Shown: positions 1-64,000, numbered from the stretch's first letter. The stretch: DNA of 64,000 bases from Planctomycetota bacterium (GCA_038227875.1 JBBRPR010000014.1:32001-96000); one strand, 5' to 3'. Notes: a model not told the origin generated them from the sequence alone. A program made the numbers and translations.

Positions 1-1
1 T

Positions 2-1345
2 CGTGACAATCCCAATCAGATCCCGTCGGGTCTCGCGAGCAGCACGCCGATTCCAGTGATCTACGCGGACTTCCTCGGTGCCGTCACGGCGCGCGTGGAC
101 AAGACGGCGCTGGCGGAATTCAAGACCGCGTTGCTCGCGGACCTTCCTCCATTCATTGATGTCAACGATCCCGTTCCCGAGAACAAGACACTCGGGGGTT
201 TGCTGCAGCAGAACAAGAAGCGTGCCATCGCGCTGATCGTCATTGCGCTGACGAAGTTTCCAGACCATTCGAAGTGGACGATCCTGCGCGCCTGCGGCGC
301 ACTCGACGCGGCGGAGCTCGATGAGCCGCTCGAGACCGTCGCGCTCACGGACACCAACGCGACGAACCGCGCGTTCGCGTTCAAGGCCATCGCGCAGCGC
401 AAACAGAAGAACGCCGCCGCGCTGCTCCAGGAAGGGTTGTTCGATCCGCAGCTGTCCATCCGCCTTCTGTGCATGGAACTGCTCAGCGAGGCGGGTGAGA
501 ATATTGGCAGCGTCACGGCGGTAATGCCTTGCCGTCCCCGGCACGCGTTTCAATTCCTCTTTTTGGAAACGGCGCTGAAGCGTGTCATGCCGACCATCGA
601 TGCGCCGACGTTCTTCAAGCAACCATTTTCCATCCGCTATGGTGCGTTCACGGGAGCTGCGCCGGAGGTCACCAAGTCGTTCGTCGCGCTGGCTGAAAAG
701 CGCGCGGACCGGCCGTACGCGGCGATGGTGCTCTATCTCTGCGGCGACGAGGTTGCGTCCGCCAAGGCGCTGGACACGCTGGTGAAAGTGATGCTGGAGA
801 ACGGCAAGAAGCCGGCCGATCACCGCTCGCCGGAATTCCAGATTCAATCGGATCTCGTCGATGTCTTTCAACAGAGCACTCCGGCGCAATTCAAAGCGAT
901 CCAGAAGATCTTCAAAACCAACCTGCGCGAATTCTCCGAGGAACGAGAAGCGCTGCTGACCACGCTGGCGTACGCGCAATCGGTCAGCGATGCGCCGGAC
1001 CTTGCCGACGATCTGCTCCGCGTGCGCGACATGCAGACCAGGAACAAGGATCTGCTGCTCGGCGCCGCGCTGGCGCTGGCTCATCATAAAAGTCCGCAGG
1101 CGATTCCATCGTTAATTCAAATCTTGAGCATGCGCTCAGACGCGTACACGGTCGTGGCGATTCAGACGCTTGAGAAACTAACCGGCATCGAGACGCCGGG
1201 CGTACCGCGTCCCGATCCGAAGACGGGCCAGTACGATCCGAAGGCCGCGTGGAACGTTCAGGGCGCGTACGACTTCTGGCGCAAGTGGATCCAGAATATG
1301 GATCACGACCTGCAGTTCGACGCCGAATCTCAGCACGTCAAGTAG
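2..1345 (+). CDS. HEAT-repeat protein, 5'-truncated by the window edge
   Basis: The frame of the 56..1345 ORF is open back to position 2. Helical HEAT/PBS-like motifs (DTNATNRAFAFKAIA, LFDPQLSIRLLCMELL, AIPSLIQIL...AIQTLEKLTG) and a W..W C-terminal segment. Confidence 0.6.
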   Translation, partial: RDNPNQIPSGLASSTPIPVIYADFLGAVTARVDKTALAEFKTALLADLPPFIDVNDPVPENKTLGGLLQQNKKRAIALIVIALTKFPDHSKWTILRACGALDAAELDEPLETVALTDTNATNRAFAFKAIAQRKQKNAAALLQEGLFDPQLSIRLLCMELLSEAGENIGSVTAVMPCRPRHAFQFLFLETALKRVMPTIDAPTFFKQPFSIRYGAFTGAAPEVTKSFVALAEKRADRPYAAMVLYLCGDEVASAKALDTLVKVMLENGKKPADHRSPEFQIQSDLVDVFQQSTPAQFKAIQKIFKTNLREFSEEREALLTTLAYAQSVSDAPDLADDLLRVRDMQTRNKDLLLGAALALAHHKSPQAIPSLIQILSMRSDAYTVVAIQTLEKLTGIETPGVPRPDPKTGQYDPKAAWNVQGAYDFWRKWIQNMDHDLQFDAESQHVK

Positions 1346-1346
1346 G

Positions 1347-1715
1347 CTACAGTACGTTGATCGTTCCCGAGCGCTTGTACTGCGCGAGTACCTTGCGGAC
1401 ACGCCGGCGGAGTTTTAGATCCGGATCGTTCCACATGCGTTCGATCGCCGCGACGATCTCCTCGTGCCGTTCGTTGGGCGAACCGTCGCAGAGTGTGTGC
1501 AGCACATGGCTGCGTATTGTGGCATCCGGATCGGCCGACATCTCAATCATGCGGTCCCACACACGCGGATGATTGGCTTTGAGATGGCACGGACAAAGAT
1601 TCCGCACGGCCGCTTTGCGTACGCGGATGTCCTGGTCCTGCGTCAGGGTGAGGAACTCCGCGATATCGTCGCTGTCGACGGAAACTTCAACGTAGCAGGA
1701 ATTGCGCGTGCTCAT
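1347..1715 (-). CDS. small HEAT-repeat protein with LCPCH and LCDGSP motifs
   Basis: 122 aa; three HEAT-like units (DQDIRVRKAAVRNL, DPDATIRSHVLHTL, DPDLKLRRRVRKVL); GAGG RBS upstream. Confidence 0.75.
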   Translation of the reverse strand: MSTRNSCYVEVSVDSDDIAEFLTLTQDQDIRVRKAAVRNLCPCHLKANHPRVWDRMIEMSADPDATIRSHVLHTLCDGSPNERHEEIVAAIERMWNDPDLKLRRRVRKVLAQYKRSGTINVL

Positions 1716-1790
1716 CGGGGACCCTCAAATTCCAGTCCCCTCAACTAAACACACGAATCGAGCATTGTCAATTCGGGCCTGTGTCCGACA

Positions 1791-1814
1791 CCAGGTATTA
1801 AATTTAATACCTGG
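1791..1814. promoter_or_regulatory. perfect 24-bp palindrome, candidate operator
   Basis: CCAGGTATTAAATTTAATACCTGG is its own reverse complement; intergenic, about 75 bp upstream of the 1715 start. Confidence 0.5.
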
Positions 1815-1844
1815 CAAAAACTAACAACTTGCCGCGCGTCGCTA

Positions 1845-4800
1845 TTAATGCGCGTGGGCGTGCGCGTCATGGCCGTGCGCGTGTTCATCGTGACCGTGGC
1901 CGTGTGCGGCTTCCATCGACGGCGTCGACTCGGAGACGGCAATGGAGTGATGGTCGTCGTGAACCGGAGCGGGCGCCGGCGGCTCTTCGCCGCTGCCGTC
2001 GTCGCGGACGTGCGCGGCTTCGTAGCCGTAGGCCTGCGCAAGCACCTGGATCGGGTGGAGCGTCTTCTTCTCCGCGCCGTGTTCCATCTGCATGCGGCAG
2101 CACGAGCTCTCGCTCATCGCGTACTCGATGCCTTTACGCTCGTCCTTGAGCTGTTCGAAGAGCTTCTTGCCGATCCACATCGACTCGTCGTAGTTCTTTT
2201 TGATCATTCCCCACATCGACGGATTGCCGCAACATCCGTGGTCGAGCTGCACGACCTTGACACCGGGGACCAGCTTGACCAGGTCGATGCCCGGCGTGCC
2301 GATATGCAGCGACTTGTGATGGCAGGCCTGATGGTAGCCGACGACCGCATCGACCTTCTGGAAATTGGTCTTCAGCTTGCGCTCGCTTTTCAGCTTCATC
2401 AGGAACTGGCCGATCTCGTATGTGTGGCGCGCGACGGCGCGCGTCTCGGGGGTGTCGACGTAGGTCAGGAAATCTTCCTGCAGGCACATGCAGGCTGTAG
2501 CGTCGAGCGCGACAATCGGGATGCCCTTGAACGCGTACGGCGCGAGCACTCCGGCGACTTTCGTCACGTGTTCGCGGCTGGCTTCGACCGCGCCTTCGCT
2601 CAGCGTGGGGCTCTTGCACCACGGCGCGTCGGGAAGGTCAACTTCGAAGCCGTGGTGTTCGAGGACATCGATGGCAGCCTGGGCCAGTTGCGGATTGCAG
2701 TACTTGGCGTCGAGATCGAGATAGAGCACCGCCTTCGGGCGGTCGGAACCGGGGGAGGGCATGTAGCGGCGCTGCGGACGCCAGCGCTTGAGCTGCGGAA
2801 GCTTGTAGCGATGGTCGATCCCCGTCACGGCTTCGCGGATCATGCGCGCGGGCAGGGTGTTGACCAGCGAATTGAAGAGTGGCGACACGTATGAGGCCGC
2901 GCGGAAAACGTCCTCCATGCTGGAGAGCGCCACAGTGCTCGCGGGCAGACTGTTGGACTGGTAGTGGCGCGCCTTGGCTTCGAGCACGAGCTTGGGGATA
3001 TTGACGTTTGACGGGCAACCGTCGTGGCAGAGCTTGCAGTTGAAACACGTGTTCATGACTTCCAGCAGCTCTTCGCTGCCGAACGATCCGCCGACCTGCC
3101 GGCCGGTCATCATGCGGCGCAGGACGTTGGCCTTGGCGCGTGGCGACGCGTCTTCAATGCGTTCGTACTTGAAGCGCGGACACATCTCTTCTTCAGGTCC
3201 GGTCGTGCGGCAGTAACCGCAGCCGTTGCAGCTCTCGGCTTCCTTGGCCATCTCGGCGCCGGCCCACTTTAGGGGCGAGCCGCCGTGGACGTGGACTTCG
3301 GCGCTGCTGGTGGCGATGCGTTCGACGGTACCTTCGGTGCGCACGGCCGTCTGCGATTTGAACATGCGGAAGTTCGCGGCCTGCGTCGGGTCGATGGAGC
3401 TGGGCTTCGGCCGTTCGCCGGTGCTGAACTGGTAGGCCGCGCCGAGGCGCAGGTTCTTGAGCATGAGATGCGCATCGGCCGTGATCTTCTTCTGCGGATT
3501 GAGCAGGCCGGACGGATCGAAGATCGATTTCAGTTCCTTGAAGACGGCGTAGAGTTCCTTGCCGGCCTGTTTTTCGAGCCACTGCGAGCGGGCGAGGCCT
3601 TCACCGTGCGTGCCGGAGATGGTGCCGCCGACTTCCCAGACCGCCGCGTGAATTTCGCCGGCGACCTTTTCGAGGATGTCGAGGTGTTCCTTCTGATGCA
3701 GATCCATCATCGGCATCAGATGCACTTCGCCCTGGCCAGCGTTGGCCCAGGCGCTCCATTCGAGCTTGTACTTCTCGCAGATCTTCCCGGCCTTCTCAAT
3801 GTATGCGGCGAGCTTGTCGAGCGGCACGACGGCGTCTTCGACGACCGGCACCGGCTGCAGGTTGTCCTTGCGGCGGTAGAGCATGGACGTGCCGGCGACG
3901 CGCGCGGCCCAGATTTTCGCTTCCTGTTCCGGCTCCATCACGCGTCGCGACTTCACGTGCGGAATTTCCTTGAGCTTGGCTTCGACGGCGGTGAGGCGAT
4001 CGGTGACGTCGGCTTCGGCTTGGCCTTCGAATTCGAGAATCAGCACAGCCTTCGCGCTTTCGGGCACGGCGAATTCCTGCGGCGCGGCCTGGCGGCGCAG
4101 CAGCATCATCTTTTCATCCAGCATCTCGCAGCCGAACGGATTGAGCGCGCGCAGAGCCGGGACGGCCTTGGCGGCGTCGAGCAGCGTCTTGAAGTAAACT
4201 TCGAGCATGCCGATGCGTTCAGGAAGCGGATGAACCTTCAGCACCGCCTGCGTGACGATGCCGAGCGTGCCTTCGCTGCCGCAGAGGACGCGCGAGAGGT
4301 CGTAGACTTCTCCCGAGACAACGCCATCGACCAAATAGCCGGCGCGGTTGCGTTCGGTCTTCACGGCTTTCGAGGCGATCAGCGCGGCGTTTTTCTGGAG
4401 CAGCGCGGGAACTTCGCGGTGGACCTTGCCGCTCAAGCCTTCTTCGCGCTTCTTGCCTTCGATATCGGCGCCGGCGAGTTTCACCGGATTGGCCAGCGTG
4501 ACGGTGCCGTCCATCAGGCAGAGGCGCGCACCGACGAGATTCTTGCGCGTATCGCCGTAGAACGCGGAGTGCGGGCCGGAACCGTTGCGCGCGATCATGC
4601 CGCCCACGGTGGAGCGGTTGCCGTTGAGAGGATCGGGGCCGACGCGGAAGCCGTGGGGCTTAAGCGCGCGGTTGAGGCTGTCGAGCACCACGCCGGTCTG
4701 CACGGTGACCTGCTTGCGGCCTTTATCCAGTTCGATGATGCCCTTCATGTACACGGACAGATCGACGATGATGCCCTTGGCCAGCGATTCGCCGGTGACG

Positions 4801-5048
4801 CCCGAGCCGCTGCCGCGCGCGACAACCGGGATGCCGTGCTTCTGGCCAAACCACATGCAGCTGCGCACATCCAGTTCGTCCAGCGGATGGACGACCAGCA
4901 GCGGTTCGATCTCGTAGATTGAGCCGTCGGTGGCGTACATGCTGCGCGTGAACGGATCGTCGTAGACGTCGCCTTTCACCATCTCGCGCAGGGCGCGGGC
5001 GAGCGTGCTGGGTGAACGATCGAGAATGTCGGATGTGGCCAGGGACAT
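1845..5048 (-). CDS. FAD-binding and (Fe-S)-binding oxidoreductase (GlcD/YdiJ-like: FAD_binding_4, FAD-oxidase_C, 2x4Fe-4S, CCG) with His-rich tail
   Basis: YATDGSIY, GSEGTLG, VEDAVVP, FDPSGLLNP, CNGCGYC..MCP, CFNCKLCHDGCP, GCCG; C-terminus HGHGHDEHAHGHDAHAHAH. Confidence 0.9.
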   Translation of the reverse strand: MSLATSDILDRSPSTLARALREMVKGDVYDDPFTRSMYATDGSIYEIEPLLVVHPLDELDVRSCMWFGQKHGIPVVARGSGSGVTGESLAKGIIVDLSVYMKGIIELDKGRKQVTVQTGVVLDSLNRALKPHGFRVGPDPLNGNRSTVGGMIARNGSGPHSAFYGDTRKNLVGARLCLMDGTVTLANPVKLAGADIEGKKREEGLSGKVHREVPALLQKNAALIASKAVKTERNRAGYLVDGVVSGEVYDLSRVLCGSEGTLGIVTQAVLKVHPLPERIGMLEVYFKTLLDAAKAVPALRALNPFGCEMLDEKMMLLRRQAAPQEFAVPESAKAVLILEFEGQAEADVTDRLTAVEAKLKEIPHVKSRRVMEPEQEAKIWAARVAGTSMLYRRKDNLQPVPVVEDAVVPLDKLAAYIEKAGKICEKYKLEWSAWANAGQGEVHLMPMMDLHQKEHLDILEKVAGEIHAAVWEVGGTISGTHGEGLARSQWLEKQAGKELYAVFKELKSIFDPSGLLNPQKKITADAHLMLKNLRLGAAYQFSTGERPKPSSIDPTQAANFRMFKSQTAVRTEGTVERIATSSAEVHVHGGSPLKWAGAEMAKEAESCNGCGYCRTTGPEEEMCPRFKYERIEDASPRAKANVLRRMMTGRQVGGSFGSEELLEVMNTCFNCKLCHDGCPSNVNIPKLVLEAKARHYQSNSLPASTVALSSMEDVFRAASYVSPLFNSLVNTLPARMIREAVTGIDHRYKLPQLKRWRPQRRYMPSPGSDRPKAVLYLDLDAKYCNPQLAQAAIDVLEHHGFEVDLPDAPWCKSPTLSEGAVEASREHVTKVAGVLAPYAFKGIPIVALDATACMCLQEDFLTYVDTPETRAVARHTYEIGQFLMKLKSERKLKTNFQKVDAVVGYHQACHHKSLHIGTPGIDLVKLVPGVKVVQLDHGCCGNPSMWGMIKKNYDESMWIGKKLFEQLKDERKGIEYAMSESSCCRMQMEHGAEKKTLHPIQVLAQAYGYEAAHVRDDGSGEEPPAPAPVHDDHHSIAVSESTPSMEAAHGHGHDEHAHGHDAHAHAH

Positions 5049-5050
5049 GG

Positions 5051-5632
5051 TTACTCCTCTTTTATCGATACTTTCCTGAAGCGGTCTTCAACTGCGTGCT
5101 GCGCCAGGATCCAGTCAACGGCTTCCGGCAGGGTTGGCGCGAGCAGGTCGGGCACGTATTCCTTCTTCAAGTTCGCCGGGTTGGGCAGATTCTCGCGGCA
5201 CAGAATCGTGCGGCAGCCGGCAGCTTTTCCCATCTCGATGTCGCGCCCCGAATCGCCGATCACAAAACTGGCGGCCGGGTTGAGTCGGTGTTCCTTGCAC
5301 GCGTTCTGAATCATCCGCGGCGACGGCTTTCGGCAACCGCAGGCGTCGTCGGGATGATGCGGGCAGAAGTAGACCGCATCGAACGCCTGTTCCCCCAAGT
5401 GCCCCTGCATGCGCGCATGGATGTCGTGCAAGGCTTCCAGCGGCATCAACCCTCTTCCCACGCCGCTCTGATTGGTGATCAGCGCGATGAAGAAGTCCTG
5501 CTTGCGAAGCCGGATCAGTTGTTCGGCCACGCCGGGCATGAACTGAAACATCTCCCAGGACAACACAAACTGCCCCGGCCCCGGAAAAACGTTGACTACC
5601 CCGTCGCGGTCGAAGAACACGGCATGACGCAT
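5051..5632 (-). CDS. gmhB: D-glycero-D-manno-heptose 1,7-bisphosphate phosphatase-like HAD IIIA hydrolase
   Basis: FFDRDGVVN, ITNQSG, CPHH..CGCRKP and GDSGRD motifs are all intact. Confidence 0.85.
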   Translation of the reverse strand: MRHAVFFDRDGVVNVFPGPGQFVLSWEMFQFMPGVAEQLIRLRKQDFFIALITNQSGVGRGLMPLEALHDIHARMQGHLGEQAFDAVYFCPHHPDDACGCRKPSPRMIQNACKEHRLNPAASFVIGDSGRDIEMGKAAGCRTILCRENLPNPANLKKEYVPDLLAPTLPEAVDWILAQHAVEDRFRKVSIKEE

Positions 5633-5694
5633 GGACGTTTGCTCTCGTTGGTGTCACAGCCATTGTCGACCATAAGCCCAAGTGCTGCAAGTGC

Positions 5695-5842
5695 GGCTCT
5701 TGGTTGCGACTTGGTGCCAGTGCCGTGGCCTGACAGATACACGATCTGTGCTTCCACTGCGATCGCACTGGCAGGCCGGACTTTCACTCCGCTCAAGTCC
5801 GTCCGTGCCAGTGGCAACTCATCCCGCCAGGCCCCAAGAGCC
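5695..5842. repeat. intergenic REP-like nested stem-loop
   Basis: CACTGGCA (5766) pairs with TGCCAGTG (5806), with inner CGGACTT/AAGTCCG arms; outer GGCTCTTGG (5695) pairs with CCAAGAGCC (5834). Confidence 0.5.
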
Positions 5843-5856
5843 AAGAGCTGCCCTAT

Positions 5857-7500
5857 CTAGTTCTCCACAACTCCCACGCCACGGCACGGGAAGATCTGCG
5901 CGGTCAGCGCGGTCGCTTCGAGCTGGCGCGGCAGGTAGTAGGCGCTGTTCAGGTTCTCGACAAGCATCTTGTAGCTCTCGAGTTTGCAGAGGATCGCGAC
6001 ACGCTGCGTGCCGGACCAGCGGGCGGCGAGGACGCCGGGAACGTTCAGGGCCAGATCGCAGAGCAGATCGGTTTCCAGCGAACTACCAGCAGAGCGGCCC
6101 GACTGACGCCAGAGCGGGTCGCCGTGTTCGGACATCGAGAGCAGTTCGTCGTCGCCGGTGCCGTGGAGGATCGGGCGGACGGATTCGACGCGGCCACTGG
6201 CGGTCAGTTCGTGGGAAACGGACGCTTCGCCCACCTGGCCGATGTTCATGAACGCAGCGATGCGGCCGAGATCGGCGTGGCGCAGGGCGTCACCGGCGCG
6301 GGCGGCGCGCTGGAGTTCAGCGAAGACGAAGAGTAGCTTTTCACGCGGGAAGTAGCCCTGCTTCGGATCGGGATGCTGCGTGAAGCGCTGCTTCAAATCC
6401 TTGGCGAACGACTCGGCGAGTCCGGATTCGAGTGCCGCGGAACGGGAGATGGCCTGCGGGATCTTCGTCAGCAGTTCCAGCAGCAGTTCGTCGGGCATGG
6501 TGAAGTCGCGGCCCGCGTCGGCGGTCGAGAGGCGCTTGAGCGCTTCCTTCTGGAAAAGAGCCATGCCGATCTGCGTGGTCGTCGCGCGGTAGCTGCCGTG
6601 ACCGGCGGGAGAGGCGTCGGGCACTCCGGCGTGAGCGATGACCAGGCAATGTCCGGCAAGCGTCGCCTTGGTCTTGGCGCGCGCGGGGCTGCGGCCTGCG
6701 TAGGTCAGTTCGTTGGGCATGCCGAAGAGCACCGAGCCCATGCTGCTGCGGCGGCCGGCGCAGCCCGACTGCGCTTCCGCGCACCAGCCGGCGAATTCGG
6801 CGAGCGGAATCTTGGCCCATTCGCCCGACGCGGCGGCGATCGAAGCCAGCGTGGCAGCGACGAGCGTGGTGTCCGAGTGCGACGTGTAGCCGGGCGGCAG
6901 AATGCTGCCGACGACGATGTTCAGGCCGGGAATGTTGAGCTCGACTTGTCCCGTCGGTCCCTTGTGGCGGTTGACGTAGTAGACCAGCGCGGCCTTCAGC
7001 GGCGCCGACCATCCGGTCGCGGCGCCGAAATTCTCAGCGGCGTAGGTGCGCCAATCCAGCGCGCGGGTTTTTGGCGCGGATGCAAAGAGATCAAATTCCA
7101 CCGGCGCGAACTGACCATCGACGTGCGCGACGGTGATCTTCTTGTCCGTGCGCGGCGAGACGCAGAGAACCGTCTCGTAACACGCGGCGCTGAGCGTCGA
7201 GCCGCCGAAGTCTTCGAGATGAAGTCCGACCAGGTCCAGGCTTTCCGGCGCGCGCATCAGGAAACATTTGGTGCCGTCGCCATGGAGCTCCGCGAACTTC
7301 TTCACCAGCGCCGTGTAAAGGTCGAGAACCTTGTTCTCAAACTTGGCCGGCGATTCATCGACCAGGCCGTGGTTGAGCTGGATCTTCGAAAGTATCAGCG
7401 TGCCGGGGACGCCGGGTTGCAACATCAACTGCCACATCTTCGGTGAACGCAGCGACGACAGCGGGACGATCGGTTCATTGCAGACAATCGGATTGGACAT
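5857..7500 (-). CDS. galactokinase-like GHMP-fold protein with degenerate catalytic motifs
   Basis: RAPESLDLVGLHLEDFGG aligns with RAPGRVNLIGEHTDY.GG; GHMP-like C-terminal part (AELQRA...GDAL, SSLETDLLCDLALNVPGVLAAR); the PxGxGLSSS loop appears as PPGYTSHSD. Confidence 0.7.
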   Translation of the reverse strand: MSNPIVCNEPIVPLSSLRSPKMWQLMLQPGVPGTLILSKIQLNHGLVDESPAKFENKVLDLYTALVKKFAELHGDGTKCFLMRAPESLDLVGLHLEDFGGSTLSAACYETVLCVSPRTDKKITVAHVDGQFAPVEFDLFASAPKTRALDWRTYAAENFGAATGWSAPLKAALVYYVNRHKGPTGQVELNIPGLNIVVGSILPPGYTSHSDTTLVAATLASIAAASGEWAKIPLAEFAGWCAEAQSGCAGRRSSMGSVLFGMPNELTYAGRSPARAKTKATLAGHCLVIAHAGVPDASPAGHGSYRATTTQIGMALFQKEALKRLSTADAGRDFTMPDELLLELLTKIPQAISRSAALESGLAESFAKDLKQRFTQHPDPKQGYFPREKLLFVFAELQRAARAGDALRHADLGRIAAFMNIGQVGEASVSHELTASGRVESVRPILHGTGDDELLSMSEHGDPLWRQSGRSAGSSLETDLLCDLALNVPGVLAARWSGTQRVAILCKLESYKMLVENLNSAYYLPRQLEATALTAQIFPCRGVGVVEN

Positions 7501-7565
7501 TGACTCGTAGACTCTCCTGGACAGCCCTTAGTTGCTGGGAATGGAAGTGAAAGGTGTCGAAAGCA

Positions 7566-8537
7566 TTATGCCTTGGCCAGCTCGTGGATGCACTTCAAGA
7601 TCGAGGCTTCCGAGGGCAGCGCGGCCGGTGTGCAGACCGGCACATCCAGCGCGCATTCGCGGCGGATCGGCGCATCGAGATCGTCGAAGCCGTGTTCCAT
7701 GATGCGCATCGCCAGTTCGCTGCTGAAGCCGCCATTGGACGGTGCATCGGCACAGAGCAGCAGGCGGCCGGTTTTCTTGAGCGATTCGAGCACGCAGACG
7801 AGGTCGACCGGCGTGAGCGTGCGCAGGTCGATCAACTCTGTTTGAATGCCGGACTGCGCCGCCGCTTTCTCGCACGCCGCGGCCGCTTTGCGGATGACGC
7901 TGCCGTAGCCGACGACGGTGAGGTCCTTGCCGCGGCGCAGCACGCGTGCGAGGCCGAAGGGAATTTCTGGAATCGCGACGGCGGTGTCTCCGCTGATGGC
8001 GTAGAGCTCCGGGAATTCAAAGAGCACCACCGGATTATCGTTGCCGTGGAGCGCGGTGCGCAGCAGGCCGCAGGCATCGGCGGAGGAAGAAGGGGAGGCG
8101 ACGAGCAGGCCGGGCACGTGCGTGCACCAGGATTCCCAGCCGTGAGTGCTATTGGACGCAGGTTCGGTGAGCACGCGGAGCGTGATCGGCGCGGCGAGCT
8201 GGCCGGAGGTCAGCCACGCCGTGCGGGTCGCGCCGGCGGCCAGGGAATCGAGCGCAAACGGGAGATCGTCGGGCGAGGAGAGTTCCACGACCGGTCGGTA
8301 ACCGCAGAGCGCCGCGCCGACGGCCGCAGAGACCAGCGCCGCGGCGCTGGCCGGCGAACTGCGGATGCGTTCAGCGCTGAATTTGTCGCGGAGTTCGCGG
8401 TAGACGGACCCGGCGTCACTGGGATGCGAATGGGCGGAGTCTTCACCGTGGATGAGCACAATCTTGGCGTTGGCGCGCATCTCGCGAGCCAGCGTGGTGA
8501 CCAGCAGATGTTCCTGAGTTTGCGTGTGTTCGCTCAT
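7566..8537 (-). CDS. 2-oxoacid dehydrogenase E1-beta-like protein (transketolase PYR + C-terminal domains), degenerate active site
   Basis: GED, GAALCGYRPVVE, VPGLLVASPS, NPVVLFE, IPFGLARVLRRGKDLTVVGYG, ELIDLRTLTPVD, KKTGR, FDDLDAPIRR. ATG at 8537 gives 323 aa, a typical E1-beta length. Confidence 0.85.
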   Translation of the reverse strand: MSEHTQTQEHLLVTTLAREMRANAKIVLIHGEDSAHSHPSDAGSVYRELRDKFSAERIRSSPASAAALVSAAVGAALCGYRPVVELSSPDDLPFALDSLAAGATRTAWLTSGQLAAPITLRVLTEPASNSTHGWESWCTHVPGLLVASPSSSADACGLLRTALHGNDNPVVLFEFPELYAISGDTAVAIPEIPFGLARVLRRGKDLTVVGYGSVIRKAAAACEKAAAQSGIQTELIDLRTLTPVDLVCVLESLKKTGRLLLCADAPSNGGFSSELAMRIMEHGFDDLDAPIRRECALDVPVCTPAALPSEASILKCIHELAKA

Positions 8538-8773
8538 CGCGGCGCCAGCGAGCCCATTGCGTAAAGTTGACGTAAGTTGTGTAACAGATTGGGCGGGCGG
8601 ATCAACGGTAACGGCGGTTTTGGTGGGGGGCAGTAAATCACCGCTAACGACCAAAGACCCCAACGCAACATCCCGCGATAGACCATGGGAAATAGGGTGT
8701 ACTTATAAGAATTCGATAAGCTGCTCGCGTTGGTGTGTGTATCAGCAAATCCAGTCGACCATTTAATCCTATG

Positions 8774-10288
8774 TCATGGCAACGGGCTGATGGATATGTT
8801 GCCGGTGACCGACTCGATTCGAAGTTGGTGTGAGCCATCGCCGAGCGTGCCGTCAATTTTCTCACCGATATCATATTCACGCTTCTTTGCCTGAATCAGA
8901 CCCGGCACCGAACATTTAGCGCTGCCGTTGTTGCTCTCCGCATGGACTTTGGCGTTCAACGTGGGAGACAACCGCAGCCGGATCGAGCCGTTGCTTGCTT
9001 CAATTTTGGTGTCATCGGCAAGTACGGAGATATCGGCGGTGATGCTGCCGGTCACGCTCACTAATTTTTTGATTCCCGACGGCCCGGAGATGTCGATGCT
9101 GCCGTTTGACGCACTGGCCTCGATCAATCCGCCGCAGTTCTCCAGGCGAATCTTTCCCGTGATGCTTTCCAGGCGACCGGTCTGGGCAACGTCGCTGAGC
9201 TGAATGCCGCCATTGGACGCCGACGCGCTGGCCAGGCTGGCGGCGTTCTGAACTCGAATGGCGCCGGTCACCGTCGACAACGGGCCCACGTGTTTGGCGC
9301 CGCGAATCTGGATGCCCCCGTTGGAGGCTTCGGCGCTTTCCACGTCGCCCACGTCGCTGACGCGAATGGCGCCCGTGACGGAGGAGAGTTTGCCTGTGCC
9401 CTGGGTGCGCGCAATTTCAATGCTGCCGTTGGAGCACGAGGCGGTCACCACGCCCCGCAAGCCGTCCATTCGAATGGTTCCGGTGGTGGATTCCAGCACG
9501 GGTGTGCCGGCTGAGCCTACCACGTTAATATCCCCGGTGGATGTACGTACGTTGCCCAGGTTTCCGTTCCTGGGGATTCCAATCTCGTAGTCCACGTTGA
9601 ACAGAAGCGTGCTGTCCTTCGACTCCGTCCTGACGCTGACGTCGCCGTTGGCCTGTGTGCTCACGCGAACCGTGACGTTCTTGAGTGCATCCTTGTCCGC
9701 GCCGGCGGCGGCGGGTTCCAGGAGCCGCTTGCCGTTGATGATAATGATGGAGTTGACGCTGCCGGCATTTCCCAGCACGCTTTTGATGGCGTGAATGGTG
9801 AGTTGGTTGCCATCGATCTCTTTGATGCTGATCGTGCCACAAGTATTTTCCACGTGCAGCGCAGCGCGCGGACTCAGCGGGACTGTGGTCTCGAAAACGT
9901 CGGCGGTGGCGGTGGGGCTCGTGGGGTCAGCGATGTCAGCCTTCTCGGCGGGCTTCGGCGGCACGTCACGGTCCTCTTCAGCGACTGTCGTGCGCGAGTG
10001 ATCGGGGTTTGCGCCTTTGGCCACGGGAGTGGCCGGTTTGCGTCCCCACACCAGCGCCAGCCCGAGCATCAAGGCGACGAGCGCCGCGACGGCAATGGTC
10101 GGCCAGGCGGAAACCGCTTCTTCGCGCCGCGGCAAGGCATCGCCACTGGGCTCGTTCTGAAGACGCAGGCGCAACTGTGCCAGGCGGGCAGACGAGGGGA
10201 TCGTTTCCCGATCCGCGTCCCACCGCTGCAGTGCGCGTTGCAGCGCGGCCTGTTCCGGTTTTGAAAGATCCGTTTCGTCGGCGTTCAT
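8774..10288 (-). CDS. membrane-anchored DUF4097-type beta-repeat protein, probable anti-sigma factor
   Basis: Short N-terminal domain, one TM helix (WPTIAVAALVALMLGLALVW), then alternating SxTGxI / SNGxI repeats; 4-nt overlap with the ECF gene. Confidence 0.75.
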   Translation of the reverse strand: MNADETDLSKPEQAALQRALQRWDADRETIPSSARLAQLRLRLQNEPSGDALPRREEAVSAWPTIAVAALVALMLGLALVWGRKPATPVAKGANPDHSRTTVAEEDRDVPPKPAEKADIADPTSPTATADVFETTVPLSPRAALHVENTCGTISIKEIDGNQLTIHAIKSVLGNAGSVNSIIIINGKRLLEPAAAGADKDALKNVTVRVSTQANGDVSVRTESKDSTLLFNVDYEIGIPRNGNLGNVRTSTGDINVVGSAGTPVLESTTGTIRMDGLRGVVTASCSNGSIEIARTQGTGKLSSVTGAIRVSDVGDVESAEASNGGIQIRGAKHVGPLSTVTGAIRVQNAASLASASASNGGIQLSDVAQTGRLESITGKIRLENCGGLIEASASNGSIDISGPSGIKKLVSVTGSITADISVLADDTKIEASNGSIRLRLSPTLNAKVHAESNNGSAKCSVPGLIQAKKREYDIGEKIDGTLGDGSHQLRIESVTGNISISPLP

Positions 10289-10878
10289 GATTTGTGCTCC
10301 GGAGAAAGCAGCGTCCGCAGTTCTGCAATGGCGCGAAAAAGGCGCACCCGCACGTTGACGCCGGAATCGCCGATGATGCGGCCAATCTGCGCCGGCTCAA
10401 GATCGTGGAAAAACCGCAGTACCACGATTTCCCGCGCGGCCGCCGGTAATTTCTCAATCGCGGCCGTGACACGGCCGGCGTCTTCCAATGCCACGATCAT
10501 CTCATCGGGCGAAAGAGCCGGTTGCTGTCGCATCGGCGAGGGGTCGGAGGCGTGATCGAATTCCAGTTCCCCCCGCGCGCGCCGTTTGCGCAGCAGGCTC
10601 AGCGCCGTGTTGCGCGCGATGCAAAGCACCCAGGTGTCAAAGGACTGCCCGTCGCCGTCAAAGTTCGCCAGGTTTTTAAGCACCTGCAGCAGCGTGTCCT
10701 GAGTCACATCGTCGGACGCCGCTTTCTGCCGGACGATCGCGCGCGCCAGCGCGTGGATGCGGGGTTCCTGGCGTTCAATGATCTGCTCCAGCGCGGCATC
10801 GTCGCCGGACCGAGCCAGCGTCAATATCCTTGCCTGTTCCGCGGCGGAGGGCTCCTGAGGTCTGTTCATCGTGAGCAT
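10285..10878 (-). CDS. ECF RNA polymerase sigma factor
   Basis: Region 2 (DDVTQDTLLQV, FDTWVLCIARN) and region 4 (LPAAAREIVVLRFFHDL..IG..VRVRLFRA). Confidence 0.9.
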   Translation of the reverse strand: MLTMNRPQEPSAAEQARILTLARSGDDAALEQIIERQEPRIHALARAIVRQKAASDDVTQDTLLQVLKNLANFDGDGQSFDTWVLCIARNTALSLLRKRRARGELEFDHASDPSPMRQQPALSPDEMIVALEDAGRVTAAIEKLPAAAREIVVLRFFHDLEPAQIGRIIGDSGVNVRVRLFRAIAELRTLLSPEHKS

Positions 10879-11043
10879 ATGTTAGTGTCGTGATCCATTG
10901 CCGTGAAATTTTCTTTGTACAAATGAGTCTTCACGCAAGCCAACGCGCCAGCGCGCGCAGCGTTTCAAAATCCATGAAAAAAGAGACAGGGGACCTATTG
11001 ATTCTCACATGGTGCAACGCAACATGGGAGAAAGGACAATTCG

Positions 11044-11655
11044 TCAGGCGCCGCGCTTCCGGCTTTTTTGCATCTGGATAAAGAGCCAGACGCCGGCAGC
11101 GAGACTGAACAGCATCGACGCATGGCCGAGCATCCGCACCATCAGGCCGAGGCCTTCGCAGTGTTCGATCAGGCCGAAGTGCGAGAAGAGCCAGTGCCAA
11201 TCGTGGATGATGATGCCGTCGCCGCCTTCGGCCGAAACCAGCGGCAGGGCTTGGGCTCGGGCGTCCTGCATGTAGACGGACATGCTGACCAGATTGGTGC
11301 TCAGCCAGCCGAAGCAGAACGAGATCGCGAAATAGTCGCGCTGCTTGAGGAACATGAACATCGAGAAGATCGGCGCGGCGAGCTGCAGAATCGTACCGCC
11401 GGCGACATGAAAAAATTCACCGAAGGGGCGGAAGAGCAGATGGCCGCCTTCGTGGATCGGCAGATTTAAACTCTGCAGCGCATTCCAGCTCTCGGGCTCT
11501 TTGAATTGAGAGAACCCCAGCCACGCGGTGTAGAGCCACAGGATCGCGCGGATTTCCCAGCTGCGGCCCTTGCACCAATCGAGGATGTCTTCATAGAGCC
11601 CCGCGGCGAATTCGCTGACGCGCGTGCCGAAATCCGTTTCGCCGCTTCGGCTCAT
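11044..11655 (-). CDS. membrane protein with HExGH motif (M50-like metalloprotease family)
   Basis: IHEGGHLLF..FG, GGTILQL and HDW motifs; several TM helices; ATG at 11655 overlaps the gluQ stop (ATGA). Confidence 0.7.
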   Translation of the reverse strand: MSRSGETDFGTRVSEFAAGLYEDILDWCKGRSWEIRAILWLYTAWLGFSQFKEPESWNALQSLNLPIHEGGHLLFRPFGEFFHVAGGTILQLAAPIFSMFMFLKQRDYFAISFCFGWLSTNLVSMSVYMQDARAQALPLVSAEGGDGIIIHDWHWLFSHFGLIEHCEGLGLMVRMLGHASMLFSLAAGVWLFIQMQKSRKRGA

Positions 11656-12620
11656 TTTTTCGGCTGCTCCAGTTCGGCAAGTTTCTCGGGCGTCAACACC
11701 ACGCGCTCGCGGTTGACGGTACTCCACGACCACAGCGGGAGCAAATCGCGCGGCATCGCCGACGAGCCGCACGGCAGGCCCGACCAGCGCGCCAGCGTGG
11801 CGATAATGTGCGAGGGGGCGATGCCCGCCGCGCGGAGACTGGCGATGCGCGCGTCGCCGTGGCGCTTGGCCAGGCGCTTGCCGTCCGGTCCGACGACGAG
11901 TGGGACGTGGCCGAACCTGGGGATCGGCGCGCCGAGCAGCCGGTAGAGGAGAATCTGTCGGCCGGTGCTGGAGATCAAGTCGTCGCCGCGCACTACTTCA
12001 GTGACATTCATGGCGATGTCGTCGGCGACGACGGCCAGCTGATAGGCCGGATTGTCCGGACCTTTCGCGACGATAAAGTCGCCGATGGTATTGTACACGT
12101 CGATGGCGTGCGGGCCGCTGAGCAGATCCGTGTAGTCAACGCGACCAGGATCGACTTTGAGGCGCCACGCCGGCGCGCGGCCGGTGGGCGAAGCGGCGAT
12201 GGCGCTGGCTTCGTCGGCGAACTTCCCGCGGCAGAGGCCGGGGTAGCGCAATTCGCCCTCGGAGTCCGCGTCGCCTTCGTGCGGGGCACTCTGCGCCGCG
12301 GCGATGTCGCCGCGTGTGCAGATGCAGGGGTAGATCGCGCCGATTGCGCGGAGTCGCTCATGGATCTGCAGGTAATAGGCGCGCCGCTGAGTCTGGACGC
12401 AGCCGTCGGGGCCTTCGTCCCAGTCAAAGCCGAGCCACGTCAGGTCGTCGAGCATTTTCTCGGTGACACCGGGCTTGACGCGCGGCGAATCAAGATCCTC
12501 GACACGCATGATCACGCGCCCGTTTTGCGCGCGCGCGGAAAGCCACGCCCAGAGAAACGTCCGGATGTTTCCGAGATGGAGCGCGCCGGTGGGGGATGGC
12601 GCCAACCGGGAAGTGATCAT
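11652..12620 (-). CDS. gluQ: glutamyl-Q tRNA(Asp) synthetase
   Basis: RLAPSPTGALHLGN, RVEDLD, CICTR, YPGLCR, AYQLAVVADD, VRGDDL, RLAKR; no anticodon-binding domain. Confidence 0.9.
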   Translation of the reverse strand: MITSRLAPSPTGALHLGNIRTFLWAWLSARAQNGRVIMRVEDLDSPRVKPGVTEKMLDDLTWLGFDWDEGPDGCVQTQRRAYYLQIHERLRAIGAIYPCICTRGDIAAAQSAPHEGDADSEGELRYPGLCRGKFADEASAIAASPTGRAPAWRLKVDPGRVDYTDLLSGPHAIDVYNTIGDFIVAKGPDNPAYQLAVVADDIAMNVTEVVRGDDLISSTGRQILLYRLLGAPIPRFGHVPLVVGPDGKRLAKRHGDARIASLRAAGIAPSHIIATLARWSGLPCGSSAMPRDLLPLWSWSTVNRERVVLTPEKLAELEQPKK

Positions 12621-12680
12621 TTTCCATTTTCCATCGGTCATTTTCCATTTTCCATCGGACCGGCAGCGCGCCGATGGAAA
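12621..12680. repeat. heptamer (TTTCCAT) tandem repeat with short hairpin
   Basis: TTTCCAT x2, CGGTCAT, TTTCCAT x2; TTTCCATCGG pairs with CCGATGGAAA at 12671. Confidence 0.8.
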
Positions 12681-12857
12681 GAGACGTTGTGTGTCAGGGA
12701 GCAAGCGGCTGTTTGCTTGCTCCCTGCTCAAACGCTACGCATACAGAATTCGGCGCACTTCCGCCATGCGAAATCGAATCCGCTGGCGCGAAAAGTCGCG
12801 CGCAACAGCAAGAAGCAAGCATACGGCCGCTTGCTCCTTGACACACAGACCCGTCTC

Positions 12858-14177
12858 TCACGACGGCAGTGTTTCGAAAATTCTCACATACGACCGATGC
12901 CGTCGCGGGTGGATTTTTCCGGCGGCGACGGCGGCGAGGACTGCGCAGCCCTTCTCGACGATGTGGGTGCAGTCGGGGAAGGCGCATTGGCCCTGCAGCT
13001 TGGCGATCTCGGGGAACCAGCCCCACAAATTGCGGCGGTCGGAATCGGCGGGCGTGAATTCGCGGACGCCGGGGGTGTCGATCACTTCGCAGTCGACGCC
13101 GGGCGCGAAAGTGAGCTGGAACAAGCGCGCGTGCGTGGTGGTGTGCTTGCCTTTTCCGGTCTGCGTGGAAATTTCGCCGGTCTTCACGATCTCGAGATCG
13201 AGGTTCGGATCCAGCACGCGCATCAAGCTCGATTTGCCCACGCCGCTGTGGCCGGTCAGCACGCTGCGGCCGCCGGCGAGCATCGCTTTCAGGCGCGTGA
13301 ATTCCTCGGCAGTGCTCTCCGGATCGCGCGCGCTGACGCGGATGACGGGGACGCCCAGCGATTCGTAGACGCGCAGGAGTTCAGCGTCGTCGGGTTTCAG
13401 TCCCAAATCGGCCTTGTTGAGCACCAGCGCGGCGGCCAGCCCGCTGGACGCGGCGCAGGCGAGCACGCGATCGACGAAACCCGGACGGAATTCCGGCTCG
13501 CCGGCCGACGAGACCACGACGACGCGGTCAATGTTCGCGGCGAGCGTCTGGATCGCGCGGCCGGACGGGTGGACGCGTCGGAATTCGTTGCGGCGCGCGA
13601 GCACCTTGGTCAGGATGCCGTGCAATCCGGCTTGAAACAGATCCTGCTCGCCGGACTGCGGCGGGACGACGACTTCGACGTTGTCTCCGGGCGCGACGAG
13701 ACTGGAGAGGCCCAGATCGAATTGCTGAAGCATGCCGCGGACGATCGTGCGCATGATCTCGTTGTTCTTCCAGCGCGGTGGAATGACGCTGCCGTCGGCG
13801 GCGAGTTCCTGATCCGGCGCGGTGAGCATGCGGGTGAGGAAGTTGCCTTTGCGGACTTCGACGACCACGCCGGCGCCGATCGTTCCGGAGAGCAATCGCG
13901 CGCCGAATTTCTGCGCGTCGCCGGTGGTCTCGACGCGCTTCTCGACTTCCGCGCGCTTCTCGGTCCGGTTGATGTCGTAAAGCGCTTCGTCACCCAGCCG
14001 CGAGAAATCTTTGGTGCGCGTGGCGTCGTCAGTGCGGCCGCGCCCGCTGCCCATCGTCCGCGGCGCGTCCCGCCCGCCGCGCTGTCGATGGTGCGAACCG
14101 TGTCCGCGATCGAACCCGCGCGACTTCGGCGCCTGATCACGACCGGCTGATTTTTTGGAGTGAGAACGACGACCCAT
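12858..14177 (-). CDS. rsgA: ribosome small subunit-dependent GTPase A
   Basis: AANID, NKAD, GHSGVGKSS, GKHTTT, DTPG, CAFPDCTH..EKGCAV (circularly permuted GTPase plus Zn finger). Confidence 0.95.
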   Translation of the reverse strand: MGRRSHSKKSAGRDQAPKSRGFDRGHGSHHRQRGGRDAPRTMGSGRGRTDDATRTKDFSRLGDEALYDINRTEKRAEVEKRVETTGDAQKFGARLLSGTIGAGVVVEVRKGNFLTRMLTAPDQELAADGSVIPPRWKNNEIMRTIVRGMLQQFDLGLSSLVAPGDNVEVVVPPQSGEQDLFQAGLHGILTKVLARRNEFRRVHPSGRAIQTLAANIDRVVVVSSAGEPEFRPGFVDRVLACAASSGLAAALVLNKADLGLKPDDAELLRVYESLGVPVIRVSARDPESTAEEFTRLKAMLAGGRSVLTGHSGVGKSSLMRVLDPNLDLEIVKTGEISTQTGKGKHTTTHARLFQLTFAPGVDCEVIDTPGVREFTPADSDRRNLWGWFPEIAKLQGQCAFPDCTHIVEKGCAVLAAVAAGKIHPRRHRSYVRIFETLPS

Positions 14178-14224
14178 GGCATTCCCGTATGCAAGGTGGT
14201 TAGTGCGGGGTTAGAGACGGATTA

Positions 14225-14324
14225 TTTTCCATTTCCATCGGTCATTTTCCATTTTCCATTTTCCATTGTCGCATGCGGAGGTCGGGGCGCTCAATGGAAA
14301 ATAGAAAATCAGAAATGGAAAATA
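14225..14324. repeat. heptamer (TTTCCAT/ATGGAAA) inverted repeat array
   Basis: 28 nt (14232-14259) identical to 12628-12655, followed by inverted ATGGAAA-type units at 14292-14324. Confidence 0.8.
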
Positions 14325-14329
14325 TCAGT

Positions 14330-15940
14330 TCACGGTATTTCCTGCGTCTTCGGATTCGGTTCCTTCGTGGTGGATTTGCCGGAGACGGATTCTTCGGGAA
14401 CGAAGTTGGTCGCGTTCACTTCGCCGCCTTTAACGGTCACCTTTATGTTGCCGGTGTAGACCTGCGCGATGGGCGTGGTGCCGTTGCCGGGGACGACGCA
14501 GATGCCGATACGCTGGTTTTTGAAGATGCCTTTCAGATCGGCGCGGCCCAGGCGCGGGTCGCCGGTGCGGTCGAACTGGCCGGCGAGGATCTTGATCGAG
14601 ATGCCGGATGCGGTGACCTTCACCGAGAGATTCTTGGCCTGGCGCGTTTTGCCGGTGAAGCCGCCGCCCTTGATGATGATGTCCGTATCGTCGCCGCCAT
14701 CGGACGCGAACATGCGGCCGAAGCGGTTGCGGTTGTAGACGAAGACGATGCGGTCGCCGGCGCGGGCGGTGATGTTGGAGAAGGTGACGTTGAGCGTGTC
14801 GGCCTTCTCGTCGCCGATGCCGGCTTCAATCGGGATGATCTTCTTGTTGAAGCTGAACTTGAGCGTCGGCACGACCGTGGCGCCGACGATGATGTTGTCC
14901 TGCGCCACAGCCGTGGCGCCGGCGCCATCGGCGACCGTGCAGCGCACGGCGTAAATTCCCGGCAGCGCGTAAGTATGGTTGGCGGACGAGGAAATACCGG
15001 TGACGACCGTGCCGTCGCCGAAGTCGTAGATTTCATTGGCGAAAGCGGACTGGCCGGTTTCCGGATCGACCGCGTTGGGCTGCAATGTGATTTTCTGGCC
15101 GACGGCGGGAGTGAAGGCGTCGGAGGACATGCCGTCGGTCACCGGCGCCAGGTTGTTGCTGCCAAACGCGCAGCGGAAGACGCGGCCGACGGAATTGGTG
15201 CCGCGGGCCGGTTCGCCCGGAACGTCGCGGGGCGTGACGATGGTGTAGTAGTAGCCGAGCACCGTCGGGCGGAATTTTACCGTCTGAATTCCCGTGATCG
15301 ACGAACTGAACAACCCCGTGGCGGTGGATGTCACGCCGGTGGTGCGCACTTCGCACTTCGGTTTTTTCTCGCCGCGGCCCGTCTGCGTCCAGGTGTAGCG
15401 CACAATCTGGCCGGGCTGAATGTCCGCTCCAAAGGACTGGTTGACGAACGGCGTGCCGCGCACGCGCGTGTTGCGGGCGCGGATATCGATGCTCAGCGTG
15501 TACGTCGCCGGATTGGTAATGCCCCGCGCCGTGACCTGAAAGGAGTACGTCACGATCTGCGGCGTGGTGTTCTCCGGGACGGTGAACTGCAGCAGTCCCG
15601 TGTTTGGATCGAATCGATCGATGGTGACCACGTCGCTGAGCGGAGTCATGTTGATGAAAATCGGCTGCGCGCCTGGATCAAAGCCCACGACCACATAGTT
15701 GAATGAACCCGGCCGCACGACGAGAATCTGGTTCCAGGAGAACGGATCGTTCAGCGGCACCGCGCCCGAAGGACCGTCGCGCGGCCCGACCGGCGAGGGT
15801 GGCGGCGTCGCGGCGGCATAATCAGGAAACGACGGATGCAGCACCGGCGCGGGCGCATCGTCAGCCGCACGCAGCAGGGAGAAACTCAGCACACCGCACA
15901 GCACTGCGAAGATCCGGGACATGTTGCGAGACAATTTCAT
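14330..15940 (-). CDS. secreted PKD-domain protein with Lys-rich beta C-terminal domain
   Basis: Signal peptide (RIFAVLCGVLSFSLLRA); PKD motif YDFGDGT...HTYALPGIYAVRCTV; start may be 15940 or 15922. Confidence 0.75.
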   Translation of the reverse strand: MKLSRNMSRIFAVLCGVLSFSLLRAADDAPAPVLHPSFPDYAAATPPPSPVGPRDGPSGAVPLNDPFSWNQILVVRPGSFNYVVVGFDPGAQPIFINMTPLSDVVTIDRFDPNTGLLQFTVPENTTPQIVTYSFQVTARGITNPATYTLSIDIRARNTRVRGTPFVNQSFGADIQPGQIVRYTWTQTGRGEKKPKCEVRTTGVTSTATGLFSSSITGIQTVKFRPTVLGYYYTIVTPRDVPGEPARGTNSVGRVFRCAFGSNNLAPVTDGMSSDAFTPAVGQKITLQPNAVDPETGQSAFANEIYDFGDGTVVTGISSSANHTYALPGIYAVRCTVADGAGATAVAQDNIIVGATVVPTLKFSFNKKIIPIEAGIGDEKADTLNVTFSNITARAGDRIVFVYNRNRFGRMFASDGGDDTDIIIKGGGFTGKTRQAKNLSVKVTASGISIKILAGQFDRTGDPRLGRADLKGIFKNQRIGICVVPGNGTTPIAQVYTGNIKVTVKGGEVNATNFVPEESVSGKSTTKEPNPKTQEIP

Positions 15941-16361
15941 TCCTCGCCTTTCACGTTGACAGCCCATTCCAATTTTTCCACACTCCAAGTTCCGGGAACT
16001 GTTCCACGGAATTGGCCGCACTGTTCGTGCACTCTGATGAACGAATGCCTTACCAGCATCCCGTTGTTCGTCCCTCTGCCTGCGCCGTGAAACACCTTTA
16101 CTCCGAGCGTTTCGCGGAGAAACCGGGCAGAATCGACGTTTTACCGGGCTGCCCACATCCTACGGCATGAGGCGGCGGAATAAAAGACGCGGTACGGGTC
16201 CGCCGGCTTCATGTATCGGTTTTATTTCAGAAGTTCGATAGGCGCCAGCACTGGCGAGTATCCATAAAAGGGTCGCGCTGGCAATGTATCACAGGCGCCC
16301 CGGGTCACTCAGCGCGGGGGATGGCGTGCTGATTTCCAAGACCGTGGACTGGAGTGCCTCG

Positions 16362-16398
16362 AAAAAAAGCAGGCGCGGCCATTTCTGGTCGCGCCTGC
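16362..16398 (-). terminator. Rho-independent terminator of the EF-hand gene
   Basis: GCAGGCGCGGCCA/TGGTCGCGCCTGC stem with an A7 tract on the plus strand (U7 on the minus strand). Confidence 0.75.
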
Positions 16399-16425
16399 AC
16401 TTCCCTGGCTTGTAACGCGTCAGTA

Positions 16426-16830
16426 CTACTTCTTCTCGCGCTTCTCCCGACGGTGATGCAGCCGTTCGCCCAGGCGATGATACAGCACCGGGTCGCTGGC
16501 CTTCAGAGCCGCGTAAGCCTTGCGGAATTCGCCGTCGTCAACCTTGCCGTCCTTGTTGGTGTCGAGCTTCGCGCGCAAGGCCTGGAGCGCTTTGCGCTGT
16601 TCGCCGTGATCGATCTTGCCGTCTTTATCGGCATCGATCGCGCCAATCTCTTCGTCGAGCGCCGCGCGGAGCTCCCCGTGGTCGAGCTTGCCGTCCTTAT
16701 CGGTGTCCAATTCCGGATCCTTCTCCGCCGCGCGTTCGCGCCGGCGTTCTTCAGAAGCCGTCGCCTTCGTGGCGGTGAACGTCAACAGGGTCAGCATGGC
16801 CAGCAGCGCAAGAGCAGTAGTCCGGAACAT
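16426..16830 (-). CDS. secreted EF-hand calcium-binding protein
   Basis: Signal peptide MFRTTALALLAMLTLL; three loops DTDKDGKLDHGE, DADKDGKIDHGE, DTNKDGKVDDGE; GGAG RBS. Confidence 0.85.
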   Translation of the reverse strand: MFRTTALALLAMLTLLTFTATKATASEERRRERAAEKDPELDTDKDGKLDHGELRAALDEEIGAIDADKDGKIDHGEQRKALQALRAKLDTNKDGKVDDGEFRKAYAALKASDPVLYHRLGERLHHRREKREKK

Positions 16831-16955
16831 CGGCGATCTCCAATCCAATAAAAGGGGTGTTTTTAACCAGTGACATTAACAAGGAGGCCATATATACCGG
16901 TTGCGTTGGTCAATTTGTGAACTATTTTTCCGCCGTGAGCTTACGTCCCCAATCC

Positions 16956-17888
16956 ATGCGCTTCATTCAGACGCTACTTGTTGTTTGGATTGGACTTGCG
17001 ACCGCGCAGGCCGCCGATCCCTGGCCCCCGTCTCTTCGCAATCTAACAGTCTGGGAAGGCACCTACCCGCCCGAAACGCTCGACGAAAACCTCGCCGAAC
17101 CCGGCACGTTCGTGGCGGTCGGCGCGTCGTTGATGCTCGGCCTGATTTTGTTCGTCGCGGTGAGCTCCATGATGCGCGGTCGCAGGCCGCGTTTCTCGCT
17201 GCGCGTGGCGCTGGCGTTCATGATTGCGGCGGGGATTTTTTTGTTCGGTGGCGTGCCGATGTGGAGTACGGATCGCGCGTCAGATCATGTTGCATGGAAA
17301 AGGAAAGTGCGTCAGTCGTTGAATACGCCTGTTTACGCAGGCATTGACGATATGACACTTCCGCAAGCGGCGAGATCAATTCAAACTCAATCTCGCATTT
17401 TTATTGTTGTCAGTCCGTCGTTAGCCAATGAACCAATAAAGACGCCATTGGAATTCGATCACGTTAGATTGTCCGATGCTCTCGATAAACTTTGCGAGCG
17501 TGTCAAAGCTAAGTGGTCCGTCTGCAACGGTGCCATCTTCATTTATCCTGAGAATGTTTTGCCTCCTCAGCAACGGGTACCTCACGCGGACGAACCCTGG
17601 CAGTTGAACGTTGAGACCTCTATCCAGCGGCGTGTCAGTCTTGAATTTTTCGACATGCCCTTCGACGAAGGTGTGAACTTTATAAGTGAAATTTCAGGAG
17701 TGGAGATACGAATCAGTCCAGACCTGCGTGAGGCAACACCGGTTATCCAATTTTGCCCAGTAAGTGAAATGCGCGTGGACGACGCCCTCACGTGGATGTG
17801 CCTGCTCGCCGACGCCCAATGGTCCCTCCGCAAAGGCCCCGACGGCAAAGGCGAAATCTACATCTCCCCCCGCGAACGGGAAAAATAG
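16956..17888 (+). CDS. membrane protein with RFSLR motif and two STN-like domains
   Basis: Signal peptide, two TM helices around PRFSLR, repeated (V/L)xF.D..(L/F).(D/E)AL-type secretin/TonB-N-like segments. Confidence 0.6.
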   Translation: MRFIQTLLVVWIGLATAQAADPWPPSLRNLTVWEGTYPPETLDENLAEPGTFVAVGASLMLGLILFVAVSSMMRGRRPRFSLRVALAFMIAAGIFLFGGVPMWSTDRASDHVAWKRKVRQSLNTPVYAGIDDMTLPQAARSIQTQSRIFIVVSPSLANEPIKTPLEFDHVRLSDALDKLCERVKAKWSVCNGAIFIYPENVLPPQQRVPHADEPWQLNVETSIQRRVSLEFFDMPFDEGVNFISEISGVEIRISPDLREATPVIQFCPVSEMRVDDALTWMCLLADAQWSLRKGPDGKGEIYISPREREK

Positions 17889-18033
17889 TTTGAACTCCAT
17901 CGTGAAGCAGCACGTTGCACCTGCGCAACGTCAATATAATCAGAAAACACATGTTTATTGGATAAAAATTCTATTCTCTAATGGATAATCCATATCGTAT
18001 AGTCCATTCAACGCATAAATGAGGAGCCTTACT

Positions 18034-18906
18034 ATGTCCGCAATCGCCAAACTCAGCCCTAATCCAGTCAATGGACATCATGCTCGAAAGAGCATCGGCA
18101 ATACACAATTCAAAGGACCTCTTGAAAATCTTCCCTACCCCACTGGCCCCGTCTCAACGCAGGAAGCGGTCAAGTCGATGTACGAGGACGGTTACGCCAT
18201 CCTCCCCAAAGTGCTGAACCGCGCCGAGGTCGCCGAGTTCCGGAAATTCATCGATCAATCCGGCGGTGATGATGCTCAGTATCAGGTCAAAGACTGGTGC
18301 TTCAATAAACAACTACCGATGAACTTTCATCGGGATCCGGCCATTCTCAAATACATGGATCCAGAACCGCTGATGCCAGTGTTGGATCAAATTCTGGGAC
18401 CCGATGGCCACGTCATTTCCGGTTCGATGTGGGTCACGGGTTCCGGGCGAAGCATGGGCATTCACGCCGATCATCTGTACTACAGCCTGCCTGAGGACAT
18501 CCACAGCGACCCGCGTTTTACGTTGCCCATTTTTTCAGTTTCGGCCCATCTCTACCTGAACGATATGACGGCGGAACTGGGACCGACCATACTCATCCCC
18601 GGCAGCCATCGCGCGGGTCGGCCGCCGAGCGATGAATGCACATGGAACGGCATCACGCCAAAAGCCGTCATGGTCCAGGCCGGCGACATCTGCCTTTTCC
18701 GCCACGAAATCTGGCACGGCGCATGGGGCAATACCAGCAAAACCGATCGCCGCTACATGGTTCAGGTTGCATATGCGCACACGACAATTGCAACCTGGGG
18801 CAATCCTTCGCTGCGCTTCAAGGAACTCTACAATCCGGAAGTCCTGTCAAGCCTGACGCCGCGCCAGGCCCGCCTGCTGGGACCGGAGTTCAGTCCGAGT
18901 TACTGA
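18034..18906 (+). CDS. phytanoyl-CoA dioxygenase (PhyH) family Fe(II)/2-oxoglutarate enzyme
   Basis: EDGY, HAD, GPT.LIPGSH, AGD..LF...WHG, RY; GAGGAG RBS. Confidence 0.85.
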   Translation: MSAIAKLSPNPVNGHHARKSIGNTQFKGPLENLPYPTGPVSTQEAVKSMYEDGYAILPKVLNRAEVAEFRKFIDQSGGDDAQYQVKDWCFNKQLPMNFHRDPAILKYMDPEPLMPVLDQILGPDGHVISGSMWVTGSGRSMGIHADHLYYSLPEDIHSDPRFTLPIFSVSAHLYLNDMTAELGPTILIPGSHRAGRPPSDECTWNGITPKAVMVQAGDICLFRHEIWHGAWGNTSKTDRRYMVQVAYAHTTIATWGNPSLRFKELYNPEVLSSLTPRQARLLGPEFSPSY

Positions 18907-19029
18907 TTCCCAACACAGCCCGTCCATCGGCTTCGCGCATTTCGTTTCGCTGGCGCCGACGACGATCAGTTCGCCGTAGGCAAACGATTGATTCTAGCGA
19001 AAAAAGACTGTTCCTGTACAAGGTGCCGC

Positions 19030-21336
19030 ATGGGTGACCGCGGCTATCTCCCCCTCTTCCTATGTACTCTTGCTGCTTGTGCGTGTTGCGAAGCGGCGCA
19101 AGTCACTGGCGACGTGCTTCACGTGAGCGTCGATGGAACGACGGAGTATGCGATACTCCTTGCCGCCGACGCGTCCGTTGCAGAGAAGCACGCGGCCGAC
19201 GAGCTGGGCGCATACCTCAAACAGGTAACGGGCGCGGAATTTCAACGCGTGGCGAAGGCCCCGGATGGGAAGCCGGTCCTCGCGGTCGGTGCCGGCGCGG
19301 CGTTGGCAATCGAGCCGGGAATTGATCTGAAGGACCTCGGGCCGGAGGGCAACGTCATCCGGATGACCGGGAAGAACATCATTCTTTCCGGTGGCGAGGG
19401 CGCGCCCCGCGGGACGCTCTACGCGGTCTACGCGTTTCTCGAAGATTTCGTCGACATTCATTGGTGGACGCCGGATGCGACGCAAATTCCGAAGCAGCCA
19501 AATCTCGTGATTGCGCCTCGCGATAGTCGTTATCGCCCGGTGTTCGAATACCGCGACCCGTTCATCAAAAGTGCGTTTGATCCGGATTTTGCGGTCCGCA
19601 ACCGCATCAATGGACTCTACCGCGATTTCGGCGACGCGCGCGGCGGAGCGATGTCGTATGCGAATTCGTTCGTTCACACGATGTATGACCTGGTCCCTCC
19701 GAAGGAGCATTTTGAAAAACATCCGGAGTGGTTTGCGGAGATCAACGGCAAGCGGACGGGCGGGGGATCCCAGTTGTGCGTGAGTAACCCCGAACTGCAA
19801 GCGTTTACGAAGCAGCGGGTGCGCGCATGGATCAAGGCCAATCCTCACGCGTCGATCGTCTCCGTATCGCAGAACGACTTCCCGATTCCCTGCCAGTGCA
19901 AACAATGCAAGGCGATTGAAGAGGAAGAAGGCAGCGCCGCGGGCCCGCTGCTGCGTTTTGTCAACGCCATCGCGTTGGATCTCGAAGCCGATTATCCGCA
20001 CATCGCCGTGGATACGCTTGCCTACCAATACAGCCGCAAGGCGCCGAAGATCACGAAGCCACGCGATAACGTCATCATCCGGTTGTGCTCGATTGAATGT
20101 TCGTTCCTGCAGCCGCTGGACAGCGCGGCCAATCAGAGTTTCCGCGCGGACATTGAGGCCTGGTCGAAGATCGCGAAGAAGCTGTACGTGTGGGATTACG
20201 TCGTTAACTTTTCGCATTTCCTCGCACCGCATCCGAATCTGCGCGTGTTGGAGCCAAACATTCGCTTTTTTGCGGAACACCGCGTGGCTGGAATTCTCGA
20301 GCAGGGCGACAACCGGGCGCACTGCGGCGAATTTGCAGAGTTGAAAGCCTGGGTGCTGGCCAAATTGCTGTGGAACCCGCAGCTCAAGGCCGACGCCTTG
20401 ATCGATCAGTTCCTGCGCGGTTATTACGGCGACGCGGCTCCATCGGTACGGGCCTGCATCGACCTGTTGCACAACACTGCGGAGCCGACCGGTTACTATT
20501 TGAAAATGGACGATGAAATGACCGCGCCGTATCTAACGGTGGAGTTGCTTGGGAAATCCGAAGCGCTGTTGCAAGCGGCGTTGAAAGCGGTGGACGGCGA
20601 TCCTGTCCTGAAGCGGCGCGTGGAATGCGTTCAGCTGGGCGCGCGTTACGCCGCGGTCGTGCTCTGGCTGCAACTCCAGCGCGATGCGGCGCTGCGTGGC
20701 GCCGACTGGCCATTTTCGCGGACCCGGGATGAGTTGATCGCGGAGATCCGCCGCGTCTACACCGACAATAAAATCGAAGCGATGTTTGAAGACTGGAGTG
20801 GCGATCCTCGGCCGCACATCGACACGTTCGCGCTTCGCTATGGCAGCCGGAAGAAAGCCGTGCGCCCTGCCGGATTTGAACAGACCGGCGCCGCTGACTT
20901 TATCGATCTGCAAGATGAAAGCGCGACGATCTGGGGGCGGCCCGAAAAAGGGGACTGGGCGCCCGACGCGAAGGCCTCCGACGGGAAAGCGATCTGGATG
21001 CCGTGCACGTACTACTCGTGGAGTTTCTATCTGCCGCTGAGCGCCCCGGTGGTGAACTGGGCCGCCGGGAGCGAGTGGACGGTTTATGCCGCCGTCCGCG
21101 CCACCAGGAAGGGCAACGAAGGGAATGCGTTCAGTCTTGGGATCTATGACAACGCAAACAAGCGCGACCTTGCGACCGTCGTCACACCGTGTCGTGACGT
21201 GACGGGCGAATATCAGATCTACAAAGTGGGGGCGATCAAGCCGGCGGCTGGGATTTACTTCTGGGCGTCGCCAGCCAACAATCCCGGCAATGCGGAAGCG
21301 GTGTGGGTGGATCGCTGGTTTTTGGTACGCCGCTGA
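19030..21336 (+). CDS. secreted DUF4838-type putative carbohydrate-active protein
   Basis: Signal peptide; N-terminal GH67/GH20-N-like block (AADELGAYL..VTG, RGTLYAVYAFLE); HPEWFA, QLCVSNP, SQND..CQC..C, TLAYQY, YVWDY, LLWNP. Confidence 0.8.
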   Translation: MGDRGYLPLFLCTLAACACCEAAQVTGDVLHVSVDGTTEYAILLAADASVAEKHAADELGAYLKQVTGAEFQRVAKAPDGKPVLAVGAGAALAIEPGIDLKDLGPEGNVIRMTGKNIILSGGEGAPRGTLYAVYAFLEDFVDIHWWTPDATQIPKQPNLVIAPRDSRYRPVFEYRDPFIKSAFDPDFAVRNRINGLYRDFGDARGGAMSYANSFVHTMYDLVPPKEHFEKHPEWFAEINGKRTGGGSQLCVSNPELQAFTKQRVRAWIKANPHASIVSVSQNDFPIPCQCKQCKAIEEEEGSAAGPLLRFVNAIALDLEADYPHIAVDTLAYQYSRKAPKITKPRDNVIIRLCSIECSFLQPLDSAANQSFRADIEAWSKIAKKLYVWDYVVNFSHFLAPHPNLRVLEPNIRFFAEHRVAGILEQGDNRAHCGEFAELKAWVLAKLLWNPQLKADALIDQFLRGYYGDAAPSVRACIDLLHNTAEPTGYYLKMDDEMTAPYLTVELLGKSEALLQAALKAVDGDPVLKRRVECVQLGARYAAVVLWLQLQRDAALRGADWPFSRTRDELIAEIRRVYTDNKIEAMFEDWSGDPRPHIDTFALRYGSRKKAVRPAGFEQTGAADFIDLQDESATIWGRPEKGDWAPDAKASDGKAIWMPCTYYSWSFYLPLSAPVVNWAAGSEWTVYAAVRATRKGNEGNAFSLGIYDNANKRDLATVVTPCRDVTGEYQIYKVGAIKPAAGIYFWASPANNPGNAEAVWVDRWFLVRR

Positions 21337-21352
21337 ACCGTGACCCCGCTCC

Positions 21353-23845
21353 TCACGGCTGAACGTCGATCGTGAACTTCTGCGTCGCCGTCCCGACATG
21401 TTCCGTGGTCGTCGACGCCACTTTCTCGTCGCCCCACTTGAGCGCCCCCTCATCCAGTTTTCGGACCTCGCGATCAATCGCGGCGCTCACCACGACCTCC
21501 GCGCTGCCCGCCGCGTCCGGCGTACCTGACAGCACGCCCGTCGCCGCGTCGATCTTCAACCACGCCGGGCCTTGCTGGATGGAATACTTCGGTTTTTCGA
21601 CATCCCAGAAGCTCGCCGTCTCCCCACCGTTGATCACACGCATGCGCAGATCGCCCAACGAACGGTTGGCGGCGAGTTGGAATTTGAAGTCGGCTTTGAC
21701 TTTTGCCGCCGTCAGCGGCGTGCTGAAAATCACTGGGCGCGGCGCCGTCGCGTAGTCCGACGGCCCGCTGCGTTTCTCCTGATTGTCGATCGCCACCACG
21801 CGGTAATACGTCTTGTTGGCCGCCGGCAATTTCACACCAGGGCCGAGCACCGCCAACTCCGTCGCCGTGGTTTCCGCGATGAAGTTCGCCGGAAATTGCG
21901 GCGGCAGCTCTTTCGTCGTGCCGATCGGCGCCGTGTACGGAACGTCGCTGATCGAAAACCCTTTCTCATCGCTGCCATAGACGCGGTACTTCACCGGCGC
22001 GCGGCCGGCCGGATTGGCCTTCCAGCGCAGCGTGCCGATCGATTTGTCCTTGTCGAAATCCACCGCAACGTCGAGCGGATACTCCGGCGCGTGCGCGGTA
22101 AAGCTCCACGTTTTGCTCCACGGACCCCACACGCCCTTGTCGTTCTTCGCGCGCACATGCCAGTAGTATTTTTTCTCCGACGCCAGCAGCCCGGGCATCG
22201 GCAGCGTAAATTGCGCCTTGCCCTTGTCGCCGGTTCGCGAGATCAGCTTGTAAAAACTCGTCGAAAGCGGCCATTTCATGTCGGGCCGGTTGGCGAGTTC
22301 GAAGTGATAATCCGCGATCGTGTTTCCACCAAGATCGCTGGCCGGCGCCCACTGGAAAACGAGCTCCGTGCCGCTGCTCTCACCGTCGTCGGCCGGAGCA
22401 ATGGCGGCTGGCGGCGCCGCCGGCGGTTTGGCTAGCGATCGTTCGACCCAACTATGCGTAATCCGTATCTGCCGCTCGCCCTTCGTTTCGTCCGTGTAGA
22501 CAAACGCGTTCTCGCCCACCTTCATCGACGGCAGCGCGAACGGCGCCATCTGGATGTCATTGACGATGCGCACTTTTTTAAGCTGCGCGTCTCCGGCGAG
22601 CTGACACTTTAATTTGTACTCGTACACCGCCGGACCTTCCGGCGTAAAGAACGCATCGAGATTCGCCCCCGCATCTTTCCACGTCTTCCCATCCGTGGAG
22701 ACCGCGAACTTCGCGCCCGCCGGTTCCGCTTCGATCCGGCCTCCGACGAAAACATAGGGACTCTTGATCGTCCAGGTCAGCGTGCCCGTCTTTCCGGACT
22801 CCGCCGTGAGCACCCCGCCAGATGCCGCGACGTTCTCAACCGCCGCGCCTTTGCGCCAGAGCTCCTTCGAAAAATCCGGCTGGTACTCCCAATTGCCGTT
22901 GTAGATCGTGTCCGGGTACAGCGGCTTGCGACCGCGGAATTTTCCCGGATTCAAATGCCCCCAGCGCCACGTGATCGCTTCGCCCGGGCGCAACGTCATG
23001 TTCATGGACGTGTCCATCTTCGCGTTGCGATCGCCGCCGATCGCGCCTTCAAAGACGTGCCGCGACGACTCGTACTGCTCCGAACTGCGCGTCTCCGGCT
23101 GCAGAATCCCCTGCGTGTGCGTGCGCGCAATCAGATCGTGATCGCGCACGATCTCCTGTTCGCTGGCGATCGTCTCGTTGTCGCGCAGCAGATAAAGCGT
23201 GTGCTCGTCGCCGTCCAGCAGATGCCAGCGCCCGTCGAAAAAAGCCTGCGTGATGCAGTGCCCGATCACCAGCGCCGGCGCGATTTTCAGACCGGCCGTT
23301 TTCCACAATCCGGCCATGCAGATCGAATCGTTGCCGCAGGTGTTGTGCCCGTAGATGTTGAAGACTTTGACCGGATCGCCCAGCTCCGTGTTGTCGCCGG
23401 CCCAATGGTAGCGGTGCTGTATCTCCTGAAACCACAACGCCATCGCCTTCTCGCGGTCCTGCATTCCCGGCGTCACGGCCAACGCCACAAGCTCCGCGAT
23501 CGTGCGCCCGGTGCGGCCATTCGAAAGCCACGGGTTCACCACGTCGCTCTCGCCCGTGTTCTCCAGCCGCACCGAACGGTTGGATTCCCACGTCTGCTCA
23601 AGGACGCCCTCGCGCGACAGCCCGCAGCCCAGCGGCGAGCGGCAGTTCTCGCCATCCATCGTCCCGCCCTGTGTGACCGTGTATTTATGGGGCGAGGACG
23701 TCGTGACCGTTTCGACGTGCTGCTTCGGCGCGTCGCTCGGTTGCGTCATCGACGCCCACGGTTCGCCGCCCTCGCTGGCCGACGCGTTCGCCGCGAGCAG
23801 CAGCACAAGACAATACGCAAAGCGAAATTTCGGTGGCGTGATCAC
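21353..23845 (-). CDS. secreted transglutaminase-like (Cys-His-Asp) protein with FN3-like and putative Ig domains
   Basis: GTG at 23845 with GGAGG RBS and signal peptide; TCGNDS, GHCITQAFFDGRWHLLDGD; YYWHVRAKN..GVWGPWS; PAWLKIDAATGVLSGTP. Confidence 0.7.
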   Translation of the reverse strand: MITPPKFRFAYCLVLLLAANASASEGGEPWASMTQPSDAPKQHVETVTTSSPHKYTVTQGGTMDGENCRSPLGCGLSREGVLEQTWESNRSVRLENTGESDVVNPWLSNGRTGRTIAELVALAVTPGMQDREKAMALWFQEIQHRYHWAGDNTELGDPVKVFNIYGHNTCGNDSICMAGLWKTAGLKIAPALVIGHCITQAFFDGRWHLLDGDEHTLYLLRDNETIASEQEIVRDHDLIARTHTQGILQPETRSSEQYESSRHVFEGAIGGDRNAKMDTSMNMTLRPGEAITWRWGHLNPGKFRGRKPLYPDTIYNGNWEYQPDFSKELWRKGAAVENVAASGGVLTAESGKTGTLTWTIKSPYVFVGGRIEAEPAGAKFAVSTDGKTWKDAGANLDAFFTPEGPAVYEYKLKCQLAGDAQLKKVRIVNDIQMAPFALPSMKVGENAFVYTDETKGERQIRITHSWVERSLAKPPAAPPAAIAPADDGESSGTELVFQWAPASDLGGNTIADYHFELANRPDMKWPLSTSFYKLISRTGDKGKAQFTLPMPGLLASEKKYYWHVRAKNDKGVWGPWSKTWSFTAHAPEYPLDVAVDFDKDKSIGTLRWKANPAGRAPVKYRVYGSDEKGFSISDVPYTAPIGTTKELPPQFPANFIAETTATELAVLGPGVKLPAANKTYYRVVAIDNQEKRSGPSDYATAPRPVIFSTPLTAAKVKADFKFQLAANRSLGDLRMRVINGGETASFWDVEKPKYSIQQGPAWLKIDAATGVLSGTPDAAGSAEVVVSAAIDREVRKLDEGALKWGDEKVASTTTEHVGTATQKFTIDVQP

Positions 23846-23938
23846 GAGCTGAGCCTCCAGTAGTGCTGCTAGCCTACGCCCGAACCTGCACACGTATTTA
23901 GACAGAAACGACTCTGCATTTATCAAATCATGACAACG

Positions 23939-24787
23939 CTACAGCGCCGAGGGTCGTTCCCGAAATTCGCTCGGATTGAGTTTCGTCTCGCGCAGGAACC
24001 AGCGCGAAAATCCGTGAATCGTCGGGAAGCCCAGCGTCTCTGCCACCTCCGTCACGTTCATGCCGCCTGCCGCCAGCATGTCCTTGGCGCGCGCCAGGCG
24101 CCGCCGCGTGACGTACACATGCGGCGTGCAGCCCATCACCGCGGAGAACTGCCGGAAAAACTGACGCGGCGAAAGTGCCGCCACTTCCGCCATTTCGCGA
24201 ATGTCCGGCGGCGACGTCAGGCATTCGTCGATCAGCTTCAGCACGGTGTCCAGCTTCCCCTTCGCCTCCGTCCAATCGTGCTCGCCCGGCATTTCACCTT
24301 TCGCGCCCGGCCAGACCGCAATGATCTCCGCCAGCGTGCTCAGCACCCCCAGCGACTGCTCCCGCCCCGTCGCGCACAACCATGCCACGCGCCGCATCGA
24401 GCGGATCAGCAGCCGCGGCGGCGCCGCCAAATGACAGAGCGTCGGAAACGCGCGATGCGTTACCGCCGGCGCGCGGGTCGAGACGGAAAGTTTGAACGTC
24501 AGCACTTCGGAGTCCGCGTTGAGGATCGTCAGCGCATGGCTGTGGCGTTCGCCCGGATAAAACACGTACGCGCTGGCCGCTTTCACCGCCATGCGCCGGC
24601 CTTCGCATTCCACGCTGCCGCCGCAGTGCAGCGCCAGATCGAACTGCATCAAATCCGCATGCGCATGCGGCAAGGTCCGCAGCAGACCCGCGTCCAGCAA
24701 TCGAGCCGCCTCGCGAATCTGCGCCGGCGCGCCGAAAACCCGCGCGCACAGTTCCCGGCGGCAGTCTTCCTGGCTGGGATTGGCCAT
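23939..24787 (-). CDS. AraC family transcriptional regulator
   Basis: Cupin PHAH...PGERH; HTH region (LSPRQFFRQF, RLARAKDML, VTEVAETLGF..FSRWF..NPSEFR); GGAG RBS. Confidence 0.9.
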   Translation of the reverse strand: MANPSQEDCRRELCARVFGAPAQIREAARLLDAGLLRTLPHAHADLMQFDLALHCGGSVECEGRRMAVKAASAYVFYPGERHSHALTILNADSEVLTFKLSVSTRAPAVTHRAFPTLCHLAAPPRLLIRSMRRVAWLCATGREQSLGVLSTLAEIIAVWPGAKGEMPGEHDWTEAKGKLDTVLKLIDECLTSPPDIREMAEVAALSPRQFFRQFSAVMGCTPHVYVTRRRLARAKDMLAAGGMNVTEVAETLGFPTIHGFSRWFLRETKLNPSEFRERPSAL

Positions 24788-24803
24788 CGCGAGCAACTCC
24801 TAA

Positions 24804-24986
24804 TGTAGTCCGGGCGTCCCGCCCGGTCTAACCTCGGCATACAGCAGGGCAGGTGAATTCGTTCGATGAACTTCGCTATCTTGCGAAGCAACAGCCCGTT
24901 GCTTTCGCGGTAGAACGCGCGCCGTTTGAACGCGCATGTCTCCCGTCATTAGGTGCGATTAGACCGGGCGGGACGCCCGGACTACA
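24804..24986. repeat. pair of inverted GTAG-type REP elements (REPIN-like)
   Basis: TGTAGTCCGGGCGTCCCGCCCGGTCTAA (24804-24831) and its exact reverse complement (24959-24986). Confidence 0.8.
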
Positions 24987-25091
24987 AAAGTCGGAGTATA
25001 CTCCACTGGCGCTTTTTGATAAACAAAACGTCCGCTCCGAATAAGACATTACTTTCGTCGGCGGTGTATCGAGTCCACTGGAGAACCCACT

Positions 25092-28000
25092 ATGCCGCGG
25101 CGATCCCACCTGTTAGCTCTCTGCGTCCCGCTCCTCGCTCTGGCTTCCGCACGCGCGCAGGACCAAGGCAACGCGCCGCTGCCCAACGGTGTCAGCGCCG
25201 TCTGGGATCTCGAAAAAGCCTTTCGCGAAAGCACGCCGACTCAAGAACGCGTCTGCCTCAACGGACTCTGGCTCTGGCAACCGGCCAAGCCGGAGAAAGA
25301 GGAAACCCCGCCCACTACCGCGTGGGGCTGGTTCAAAGTTCCCGGCCCGTGGCCCGGCGGCACCAGTTGGATCATGGCCAATTCGCAGACGCTCTACCCG
25401 CACCCCAGCTGGCAGGATAAATTCTGGGGAACAAACTCCGCGTGGTACCAACGCGATTTTTTCGTCCCGAAAGAATGGGCCGGCCGGCGCATTACCCTCA
25501 GCGCCGAGTACCTCAACTCCTTCGCCTCCGTCTTTGTCGATGGAAAACGCGCCGGTAAAATGCAGTTCCCCGGCGGCGAGGTCGACCTTACGCCGCTCTG
25601 CCAAGCGGCGGGCAAACACGTCCTCGCGCTGCGCGTCGTCGCCGCGCCGTTGCGCGAAATCGCGGTGCTCTTCAACGACACCAACACGGAGAACTCGATC
25701 AAGGCCTCCGTCGAACGCCGCGGTCTCTGCGGTGACGTCTTCCTCAACGCCGCGCCCGTCGCCGCGCGCATCGACGACGTGAAAATCGATACGTCCGTGC
25801 GCAAAGGCGAAATCACGCTCGACGCCGTGCTCCAGGATCTCCCCGCCGAAGGCCCGTACACGTTGCGCGCCGCGATCACCGACCACGGCAAGCCGGTCAA
25901 GGAATTCACCAGCGCTCCCTTTAAGAAGGGCGATCTGAAAAACGGACGCTTCGCGTTTTCCGAAAAGTGGAAGGCCGAGAAACTCTGGGACACGAATACG
26001 CCGCAAAATACGTATGACCTGCAACTCTCGCTCCTGGATTCCGGCGGCAAAGTCGTGGACACCGCTTTGCCCCGGCGCTTCGGCTTCCGTGAATTCTGGA
26101 TCGACGGCCGCGACTTTTATCTCAACGGCACGCGCATTTTCCTCTCGGTCGTGCCGACCGCGCTGGCCCAGGTCGCGACGCCCTTTGCCAGCTATGACAC
26201 CGCGCTCGAATCGTTCAAGCGCCTGCAAACCGCCGGGGTGAACTGCGTCTACACGCACAACTACGGCTGCGATCCCGGCGCGCACTTGAGTTTCACCGAA
26301 GTCCTCCGCGCCGCCGACGACGCCGGCATGCTCGTCTCGTTTACGCAGCCGCATTTTGGCCAGTACGACTGGTCCGCGCCCGACGCCGATCAGGCCAACG
26401 GCTACGCCCGCCACGCCGCGTTCTACGTCCGCGCCGCGCAGAATCATCCGGCCGTCGTGATGTATGCCATGAGCCACAACGCGACCGGCTACGTCGAGGA
26501 CTGCAATCCCGATCAGATCGGCAACGGCAAACCCGCGCCGCGCGAACAATGGGCGAGCAACAATGTCAAATCCGCGCTGCGCGCCGAGGCCATCGTCCAC
26601 GCGCTCGATCCGGGCCGCATCGTTTATCATCACTCGTCGGGCGATTTGAACGCGATCTACAACATTAATTTCTATCCCAACTTTGCGCCTGTCCAGGAAC
26701 TCTCCGACTGGTTCGAACCATGGGCGAAGAACGGCGTCAAGCCGGCCTTCCCCTGCGAATACGGCGCGCCGTGTACGTGGGATTTTTCGATGTACCGCGG
26801 CTGGTTCAAAGGCAAGCGGACCTTCGGCAACGCCAAAGTCCCCTGGGAATTCTGCCTCGCGGAATGGAAGTCGCAGTTCTACGGCGACAGCGCGTTTCAT
26901 CTGGAGGAAAACGAGAAGACGGTGCTCCGTTCCGAAACTAAATGGCTCGCGGAAGGCCGCGAAGGCTGGAACCGCTGGGATTATCCGCGCGAAAAACCGG
27001 TCGCCGATTTTCAAGACGTCGCCGCGCTCTACTTCATCGACAACTGCCGTGCGACCCGCACGTGGGGACTTTCCGCCTGCAATACCGCGTGGGAATTCGA
27101 GACCGCGTGGCTTCCCCGCGACGACGGCAAGCGCCCCCGCAAGGACCTGAAGACCGATTGGGAGCACCTCCAGCGTCCCGGCTTCAGCCCCGATTTCATC
27201 GAACTGGGCCGCACCGACTACGCCGCGCGGCGTTGGGACATGTCGCTCGACCGCGCCGATTGGACGCCCACCGCGCTCGGCGCGGCGATGCTGCGCAACA
27301 ACCAGCCGCTGCTCGGCTACATCGCCGGCAAGGCCGCGCATTTCACCAGCAAGGATCACAACTTTACGCCGGGAGAAAGCGTCGAAAAGCAACTGATCGT
27401 CCTGAACAATTCGCGCGTCACCGTTTCGTGCGAGTGCGAGTGGTCGCTGAATCTTCCCAAGCCGCTGAAGGGAAATCAGAAAGTCGAAGTCCCCACCGGC
27501 GACAAGCAAGCCGTTCCCATCCACATCGACCTTGGCGCGGACACACCGCCCGACATCTACGAACTCAGCGCGAGCTTCAAATTCAGCAACGGCCAAACCC
27601 AGACCGGCACGTTCGCGCTGCACGTTCTGCCCTCACCGCCGACGCTCAAAATCGCCGCGAAAATCGCGGTCTTCGATCCTAGCGGCGCGGCCGGCAAGTG
27701 GCTCAGCGCCATGGGCGTGACTGCCGAGAGCGTCAGTGCGACTGACGATCTCAGCGCTTACACCGTGCTCGTGGTCGGAAAATCCGCGCTGACCGTCGAG
27801 GGCGCCGCTCCGGACATCACCCGCGTCCGCGACGGCCTGCGCGTCGTCATCTTCGAGCAGACTTCCGCCGTCCTGGAACAGCGCTTCGGATTCCGCGTCG
27901 AAGAGTACGGGCTGCGCAAGGTCTTCCGGCGCGTCGGCAACAGCCCTGCGCTGGGTGACGTCTCCAACGGATATTTGCGCGACTGGCGCGGCGAGGCCAC

Positions 28001-29015
28001 GCTGCTGCCGCCGCGGCTGACCTACGCAACTTCCGGCGATAAATTCAACGGATCGCCGACGGTGAAGTGGGCGGGGATCGATGTCCAGCGGACGTGGCGC
28101 AGCGGCTGCCGCGGCAGCGTCGCGTCGGTCCTGATCGAAAAGCCCGCGTGCGGCGATTTTTTTCCGCTCGTCGACGGCGGCTTCAGCCTGCAATACAGCC
28201 CGCTGCTGGAATACCGCGAAGGGAAGGGGATGGTCCTCTTCTGCCAGCTTGACGTCAGCGGCCGCACCGAAAGCGATCCCGCCGCCGAAACCGTTGCGCG
28301 AAACATTCTTCAGTACGCCGCCGAGTGGAAACCCGCACCCGAGCGAACCGCCGTGTACGCCGGCGATCCCGCTGGACAGAAGCATCTCACCGCTGCTGGA
28401 TTCTCCTGCGCCGCGTTCGCCGCCGGAAAACTCGCGCCCAATTCGGTGCTCGTCGTCGGTCCCGGCGGCGGAAAAACTCTCGCCGCCAACGCCGCTGCCA
28501 TCGGCGACTGGCTCAAAGCCGGCGGTCACGTGCTGGCCATCGGTCTGGACGAAACCGACGCCAACGATTTCCTCCCGAATAAGGTAAGCATGAAGAAGGG
28601 TGAATACATCGGTGACGATTTCTCGCCTAGAAACATTCACTCCCCGCTGGCCGGCGTAGGACCTGCCGATATTCACGTCCGCGATGTTCGCGAGATTCCG
28701 CTGATAACCGGCGGCGCGAATGCGTTGGCCGGCGGCGTTCTCGCCACTGCCGAAAATGGGAGCGTCGTCTTCTCGCAACTCGTGCCGTGGAAGTACGAGT
28801 ACAAAATCCCGCAAGGCACCAAGCGGACCTTCCGCCGCACCGCGTTCCTGACCACGCGCCTGCTCGCCAACCTGGGCGTCGCCGCAACCACGCCGCTGCT
28901 CGCCCGCTTCCACGACCCCGTCCCCGCCGCCAAACCCGAAAAGCGCTGGCTGACCGGCCTATACCTGGACACGCCGGAAGAATGGGACGACCCCTACCGC
29001 GCGTTCGGGTGGTAG
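25092..29015 (+). CDS. secreted glycoside hydrolase family 2-like protein (sugar-binding, Ig and TIM-barrel domains plus C-terminal extension)
   Basis: Signal peptide; CLNGLW, AWYQRDFFVP, KLWD...P.TY, RFGFREF.IDG.DFYLNG, NHPAVVMY, PCEYG. Confidence 0.85.
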   Translation: MPRRSHLLALCVPLLALASARAQDQGNAPLPNGVSAVWDLEKAFRESTPTQERVCLNGLWLWQPAKPEKEETPPTTAWGWFKVPGPWPGGTSWIMANSQTLYPHPSWQDKFWGTNSAWYQRDFFVPKEWAGRRITLSAEYLNSFASVFVDGKRAGKMQFPGGEVDLTPLCQAAGKHVLALRVVAAPLREIAVLFNDTNTENSIKASVERRGLCGDVFLNAAPVAARIDDVKIDTSVRKGEITLDAVLQDLPAEGPYTLRAAITDHGKPVKEFTSAPFKKGDLKNGRFAFSEKWKAEKLWDTNTPQNTYDLQLSLLDSGGKVVDTALPRRFGFREFWIDGRDFYLNGTRIFLSVVPTALAQVATPFASYDTALESFKRLQTAGVNCVYTHNYGCDPGAHLSFTEVLRAADDAGMLVSFTQPHFGQYDWSAPDADQANGYARHAAFYVRAAQNHPAVVMYAMSHNATGYVEDCNPDQIGNGKPAPREQWASNNVKSALRAEAIVHALDPGRIVYHHSSGDLNAIYNINFYPNFAPVQELSDWFEPWAKNGVKPAFPCEYGAPCTWDFSMYRGWFKGKRTFGNAKVPWEFCLAEWKSQFYGDSAFHLEENEKTVLRSETKWLAEGREGWNRWDYPREKPVADFQDVAALYFIDNCRATRTWGLSACNTAWEFETAWLPRDDGKRPRKDLKTDWEHLQRPGFSPDFIELGRTDYAARRWDMSLDRADWTPTALGAAMLRNNQPLLGYIAGKAAHFTSKDHNFTPGESVEKQLIVLNNSRVTVSCECEWSLNLPKPLKGNQKVEVPTGDKQAVPIHIDLGADTPPDIYELSASFKFSNGQTQTGTFALHVLPSPPTLKIAAKIAVFDPSGAAGKWLSAMGVTAESVSATDDLSAYTVLVVGKSALTVEGAAPDITRVRDGLRVVIFEQTSAVLEQRFGFRVEEYGLRKVFRRVGNSPALGDVSNGYLRDWRGEATLLPPRLTYATSGDKFNGSPTVKWAGIDVQRTWRSGCRGSVASVLIEKPACGDFFPLVDGGFSLQYSPLLEYREGKGMVLFCQLDVSGRTESDPAAETVARNILQYAAEWKPAPERTAVYAGDPAGQKHLTAAGFSCAAFAAGKLAPNSVLVVGPGGGKTLAANAAAIGDWLKAGGHVLAIGLDETDANDFLPNKVSMKKGEYIGDDFSPRNIHSPLAGVGPADIHVRDVREIPLITGGANALAGGVLATAENGSVVFSQLVPWKYEYKIPQGTKRTFRRTAFLTTRLLANLGVAATTPLLARFHDPVPAAKPEKRWLTGLYLDTPEEWDDPYRAFGW

Positions 29016-29148
29016 AAAGTTCATCTGAACAATATCCAAAAAAACGTTCATTCAATCTGAATCCCAGCCATTTCCTCGCTGGCGCTGATCAGCGATAAGG
29101 GATATTCACATCTCCACCTGTCACCCGGCCCAAAGCCCGCGAGGTCTC

Positions 29149-31188
29149 ATGCCTTATTATCCGGTCAACACCCCTCTTCCTGAAGCCTGGCGCGGTATTC
29201 CCAAGCAGCATCCGCGGCTCTTCGGTTCGCTGGAACGACTCAAGCAACTGGCGCTCGCGCGGCCCGAGGCCTACCGCCGCACGCAGATCATCGCGCGCGA
29301 GAAGGGCGTCGACGACACGTCCGAGCCGGTGATGGAATCCCGCCTTGTCCACCGCGAGAACAAGCTCATCTCCATGGCGCTGGTCGCCGCGATTGATGGC
29401 GACGCGGCGCTCGCTCGGCGCACGGTGGACGTCTGCCTCGATTGGCACGTCGACCGCACGCCGCATCTCGGGCACACTGGCTGGGCCGGCGACATGGTCT
29501 CGTGCTCGCTGGTCTTCGATCTCTGTCACGAAGCGTGGACGCCGTCCGAACGGCTGCGCCTGTTCCGCTATTTCGGTGCGTGCCGCGATGCCAACATCAA
29601 CGAAGAGCCCTGTCCGTTTCACAACGGCTGGTACGCCATGCGCCACAACGGCTACGGCGCGGCGGGGCTGGCCACTATGCACGAATGGGAGCGCGCTCCG
29701 GCATTTCTGGCGGAAGTCGATCACGCGCTGAAAACGCTCGGCCATCCCGCGCTCGATTTCGCCGGCAACGGCGGCTGCTTCACCGAAGGCTTCTACACGC
29801 AGTACTGGATTGAAAGCTGGGTGATGTTCCTGGCGATGGTCCACCACGCTTCGGGTCTCGATCTGTTTGCCGCGTGTCCGTCGTTCTACAAAAATCGCGC
29901 CGTGGCCAGCATGTTCGAATGCTACCCGGGCCTGCAGGAACGCGGTTCGCGCCGGGGCGTCGCGTTTGGCGATGCCGGCGGCCGCTACTTCGGCCACCAG
30001 CGCGAACGCGACCGCAATCGCACCGCGCGCAACATCCTGATCAATCACTTCCGCGACGATGCCGATCACCAATCCGTCGCCAGTTTTCAGGACACCAGTC
30101 CCGGCTGCGGCGCCGATGAGAGCGCCTGGAAAGATTTCATGTTCGCCGACGCCACCGTGCCGCGCCGCGATCACAAAAAATTCAAGCTCTCCCACTTCGG
30201 CCGCGGAGCCGGCATGGTCCACGCGCGCAGTTCGTGGGAAGAAGATGCGACTTACTTCGCCTTCAAATGCGCGGGCCGTTTCTCCGGCCACGAACACCTC
30301 GACAACGGTCACTTCTACATCGTGAAGCACAAAGAGCTGGCCACGCGCAGCGGCCAGTACTACGAATTCGGCGGCGAACACGACGTCAACTTTCACTGCC
30401 GTTCGATCGCGCACAACACGATGCTGATCCACGACCCATCAGAAGTCTTTCCCTTCTTCTTAAAGGGCTACCCCGGCTGGCCGGCCAACGACGGCGGCCA
30501 GGCGTGGCCGTGGGTCGGCACGCCGTTCCGGCACAACGGCTGGGCCGAGAGCAAAGAGATGTGGCTTGAGCACCGTGAACTCGGCGACACCGGCCGCATG
30601 ACCGCGTACCACGACGCCGGGCCGTGGCTCTACACCGGCGGCGACCTGACGCGCGCGTACTCCGCGAAGAAACTCAAGGTGTTCACGCGGCAGATCGTCT
30701 TCATCCGACCGGGAACGTTCGTCGTCTTCGACCGCGTCGAATCGACCGATCCGTCGTTCAAAAAAACGTGGCTGCTCCACGCCGCGAAACCGCCGAGCGT
30801 AGCGAACGGCCGCCTGACCATCGCGCACGGACTCGGTCGCTTGACCGTCGACCCGCTGCTGCCGGCCAATCCGCTCGTCACGGTCAACACGGGTGAAGAC
30901 CAGTACACGTACGGCGGCCGCCGTTTCATTCCCGCGCGCAGCGTCGGACCGTGCGCGGAGTGCCGCATTGATATCTCCCCGCGCACACCGGCCACGTTCG
31001 ATTATTTCCTGAACGTGCTGACCGCCGACGACGCAAACACGCCAGCTCCGGCCGCGGCCACGGTGGTGGAACACTCCGATCGCGTCGAAGTCTCCGTCGC
31101 CGGCGCGGTGATCACATTTACCCGCGCTGCGTTTGGCGGCTCCATCAAGATCGGCGGAAAGGAAACCTCGCTGCCGGCCCTTTCGTAG
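29149..31188 (+). CDS. heparinase II/III-like polysaccharide lyase, no signal peptide
   Basis: HPRLF, EGFY, FGD, ARSSW, GHEHLDNGHFYI, RSIAHNTMLI, DGGQ, VVFDRV, KKTWLLH. Confidence 0.8.
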   Translation: MPYYPVNTPLPEAWRGIPKQHPRLFGSLERLKQLALARPEAYRRTQIIAREKGVDDTSEPVMESRLVHRENKLISMALVAAIDGDAALARRTVDVCLDWHVDRTPHLGHTGWAGDMVSCSLVFDLCHEAWTPSERLRLFRYFGACRDANINEEPCPFHNGWYAMRHNGYGAAGLATMHEWERAPAFLAEVDHALKTLGHPALDFAGNGGCFTEGFYTQYWIESWVMFLAMVHHASGLDLFAACPSFYKNRAVASMFECYPGLQERGSRRGVAFGDAGGRYFGHQRERDRNRTARNILINHFRDDADHQSVASFQDTSPGCGADESAWKDFMFADATVPRRDHKKFKLSHFGRGAGMVHARSSWEEDATYFAFKCAGRFSGHEHLDNGHFYIVKHKELATRSGQYYEFGGEHDVNFHCRSIAHNTMLIHDPSEVFPFFLKGYPGWPANDGGQAWPWVGTPFRHNGWAESKEMWLEHRELGDTGRMTAYHDAGPWLYTGGDLTRAYSAKKLKVFTRQIVFIRPGTFVVFDRVESTDPSFKKTWLLHAAKPPSVANGRLTIAHGLGRLTVDPLLPANPLVTVNTGEDQYTYGGRRFIPARSVGPCAECRIDISPRTPATFDYFLNVLTADDANTPAPAAATVVEHSDRVEVSVAGAVITFTRAAFGGSIKIGGKETSLPALS

Positions 31189-31207
31189 TCCGGGCGGTTC
31201 GCCCGGT
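31185..31207 (+). repeat. third, degenerate GTAG REP copy overlapping a stop codon
   Basis: GTAGTCCGGGCGGTTCGCCCGGT; its TAG is the stop codon of the lyase gene. Confidence 0.6.
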
Positions 31208-31243
31208 ATCTCAAACCACGCAGTGAGACGGATTCGCCCCGAC

Positions 31244-33778
31244 TCAAAAATCTCCGTTCCCCGCTTGCGGGGGACGGTTGCGAGCGGCGAACTTTTCCAG
31301 CGCGGTGATGATCTTCTCCCGCTCGGCCAGTCGGGTGCAGCTCAAGTATGGGCGCAGGGAACTCGCTGCGATGGGGGCCATCCAGTTTTTTGGAGCCTCG
31401 GTGAGAAATCCGATCAGGGCGTCGACGGCCCGGGTATTTCCGTGTCGCGACAAGGTCATCGCCGCGTTCCAGCGAGTGGAAAGATCGCCGTGGCTTAGCG
31501 CGTTTTCGACAGCGTCCAGCGACCGCGGCGTGCGCAGTGCCTCCAGCGCCTGCACCGCCAACTGGGTCTGCGCGGGATCGGTGCTTTTCATCATTTCAAG
31601 CAACATGCTTTCCGTGCGTTCGTCGCGAATTTCGCCCAGCGCCCGGACGAAGTAGTGCGTCGCGGTGGTGGTCTTCGCCAAACGCGAATAATTGTCCAGC
31701 ACGTAAGTTACCGCCTCGTCGGTGCGCACGGCGGCGAGCGTTTCGAACGCGCTCTGTCGCGCTGCCGAATCGGGTTGCGTGTCGATAAAGCGGATCAGAT
31801 CTTTTGCGGCATGGGGATGATCGCAATTTGCGAATGCCCAGGTTGCGTTCTCGGCTACTTTCGCGTCTTTGGAATTATTGAGCAGTTCCAACAAAGCCGC
31901 ATAAGCCAGATCGCGCGACGGTCCGCGCACAAAGGACAGCACGGTGGCGGCGTTGCACTTTTCGGCGCTGCTCCCCTTGTCCAGGATGCGCTGCAATTCC
32001 GTTTGAATCTTTTCATAGGGGTAAGCGGCAATGGCGGCGCCTTCGTTGGTAAAGAAGTAGCTCCGATCCAGCAGCTTGAGAAGTTTCTTCAACGCTTCAT
32101 CACTGGGATTCATCCGTGCGTAGTCGGCGGCAAAGTATCGAACGTTCTCATTCTTGTTGCCAATAAGCGGAAGCATGGCTGCTTTGGCCGAGGGCGAATC
32201 GTAATGTTGGAGCATCTCGGCCGCCGCTTCACATTCAGCGTCATCGGTGCCGGAAAGCATGCCGATCAGCACTTTTTCAGCCCCTGGATCGCGCGTGGCG
32301 CCGAGCAGTTGCAGCCACGCGGCGCGATATTCGCCCGCGGGCGGATTTTCGGCGATCAGGCGGGCGGCCAGACCCTCAGGCACGCCCGTGTAGTAAAGCG
32401 TGTCGCGAAAATTCGCGAGGCTGAACACCGCCCATTTTCGGACCTCCGCATCCGGATCCTTCAGCGCTGACAACAGCAGCGCACAACCGCGCGGATCGGC
32501 CACGGCGCCGAGCGAACAGACCGTCTCGCGGCGCATGTTCACGTCGGCGTCGCGCATTTTCGTTTCGAATTCATCCCACTGCGCGGCGGGGAGCGTCTTC
32601 CAGACCAGCACCGCGTCGGCGCGAACTTCGAACGTTACTTTTGTTTCGCGGGCGAACGCCGCGAGGACTTCACGGACGGGAGTCTGTCGCGCGGAAAAAG
32701 TCACGAAGGGATACCGCGCCGAAATCGGTGCGGCCCATTTCAACCCGGCGACCTGCTTGAGCTGATCGAGCGCTTGAACGAGCAAATCACGACGCCAGAC
32801 CTTGTCGATTTTCGTGTCGAGAATCGCGTTGAGCCTGGCGTCGGCCTTGCCGAATGGGTCGGCAGCGCCGAGCGACGGCGATGTGGGCGCGTCGCCGCCG
32901 GCAGTGACGGGAACGGGAGCTCCGCCGTGTGGAACTCTCCGGCGCATCAGGTTCGTGCGCCCCACCAGGAAACTCGCGAGGAACAGCGTGGCCAGGACGC
33001 CAATGACCAGTTTCGCGGCGGAACCCTTGGCGGTCACGGCTGAGACCGCCTTCGCCGCCTTCGCCGCCTTCGCCGCGTGGGCTGCCTGGGCGGATTTCAA
33101 GGTGGCCAGCAGTTTCGGTGGCGCGTTTTCGAGCGGCACCTGGCTCAGCAGTTCCGGCAGGCCGGCCACGGCAGCGGAAAATCCGGCCGCCGTCAGCGCG
33201 TCGCGGAGCTGCTCCAGACCGCGGCTGATCTGGCTGCGGATCGTTTTTTCGGGAATGTTCAGCACCGTGGAAATATCGGCGATCGAAAAGCCGTCCAGGT
33301 GATGCATCACGATCGGCGTGCGGTAAAGCGCCGGCAGCGCCTGCACGCCGCGGCACGCCGCCTGCACCAATTCCGCGCGCTCCGGATCGGCTGCCCCGGC
33401 TGGCGTTCGCGCGCCGGCAGATTCCTGTTCGCGAGCGCGGCGGCTGGTGTCGCTGCGCAGTTTCATCCGCGCGGCATTGGCAACAATGGTCATGATCCAC
33501 CCCCTCAGATTGTTTTGATCCGGGCGGAGGTTGTGATCCTGGCGTGCGAGAATCTGGACGAACGCGCTCTGGACGATCTCTTCGGCATCGGCCGAATTTC
33601 CAGAGATCGAGAGCGCCAGCCGATAGGCGGGGTGGACGTGGCGGGCGAAGAGCGCATCCATGGCCGCGCGGTCGCCGGTTGCGCCGAAGCGCCGGAAGAG
33701 CACCTCATCCGATTCGCCCGACGCGGTGGATTCCGGCGCGTGATTCATAACGCTCACCCATAACCCCATACTCGGCAT
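31244..33778 (-). CDS. ECF sigma factor fused to a TM helix, an STN-like domain and HEAT repeats
   Basis: DAEEIVQSAF, LRGWIMTIVAN, LPALYRTPIVMHHLDG..IS..L..PEKTIRSQISRG; TM helix LVIGVLATLFLASFLV; many HEAT units; GGAGG RBS. Confidence 0.85.
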   Translation of the reverse strand: MPSMGLWVSVMNHAPESTASGESDEVLFRRFGATGDRAAMDALFARHVHPAYRLALSISGNSADAEEIVQSAFVQILARQDHNLRPDQNNLRGWIMTIVANAARMKLRSDTSRRAREQESAGARTPAGAADPERAELVQAACRGVQALPALYRTPIVMHHLDGFSIADISTVLNIPEKTIRSQISRGLEQLRDALTAAGFSAAVAGLPELLSQVPLENAPPKLLATLKSAQAAHAAKAAKAAKAVSAVTAKGSAAKLVIGVLATLFLASFLVGRTNLMRRRVPHGGAPVPVTAGGDAPTSPSLGAADPFGKADARLNAILDTKIDKVWRRDLLVQALDQLKQVAGLKWAAPISARYPFVTFSARQTPVREVLAAFARETKVTFEVRADAVLVWKTLPAAQWDEFETKMRDADVNMRRETVCSLGAVADPRGCALLLSALKDPDAEVRKWAVFSLANFRDTLYYTGVPEGLAARLIAENPPAGEYRAAWLQLLGATRDPGAEKVLIGMLSGTDDAECEAAAEMLQHYDSPSAKAAMLPLIGNKNENVRYFAADYARMNPSDEALKKLLKLLDRSYFFTNEGAAIAAYPYEKIQTELQRILDKGSSAEKCNAATVLSFVRGPSRDLAYAALLELLNNSKDAKVAENATWAFANCDHPHAAKDLIRFIDTQPDSAARQSAFETLAAVRTDEAVTYVLDNYSRLAKTTTATHYFVRALGEIRDERTESMLLEMMKSTDPAQTQLAVQALEALRTPRSLDAVENALSHGDLSTRWNAAMTLSRHGNTRAVDALIGFLTEAPKNWMAPIAASSLRPYLSCTRLAEREKIITALEKFAARNRPPQAGNGDF

Positions 33779-33860
33779 TGATCAAGCCTCCACTTTCGAA
33801 GAGAACAATGCAGTGGAGGGTCCGCTTGCCGCACGAATTTCGAAAATTCTTTTAAAGACA

Positions 33861-33906
33861 TAAACCCGGACCGCCCAGCGTCTGCGTCGCGCCAGGGCGG
33901 TCCGGG
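33861..33906 (-). terminator. probable terminator downstream of the ParB-like gene
   Basis: 12-bp arms CCCGGACCGCCC/GGGCGGTCCGGG followed by a U-rich tract on the minus strand. Confidence 0.5.
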
Positions 33907-33916
33907 AACCAGCACT

Positions 33917-34984
33917 TCACGCGAGTAGACGCGTGAAGTAGACGCCGCGGTCGAGCAACTGCTGGAGGTACTCGGCGTTGGCGATCGTGACGGCTTCGTC
34001 GCGCCAGTTGAGCTCGGAAAGTTCCACCACGAATCCGCGCTCGTGCATCCGTATTTGGGCGTTGAGGCATTGGAAGCGATCGAGCAGCCGGCGGTGTTCC
34101 TCCGGCTCGTCCTCGACGCTCCATTTCCGCCTGGGCGCCGGTGCGGGGACCGGTTTCCGCAGCGCCTTCGCCAACTCGCTTTTGCTCAGCGCGAGGAGGC
34201 GGAGTTGCTCCGGGTGGGGGAGGGCTGCGATCTTGGCGGCGGGGACCACCGTGATCACGCCTTGATCCACGCGGGAGATCAACTCCGGAACGCCTTTCTG
34301 CAGGACAATGCAAGCACGCGAAACACTCCTGCCGGAAATGTTGAGACATTTGCCTGCATGCTCGCGAGCTTGTCGACCTTCAGGGGAGGACTCAGGACTC
34401 AAGTCCTGAGTCCCCTCAACCTTTCTTAGGTGCTCTTTCTTCTGCACTTCCGCCTCAAAATGCGGCAACATGCGCGCGGCCACCATCGCGCGCTGATTTT
34501 CCTTGAGGTGCCGTCGCCGCAGGTTGACCGAGATGACGAACTCGAGCAGCGAGCCTTGGCCGTCCCATTCGCGCGTTTTGGGTGTGAGGCCCAGTTCCTT
34601 GCACGCGCGGAGGCGGTGGCGTCCGTCGATGACTTTGCCGTTCCACGTCCAGATGGCCTCGAGCTGGCCCCGTTCGCGGATGTCGGCGACGAGCGCCGCA
34701 TAATCGGCCTCGCGCATCAACGGAAAGATCGCCGCCGTCTCGTGCACTCCTTCGACAGGCTCAGGACGGGCCCCTTCGACAGGCTCAGGGCAAGCCCCGT
34801 CGATAGGCTCAGGGCTGATTCCCCTTACTGGCGGCGGGCTGGCCCAGGGATCCGGCTCCGGGCCAACGGACTGTTGCGCCTGCGGGGCAGGCATGGCTAG
34901 AGGCTCAGTGCGAGCCCCTTCGGCCAGCACAGGGCTGGCCCCTTCAATAAGCTCATGGCGAGCTTCGTGGTGAGGGCGGTCCAT
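33917..34984 (-). CDS. ParB/Srx N-terminal domain protein with HTH and repeat-derived N-terminus
   Basis: LVADIRERGQLEAI, IDGRHRLRAC, SVNLRRRHL..QRA, HTH AGKCLNISGRSVSRA; AGGAGG RBS upstream of 34984. Confidence 0.8.
   Translation of the reverse strand: MDRPHHEARHELIEGASPVLAEGARTEPLAMPAPQAQQSVGPEPDPWASPPPVRGISPEPIDGACPEPVEGARPEPVEGVHETAAIFPLMREADYAALVADIRERGQLEAIWTWNGKVIDGRHRLRACKELGLTPKTREWDGQGSLLEFVISVNLRRRHLKENQRAMVAARMLPHFEAEVQKKEHLRKVEGTQDLSPESSPEGRQAREHAGKCLNISGRSVSRACIVLQKGVPELISRVDQGVITVVPAAKIAALPHPEQLRLLALSKSELAKALRKPVPAPAPRRKWSVEDEPEEHRRLLDRFQCLNAQIRMHERGFVVELSELNWRDEAVTIANAEYLQQLLDRGVYFTRLLA
34750..34965. repeat. degenerate 24-bp tandem array of CTTCGACAGGCTCAGG-type REP units inside the CDS
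   Basis: Units at 34750, 34774, 34798 and again at 34894, 34918, 34942 are all in one 24-bp register. Confidence 0.75.
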
Positions 34985-35320
34985 GGCGGACTACCTCCTG
35001 ACAAGAGTGGTCTTCATCTGAAGAACCGAGTTACTAGAGTATACGCCTAAGATAATACTAAATTCAATAAAAAACCGAGAAAATATGTTTCAATTTTGCC
35101 GGCGCGTTCATAAATTAAACTTCTTACCGGGTTTACGATCTAAAATTTTTATGCATCGAGACCCCACGATTGCGCTCTTTCCAGCTACCTCTTTCCGCCT
35201 TGATTATCGCGTCCCGCCGGTGATACACCCGTATGCTCCATTCTTTGAGTTTCGGTAAAATAGGTGTATTGGATTGTACGTTTACGTTGTATTCGCCGTT
35301 CCAAGTTTGAGGTCGTCCCC

Positions 35321-36853
35321 ATGAATCGGTGTGCGCGGATACTGCTGGCGGGTTTGCTGTTTGGGCTGGGCTGCAGCGCCCCGGCCAGCGAGCCGGTGTT
35401 GCTGGGAGCGTCCACGTTCGCGCCGTCGGCCGACCACCCCGTCGGCTGGCGCGGCGATTGGACGGGGAAATATCCGGGCGCCACGCCGCCTCTGGAATGG
35501 TCAATCGGCAAGGATTTGAAGGGAAAAAATATCGCCTGGGCCACGCAACTTCCGGTGTACTGCGGCGGCAGCGGCGCTTCGGCGCCGATCGTGGTGGGTG
35601 AGCGGATTTATTTCTGCTTCGCGTCGAAGGACGCCGGACTGGGGCCGGTCAGTCTCTGCTGCATCAACAGCACGGATGGGAAGATTCTGTGGATCCGGGG
35701 ACTCACGTGTTACGACGTCGCGCCGGACGAGGACCGCAAGAAAGTCGCCGCTGCCGTCGATCCGCTGCGCGCGACGCTGGAGAAAAACACGCTCGCGCTG
35801 GTCGATGCGCTCAACAAGCGCACCGCCAACGCCGGTGACTGGCACAAGAATGCCGTCGGTCAGTACATCGACGCGGGGTGGGGGATCAACGCGCAGTTCG
35901 CCACCGTCGATCGCTCCCGCTACAAGATGGGCGATCGCAACGACTGGGGCTATGCCTCCGCGGCGCCGTGCAGCGACGGAAAATTCATCTATGTCTGGTT
36001 CTCCAACCGCATCGGCGCGTGTTTCGATCTCGATGGAAAATTGATCTGGGCGACGATGGAACCGACCGCCGTGCGCGGCGCCGGCGAACACGGCAGCCAC
36101 GCCTCACCGGTGCTGCTGCCCGACCGCTTCGTGGTGATGTACGGGACGCTGGTCCAGGCGCTGGACAAGAAGACCGGCAAGGTGCTGTGGACGTCGGAAG
36201 CCGAAGGTTCGTGGGGCCTGCCGCAGAGTTCGCTGACGGCCACGAAACTTTCCGACTGCTACCTGATTCTCGTGGCGCAGGGCCAGGGACTCCGCGCCGA
36301 CACCGGCGTTTCCTTGTGGGGAAAATTTGGCGGCTATGCCGGCGAAAACACCACACCCGTGGTCGAAAACGGCACGCTCGCCACGTACGAACGCAGTGGC
36401 ATCAGCACGTTCAAGCTGCCCACGGCCATCGCGGGCGGAACGATCACGCCGACGGCCGCGTACAAATTCGCCACGCAGTTCGTCGACTACCAGATCGCTT
36501 CACCGCTGGTTTACGACGGACTGGTTTACTGCGTCAACGAAACCGGCAAGCTCCGCGTCTTCGATCCGGCGGAGAAAGGCACGCTGCTCTACGAACAGCA
36601 ACTGGAGCTGAAAGGCGAGCACGGTTGGGTCGGCGCGCCGGGCGTGAGCGCCAGTCCGGCCATCGCGGGGAAAAATCTGTATGTGATGGACAACCAGGGC
36701 ACGGTGGTGGTGCTGGAACCCGGCCGCACGTACAAGCCGCTGGCGCACAACGTCAGCGAAGCCGGCGACCAGATGGTCGTCTCGCCGGTCTTCAGCGGCA
36801 AGCGCGTGATCATGCGCGGGCAGCAGAACATTTACTGTGTCACCGCGCCTTAG
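35321..36853 (+). CDS. secreted PQQ-binding-like beta-propeller protein
   Basis: GWRG..TG, NIAW.T.LP, SAPIVVG, CFDLDGKLIW, ASPV, ALDKKTGKVLW, ASPAIAG, SPVFSG; signal peptide. Confidence 0.85.
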   Translation: MNRCARILLAGLLFGLGCSAPASEPVLLGASTFAPSADHPVGWRGDWTGKYPGATPPLEWSIGKDLKGKNIAWATQLPVYCGGSGASAPIVVGERIYFCFASKDAGLGPVSLCCINSTDGKILWIRGLTCYDVAPDEDRKKVAAAVDPLRATLEKNTLALVDALNKRTANAGDWHKNAVGQYIDAGWGINAQFATVDRSRYKMGDRNDWGYASAAPCSDGKFIYVWFSNRIGACFDLDGKLIWATMEPTAVRGAGEHGSHASPVLLPDRFVVMYGTLVQALDKKTGKVLWTSEAEGSWGLPQSSLTATKLSDCYLILVAQGQGLRADTGVSLWGKFGGYAGENTTPVVENGTLATYERSGISTFKLPTAIAGGTITPTAAYKFATQFVDYQIASPLVYDGLVYCVNETGKLRVFDPAEKGTLLYEQQLELKGEHGWVGAPGVSASPAIAGKNLYVMDNQGTVVVLEPGRTYKPLAHNVSEAGDQMVVSPVFSGKRVIMRGQQNIYCVTAP

Positions 36854-36931
36854 CCTTTTTGAAAGCGTTCGCCTCTTGATCTTTCGCTTTTCACGCCGTA
36901 GCGTCAGCGGAAGACCTCAAGGAAGAATCCC

Positions 36932-37603
36932 ATGGCGATGATCGCTTTCACGCGCAACTACCACGACCATTCCAACAACACCGGCTACCAGTTCGAATTC
37001 TTCTGCGACAAATGCGGCAACGGGCACCGTTCGCATTTCAAAGCCAGCAAGCTCGGCATGGCCGGCGAATTCATGCGCGCTGCGGGTAGTTTGTTCGGCG
37101 GCGCGTTCGGCAGCGCAGCCAGCGCCAGCGATCACATCAAGGACGCGCTACGCGGCCCGGCGTGGGACGACGCGTACAACCAGTGCGTCGAGGAAGCCAA
37201 GAGCCACTTCAAGCAGTGTACTCATTGTGGCAAGTGGGTCTGCCCGGAAGTGTGCTGGAACGCCGACCGCGGACAGTGCAAAGACTGCTCCCCGGACCTG
37301 ATCGAGGAAGCGACGTCGGCCCAGGCTCACGCCGCCAAGGAACAAGTCCAGGAAAAAGCGCGCGCCAGCGATCAGACCGATGGGTTGGACCTGACCAAGC
37401 ACATCTCGGTTCCCGCGCCGGCACCCGCTGCGCCTGCGCCGCACCTCTTGACCTGCCCGAGCTGCCACGCGGCGGGGCAGAGCGGAAAATTCTGCGCCGA
37501 ATGCGGCAAGCCGCTGGTTCCGCCGAAAACCGAATGCGGCACGTGCCACGCCAAGCTGGAAGCCAACGCGAAATTCTGCGGGGAGTGCGGCGCGAAAGTG
37601 TAG
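36932..37603 (+). CDS. multi zinc-ribbon protein (double zinc ribbon C-terminus)
   Basis: Many CxxC pairs (CDKC, CTHC, CKDC, CPSC, KFCAECG, CGTC, KFCGECG). Confidence 0.85.
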   Translation: MAMIAFTRNYHDHSNNTGYQFEFFCDKCGNGHRSHFKASKLGMAGEFMRAAGSLFGGAFGSAASASDHIKDALRGPAWDDAYNQCVEEAKSHFKQCTHCGKWVCPEVCWNADRGQCKDCSPDLIEEATSAQAHAAKEQVQEKARASDQTDGLDLTKHISVPAPAPAAPAPHLLTCPSCHAAGQSGKFCAECGKPLVPPKTECGTCHAKLEANAKFCGECGAKV

Positions 37604-37648
37604 TTCGCGTTGTTTGAGCAGTGGGGATATGGAGCCGCGGGATGATGG

Positions 37649-38266
37649 ATGTTTTTTGACTGCGTCAAATTATGGACGCGGCTGGGCGCGCAGTCGGACG
37701 CCGCGCCGGTGTTCCAGGACCTGCACACCCGCTACGCCGAGCGGCATCGGTACTATCACAATCTCAAGCATATCGGCGCCGTGCTGGTGGAATTCGCCTC
37801 GGCGCGGGAATTCTGCGCGCATCCCGATGACGTGGAAGTGGCGGCCTGGTTTCACGACGCGATTTACGATCCGAAAGCGAAGGACAACGAAGAACAGAGC
37901 GCCAAGCTCTGCGCGCACGCGCTGCTTAACGGCCGCGTCCATTCGGAGATCATCACCCGCGTCCACGCACTGATCCTGGCGACGAAGCACACGGCGGTGC
38001 CGGCGAATTCCGACGCCGCGGTGCTGGTCGATGCCGATCTGTCGATCCTGGGACAGCCGAAGGCCGATTTCGACGCGTACGAAGTTGCGATCCGGCAGGA
38101 GTATGCGTGGGTCGACGAGGCCGCGTTCCGCGAAGGCCGCGCCGCCATCCTGCAATCGTTCCTGGACCGCCCGAAGATTTTCACCACCGATTTTTTCGCG
38201 GGACGCTATGAGGCGGAGGCGCGGAAGAATTTGAGGCGCTCGCTCAGGGTGTTGAGGGCGAAGTGA
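37649..38266 (+). CDS. HD-superfamily metal-dependent phosphohydrolase (COG4339-like)
   Basis: RYYHNLKHI, WFHDAIYDP, DNEEQSA, ATKH, DADLSILG, IRQEY. Confidence 0.85.
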   Translation: MFFDCVKLWTRLGAQSDAAPVFQDLHTRYAERHRYYHNLKHIGAVLVEFASAREFCAHPDDVEVAAWFHDAIYDPKAKDNEEQSAKLCAHALLNGRVHSEIITRVHALILATKHTAVPANSDAAVLVDADLSILGQPKADFDAYEVAIRQEYAWVDEAAFREGRAAILQSFLDRPKIFTTDFFAGRYEAEARKNLRRSLRVLRAK

Positions 38267-38596
38267 GCGGATTGCGTGCGGACGTTGTAACCGAATGGCG
38301 ACGTGGTGTTGCGCTCGGCTCGGCGCTACGCTCTGCGCTCCGCTCGGCGTGCTGTGCTAGGTACTCTTCACTTCAAAATTGATAATTCAAAATTGCTCAC
38401 CGTTGCAGCCGGAGTCTTCGCGGCGGGTGCTCGTGCGGGTGCGCCAATTCTGCAATGCATTTTCCCCTGCGTGGGAACGCGGGGTGACTTAGGCCGCATT
38501 GTTCACCTATGACCTTTATTCCCCACGGATGGCATGGAGGGTGCCCGAAGGTCGAGCGCATTGCGATTTTGTGCGCTCTAAGTGGAGGAGCATGCC

Positions 38597-41500
38597 ATGC
38601 TTCACCTTCCATCTCGGGTCCATCCCGTCACGCTCACGGCTCTCTTTTCATTCTGCTTCTTCGCGGCGATTCCGGCGTGGGGCGCCAGCGCGCCGCCGTT
38701 TCGGGTGCCGCAACTTCCGACCAACGGACAGCAACCGGGGCCGATCGCAACTCTGGGAAACGGATACATCGCCATTCCGTACCAGGACCTGAGTAACCCC
38801 GCTCTGTTCAATCAAGTGGGTGTCAGTGTGTTTGATACCAATGGCGTGCGGGTCGGCGCGGAGATCATCGATCCCACGGCGCTCAATTATTCACCGGCGG
38901 CGGTGGCCGGCAGCGCCAGTAATACCTTCTGGGTGGTGTCCGATGTCTTCGACTTAAACAATCCTCCCGGTATGGGCAACTTCACCCGGATCATCGCCAC
39001 GCTTTACACGGTCAGCGGCAACACCGTTACGCGCGGCGTGGTCAAGACGATTGTCGACGACAGTTTCGACGGCTCCGACGACGAATCGGTCTCCGTCGCG
39101 CGACTGGCGAATGGAAATTACGTCGTCGCGTGGGGACATACCTCGGCGGATTTCGGCAGCGGTTCCACCCAAACGCGGACTTTCGACAGCAACTTTGCGC
39201 CGCTGAGTCCCCGCACCACGATCAGCTCGGGAGCGACCAGCACGCCGTTTACCTTCGAAGTCTCCGTCACGTCCAACGGGACGAACGTCGACGTGACGTA
39301 TAAGCCCAATTCCAACACCGGAATTTATGGTGTGGCGTTCACGGTGAACTCCGGCGGCGCGATTTCAGGCATCTCCGCGCCGGTCAACGTCTCAGCGGCG
39401 CTGGGCGGCAATCAGTCCTGGGGGCATCAGGAGCTGCCCGACGGAACAATTGTGGTTTTGTACAATACGCCGCAGGTGGGCGCGACCGGTGGCGATATGT
39501 ACGGCGCCATCTTCGGCGCGGGGTTCTCCGGGACGCCGTCGACGTTCCTGATCGCCACGGGCACGCCGGTGCCGCCCAACGGCGTGTATCAACCCGTGAG
39601 CGCGCAGGCGACGCTTTTTCCCAATGGCGGATTCATCGTGACGTACGCGCGGCCGACCGGCGGGCACCAGGCGGAGATTTACGCGCGGTTCTACGATTCG
39701 AATCACGCGCCACTGACCAACGAGTTCCTGGTCACCGTTCCGCAGGGCACGCCGGCCAACGGTGTTGAGAATCTGCGGCCGTATGTGACATCCGGAGTCG
39801 CGGGAGGCGGCGGGCTGGCGATTGCGTGGATGACGATGGACTTCACCGCCAGTTCCAACCCGAACACGGATGTGTACGCGCGGGTCTATGCCGACATCGG
39901 CCCGACCTCCAGCGGCGGAACGTCGTCGCTGGCAGCAGCGCTGGAAGATTCCAATCCGACTGGAGCCTCCGTCTCCTCGCTGATCACGGGGAATCAATAC
40001 AAATCGATGCTGAATCATCCGTTCGCCGGCGTGGCGGTGGTGGGCAATGCGGCGACGGCGCCGCAGGGTCAGTGGCAATATTCTTCGAATGCCGGAGCGT
40101 CCTGGAGCAGTGTGGCGACGACCGTCTCCGCAACCAACGCCACGATCATCGGCGCGGGCGATTTGATCCGCTTCCAACCCAGCAGCAATTGGAACGGAAC
40201 GCCGGGCGCTCTGACTGTGCGCGTCTGGGACGGGCAGGATGGCTTCGTCGCCGACTCCACGGCGCAGAACATTTCTCAATACATTTTTGATACGAGCGGA
40301 ATCACGCAGACGACAGCGTCGTTCACCGGAGCTTTTGCCGGAACGACTGTTTTCTTCGCTACCAGCATCACGGCGGTGAACGACGCGCCAATGACGACGG
40401 GAAGTGCGGTGACATTGACCGCGATCAACGAAGACACGCTGAATCCTGCCGGACAAGCGGTCTCGTCGGCGGTTGCGGCGCTGTTCTCTGATGCGACAGA
40501 CGCGGTCGCGGGCGGGTCGTCGGCCAATACGCTGGCCGGCATCGCGATTTCCGGAAATGCGGAAGCGGGGGAAGGCACGTGGCAGTGGTTCAACGGTTCT
40601 TCGTTCGTCAACGTGGGAACGTCGGTCTCCAACAGTTCGGCGCTGATCCTGGCTGCGGGAACCACCGTGCGCTTCGTTCCGGCGCTGAATTTCAATGGCG
40701 CGGCACCACAGCTCACGGCGCGTCTGATCGACAATTCCAGCGGTGCGGTGACGGCGGGAAGCACGGTAAACTTCGTCGCGACGGGAACTGGCGGGACCAC
40801 GCCATACAGCGCGGCGACGTTTGGAATCGGCGAGGTGATCAATCCCGTCAACGATCCGCCCGTGCTGGTCAACACCGCCACGCCTGTGGCTGCCACCGAG
40901 CAGACTGCGGCGCTGCTCAGCAGCACCATCACGGTCAGCGACGTGGAACTGGATGCGTTGAACGGCGGGGCGGGGGACTATGCCGGTGCCACACTGACTG
41001 TCGCGCGGCTGGTGGGGCAGATGCCGGAGGACGTGTTCGGCTTCGATCCGGCCGGCGCGGGGTTCACGATCTCAAGTGGGAACCTGCAAAGTGGCGGGCT
41101 GTCTTTTGGATCGTTCACCAGCGGGTCGGGTGTGTTGAACATCACATTCACCAGTTCTGGAACCGCTGCGACCCAGGCCTTGGTGCGCAGCGTTTTGCAG
41201 CACATCACGTATACCAACACCAGCGACGATCCGCCGGCGACCGTCTCGTTTACCTATGTTTTTCACGACGGCAATACCGGCAGCCAGGGTTCTGGCGGTA
41301 CGCTGGTCGGACAGGCTGTGGCCGTGGTGAATATCGCGGGGGTCAACGACGCGCCGTGGGTGACCGTACCCCTTGGCATTCAGACGGCGCTTAAAGAGGC
41401 CGACGCGCCGATCGTTGGAATTGTCTGCTACGATTTGGATGCGGGTGCCGGCTCGATCACCGCGACGTTGTTTGTCTCCCACGGCACGCTGAATGTCGTG

Positions 41501-44500
41501 GCCAGCGGCGGCGCGTCGATCACCGGCAATTCGACGGGGACGCTCACGATCAGCGGCACGCTCACGCAGGTCAACACAGCGCTCACCGCCTTCAACAATT
41601 TCCTATACCACGGTAATGCTGGATACACGGGCGTGGATCAGGTGAGCATTAATGTCAACGACAACGGCAACACGGGAGCCGGCGGACCGCTGCAGGCGCA
41701 GGGCAGCATCACGCTATACGTGGTCGAGCCGGTGACGGTGACCAGCGGCAACCTTGCGACATTCACCGTCGGGTTACCGGGGACGTTCACGGTGACCACC
41801 AGCGCGTCGTTCCCCACCGCGGCCTTGAGTGAAGTCGGCGCGCTGCCTGCAGGGGTGACGTTCGTCGACAACGGCGACGGCACCGCGACACTCAGCGGCA
41901 CGCCAGGTCCAGGAACCGGCGGGGTTTACCCATTGGTCATTGCTGCCCTGAATGGCGTGCCGCCGGTCGCACTCCAGAATTTCACGCTCTCGGTCAATCA
42001 GGCGCCGACGTTCACCAGCGCCAATGCCTTCTCCTTTGTCGCCGGACAACTGGGACAATTCTATGTCACCACCGGGCCGGATTACCCCACCGCCACGACG
42101 CTTACCTGTGCGGAACCATTGCCCATTGGCCTGCATTTCCACGATCTCCATAACGGCACAGCGTTCCTGGTCGGAATAGCGAATGCCGGAACCGGCGGCG
42201 TGTACACGCTGCATTTCACCGCCAGCAACGGAGTTGCTCCGGACGCGACGCAAACGTTTACGCTGACGGTTTACGAAGCGCCCACGATCAGCAGTGTTGA
42301 CTCCGCCACATTCACGGCGGGGGTGGCTGGGACCTTTACGGTGACGACCGCGCACTGTTACCCCGTGGCCTCGTTTATGCTGATGCCCTCGTTGCCTGCA
42401 GGCTTGAACTTTGTAGACGCGGGAGATGGCACGGCCACGATCAGTGGAACCCCAGCGTCGGGATTCAGCGGAATTCACCCGCAATTAATTCTGGCCAACA
42501 ACGGCGTTTCGCCCCTCGGAGCACAAACACTTATTCTCACGATCAATGAGGGCCCGTCGATCACCAGCAATACCACCACCACATTTACCGTGGGAAGTCT
42601 GGGACAGTTCACCATCACCACCGGACTGCACTTCCCGCTAAATACGGTGCTCAGTTGTTCGGGCGCGCTGCCCGCGGGTGTTCATTTTATCGATGACTCA
42701 GACGGCACGGGGCGATTGATTGGAATTCCAAGCGCTGGTACCGGTGGCGCGTACAGCCTCACGCTCACCGCCAGCAATGGCATCGTTCCAGATGGGACGC
42801 AGACGTTCACGCTCGTCGTCCGGGAAGCACCGCGGATCAGCAGCGCCGATACAGCCATGTTCACTGCCAGCCAGGCCGGAACGTTTACAATTACCACCGA
42901 CCGCGGTTACCCGGCGCCTGCGCTGTCCATCACGGGCGCACTGCCGAGCGGCGTGAGCTGCGTGGATGCTGGCAACGGTACCGCGACGCTCAGCGGAACG
43001 CCGGCCGCGGGAACAGGCGGCGTTTACAGCGTCACGATCACCGCGCAGAATGGCATCTCGTCCAATGCGACTCAGAACTTCACGCTCACCGTCAATGAAG
43101 CGCCGTCGTTCACCAGCGCCAACGCGGCGACGTTCGTCGCCGGAGCCGCTCATACGTTCACCGTCACCACGGGGCATGCGTATCCGGCGGCCGTGACGGT
43201 CAGCTCGTCGGGAACCTTGCCGACGGGCGTGACCTTCACCGACAACGGCAACGGCACGGCGACTCTGGCCGGAACTCCCGCCGATGGCACGGGCGGTCTT
43301 TTCTCGCTGCCCTTCACCGCCAGCAACGGTATCGCGCCGGATGCGACGCAGAACTTCATACTGACCGTCAATGAAGCGCCGACGATCACCAGCGCCAACG
43401 GGGCCACGTTCGCGGTGGGAAGCGCGGGCAGCTTTACGATCACCACCGGACATTGCTACCCGGTGCCTGCGCTGTCGCAGCTGGGGTTCCTGATTCCGAA
43501 TTTGAGCGTCGTGGATCGGGGCGACGGCACCGCGACGTTGAGCGGAACGCCGGCTGCTGAAACCGCGGGGGTGTTTACCTTCACGCTCGTCGCCAGCAAT
43601 GGGGTGGCTCCCGATGCGCATCAGGTTTTCTTTCTGATCGTCAACGTGCCGACAATCACGGTCTCTCCCACCACGTTGAAGAAGGGCACGGTGGGCACCC
43701 CGTACAGTCAGACCGTGTCGGCGGCGGGTGCCGGTTCGGTCGCGCCGTACAGCTTTGCCGTCTCGTCCGGTGCGCTGCCGGGCGGGCTGAACTTGTCGAG
43801 TGCCGGCGTGATCAGTGGGACGCCGACGACCAAGGGCGTCTTCACCTTTACGGTGCAGGCGACGGATTCCAGTGGTGGGTCCGGTCCTTATCAAGGCGCA
43901 TCGGCGGTCACGATTCTGATCGACGAACGCACGCCGCCGGTGGTGACGCAGCAGCCTTCCGGAATCAGCATCTTCACTGGAATGACCGCGACGCTGACGG
44001 TGGCCGCCAGCGGCCAGTCGCTCAGCTATCAGTGGTATCAGGGCGGCAGCGGGGACACGAGCCAGCCCGTCGCTGGTGCGACCGGCAATGCGTTTACTAC
44101 GCCTGCTCAGACGGTCACCACGTCGTACTGGGTGCGTGTCAGCAACTCGGGTGGCTTCACCGACAGCAATGCAGCGCTGGTTACCGTCGTGCCGCCGCCG
44201 CTGATCAATGGCGGTTCGCCCAGTGGCGAAGTGGGCACCGGTGGGCCGATCATCAACGCGCAGATGCCGTTCAGCGTCGATGTTCCAGGCGGCACCACGG
44301 TGACCTGGAACTTCGGCGACGGCTCCACGGCAACCGGTTCCAGCGCCATCCACATCTACACTGCGCCAGGCACGTACACGGTGACGACGACGCTGACCGA
44401 CCCAAGCGGCCAGCAGACGGCACAAACGTCGACGATCGTGATCAAGCCCACGCCGATGCGCATCACGTCGGGCAACTTCATTCTGAATTCCGGCAACGAT

Positions 44501-44884
44501 CGCGCGATCCTGACGGGACTGGTTCACGTGGCGGGTGGTTCGGTGCTCAATCAACAGACGGTGACCGTCGACGTGGGTGGCAACGTTCAGACCTTCACGC
44601 TGAATGCGCGGGGTCAAGGCCGCAGCGGAGCCAGTTCCTTCAGTCTCCGCGCGCGAATGAAGGGCAATTCAAAAGTGACAGCCGACTACGAAGCGCCGAT
44701 CAAGATCGTGTTGAGCGGAGAATTGGGGACGGCGCTGCGTGCGAATTCCAGCCTCGATGCGCAGGGGTTCCCGACACGCGTGACAGTGCTGGTGCAGTTT
44801 AACGGTGGATATTTTGGAGACTCCGCACCGCTGAAATTCAAAGTCGGACCCAACGGTGTCGCGACGGCGAAGGGAAAATTCTGA
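38597..44884 (+). CDS. giant secreted/surface protein: cadherin-like repeats, tandem putative Ig repeats, Ig, PKD and a basic C-terminal domain
   Basis: GGAGGAG RBS and signal peptide; VNDAP/VNDPP cadherin-like linkers; seven ~92-aa LPxG..FxDxGxGTAT.SGTP repeats plus one He_PIG-type unit; SYQWY Ig; WNFGDG PKD. Confidence 0.85.
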   Translation: MLHLPSRVHPVTLTALFSFCFFAAIPAWGASAPPFRVPQLPTNGQQPGPIATLGNGYIAIPYQDLSNPALFNQVGVSVFDTNGVRVGAEIIDPTALNYSPAAVAGSASNTFWVVSDVFDLNNPPGMGNFTRIIATLYTVSGNTVTRGVVKTIVDDSFDGSDDESVSVARLANGNYVVAWGHTSADFGSGSTQTRTFDSNFAPLSPRTTISSGATSTPFTFEVSVTSNGTNVDVTYKPNSNTGIYGVAFTVNSGGAISGISAPVNVSAALGGNQSWGHQELPDGTIVVLYNTPQVGATGGDMYGAIFGAGFSGTPSTFLIATGTPVPPNGVYQPVSAQATLFPNGGFIVTYARPTGGHQAEIYARFYDSNHAPLTNEFLVTVPQGTPANGVENLRPYVTSGVAGGGGLAIAWMTMDFTASSNPNTDVYARVYADIGPTSSGGTSSLAAALEDSNPTGASVSSLITGNQYKSMLNHPFAGVAVVGNAATAPQGQWQYSSNAGASWSSVATTVSATNATIIGAGDLIRFQPSSNWNGTPGALTVRVWDGQDGFVADSTAQNISQYIFDTSGITQTTASFTGAFAGTTVFFATSITAVNDAPMTTGSAVTLTAINEDTLNPAGQAVSSAVAALFSDATDAVAGGSSANTLAGIAISGNAEAGEGTWQWFNGSSFVNVGTSVSNSSALILAAGTTVRFVPALNFNGAAPQLTARLIDNSSGAVTAGSTVNFVATGTGGTTPYSAATFGIGEVINPVNDPPVLVNTATPVAATEQTAALLSSTITVSDVELDALNGGAGDYAGATLTVARLVGQMPEDVFGFDPAGAGFTISSGNLQSGGLSFGSFTSGSGVLNITFTSSGTAATQALVRSVLQHITYTNTSDDPPATVSFTYVFHDGNTGSQGSGGTLVGQAVAVVNIAGVNDAPWVTVPLGIQTALKEADAPIVGIVCYDLDAGAGSITATLFVSHGTLNVVASGGASITGNSTGTLTISGTLTQVNTALTAFNNFLYHGNAGYTGVDQVSINVNDNGNTGAGGPLQAQGSITLYVVEPVTVTSGNLATFTVGLPGTFTVTTSASFPTAALSEVGALPAGVTFVDNGDGTATLSGTPGPGTGGVYPLVIAALNGVPPVALQNFTLSVNQAPTFTSANAFSFVAGQLGQFYVTTGPDYPTATTLTCAEPLPIGLHFHDLHNGTAFLVGIANAGTGGVYTLHFTASNGVAPDATQTFTLTVYEAPTISSVDSATFTAGVAGTFTVTTAHCYPVASFMLMPSLPAGLNFVDAGDGTATISGTPASGFSGIHPQLILANNGVSPLGAQTLILTINEGPSITSNTTTTFTVGSLGQFTITTGLHFPLNTVLSCSGALPAGVHFIDDSDGTGRLIGIPSAGTGGAYSLTLTASNGIVPDGTQTFTLVVREAPRISSADTAMFTASQAGTFTITTDRGYPAPALSITGALPSGVSCVDAGNGTATLSGTPAAGTGGVYSVTITAQNGISSNATQNFTLTVNEAPSFTSANAATFVAGAAHTFTVTTGHAYPAAVTVSSSGTLPTGVTFTDNGNGTATLAGTPADGTGGLFSLPFTASNGIAPDATQNFILTVNEAPTITSANGATFAVGSAGSFTITTGHCYPVPALSQLGFLIPNLSVVDRGDGTATLSGTPAAETAGVFTFTLVASNGVAPDAHQVFFLIVNVPTITVSPTTLKKGTVGTPYSQTVSAAGAGSVAPYSFAVSSGALPGGLNLSSAGVISGTPTTKGVFTFTVQATDSSGGSGPYQGASAVTILIDERTPPVVTQQPSGISIFTGMTATLTVAASGQSLSYQWYQGGSGDTSQPVAGATGNAFTTPAQTVTTSYWVRVSNSGGFTDSNAALVTVVPPPLINGGSPSGEVGTGGPIINAQMPFSVDVPGGTTVTWNFGDGSTATGSSAIHIYTAPGTYTVTTTLTDPSGQQTAQTSTIVIKPTPMRITSGNFILNSGNDRAILTGLVHVAGGSVLNQQTVTVDVGGNVQTFTLNARGQGRSGASSFSLRARMKGNSKVTADYEAPIKIVLSGELGTALRANSSLDAQGFPTRVTVLVQFNGGYFGDSAPLKFKVGPNGVATAKGKF

Positions 44885-44934
44885 GGCCATTATTGACCAC
44901 GGTGCGCTGGGGTCAGCGCAGCGGTGACGGACAG

Positions 44935-44974
44935 GTCAGGAAGAAATTCTCGCAGCTGAGAATTTCTTCCTGAC
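44935..44974. promoter_or_regulatory. perfect 17-bp-arm inverted repeat upstream of the hydrogenase operon
   Basis: GTCAGGAAGAAATTCTC-N6-GAGAATTTCTTCCTGAC with no U-tract. Confidence 0.45.
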
Positions 44975-45139
44975 GTTGAGAACGTTAAAATTTATGCAGT
45001 GGGGATGGCTCAAATTACAAAGATCAAATCGAACTGGACTTGCATGTAATTTCAGGCACAAACACGGCTGGCACTTTATGTGCACATCCCGATCACAGCA
45101 GATGCACGTCAAAACGTTCAACTCCTGGCAGGATGAACC

Positions 45140-46285
45140 GTGTCGAACCTGTGTAAAGTCGGCGAGAACTGGGTGCTGTCGCGAGCGAAGCTCCAGGGCT
45201 TAATCGATGCGCTGACGGGCAGCGGGTACCAGGTGATCGCACCCACGGTTCGCGATCAGGCTATCGTCTACGACCGGATTTTCAACGAGCGCGAATTGCC
45301 GGTGGGCTTCACCGACGAACAGGACGGCGGGAAGTACCGCCTCAAGCGGCGCAGCGACGAGTCCGTGTTTGGATTCGCTGTCGGGCCGACCTCGTGGAAG
45401 CGGTTTTTGCATCCGCCCATTTTTAAACTCTGGGGCGCTGCGAAAACGGACGTCGGCATCGCCTTCAAACCCAACACGGATCCCGTGCCGAAGTACGCTT
45501 TTCTGGGCGTGCGGGCGTGCGAACTTCAGGCCATCGGTGTTCAAGATCGCGTGTTCATGACGCCGCCGTTTATCGATTCGGTTTACGCTCAGCGCCGCGA
45601 ACTGGCGTTGATCGTAGCGTTGAATTGTTCGATGTCGGGCGGGACGTGTTTTTGTGCGTCGATGAACACCGGACCGAAAGTCAGCTCCGGCTACGACCTG
45701 GCGCTGACGGAACTGCTCGGCGGCGGCGCGCACAACTTTCTGCTGCATGTCGGTTCGGAAAAAGGCGCGCAGATCGCGTCGCAGCTCGAACTGGAGCCGG
45801 CCACCGCCACGCACACCAACGCCGCGGACGCGGTCGTCGCGCACACGGCCAGCACGATGGGCCGTCAGCTGGATATCAGTGGCGTAAAGGAATTGCTGGC
45901 GTCGAATCTGGAGCACCCTCGCTGGGATGCCGTCGCGGCGCGCTGCGAATCGTGCGCAAATTGTACGATGGTTTGCCCGACCTGCTTCTGTACGACGGTT
46001 GAGGACGTGACCGATCTGGCCGGACAGAATACCGAGCACCAGCGGCGCTGGGATTCGTGCTTCACGTCTGATTTTTCGCACGTTCACGGCGGCAGCGTGC
46101 GGCAGAGCACCAAGTCGCGCTACCGCCAGTGGCTGACGCACAAGCTCTCGACGTGGCACGATCAGTTTGGAACTTCCGGCTGTGTGGGTTGCGGGCGCTG
46201 CATCACGTGGTGTCCGGTGGGCATTGATCTGACCGAGGAAGTGCGTGCCATTCGCGAAGAACCGAAAGCGGAGGCGAAAGCGTAA
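45140..46285 (+). CDS. group 3b [NiFe]-hydrogenase (sulfhydrogenase) beta Fe-S subunit
   Basis: [55 protein letters not shown]. Confidence 0.9.
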
Positions 46286-46287
46286 TC

Positions 46288-46791
46288 ATGGAGACACTCG
46301 AGCCGATTCTTTCCGAACATCCATTTTTCAAAGACCTGCCGCAGTCGTATCTGCATCTGATTACGGGCTGCGCGTCGAATACCACGTTTGAGGAAGGGGA
46401 ATTCATTTTTCGGGAAGGACACGAAGCGAATAATTTCTATCTGCTCCGCCAGGGCCGCGTGGCGCTGGAAATTTCCGTTCCCTCGCACGCACCGATTGTG
46501 CTCAAGACGCTGGACGCCGGGGAGATCCTGGGCTGGTCGTGGCTGGTCTCTCCCTACCATTGGATGATGGACGCACGCGCGGTGGAATTGACGCGCGCCA
46601 TCGCACTGGACGGACCGTGCCTGCGCAAGAAATGCGAAGCCGACGGTGCTCTGGGCTACGATCTGCTGAAACGCTTTGCGCACGTCATGGAGCAGGAACT
46701 TCAGGCGGCGCGGTTGCAGTTGATTGATGTCTACGGCCGGCCCACGGCTCCGGCTGCGCCTGGCGCCATCGGAAAGGAGCGGAAAGCATGA
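46288..46791 (+). CDS. stand-alone cyclic-nucleotide-binding (Crp-like sensor) domain protein
   Basis: [34 protein letters not shown]; no HTH domain. Confidence 0.85.
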
Positions 46792-47627
46792 GCTGCGTTT
46801 CCGATCCGATGCTGCCGAAGTCTTTCCGCGTCAGCCGCGTGAAGACCGAGACCGCCGATACGTTCACGCTGGATCTGCATCCGCAGGATGATGCCGCCAT
46901 GGGCATGGCTTTTGAGCCCGGGCAATTCAACATGCTCTACGTTTTCGGCCAGGGTGAAGTGCCGATTTCGATCAGCGGCGATCCGGCTCAACCGAACACG
47001 CTGGTACACACCATTCGCGCAGTCGGCGGCGTGACGGAAGCGCTGCAGCGTTGCCGCAAAGGTGACATGATCGGCGTACGTGGGCCGTTTGGTACGCCGT
47101 GGCCGGTCAGCGCCGCACACGGGAAGGACGTAATCATCGCCGCGGGCGGGCTGGGGCTCGCGCCGCTGCGCCCGGTGGTCTACCAGGTGTTGAACACGCG
47201 CGAAAAGTTCGGCAAGGTGACGCTGCTTTACGGAACGCGGTCGCCCGACGACATTTTGTTCGAAAAGGAATTGGAGAAGTGGCGCGGGCGCTTCGATTTC
47301 GACGTTCACGTTGCCGTGGCGACCGCGACGCCGAAGTGGCGCGGCATCGTCGGCTTCATCACGGCGTTGATTCCGAAAGCGAATTTCGACCCGGCCAACG
47401 CCGCGGTCTTCGCCTGCGGTCCGGAATTGATGATGCGCGTGACGGCCAACGAATTCATCAAGCGCGGCGTGCCGCTGAATCAGACCTTTGTTTCGATGGA
47501 ACGGAACATGAAATGCGCTGTGGGATTCTGTGGCCATTGCCAGCTTGGTCCCACCTTCATCTGCAAGGACGGGCCGGTCTTTCCGTACAACCGCATCCGC
47601 GATTTGATGCTCGTGAGGGAGCTCTGA
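46788..47627 (+). CDS. group 3b hydrogenase gamma subunit (FAD/NAD(P)-binding, 2Fe-2S)
   Basis: [56 protein letters not shown]. Confidence 0.9.
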
Positions 47628-47632
47628 TCCCC

Positions 47633-48415
47633 ATGTCACGCGCTCATCGAAAACCCAAACTGGCGGTCTGGAAATTCGCTTCCTGCGACGGCTGCCAGCT
47701 TTCGCTGCTCGACTGCGAAGACGAACTGCTCGCGATTGCCGGCGAGATCGAGATCGCCAACTTTGTCGAAGCGTCGCGGGCCGTGGTGAAAGGTCCGTAC
47801 GACCTCTCGCTGGTGGAAGGCTCGATCACCACAGGGCACGACGAGGCGCGGATTCAGCACGTGCGGAAAATGTCGAAGCATCTGGTCACTATCGGCGCGT
47901 GTGCGACGGCCGGCGGGATTCAGGCGCTGCGCAATTTCAAGGATGTGAAGGAATTCACGTCGATTGTTTACGCCAAGCCGGAGTACATCGAAACGCTGGC
48001 GACGTCGACCCCGATCTCCGCTCACGTCCGCGTGGATTTCGAGCTGCGCGGCTGCCCGATCAACAAAACTCAATTGCTGGAAGTGCTGACCGCGTTTCTG
48101 CACGGCCGGCGGCCCAACATTCCCGACCAGAGCGTGTGCATGGAATGTAAATTGAAGGGCAACGTCTGCGTCATGGTCGCGCACGGTACGCCGTGCCTGG
48201 GACCGGTGACGCACTCGGGCTGCGGAGCGCTGTGCCCGTCGTACGACCGGGGTTGTTACGGCTGCTTCGGGCCGAAGGAGAACGCCAACACGGCCGCGCT
48301 GGGCACATGGCTGCACGACAAGGGCATGCCGCACGCCGACATCATGCGCAGCTTTCAGACCTACAACGCCGCCGCCACGCCGTTCCGAAAGGAAAGCGAA
48401 GCGCATGAAGAGTAG
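47633..48415 (+). CDS. group 3b hydrogenase small (delta) subunit
   Basis: [41 protein letters not shown]...GCYGC. Confidence 0.92.
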
Positions 48416-49694
48416 AACGATCAAGGTCGATTATCTCGCGCGCGTGGAAGGCGAAGGCAGCCTGCGCGTCAAGATTAAAGACAATGTGCTGAAGGATGTG
48501 CAGCTCAAAATTTTCGAGCCGCCGCGCTTTTTCGAAGCGTTTCTGCGCGGGCGCACGTACATGGAAGCGCCGGACATCACCGCGCGCATCTGCGGCATCT
48601 GCCCGGTCGCATATCAAATGAGCGCCGTGCATGCGATCGAAAGTGCGTTCGACGTGAAGGTGCCGGAGCCGATCCGTCTACTGCGCCGTTTGCTGTACTG
48701 CGGCGAATGGGTTGAAAGTCATGCCTTGCACATTTACATGCTGCATGCGCCGGACTTTTTGAATTTTGAAGACGCCGTGCAGATGGCCAAGAAATTTCCG
48801 GAGATCGTCAAGCGCGGCCTGCAGTTGAAGAAGGCCGGCAACGCGATTGTGGCGCTGCTTGGCGGGCGCGAGATTCACCCAATCAATGTCCGCGTGGGCG
48901 GATTCTACCGCACGCCGTCGCGCAACGAATTGCTCACGCTGCTGGATTCGCTGAAGTGGGCGCGCGACGCGTCCGTCGAAACCGTGCGCTTTGCGGCGAC
49001 GCTGCCGTTTCCGGATTTCGAATGCGACTACGAATTTGTCTCGCTGAGGCACGAGAAGGATTATCCGTTCAGTGAAGGGAGCATTGTTTCCAACCGTGGC
49101 CTGAACATTGCGACAGATCAGTTCGATGCGCATTTTGCCGAGGAGCATGTCCAGCATTCCAACGCGCTCCACTGCTTGCTCAAAGAACGTGGTGCGTACT
49201 TTGTCGGGCCGATGGCACGGTACAATTTGAACTTCGATCGCCTCTCGAAGCTGGCGCGCGATGCCGCGATCGAGGCGAAGCTGGGGCCGGTTTGCAACAA
49301 TCCATTCAAGAGCATTATCATTCGGAGCGTGGAGCTGGTGCAGGTGTTTGATGAGGCGATTCGCATCGTGGAAGGCTACGAGCCGCCGTCCGCTCCGTTT
49401 GTGGCGATGACGCCGCGGAAATCCGTCGGCTACGCGGCCACCGAAGCGCCGCGCGGCATGCTCGTGCATCGCTATGCGCTCGACGATGCGGGGATCATCA
49501 CCGACGCGCGGATTGTGCCGCCGACGTCGCAGAATCAGAAGACCATCGAGAATGACCTGTGGCAGTTCGTGCCGCGAAATCTCCACCTCAATAACGCCGA
49601 TCTGACGTGGCGCTGCGAGCAGGCCATTCGAAATTACGATCCGTGTATTTCGTGTGCGACACATTTTCTCAAAATGGACGTGGAACGGAGCTGA
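48405..49694 (+). CDS. group 3b [NiFe]-hydrogenase large (alpha) subunit
   Basis: RVEGEG, L1 [16 protein letters not shown]2 DPCISCATH followed by a cleavable 9-aa tail. Confidence 0.95.
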
Positions 49695-49698
49695 CAAA

Positions 49699-52455
49699 AT
49701 GACTCATCAAGATACTCATCAAGATACTCATCAAGATACTCATCAAGATACTCATCAAGATACTCATCAACTACGCCGGGCGCTGGATCCTATTTTCACC
49801 CCGCGCAGCGTCGCGCTGATCGGCGCGACGGAAAAGCCCGGCAGTGTCGGGCGTACGATATTGCAGAACCTGACGGGGGCGAATTTCTCCGGGCCGATCT
49901 ATCCCGTGAATCCCAAGCGCGAGACCGTGTTGGGTTTCAAAGCGTATCCCTCGCTCACCAGCATCGGCAAGCCGGTCGATCTCGTCGTGATCGTGACGCC
50001 TGCAACCAACGTGCCGGCATTGATCGCCGAAAGCGTGGCGTGTGGCGTGCCCGGCGCGATCATTATCTCCGCGGGATTCAAGGAGACGGGGCCCGAGGGC
50101 GTGGAGCTCGAGCGCCAGGTTCGCGAGGCCGCGGCGGGGAAGATCCGCATCATCGGCCCCAATTGCCTGGGCGTGATGAACCCGCTCACGGGTTTAAACG
50201 CGACGTTCGCCAGCACCATCGCGCGGCCGGGCAATGTCGGATTCATCAGCCAGAGTGGCGCGCTCTGCACCGCGATTCTGGACTGGAGCCTGCGTGAAAA
50301 TGTCGGCTTCAGCGCGTTCGTCTCGACCGGCTCGATGCTCGACATCGGCTGGGGCGATCTGATCTACCATCTCGGCGACGATCCCAAAACCGAGAGCATC
50401 GTGATCTACATGGAGTCCGTCGGCGACGCGCGCAGTTTCATGTCCGCCGCGCGCGAAATCGCGCTGTCCAAGCCGATCATCGTGATCAAGGCCGGCCGGA
50501 CGCAGGCCGCCGCCAAGGCCGCCGCGTCGCACACGGGCGCGCTGGCCGGCAGCAACGATGTGCTCGACGCCGCGTTCCGCCGGTGCGGCGTGCTGCGCGT
50601 AAACAACATTTCAGAACTGTTCGCGCTGGCGGCGACGCTGGCCAAGCAGCCGCGCCCGCGCGGTCCGCGACTGACGGTGCTCACCAACGCCGGCGGTCCC
50701 GGAGTACTCGCGACCGATGCGCTGATCAGCGCCGGTGGAACTCTTTCCGAATTGTCGACGCAGACCTCCGCTCAGCTCAATGCGATTCTGCCGTCGCATT
50801 GGAGCCACTCCAATCCGGTCGACGTGCTGGGCGATGCCGATCCCGAGCGCTACGTGAAGGCCTTTGAAATCGCCGCGTGCGATGAGAACAGCGACGGCAC
50901 ATTGGTGATTTTGACGCCGCAGGCGATGACGAATCCCACCGGGTTTGCCGAACGGATGGCCGGTGCGAAGCGGCCGGCGGGCAAGCCGGTGCTCGCCAGT
51001 TGGATGGGCGGCGATGACGTGGCCCCTGGCATCGAACTGCTCAACCGGGCCGGCATCCCCACCTTCTCCTATCCCGATGAAGCGGCGGAAGCGTTCGCGT
51101 ACATGTGGCAGTACAGCGCCAATCTTCAGCGCTTGTATGAGACGCCTGAACTCAGCGCCGATGACCCGGCGGCGGCCAGTCCGCTGCCGCAGGTCGAATC
51201 ATTGTTGACCTCCGCGCGGCGCGACGGCCGTACGTTGCTGACGGAAGTCGAATCGAAACACCTGCTGCAGGCATACGGTCTGCCTGTGGTGGCGACGCAT
51301 CTGGCGAGAACGGTTGACGAGGCGGTGACGTTCGCGGACTCACTGCGCTACCCTGTGGTGCTGAAACTGTATTCGCACACGATCACGCACAAGACGGATG
51401 TCGGCGGCGTGCAGTTAAATCTCGCCAGTTCCGAGGACGTGCGCCGCGCATTTGCGCTGATCGAACACAACGTGGCGACGCATGCGGGCCGCGAGCATTT
51501 CCAGGGCGTGACGGTGCAGCGTATGGAGAAGCTGGAAGGCTACGAGATCATCCTGGGCAGCAGCATCGATCCGCAATTCGGACCGGTGTTGTTGTTTGGC
51601 CTCGGCGGACAGCTGGTGGAAGTGTTCAAGGACCGCGCGCTCGCGCTTCCGCCGCTGACGACAACGCTGGCGCGGCAGATGATGGAACGGACGAAAATTT
51701 TCACCGCGCTGCAGGGTGTGCGCGGGCGCAAGGCCGTGGACCTGGCGAAGCTGGAACGCATTCTCGTGCGCTTCAGCCAGCTGGTGGCCGAACAGCCGCG
51801 CATCAAGGAACTGGATATCAACCCGCTGCTCGTGTCACCCGACAACATCGTCGCGCTGGACGCGCGCGTGGTGTTGCACGATTGGGCCGTGAACGATGCC
51901 GCGCTGCCGCGCACGGCGATCCGGCCGTATCCGCGCAAGTACGTCTCGGAATTTAAAACGAGCAATGGTATCGCGGTGACGGTGCGGCCGATCCGGCCCG
52001 AAGACGAACCGCTGATCGTACAGTTTCATGAAACCTTGTCTGAGCAGACTGTGCGGCTGCGCTACCTGCACAACTTGAAATTCGACGAACGCGTTGCGCA
52101 CCAGCGGCTGATGCGCATCTGTTTCATCGATTACGACCGCGAGCTGTCGCTGGTCGCCGAGGTCAAGGATGCCGCGGGTCAGGCGCGGATTGTCGGCGTG
52201 GGCCGATTGAACAAACTGCACGGCGGAAATGCCGCGCACATTTATCTGGTGATCTCCGATGCGTTCCAAGGGAAGGGTATCGGGCGCGAATTGACAACGC
52301 GAATGCTGCAGGCTGCCCGGGACGAGAAGGTTCAAACCGTGTTCGCGGAACTTCTGCCCGATGCCGCGGGGATGCAGAAGTTGTGCCGGACGTTTGGATT
52401 CAGCATTGCCCCGGCTCAATCCGGCGGAAACTTGTATGCGGAATTGGCGTTATGA
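49699..52455 (+). CDS. acetate--CoA ligase (ADP-forming) family / GNAT fusion (Pat-like)
   Basis: [79 protein letters not shown]. Confidence 0.9.
49702..49770 (+). repeat. 12-bp tandem repeat (ACTCATCAAGAT) x5.75 encoding (THQD)5-THQ
   Basis: Exact repeats directly after the ATG at 49699. Confidence 0.95.
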
Positions 52456-52925
52456 ACGGCGCGCCGGACACGCTGGTGGTTGGCATCGGCAACGGATTTC
52501 GCGGCGATGATGCAGCCGGTCTGCTGGCGGCGCGGTTGCTCGCCCCCGGAGCGCCGGACGGCACGCGGGTGATCGAACACAACGGCGATGGCATGCTGCT
52601 GATGTCCGAATGGCAGCGTTTCCGGCGCGTGATCGTCATCGATGCGCTGCATGTCGCAGGCAATCCCGGCGAGATCCTGCGCTTTGATGCGAGTGAAAAA
52701 CCACTGGCGATCAAGGGCGGGCATTCGTCGACGCACGCGCTGAGTATTGGCGATACGATCGAGCTGGCGCGAACGCTGGGGGAACTTCCAGCGCAGATGA
52801 TCGTGTACGGGATCGTCGGAGCGACTTTTGAAATCGGCGCGGCTCCTACGGTTGCGGTCTCAGAGGCGGTGAAGGTGCTGGCCGCTCGCGTGCGCGAGGA
52901 ATTATTAGACGGAGGAAAAATTTGA
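52452..52925 (+). CDS. hydrogenase maturation endopeptidase (HyaD/HycI family)
   Basis: VVGIGN..RGDDAAG, VIDA, SSTHAL; overlaps the upstream stop codon. Confidence 0.9.
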
Positions 52926-53189
52926 ATGCATGAATTTTCACTGATCAACGATTTGATGCGCAAGATCGCGGCGATCGCCACGGAGCAGAAGGCCGAGAAG
53001 GTCACGAGCGTCACCGTGCGGTTGGGGGCGCTGGCGCATATTTCCGCCGACCATTTCCGCGAGCATTTTGTTCACGCCGCGCGGAATACCGTCGCCGATG
53101 GCGCGCAATTGAAAGTGCTGACGTCCACCGACGAGGCCGATCCGCGCGCGCAGGATATTCTTCTGGAGAGCGTGGACGTTGCGGACTGA
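52926..53189 (+). CDS. hypA: short HypA nickel chaperone lacking the zinc finger
   Basis: MHE N-terminus, V.V.LGAL, T.ADGA.L; 87 aa and no cysteine. Confidence 0.85.
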   Translation: MHEFSLINDLMRKIAAIATEQKAEKVTSVTVRLGALAHISADHFREHFVHAARNTVADGAQLKVLTSTDEADPRAQDILLESVDVAD

Positions 53190-55458
53190 CGCGCCGGCCA
53201 CATCGACGCACGCTGAACGCCGCCGCATCAGCCTGACCGGCTGCGTGCAGGGCGTGGGTTTCCGTCCGTTTGTGTATCGTCTCGCGAAGCAACTGATGCT
53301 GAGCGGCTGGGTGAACAACACGCCGCAGGGCGTCGAGATCGAAATTGAAGGCGCGGCTGGGACGATCGATCTGTTTGAGAAACAACTTCAGGGCGAGGCG
53401 CCGGTGCACGCGCGGATTCACACGCTGAACAGTCAGCGCGTCGCGCCGCTTGGCGTTGTGGGGTTTGAAATTCGGGAAAGTGCGGCATCGGGAGTAATCG
53501 GCACCATTCCGCCTGACCTCGCCGTCTGTGCGGAGTGCGCGCGTGAGATTTTTGAGCCGCAGAATCGGCGCTATCGATATCCCTTCACCAATTGCACCCA
53601 CTGCGGGCCGCGCTTTTCGATATTGGAACGCGCGCCGTATGATCGCGCCAACACGTCGATGAAGTGTTTCGAGATGTGTGCGGCGTGTGCGGTGGAGTAC
53701 GGCGATCCGGCCGACCGACGATTTCATGCGCAGCCCAACGCGTGTCCGGCGTGCGGACCGCAGTTGCAGCTTTGGGACGCTGCCGGCCGCACTCTCGCGC
53801 AACGCGACGATGCGCTGAATGCAGCGGCGGCCGCGATCCAGGCGGGAAAAATCGTCGCGGTGAAGGGCATCGGTGGCTTTCAGTTGATGGTCGATGCCCG
53901 CTCGGATTCCGCGATCGCCCGCTTGCGGGAGCGGAAGCACCGCGACGCGAAGCCTTTCGCGCTGATGTTTCCGTTGCTTGATGCGATACGCGTGGAATGT
54001 GAGGTCGATACCCTTGAGGCTGAACTGCTGACCTCGGCGGCAGCGCCGATCGTGATTTTGCAGCGCAGTGCCGCTTCGCGGTTGCCGGAAATTTTAGCGC
54101 CGCGCCATCCGACGCTGGGCGCGATGCTTCCGTATTCGCCGCTTCATATCTTACTGCTCGATGCGCTGAAGGCGCCGGTCGTAGCCACGAGCGGCAATGT
54201 TTCCGACGAGCCGATTTGCATTGATGAACACGAGGCGCTGCGAAGGCTGGCGGGTCTCGCGGACTTATTTCTCGTTCACGACCGGCCGATTGTCCGTGCG
54301 GTGGACGACTCGGTGGTGCGCGTGTTTGCGGGCCGAGAGATGATGCTCCGTCGCGCGCGCGGTTACGCGCCGCTGCCGATTCGCGTAGGCTTCACGCTGC
54401 CTGGCATCACTGCGTTTGGCGCGCATGTGAAGAACAGCGTGGCAATTTCGCGCGGCGATGAAGTGATCGTGAGTCAGCATGTCGGTGATCTGGAGACGGC
54501 TGAAGCGCGCGCCGCACTGGAAACTACGCTGCGCGACCTGCCGCGGCTGTTTGAACACGAAGCGGAGCTTAGCGCCGCGGATGTGCATCCGGATTACGCG
54601 TCGACGCGGTTGGCGCTGCGCACCGGCGCGCCGGTGCTCGTGCAGCATCATTACGCGCACGTTCTTTCGTGCATGGCGGAGAACGAACTACAGGCGCCGG
54701 TGCTCGGCGTGGCCTGGGACGGCGCGGGATTGGGCCTCGACGGCGCAAGTTGGGGCGGGGAATTTCTCGCTATTAATGCCAGCGGTTTCGAGCGCGTCGC
54801 GCACTTGCGTCCGTTTCTGCTTCCCGGTGGTGATGCGGCCGCACGCGAGCCACGCCGCACTGCGCTGGGCGTGCTGTATGAGATTTTTGGCACTGAGGTG
54901 TTTGAGCGGACGGAGCTCGCACCCGTTCAAGCATTCAGCGCCCACGAACGAATGCAGTTGCTGACGGTGTTGTCCAGAAAAGTAAACACGCACGAAACCA
55001 CGAGCATTGGGCGGCTCTGCGACGCGGTGGCTGCGCTGCTGAAACTTTGCCCAGTCTCCTCGTTCGAAGGTCAGGCGGCGATGCTGCTCGAATTTGCCAT
55101 CGGCGAGGTTGCGACCGACGCGAGTTACGCGATGCCGCTGCGCGGTACGATCGTCGATTGGGAACCGGCGGTGCGGGAGATTCTCGCGGATCTGAGCGAT
55201 CACGTCTCTGTCGCGTTGATCGCGGCAAAATTTCACAACGCGCTGGTGGAAGCAATTATTTCGGTTGCGCGAGCCAGCGGGCAAAGCGCGGTTGCGTTGA
55301 GCGGCGGTTGCTTTCAAAACAAGTACCTGACAGAACGCGCTGTGGCGCGCTTGCGTGCATCCGGGTTCACGCCGTACTGGCATCGGCGGGTGCCACCCAA
55401 CGATGGCGGCATCGCCTTGGGTCAGATTCTCGCGGCCGCGCGGTCGCTGGAGACTTAA
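53179..55458 (+). CDS. hypF: carbamoyltransferase HypF
   Basis: VQGVGFRPFVY, C..C zinc fingers, RRFHAQP, KGIGGF, QHHYAH, SGGCFQN, PPNDGGIALGQ. Confidence 0.95.
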   Translation: MRTDAPATSTHAERRRISLTGCVQGVGFRPFVYRLAKQLMLSGWVNNTPQGVEIEIEGAAGTIDLFEKQLQGEAPVHARIHTLNSQRVAPLGVVGFEIRESAASGVIGTIPPDLAVCAECAREIFEPQNRRYRYPFTNCTHCGPRFSILERAPYDRANTSMKCFEMCAACAVEYGDPADRRFHAQPNACPACGPQLQLWDAAGRTLAQRDDALNAAAAAIQAGKIVAVKGIGGFQLMVDARSDSAIARLRERKHRDAKPFALMFPLLDAIRVECEVDTLEAELLTSAAAPIVILQRSAASRLPEILAPRHPTLGAMLPYSPLHILLLDALKAPVVATSGNVSDEPICIDEHEALRRLAGLADLFLVHDRPIVRAVDDSVVRVFAGREMMLRRARGYAPLPIRVGFTLPGITAFGAHVKNSVAISRGDEVIVSQHVGDLETAEARAALETTLRDLPRLFEHEAELSAADVHPDYASTRLALRTGAPVLVQHHYAHVLSCMAENELQAPVLGVAWDGAGLGLDGASWGGEFLAINASGFERVAHLRPFLLPGGDAAAREPRRTALGVLYEIFGTEVFERTELAPVQAFSAHERMQLLTVLSRKVNTHETTSIGRLCDAVAALLKLCPVSSFEGQAAMLLEFAIGEVATDASYAMPLRGTIVDWEPAVREILADLSDHVSVALIAAKFHNALVEAIISVARASGQSAVALSGGCFQNKYLTERAVARLRASGFTPYWHRRVPPNDGGIALGQILAAARSLET

Positions 55459-55460
55459 AA

Positions 55461-55715
55461 ATGTGCCTCGCCATTCCCGGGCAGATCCACAGCGTCTCCG
55501 GCGACGATCCGCTGACGCGATTGGGTAAAGTGTCGTTTGGCGGCATCGTCAAAGAGATCAATCTCGCTTTCGTGCCGGAAGCGAACGTGGGCGATTTCGT
55601 GCTGGTCCACGTCGGCTTTGCGATCTCGCGCATCGACGAAGCCGAAGCGCGCCGCACCTTTGAGTATTTGAAGCAGGCCGGGGAAGCCGAGGAGCTTCAG
55701 GCGGATGATTCATGA
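55461..55715 (+). CDS. hypC: hydrogenase assembly chaperone HypC
   Basis: [16 protein letters not shown]. Confidence 0.95.
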
Positions 55716-56818
55716 AGTACCTCGACGAATTCCGCGACCAGGCTGCGATCGAAGCGTGCGCGAAAGCGATTCGCGCCGTGGTGCGGCAGCCGTGGACGAT
55801 CATGGAAGTCTGCGGCGGCCAGACGCACAGCATCGTCAAGCACGGGCTCGACCGACTGCTGCCGGAATCCGTGACGCTGGTGCACGGTCCGGGTTGTCCG
55901 GTCTGCGTGACGCCGGTGGGCATCATCGACAAGGCGCTGGATTTGGCGGCGCGCAAAGATGTGATTTTCTGTTCGTTCGGCGACATGCTCCGCGTGCCCG
56001 GTACGCGCGGCGATTTGTTCTCGGTCAAAGCGGGCGGTGGTGACGTGCGGATGGTCTATTCGCCGATGGACGCGTTGGCGCTGGCGAAACGGCAGCCGGA
56101 AAAGGAGATCGTTTTCTTCGCCGTGGGTTTCGAAACGACCGCGCCGGCCAACGCGATGGCCGCGTATCAGGCGCGCCAGCAGAACGTTCGCAACTTTTCG
56201 CTGCTGGTGTCGCACGTGCTGGTGCCGCCAGCGATGGAAGCGATCTTGAGCGCCCCGAAAAATCGCGTGCAGGGATTTCTCGCGCCGGGGCATGTCTGCG
56301 CCATTGTCGGGTATGCGGAGTACGAAGAACTGGCGCGGCGCTTCCGCGTTCCCATCGTCGTCACGGGATTCGAGCCGGTCGATATTCTGCAGGGAATATT
56401 GCTGTGTCTGACGCAACTCGAAGAGAGTCGCAGCGTCGTTGAGAATCAGTACACGCGTTTTGTGCGTCGCGATGGCAATGAGACGGCGTTGCGGTTGCTG
56501 CGCGAGGTCTTCACGGTCGTGCCGCGAAAGTGGCGCGGCGTGGGTGAGATTTCCGCGAGCGGACTGGCACTGTCCGATGCATTTGCGGACTTCGACGCCG
56601 AGAAGCGCTTCGGACTTTCGCCGAACTCCGCCGACGAATCGACGGAGTGCATCAGCGGGGAAATTCTGCAGGGGTTGAAGAAGCCGCCCGACTGCCCTGC
56701 ATTCGGTTCGCGTTGCACGCCCGATCAGCCGCTTGGCGCGACGATGGTCTCTTCGGAAGGCGCCTGCGCGGCGTATTTTCGCTACAGGCGGTTTCAGCAG
56801 CAGAGGGCCGATGCGTGA
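55712..56818 (+). CDS. hypD: hydrogenase formation protein HypD
   Basis: [26 protein letters not shown]-terminal Fe-S cysteines, [10 protein letters not shown]. Confidence 0.95.
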
Positions 56819-57867
56819 CCACACCCGACGTACCGTTCGGCTCATGCCCGCTGCCGCACTCCAACGCCTCGTCGATCATGCTCGGGCATGGCGGCGGCGG
56901 CACCCTGACGCAGTCGCTAATCGAAACCGTGTTTCTTCCAGCGTTCGCGAACTCTGCGCTTTCAGCGCGGCATGACAGCGCAGTGCTGGAAGTTAACGGC
57001 CAGCGCCTTGCGTTCACCACCGATTCGTATGTGGTCCGGCCGCTGTTTTTTCCCGGCGGCGACATTGGCAAACTCGCCGTCACGGGCACGATCAACGATC
57101 TGGCGATGGCCGGCGCGCGGCCGCTGTACTTGAGTGCCGGGTTCATCATCGAAGAAGGCTTCGCCAAATCCGATCTCGCGAAAATCGTGGCGTCGATGCA
57201 GGCTGCCGCGACTGAAGCCGGCGTGCAGATCGTGACCGGCGACACAAAGGTCGTCGACAAGGGCAAAGGCGACGGAGTGTTCATCAACACGGCGGGAATT
57301 GGCGTGATCGAAACGCCGCTGACGATTGCGCCCGGCAGCGCCAGGGCGGGGGATGCGATCATTCTCAGCGGGGACATCGGCCGTCACGGCATCGCGATCA
57401 TGGCGGTGCGCGAGGGGCTCGAATTCGAGAGCACCATCGAAAGCGATTGCGCTTCGTTGCACGCTCCGGTGGCGGCGTTGTTGCGCGCAGGCGTGGACGT
57501 GCATTGTCTTCGCGACCTGACGCGCGGCGGCCTGGCGTCGGCGCTCAACGAGATCGCACAAGCTGCGGCGGTGGGCGTGGAGATCACGGAGCGGGAAATC
57601 CCTGTCGATACACAAGTTCGCGGTGCCTGCGAGATTCTCGGGCTCGATCCGCTTTATGTCGCCAACGAAGGACGCTTCGTCGCCTTCGTGGCGGCTGGAG
57701 ATGCGGAGCGTGCAGTGAAAATTCTGCGCGGCGAACCGGTCAGCTTTGACGCACGAATGATTGGACAGACTGTTACCGGCACGGCGCAAGTTGTCCTGCG
57801 CACGGCGATCGGGGGGAATCGTGTCGTCGACATGCTCAGCGGCGAGCAACTTCCGAGAATCTGTTAG
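56815..57867 (+). CDS. hypE: carbamoyl dehydratase HypE
   Basis: [40 protein letters not shown]-terminal PRIC. Confidence 0.95.
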
Positions 57868-57873
57868 GCGCCG

Positions 57874-58977
57874 TCAATCGCCCAGGCAGATTCCGAGCTC
57901 GCGGGCGGTCAGCACGGTGTCGGAATTGACGTCGACGCACTTTCGTCCTCCGATGGTGGACTCCAGAGATGTCGATGTCATCCCGGGCGGCTGGAATGAA
58001 ACCATCTGCCCCCAGCGTCCGGCTTCCGCCAGCCGCACGGCAGCCGTGCCGTAGCGGAGGCCCAGGAGCCGGTCGTAGGTCGTCGGAGATCCACCCCGCT
58101 GGATGTGGCCCAGGACCAGAGCGCGCGTGTCGGCGCCGGTGCGTTGTTCGATCTGCGTGGCGACGTACTGACCTGCTCCGCCCAGCAGTGGTTCGTGGCC
58201 CTTGACGGTTTTCTTCTGCAGAATTTCCGCCCCTTCGCGTTCCCGGGCGCCTTCCGCAACGACCACGATGGCCGAGGCTCGTCCGGATTTGCGCCGTTCG
58301 TTGAGAAACGCGGCGACGTTTTTCATCGTGTAAGGAATTTCGGGAATCAAAATCACATCGGCGGAAGCGGAGATGCCCGCGTGGAGCGCGATCCAGCCGG
58401 CGTGGCGGCCCATGACCTCAATGACCATGGTGCGGCCGTGCGCCTGGGCGGTGGTCTGCAGCTTGTCGATGCAATCCGTCGCGGTGGCGACGGCGGTATC
58501 GAAGCCAAACGTCCGCTCGGTGCCGAGCAGATCGTTGTCGATGGTTTTGGGAACGCCGATCACCTGCACACCCATGCGGTACAAACGGTAGGCGATGCTC
58601 ATGGATCCGTCGCCACCGATGGCGATCACGCCATCGATCTTCTGACGCTTGAGTTCGCTCACGACAATTTCCGCGGCAAGGGCCCGCCGCGTGGAGCCAG
58701 GAAAGTGTGTGCGGAACTCAAAGGGATTGGCGCAATTGGTGGTGCCCAGGATTGTACCGCCGAGACCCGCGATGCTGCGTACAGTCTCGCGAACCAGCGG
58801 AATGCACGGTTCGCCGGCAATGATTCCGCAATAGCCGTCGCGAATGCCAACCACTTCCAAACCGCGATTGAGCGCGGATTGCGTTGCGGCGCGGATCACT
58901 GCGTTCAGTCCGGGTGCATCGCCGCCGCCCGTGGTGAGGGCCAGACGCTTCAAGGGGTGTCGTGACGTTTGGGACAT
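57874..58977 (-). CDS. pfkA: 6-phosphofructokinase (PfkA family, group III-like)
   Basis: GGGDAPGLN, GGTILGT, GGDGS, PKTIDND, EVMGRHAGW, LGHIQRGG. Confidence 0.92.
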   Translation of the reverse strand: MSQTSRHPLKRLALTTGGGDAPGLNAVIRAATQSALNRGLEVVGIRDGYCGIIAGEPCIPLVRETVRSIAGLGGTILGTTNCANPFEFRTHFPGSTRRALAAEIVVSELKRQKIDGVIAIGGDGSMSIAYRLYRMGVQVIGVPKTIDNDLLGTERTFGFDTAVATATDCIDKLQTTAQAHGRTMVIEVMGRHAGWIALHAGISASADVILIPEIPYTMKNVAAFLNERRKSGRASAIVVVAEGAREREGAEILQKKTVKGHEPLLGGAGQYVATQIEQRTGADTRALVLGHIQRGGSPTTYDRLLGLRYGTAAVRLAEAGRWGQMVSFQPPGMTSTSLESTIGGRKCVDVNSDTVLTARELGICLGD

Positions 58978-59223
58978 AGGGTTGCTTTCTTCTGCCTGGG
59001 TTCATGAATGGGCACAATTACTTCCGCCACATGGGGCTAAGTGCGCACAGTAAGGGCCATTGCGGACGCGTGCGTGCGCATCGGCTGTCATCCCTGCAAA
59101 GCATTCAAGCGGACGATATTAAGGCGCGGGGCGAGGGGTTTATTTTGAACGTGAGAAGTCGTGCGTCTCTCATGCTTGAGAAGGCTATTCCCAAGGACGC
59201 GAAGTCTGGATGGGGTGCGATGG

Positions 59224-60216
59224 TTATGGCCCAGGGACCGTTGCGCAGGATGGCTGGTCGACGGTTGCAACGGCGGCGGTCGGGTGTGAAGGCGCGGTGT
59301 TGGTCTTCAACCGTTCTTGACGCTGCCACCATCCGGCCAGCCCAATCAGACCCAAGCCCAGGGCGCTGAGTGCAAACGGAAATATCGCAGGGTTGTCGGT
59401 AAGCCGGTAGCAGAGGTAGACCAGGTAACCGCAGGCGCCGAGACTTCCAAACACGCCAAAGGCCCGTCGACGGATTACAAAGGCCAGCGCAATCAGTCCG
59501 AGATTCAATGTGAAGTAAATCAAGCGATTGCGTTCGTTCTCACCGTCACCGAGCGACAGGGCCACCCAGAACGAGAGTAGTCCAAAGAGATCCAACCAGA
59601 ATCCGTAGTCGGCCCATCCCCGCCGGTCGGCGAAACGCGAAATTCCAAGGAGCACCACGCCGAAGGTCATCGACACCTGCAGCGCCTGCTCCCATGAGAG
59701 ATTGTCCTGGCCCAGTGCGAGCGCCACGAGATCCTGCGCGAGCATCCAAAGTCCCAACGTGAGCGGAAACGTGAGAAATGGAAAGCGGATTCGATGGAGC
59801 GCCACGCTGCTGGCTGCGATCAGCGCCAGTTCCATCAGTATCCAGCTCGTCCGTGCTTCGCGGTGGTACGCGGCGTAACTTCCCAGATTGGTTTGAGGCC
59901 ACAAACCGGTCAGGCGCTCAATGGCGTGGATGGAGACTGGAACAATGCAGACGGCCAGCGTGCAAAGGAGTCCGCCATGAACGCGCGCATGTCCGCGCTG
60001 CAGCAGCCGAAGCCCCAGCCAGAGCAGTCCGCAAATTTGAAGCAGTGACAGCACCAATTGCGCAGTCGCACTGAGTTGCCTGCCCAGCGTATCGGAGAGA
60101 CTCCACCCGTTTGCCCCGATGATGATGACTGCGCCAAGGTAGTAGCCAATCGGCGGAAATTTCCACGTTCCAGAGTCGATGTCCTTGGTATGCAGTTCCA
60201 TAAATCTCCCATTCAC
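59224..60216 (-). CDS. multi-pass membrane protein (DUF2157-like)
   Basis: About ten hydrophobic helices; YYLGA, DYGFWL.LFG, RRAF.VFG, FPFALS.LG. Confidence 0.6.
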   Translation of the reverse strand: MNGRFMELHTKDIDSGTWKFPPIGYYLGAVIIIGANGWSLSDTLGRQLSATAQLVLSLLQICGLLWLGLRLLQRGHARVHGGLLCTLAVCIVPVSIHAIERLTGLWPQTNLGSYAAYHREARTSWILMELALIAASSVALHRIRFPFLTFPLTLGLWMLAQDLVALALGQDNLSWEQALQVSMTFGVVLLGISRFADRRGWADYGFWLDLFGLLSFWVALSLGDGENERNRLIYFTLNLGLIALAFVIRRRAFGVFGSLGACGYLVYLCYRLTDNPAIFPFALSALGLGLIGLAGWWQRQERLKTNTAPSHPTAAVATVDQPSCATVPGP

Positions 60217-60498
60217 TACATGATCATGAATAGGTCACAAATTCGGTGCCACTCGCCAACCGTATGGGGCGAGCGAAAAAGATGTCCGGTTTCACTCGAA
60301 ATACGTGTGTGTGTTGCAAGCAGAAGGAAGAAATTCAGCCAAGGAACGTTATTAAAATTGGGAGTGACATTGCATGAACTGCGAATTTAGGATGTAGACA
60401 TCCTCTTCTAAACTGCGTCCCGACAGGCGTTAGCAATATCGCGCACTGGCATGGTGAATGCGTTTTGGTCGAACAACACTTGTGCCGGAGATGGCACC

Positions 60499-61767
60499 AT
60501 GCGTCGACTTAAGTATGGATTGATGATTGGATTCGCTGCAATTCTAGCAGTCGGAATTGCCGAGCGGCTGAACAGCAGGCCGCTGGAGACGTCAAAGTCG
60601 ACGTGGTCGCAGAAATTAAAAGACGCCGCACAAAATAAACTGCAGCAGCACCTGCGTGAACGTGCGGAGAACGCGAACTTCGCCACGAGCATGAACACCG
60701 CGGAAATGATCGCGGGACTATTTGATGAACGGGTCGAGGCCACCGAGCGCTACCGACACGCTTATCGGCTGGCCAAGTCCGGAAGCCCGGAAGCCATCGA
60801 GGCCCTCAAGCGCTATTTTAAACAGGCGAGTTCCAGCGAGAAGGCGGCCATCGCACAATTGATGGGTGCCTGGGGCAACGCAGAGCACAAGCCGTGGCTC
60901 TGGCCGTTGCTGGAGGATCCGGAACTCGACGTGCGCCTCGGCGCCATCCGGGCCTTGAGTTCGATCGGCGGTGACGATGTGGTCGAAAGGTGGGACCGCG
61001 CGATTCGAGGCGACCAAGCTTCGGATGCGGAAAAGGTGGCGATGATCGAGGGCCTGGGCACGATCCGATCGCCTTTCGCTTACCGAGTTGTGATGGCGCA
61101 GATCAACGCCCGAAGCGATGTCCGGTTCACTTCCGCATTGCTCGACAGCCTCTCGCGATTTCCCTTTACGCCGGAGACCGAACAGTACTTTAGAAACTGG
61201 GATGCGGCAGCAGGCACGCCGTTGGAGCAGCGTGTGGCCGCGATGACAAGTCTGGCGCATTCCGACGAACGCGCCGTTCCGTTCCTGCTGGATACCGCGC
61301 GTACCAGCACGCAATGGGCCGTGCGAGCGGAAGCCGCGTGGGCGCTGAGCGCGCAGACTGTTCCGCATCTCGCGGATTCGCTGGTGGAACTGGCGGCCAG
61401 CGAGCGCAATGAAATTGTGCGCCGCCGTCTGCTTGAAGCAATCGTGCCGCAGACCGATACACCGATCGAGCCGTTGTACGGAATTCTTGTCCACGAGGAA
61501 GACGAGGCGGTGCGCGTGGCGGTCTTCAATGCGCTGGGCGCGGCGGCCGGGCGCCAGCCGGATCAGGCGCAGCGTTTCGACGATGAAGCAGTTCCGGAGT
61601 TGTTGCGCCTGGCGGTCTCAGAAAATCCCGTCAATTTGCGCATGCGTGCGGTGTTCGCGTTGAGGAGGGCGCATACACCCGGCGCGCTGGAAGCCCTGGG
61701 CACGATTGCCGGGGTCAAGGACGAGCGGGTGGCCATCGCCGCCGCGCATGGATTAAGTCCAGACTAA
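60499..61767 (+). CDS. membrane-anchored/exported HEAT-repeat protein
   Basis: N-terminal hydrophobic segment; HEAT units (LEDPELDVRLGAIRALS, VRAEAAWALS, VRVAVFNALG, LRMRAVFAL); GGAG RBS. Confidence 0.75.
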   Translation: MRRLKYGLMIGFAAILAVGIAERLNSRPLETSKSTWSQKLKDAAQNKLQQHLRERAENANFATSMNTAEMIAGLFDERVEATERYRHAYRLAKSGSPEAIEALKRYFKQASSSEKAAIAQLMGAWGNAEHKPWLWPLLEDPELDVRLGAIRALSSIGGDDVVERWDRAIRGDQASDAEKVAMIEGLGTIRSPFAYRVVMAQINARSDVRFTSALLDSLSRFPFTPETEQYFRNWDAAAGTPLEQRVAAMTSLAHSDERAVPFLLDTARTSTQWAVRAEAAWALSAQTVPHLADSLVELAASERNEIVRRRLLEAIVPQTDTPIEPLYGILVHEEDEAVRVAVFNALGAAAGRQPDQAQRFDDEAVPELLRLAVSENPVNLRMRAVFALRRAHTPGALEALGTIAGVKDERVAIAAAHGLSPD

Positions 61768-61785
61768 TTTGAAGGAGGCACGAAC

Positions 61786-62967
61786 ATGTCTACCACAAGT
61801 TTGAAAAACACAGTCGTTGCCCTGTTGCTCTGCGGTTGCATTTCAAGCATTCAGGCCGCGACCATCACGTGGAAGGTTTTGATTGGGCCCAAGAATGCCG
61901 GAACGGTCGCGTGGCAAACCAGTTCGCCCTCGGCCAGTGGCTCGCTGTCTGCGAGCGGCAAGATCACCTTCAACGCCGGTGCCTTCGTTGATTTGACCTT
62001 CAACGCCAATCCAGGCTTCACGCTGACCCTGGTCACGAAGAATGCCGACAACATCACCGCATCGTTGGACTCCAAGCATCATTTCCGGTTTGGACCGGTC
62101 GACAGTCCACACACCATCGGCGTGCTGTTCAGCGGCAGCGGCGGCGGAACCGGAAGTGTCGATGTGCCCACCGGCGCATTTGGTTTTGCGTTTCCGTCAT
62201 CAAGTTCCACGCTCGCGCCTGTGTTCGATATTTCCGGGAACTACAGCGGCGTGACGCCCACCGCCACCAAGCGAAACTACAATTTTGATGTGGCCATGGA
62301 TGAATTCGGAAAAGTGTCGACGATGGGCACGCTGACCGGCGTTACCAATGCCGACGGCAGCAGCCTGCTGTCAGCCGACATCGGCGCCATCAAGACTGTC
62401 GACAATAAGCCCACCAACTTCTTCAAAACGAAGTTCAAAGGCACTGCCGACGGCAAACCGGTGGCAGGCAGCGCGGACGGCAGCGGACCGGTGCCGACGA
62501 CAGTCACCAACGGTGTCGCGGTCGTGGCTGGAACCGGCAGCTATAAGGGAACGCTTGACGGTGTGAAGTACGCGAACGACAACGTTCCGGTTCAAGCGCC
62601 GCTCTCGGTGGTGCAGACGAAAAATCTGAGCAAGGCGTGGAACATCCAGATCAGCATTCTTAACGAAGCGACCGGATCCAAGAGCAAGCCGGTGGCGTCT
62701 GCGCAGCTGACACTGCCCAGCGGCGACGTCATTTCCTTTGCGAAGAAGACGGCGAAGTACTCGAGCACCAAGGGCTATTCGCTTTCTTTCAAGAGCGGCA
62801 CCAACATTTCCCGCAGCCCGGCCGCGAAGGACAAGTCCTCCGTGCAGATCACGGGCATGACGTTCAGTAAGAGTGGAACGACATGGACGGTGACTGGCGG
62901 GACCATCACGTACAAGTTCCTGGGCCAGAACGGCAGCGGAAACTTGAACGAGTTCTTGAAGAATTAG
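61786..62967 (+). CDS. secreted beta-rich hypothetical protein
   Basis: GGAGG RBS and signal peptide (..SSIQA); N-terminal B-repeat/Ig-like segment (TFNANPGF), Gly linker, Lys/Ser/Thr-rich beta C-terminus. Confidence 0.65.
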   Translation: MSTTSLKNTVVALLLCGCISSIQAATITWKVLIGPKNAGTVAWQTSSPSASGSLSASGKITFNAGAFVDLTFNANPGFTLTLVTKNADNITASLDSKHHFRFGPVDSPHTIGVLFSGSGGGTGSVDVPTGAFGFAFPSSSSTLAPVFDISGNYSGVTPTATKRNYNFDVAMDEFGKVSTMGTLTGVTNADGSSLLSADIGAIKTVDNKPTNFFKTKFKGTADGKPVAGSADGSGPVPTTVTNGVAVVAGTGSYKGTLDGVKYANDNVPVQAPLSVVQTKNLSKAWNIQISILNEATGSKSKPVASAQLTLPSGDVISFAKKTAKYSSTKGYSLSFKSGTNISRSPAAKDKSSVQITGMTFSKSGTTWTVTGGTITYKFLGQNGSGNLNEFLKN

Positions 62968-62978
62968 AAGGGTCGAGC

Positions 62979-63764
62979 ATGTTCTTCAACCGGCGCGAAT
63001 TTTTGACCTTAGCGGTGGTGATGGCGGGAACGCTGGGAATCAACGGCGCGTCCCGCTTTCACACCTCAGGCGCCGCCGCGGTTTCCGCGATGCCGTCGCC
63101 GGCCATGAACACGCTCCAAACGCAGCTTCAGCCGGGCGATATTGTGTTGTTGCGCCGACGCAGCCTGAGCATCAATGCGTGGGTTCCCGGCTACTGGTCG
63201 CATGTCGCGCTCTATGTGGGAAGTGTGGGTGAGCTCAAAAAACTCGGCCTCGATCACGATCCACGAGTGGCCACCCATCTTGGCGCCTTCGCTGAATCTG
63301 GAGCGGGCGGCCAGCCGCATGTCATGATCGAGGCATTGCTGGAAGGGGTTCGTTTTCATTCGCTGAGCGGATCGTTGCAGAGCACGGAAGCCGTCGCCGT
63401 GCTGCGGCCAAGGCTTCAGCCAGAGCAAATCAACGAAGCCATCGCCCGCGCTTTTACGCATGCGGGCAAGCCGTTTGATCTGGACTTCGATTTCGAGCAC
63501 GACGACAAACTCGCCTGCACGGAATTGGTTTATCGCGCGTACGAGGGTGTGCTTTCACTGCAATTCAGTGATGCCATGGGCCGCCGTGTGATCACGCCGA
63601 CCGAGTTCGCGCGGACCTTTGGATCCGAGCGACTCACGTCATCCCAGCAATTCGATCTGGTTCTGTTCATAGACGGCAGCGTGTTCTCCGCGGAGGCGCG
63701 GCCGGGGCAGCCAGATGCGTTTGTTGAAACGACGCGCCGGCCTGCGGTGGATTGGCCGCGCTAA
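62979..63764 (+). CDS. Tat-exported permuted papain-like NlpC/P60 amidase (YiiX/YebB family)
   Basis: NRREFL twin-arginine signal; LQPGDIVL, WSHVALY (His), PFDLDF, LACTELV (Cys after His, the permuted order). Confidence 0.85.
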   Translation: MFFNRREFLTLAVVMAGTLGINGASRFHTSGAAAVSAMPSPAMNTLQTQLQPGDIVLLRRRSLSINAWVPGYWSHVALYVGSVGELKKLGLDHDPRVATHLGAFAESGAGGQPHVMIEALLEGVRFHSLSGSLQSTEAVAVLRPRLQPEQINEAIARAFTHAGKPFDLDFDFEHDDKLACTELVYRAYEGVLSLQFSDAMGRRVITPTEFARTFGSERLTSSQQFDLVLFIDGSVFSAEARPGQPDAFVETTRRPAVDWPR

Positions 63765-63877
63765 GATTCGGCGGCATAGATCGTCCTGCGCAGGTGCGTT
63801 TCTTGAGTGGTGAAAAATAGCATTTCTGCGCTTCAATGCACACCGTCCCGCACGATCTATCAATCAGGAGGTGTGTT

Positions 63878-64000
63878 ATGAATGTAGGAGCTGTTTCTTC
63901 CGGAGTGACGGGTGCGTTGTCCTCGGCTGGTGATCAGCAGACGACTCTGCTCAAGAAGGCTCAGGACACCGATAAGGATATTGCGTCCCGCCTGCTCGCC
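63878..64000 (+). CDS. small YjfB-like protein, 3'-truncated
   Basis: AGGAGG RBS; MNVGAVSSGVTGALSSAGDQQTTLLKKAQDTDKDIASRLLA resembles the LKKA.D....A..LL pattern of YjfB; absent from the ORF track. Confidence 0.5.
   Translation, partial: MNVGAVSSGVTGALSSAGDQQTTLLKKAQDTDKDIASRLLA

Follow-up and report, generated by a model that had tools for sequence, protein, structure and literature searches.

The window, which here means the whole 64,000-nt stretch of Planctomycetota DNA that was analysed, contains a co-directional cluster encoding a PDH-type E1-beta-like protein, a protein with the galactokinase (GHMP) fold, a phosphatase, and a fusion protein of a FAD-linked oxidase with Fe-S and CCG parts (Table 1). 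The phosphatase gene stops 2 nt from the start of the FAD/Fe-S gene, and a spacer of 224 nt (5633-5856) separates the two gene pairs. The original prediction described all but the phosphatase as full-length, uninterrupted ORFs with normal codon use whose catalytic residues had been replaced. The reading frames are indeed complete, and GC3 of the four ORFs (0.77-0.83) is like that of neighbouring genes (0.75-0.79). Replacement of catalytic residues was also borne out for all three proteins against the motif columns of their relatives. Hereafter, G000 refers to the genome of the window and G001 to that of a sister genus.

Table 1 Genes of the cluster and the unlinked E1-alpha-like gene
Feature	Position	Strand	Basis of assignment
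E1-beta-like protein (PDH-type), 323 aa	7566-8537	minus	Pfam/NCBIfam domains, motif columns
Galactokinase (GHMP) fold protein, 547 aa	5857-7500	minus	AF2/Foldseek fold, motif alignment
GmhB/histidinol-phosphatase-type HAD-IIIA phosphatase, 193 aa	5051-5632	minus	Domains, intact motifs
Fused FAD-linked oxidase + 2x[4Fe-4S] + CCG protein, YdiJ-like, 1067 aa	1845-5048	minus	Domains, residue columns
Orphan E1-alpha-like gene, unlinked	G000 contig C2:199417-200853		Orthologous alpha partner of the E1-beta-like protein

The E1-beta-like protein has the two-domain architecture of PDH-type E1-beta, as Transket_pyr (41.5 bits) and Transketolase_C (94.9 bits) both score above their Pfam cut-offs. Its whole-protein score on NCBIfam NF006667 is 199.2 bits, below the cut-off of 321 bits, which the G001 orthologue passes with 373.2 bits. 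Compared with solved E1-beta chains and with paralogues of its own genome, the ThDP-activating Glu of TPISE is replaced by Ala (SPASA), AQHSQS is replaced by SNSTHG with loss of the HSQ motif, and four residues are deleted. The ThDP-activating Glu of the E1-beta Pyr domain is essential. Its change to Ala is found in 7/7 sequences of the clade, at 74-100% identity, and the sisters comprise seven canonical sequences, that of G001 among them, and four intermediate or degenerate ones. The dead clade is monophyletic (99/97), with a long stem and short inner branches. Identity to outgroup E1-beta is 38% versus 60% in the Pyr domain and 40% versus 44% in the well conserved C domain; by this comparison, sequence acceleration is limited to the Pyr domain.

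No E1-alpha gene adjoins the E1-beta-like gene. The orthologous alpha partner in G000 is an unlinked, degenerate E1-alpha-like gene, which is new in this analysis. Its product scores 76.5 bits on PF00676, compared with 276 bits for the G001 orthologue, and lacks the GDG...NN, HRGHGH, GKGGSMH and YRxxGHS motifs, where a functional partner would carry the ThDP/Mg motif GDG...NN. Because the alpha-like protein, too, is missing its ThDP/Mg motif, the whole E1 would be dead, and judging from the motifs E1-alpha died along with E1-beta. A second case of unlinked alpha and beta genes, both degenerate, occurs in another genome (G008), and canonical alpha and beta genes lie side by side in a third (G018). 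The idea that such proteins are non-catalytic partners for active paralogues is thus contradicted for E1, whose orthologous alpha partner is itself degenerate.

The kinase-fold protein has no Pfam match at E 0.01 or better (GalKase_gal_bdg, GHMP_kinases_N and GHMP_kinases_C are all absent), and its match to galK is weak and N-terminal only. Its AF2 model (pLDDT 87.8) has the GHMP two-domain fold, with Foldseek matches to Gal1p, Gal3p, GALK1 and GALK2 at E ~1e-19 and TM 0.60-0.76. Alignment with human GALK1 and a homologue from G026 shows replacements at each of motifs I-III and at the position of the catalytic Asp. PPGYTSHSDT stands at motif II, where kinases have SSGLSSSSS, and SGTQR with a 3-residue gap replaces GAGLGGC at motif III (TGAGxGG); the catalytic-Asp position is not conserved in the family. 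The G026 homologue, 26% identical, is a canonical, collinear protein of 545 aa that matches each of the three Pfam GHMP/galactokinase models. None of the 25 aligned family members has the kinase motifs. The family is small, restricted to Planctomycetota and spread over at least three genera. About 65 of its columns are invariant, among them charged residues and the motif NRHKGPTGQ(I/V)E. The many invariant polar residues would fit a new active site and a ligand-binding site equally well.

The phosphatase retains DRDGV, TNQSG, RKP and GDSGRD together with CPHH...CGC, which we take to be HAD-IIIA motifs I-IV and the Cys/His zinc site, respectively. It passes the cut-offs of TIGR01662 and TIGR01656. 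Among NCBIfam models it matches the GmhB model NF006506 best, yet at 140.2 against a cut-off of 178, and on TIGR00213 (GmhB) it reaches 106.7 against 149.6. G000 encodes two further proteins of the same GmhB-like type. The gene was originally called an intact GmhB; intactness holds for the HAD-IIIA and zinc motifs, but the name holds at the family level only.

In the FAD/Fe-S protein, the FAD_binding_4, FAD-oxidase_C, 4Fe-4S dicluster and CCG domains are all present with strong Pfam scores, the protein keeps both CxxCxxC...CP motifs as well as CCG, and its C-terminal tail is rich in His. It scores 404.8 bits on the YdiJ equivalog NF049975, below the cut-off of 1350 bits. According to PMC10589216, R347, H398, H405, E442 and H443 are all essential in mouse LDHD, alanine mutants abolishing activity. 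The equivalents of R347, H405 and H443 are kept here (3/5), and the metal-site residues H398 and E442 correspond to N436 and T480. Among 151 family sequences (the query and 150 representatives), the first His is present in 145 and the Glu in 124. Asn and Thr occur together only in relatives at 81-82% identity, Thr occurs alone in those at 72-73%, and a relative at 69% has Thr with the first His replaced by Leu. Sequences at 63% identity or less, G001 included, are canonical, as are 10/11 genome orthologues. Identity of the dead clade to the outgroup is hardly reduced (38% versus 41%). The original description as an apparent pseudoenzyme needs correcting here: the metal site is remodelled, but the protein is not broadly degenerate.

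We considered that the proteins could still be catalysts, though of altered chemistry: the FAD/Fe-S protein would use another substrate or work independently of a metal, and the GHMP-fold family would have gained a new active site. Asn and Thr can in principle ligate a metal, and therefore the FAD/Fe-S protein may act on another substrate. Within the dead clade, conservation of this protein is highest in the FAD-binding domain (87%), the Fe-S/CCG cysteines are intact with little rate acceleration, and the clade-specific substitutions are themselves conserved; the invariant columns of the GHMP-fold family point the same way. On the other hand, H398A and E442A each abolish mouse LDHD activity (PMC10589216), and differing, non-uniform replacements at the metal sites of five relatives (P0306, P0307, P0314-P0316) look like relaxed site constraint rather than a single new design. 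The GHMP-fold protein no longer has the phosphate-binding motif II or motif III of GHMP kinases, and altered chemistry is inapplicable to E1, in which both ThDP-binding halves are lost. We thus regard this reading as rather unlikely.

Gene order was compared across genomes. In G001, the E1-beta and kinase-fold genes adjoin on one contig (C165), and the HAD and FAD genes adjoin on another (C8). In four distinct further loci (L041=L047, L046, L048 and L055), the kinase-fold gene has E1-beta immediately upstream, and seven E1-beta-like/kinase-fold protein pairs come from contigs of matching size. In 7/12 orthologous loci (families f1 and f3), the FAD gene is immediately preceded by the HAD gene, and HAD catalytic and Zn motifs are kept across the orthologous loci of this pair. 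Neither the phosphatase nor the FAD gene was found at any of 17 further kinase-fold loci. The phosphatase/FAD pair is found in many genomes that have neither a kinase-fold nor an E1 gene, as in g3, g4, g5 and g7. Genus g10 has the kinase-fold gene but no E1-beta-like gene, and G008 has dead E1 but no kinase-fold gene. The expected sharing of gene order therefore stands for two conserved pairs, but not for the cluster, as the pairs are unlinked in G001 and differ in phyletic pattern. The window holds two separate gene pairs side by side rather than one proven new system.

These distributions bear on the proposal that the dead E1, the GHMP-fold protein and the remodelled flavoprotein form one integrated non-catalytic module for metabolite sensing or scaffolding, perhaps under the upstream ECF sigma/DUF4097 genes. 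All genes are co-directional and adjacent in G000, and the E1 and FAD degenerations are both on the G000 lineage, whereas both proteins stay canonical in G001. All three degenerate genes appear to lie on one contig only in the closest relative (31,853 nt; P0005, P0034 and P0304 come from equal-sized contigs). However, the pairs lie apart in G001, the 17 other kinase-fold loci have neither the HAD nor the FAD gene, the phyletic patterns of the pairs differ as above, the losses are sequential rather than simultaneous, the 224-nt spacer divides the pairs, and in G001 neither the ECF sigma gene nor the DUF4097 gene neighbours the pair. G001 also retains canonical residues in its E1-beta and FAD-protein orthologues, a result that the original prediction had named as refuting it. 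We therefore hold a single module to be improbable. Its fullest form is more doubtful still, namely that in one genus a ThDP-free, PDH-type E1 (dead beta with a dead, unlinked alpha), a galactokinase-fold ligand binder without the motifs and a flavo-Fe-S protein that has lost its metal site have joined as a non-catalytic sensing or scaffold module. If that were true, the successive active-site deaths would mark recruitment to a new role.

Selection was assessed with variants from other metagenomes, taken as the best-supported 40 of 517 substitutions and the best-supported 12 of 48 indels on short, low-depth contigs that may mix strains or species. The 37 listed coding variants are 29 synonymous and 8 non-synonymous ones. 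Synonymous and non-synonymous counts among them are 4 and 1 for the E1-beta-like gene (pN/pS ~0.09), 7 and 1 for the kinase-fold gene (~0.05), 12 and 6 for the FAD/Fe-S gene (~0.15), and 6 and 0 for the phosphatase gene. Because the listed variants are mostly synonymous, purifying selection is indicated. Among the best 12 of 48 indels, those within genes are net multiples of three, and single-base indels occur only in the spacer. The view that the losses are not random decay is upheld by these variants and by the sharing of substitutions among close relatives. With enzyme homology, loss of essential residues and purifying selection (from the 37 listed variants) combined, the three degenerate genes are, as far as their sequences tell, real and conserved pseudoenzymes or remodelled enzymes. 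Slow decay into functionless relics with ORFs still undisrupted is very improbable: several genes of one lineage have lost catalytic residues and the G000 and G001 E1-beta-like orthologues are only 48% identical, compared with 78% for the housekeeping PDH E1-beta of these two genomes, but the ORFs are full-length with normal GC3, the dead E1-beta clade keeps short inner branches after its long stem across 74-100% identity, the listed variants are mostly synonymous or frame-preserving, and at least three genera share a conserved kinase-fold family.

The reading we prefer, at a probability of roughly 0.55, is that of two unrelated, separately conserved pairs in an uncultured Planctomycetota lineage whose members have lost canonical catalysis stepwise and are nonetheless kept by selection. 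As reconstructed from the alignments, the losses are stepwise and lineage-specific. In pair 1, the GHMP-fold protein would descend from a sugar-1-kinase type of ~545 aa, but no known member of its family has the ATP motifs or those for catalysis. The E1-beta-like protein would descend from a second, PDH-type E1, of which the alpha and beta subunits have both lost ThDP-binding and activating residues in this genus. The most likely product is a ThDP-free complex resembling alpha2beta2, whose role would be non-catalytic, in binding or regulation, and the GHMP-fold protein may possibly be a ligand-binding partner, by analogy with Gal3p. Pair 2, a GmhB-like phosphatase with a FAD/Fe-S dehydrogenase, is a two-gene unit widespread in the host's order. 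The flavoprotein has exchanged its Mn/Zn-site His and Glu for Asn and Thr in this genus, its FAD, Fe-S and CCG parts remaining under constraint. Probably it no longer oxidises D-2-hydroxyacids, while its redox role was kept or changed. Some room for a functional link is left by the fact that a single lineage shows both degenerations and has the two pairs next to each other, as its closest relative probably does.

Several known systems can be compared. The E1-beta-like protein matches solved E1-beta chains of the PDH/BCKDH type (1ik6, 1um9, 3duf and 1w85) at E 1e-35 to 1e-40; as in alpha2beta2 E1, its beta subunit has two domains, and an alpha-type partner exists in G000. Unlike in that enzyme, the ThDP-activating Glu and HSQ are lost from beta and the GDG...NN Mg-ThDP motif from alpha, and the genes for the two subunits are unlinked, with beta adjoining a GHMP-fold gene. 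Yeast Gal3p has the galactokinase fold and senses galactose and ATP without kinase activity, and XOL-1 is likewise a galactokinase-fold protein without kinase activity. The kinase-fold protein has Gal3p chains 3v2u and 3v5r among its top structural matches, and canonical kinase function would be absent from both proteins. However, Gal3p retains almost all GHMP motifs, whereas the family described here has motifs I-III wholly replaced, is only 15-18% identical to it, and has a bacterial setting without a known Gal80p-like partner. In the trypanosome AdoMetDC prozyme, a dead paralogue is reported to activate a live one (PMC5201418). Like the genes here, it is a catalytically dead homologue retained by selection, but both E1 subunits are dead here and a live partner is not indicated. 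With GmhB, the D-glycero-D-manno-heptose-1,7-bisphosphate phosphatase, the phosphatase of the cluster shares the HAD-IIIA core and Cys/His zinc motifs, although its conserved neighbour is a flavoprotein, not a heptose-pathway gene. E. coli YdiJ, a D-2-hydroxyglutarate dehydrogenase, is the same kind of fusion, in which a GlpC-like Fe-S/CCG half comes after a GlcD-like FAD domain (PMC9504171). The FAD/Fe-S protein differs from YdiJ and the FAD-dependent D-2-hydroxyacid dehydrogenases LDHD, GlcD and LctD in that Asn and Thr take the places of the H398 and E442 equivalents and its conserved partner gene encodes a HAD-IIIA phosphatase.

The four ORFs (table below) have a GC3 of 0.77–0.83, similar to that of adjoining genes, which agrees with the ordinary GC-rich codon use claimed in the original prediction. 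The window covers C14:32001–96000 of the host assembly (G000), which comprises 9.3 Mb in 176 contigs and is 88% complete; relatives of its proteins carry Planctomycetota labels. Scanning 1300–11200 yielded no promoter-like site and 11 terminator-like sites vs 9.6 expected. The ECF sigma factor and DUF4097 genes look like a sigma/anti-sigma-like pair, which is absent beside the E1-beta-like/kinase-fold pair of G001, a genome of the sister genus. Further along the window (11652–12731), a 359-aa ORF has a class-I Glu/Gln tRNA-synthetase catalytic domain as its sole domain (PF00749, 160.8 bits). The product resembles a truncated GluRS, possibly of the GluQRS type.

Positions of the genes discussed (window coordinates unless a contig is named)
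Gene	Position	Strand	Product	Remark
ECF sigma factor	10285–10878	co-directional with E1-beta-like gene		4-nt overlap with DUF4097 gene
DUF4097 'toastrack' protein	8774–10288	co-directional	504 aa	236 nt upstream of E1-beta-like gene
E1-beta-like	7566–8537	minus	323 aa	starts at the ATG of the original prediction
Kinase-fold (galactokinase-like)	5857–7500	minus	547 aa	65-nt spacer after E1-beta-like gene
HAD phosphatase	5051–5632	minus	193 aa	224-nt spacer (5633–5856) after kinase-fold gene
FAD/Fe-S	1845–5048	minus	1067 aa	starts 2 nt past HAD stop
Orphan E1-alpha-like	G000 C2:199417–200853 (L058:5418–6854), outside the window	minus	478-aa ORF	PF00676, 76.5 bits

The gene neighborhoods fit two gene pairs, adjacent by chance in this genus, rather than the single cluster originally predicted. 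In G001, the pairs are on separate contigs, with E1-beta next to the kinase-fold gene on C165 and HAD next to FAD on C8. Neither a HAD nor a FAD gene occurs in any of the 17 kinase-fold loci from two collection scans (genome contigs and metagenomes; several duplicates). The genome-contig profile scan with the kinase-fold alignment gave four already known loci and a spurious 63-residue Armatimonadota match, and the metagenome scan gave 12 loci, the closest relatives (72–86% identity) not being among them. The kinase-fold gene directly follows E1-beta in L041 (same as L047), L046, L048, and L055, and lacks an upstream E1-beta in L042, L043 (L050), L044 (L053, L054), L051, and L052, when L049, L056, and L057 (not judgeable) and the spurious L045 are left aside. 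No recurrent partner was found in the neighborhoods of kinase-fold genes without E1-beta, and the remaining neighbors of kinase-fold genes vary among loci. The kinase-fold gene is present in 6 of the 41 genomes searched, G000 counted, and the FAD gene in 13, many of which lack the kinase-fold gene; in genus g10, the kinase-fold gene is present and E1-beta-like and FAD orthologues are not. The HAD gene immediately precedes the FAD/Fe-S gene in 7/12 orthologous loci (families f1 and f3; 48–71% identity), the other five having flanks of only 1.5 kb or cut, which are no evidence of HAD absence. Equal source-contig sizes pair a kinase-fold with an E1-beta protein seven times, and join all three proteins only in the closest relative (31,853 nt; P0005/P0034/P0304), the four-gene order in the closest relatives being judged solely from equal contig sizes. 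Other contigs of close relatives encode P0006/P0036 (25,565 nt) and P0009/P0038 (9,605 nt). A single module of both pairs is conceivable in this genus, but it gains no support beyond the closest relative.

The E1-beta-like protein matches Transketolase_C (94.9 bits) and, weakly, Transket_pyr (41.5 bits) in Pfam, and scores 199 against a cut-off of 321 for the NCBIfam PDH E1-beta subfamily. When its motifs were compared with solved E1-beta chains, own-genome paralogues, and 22 database relatives, the predicted replacement of catalytic residues was borne out: TPISE carries Ala instead of Glu, a deletion has removed four residues, and AQHSQS has given way to another sequence. The 22 relatives were chosen from the best 120 of 2347 matches as the closest rows, to which four more distant ones were added as outgroup, with P0040 (a 180-aa fragment) and P0053 omitted. 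Among them, Glu-to-Ala occurs in 7/7 sequences at 74–100% identity, seven sister sequences at 45–49% identity, including the G001 orthologue, are fully canonical, and four are intermediate (P0045 keeps Glu and has lost HSQ; P0049, P0050, and P0051 have lost Glu). The relatives sharing the losses, or dead clade, are monophyletic in a maximum-likelihood tree (99/97), with a long stem of 0.48 plus 0.53 changes per site and short inner branches of 0.02–0.11. In the Pyr domain, the dead clade has 38% identity to the outgroup and the canonical sister clade 60%, and in the C-terminal domain 40% and 44%, respectively; the acceleration is limited to the Pyr domain. Between G000 and G001, housekeeping PDH E1-beta is 78% identical and the E1-beta-like orthologues are 48% identical.

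Active paralogues elsewhere had been proposed as possible partners; what was found for E1 is a degenerate alpha subunit. Five of the six E1_dh matches in G000 are split PDH or fused alpha-beta genes, and the sixth is an orphan gene adjoining NAD(P)H-hydrate dehydratase and KDPG-aldolase genes. Its product aligns end to end with an orphan E1-alpha in G001 (276 bits, 36% identity) and shares N- and C-terminal peculiarities with it; it is the orthologue of that canonical protein. Where the alpha proteins of G001 and G019 and the PDH alpha of G000 read HRGHGH, GKGGSMH, FFGDGAANNG, CENN, and YRYRGHS, it reads EWRHGL, TNGATPP, FCTPNDLAKG, FPE followed by a 6-residue gap, and PAAPKAS, without the ThDP/Mg motif. 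The alpha and beta losses together leave G000 with neither half of the ThDP site; in G001, both halves are canonical. G008, of the same family, has unlinked alpha and beta orthologues, both degenerate, and no kinase-fold gene was found in this genome (89% complete). In G018, an order-level relative, alpha and beta are adjacent and canonical, within reach of a short contig. In this small sample of four related genomes, the subunits are both dead in G000 and G008, both canonical in G001 and G018, and mixed in none.

No Pfam family matches the kinase-fold protein, and its galK match is weak (E about 1e-4) and confined to the N-terminus. At E ≤ 0.001, homology search returned 29 proteins, 28 of them other than the query, and their organism labels, where given, are Planctomycetota throughout. 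An alignment of 25 of the 29 proteins, omitting the short or partial P0019, P0020, P0030, and P0032, spans 43–86% identity to the query with ~65 invariant columns. An AF2 model built from the family alignment (pLDDT 87.8, pTM 0.88) matches yeast Gal1p, human GALK2, Gal3p, and GALK1 in Foldseek (E 1e-19 to 1e-16; target-normalised TM 0.64–0.76; identity 15–18%). Profile alignment to human GALK1 and collinear BLASTP to a 545-aa homologue in genome G026 (26% identity, 512 columns) confirmed that the galactokinase motifs are replaced: GRINLLGMHIDH by ESLDLVGLHLED, SSGLSSSSS by PGYTSHSDT, GGGGDH by RRSSMG, and GAGLGGC by GTQR with a 3-residue gap. The G026 homologue matches GalKase_gal_bdg, GHMP_kinases_N, and GHMP_kinases_C, and is likely the ancestral type of the degenerate family. 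At its locus (L019:3021–5778, on G026:C81), this canonical GHMP sugar kinase gene adjoins a GlmU-like hexapeptide/nucleotidyltransferase gene, and the two are probably a sugar-1-phosphate salvage pair. From its three domains and this neighbor, the ancestor was probably a sugar-1-kinase. No canonical kinase of the long type was found in G000, where the sole other match has E 6.7e-5.

The HAD phosphatase was predicted to be an intact GmhB. Its HAD-IIIA motifs and Cys/His zinc motif are indeed intact, and its scores exceed the cut-offs for HAD-IIIA and for the histidinol-phosphatase domain but fall short of both GmhB cut-offs. A role as an LPS-heptose enzyme is unsupported, because its conserved partner is a flavoprotein and G000 has two further HAD-IIIA proteins of this type.

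The FAD/Fe-S protein contains FAD_binding_4 (125.6 bits), FAD-oxidase_C (164.4 bits), Fer4, and CCG, with high domain scores; one other FAD-oxidase_C protein is encoded in G000, on C36. A study on mouse LDHD describes Mn2+ bound by H398, H405, and E442, and inactivity of Ala mutants of all five of R347, H398, H405, E442, and H443 (PMC10589216). Aligned to LctD, glycolate oxidase, and mouse LDHD, the protein has N436 in place of H398 and T480 in place of E442, and retains equivalents of R347, H405, and H443. In the query and 150 family representatives, the first His is present in 145, the second His in 137, and Glu in 124. In a comparison of the 36 nearest database relatives and four representatives, N and T occur together in P0303 and P0304 (81–82% identity), T without N in P0305 and P0308 (72–73%), and other metal-site replacements in P0306, P0307, and P0314–P0316 (57–69%). 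Relatives from P0309 (63%) downward are mostly canonical, with scattered degenerate rows (P0330, P0154, P0337, P0338).

The G001 orthologue (59% identity) has the canonical residues. Ten of the 11 genome orthologues covering the site are canonical, one of them, L091, from the unpublished genome G017 (the conclusion is independent of it), and one is heavily degenerate. The latter (L087, on G004:C124) reads YGPLGLGTPRL and GTSCGGYAEGL at the metal site, a pattern also found in P0154, and is an independent case of heavier degeneration; no HAD gene was seen within its 1.5-kb flank. The dead clade is barely accelerated (outgroup identity 38% vs 41%), its FAD-binding domain is the best-conserved part (87%), and both Fe-S motifs and CCG are intact. 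These features argue for a protein remodelled at the metal site and not generally degenerate. Its C-terminus (1845–1910) is a His-rich tail, HGHGHDEHAHGHDAHAHAH, which may bind metal; the tail of the G001 orthologue is His/Asp/Glu-rich. Another orthologue (L092, on G003:C306) has an in-frame TGA at query Cys811 (PW[C/TGA]), in the first CCG-type region, which may be selenocysteine or a broken gene; this match also contains a TAG stop in its C-terminal tail.

Selection was gauged by aligning contigs of four sequencing runs from other samples to the stretch. The G000 and G001 orthologues (48–60% amino-acid identity) are too diverged for dS. The sample is small, being the best 40 of 517 substitutions, preselected by the tool, in short, low-depth contigs. 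Of these 40, 37 are in genes, 29 synonymous and 8 non-synonymous. With a synonymous:non-synonymous site ratio of about 1 to 3, crude pN/pS among the listed variants is 0.15 for the FAD gene (12 synonymous, 6 non-synonymous), 0 for HAD (6, 0), 0.05 for kinase-fold (7, 1), and 0.09 for E1-beta (4, 1). Among the best 12 of 48 indels, intragenic ones add up to whole codons, with a net change of −3 at 4487 and, within a single contig, of −9 over 6164–6177; single-base ones are all within the 5633–5856 spacer.

Active-site loss was progressive along the lineage, with renewed constraint on the proteins after each loss. The kinase-fold family as a whole lost its active site first, the orphan E1 followed in both subunits, and the flavoprotein lost Glu and, last, His. 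For E1 and the kinase-fold protein, the best-supported reading is a non-catalytic role; for the flavoprotein, an altered redox role is as likely as none.

Homology would name all three genes active enzymes, and relatives are annotated as 'galactokinase', 'E1 component', and 'FAD/FMN-containing dehydrogenase' at source, which is a warning for annotation. Our literature search found no paper on Planctomycetes pseudoenzymes or thiamine-related pseudoenzymes of such kind. Bacterial pseudoenzymes outside kinases are little studied, and this locus is a clean natural series whose dated intermediates can be found in public metagenomes: a whole two-subunit ThDP enzyme whose cofactor site is lost in both unlinked subunits with conservation retained, a galactokinase-fold family without kinase motifs in any member, and a flavo-Fe-S dehydrogenase with a remodelled metal site. 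Should either the dead E1 or the GHMP-fold protein turn out to bind ligands or partners, it would be a bacterial counterpart to Gal3p-type sensors.
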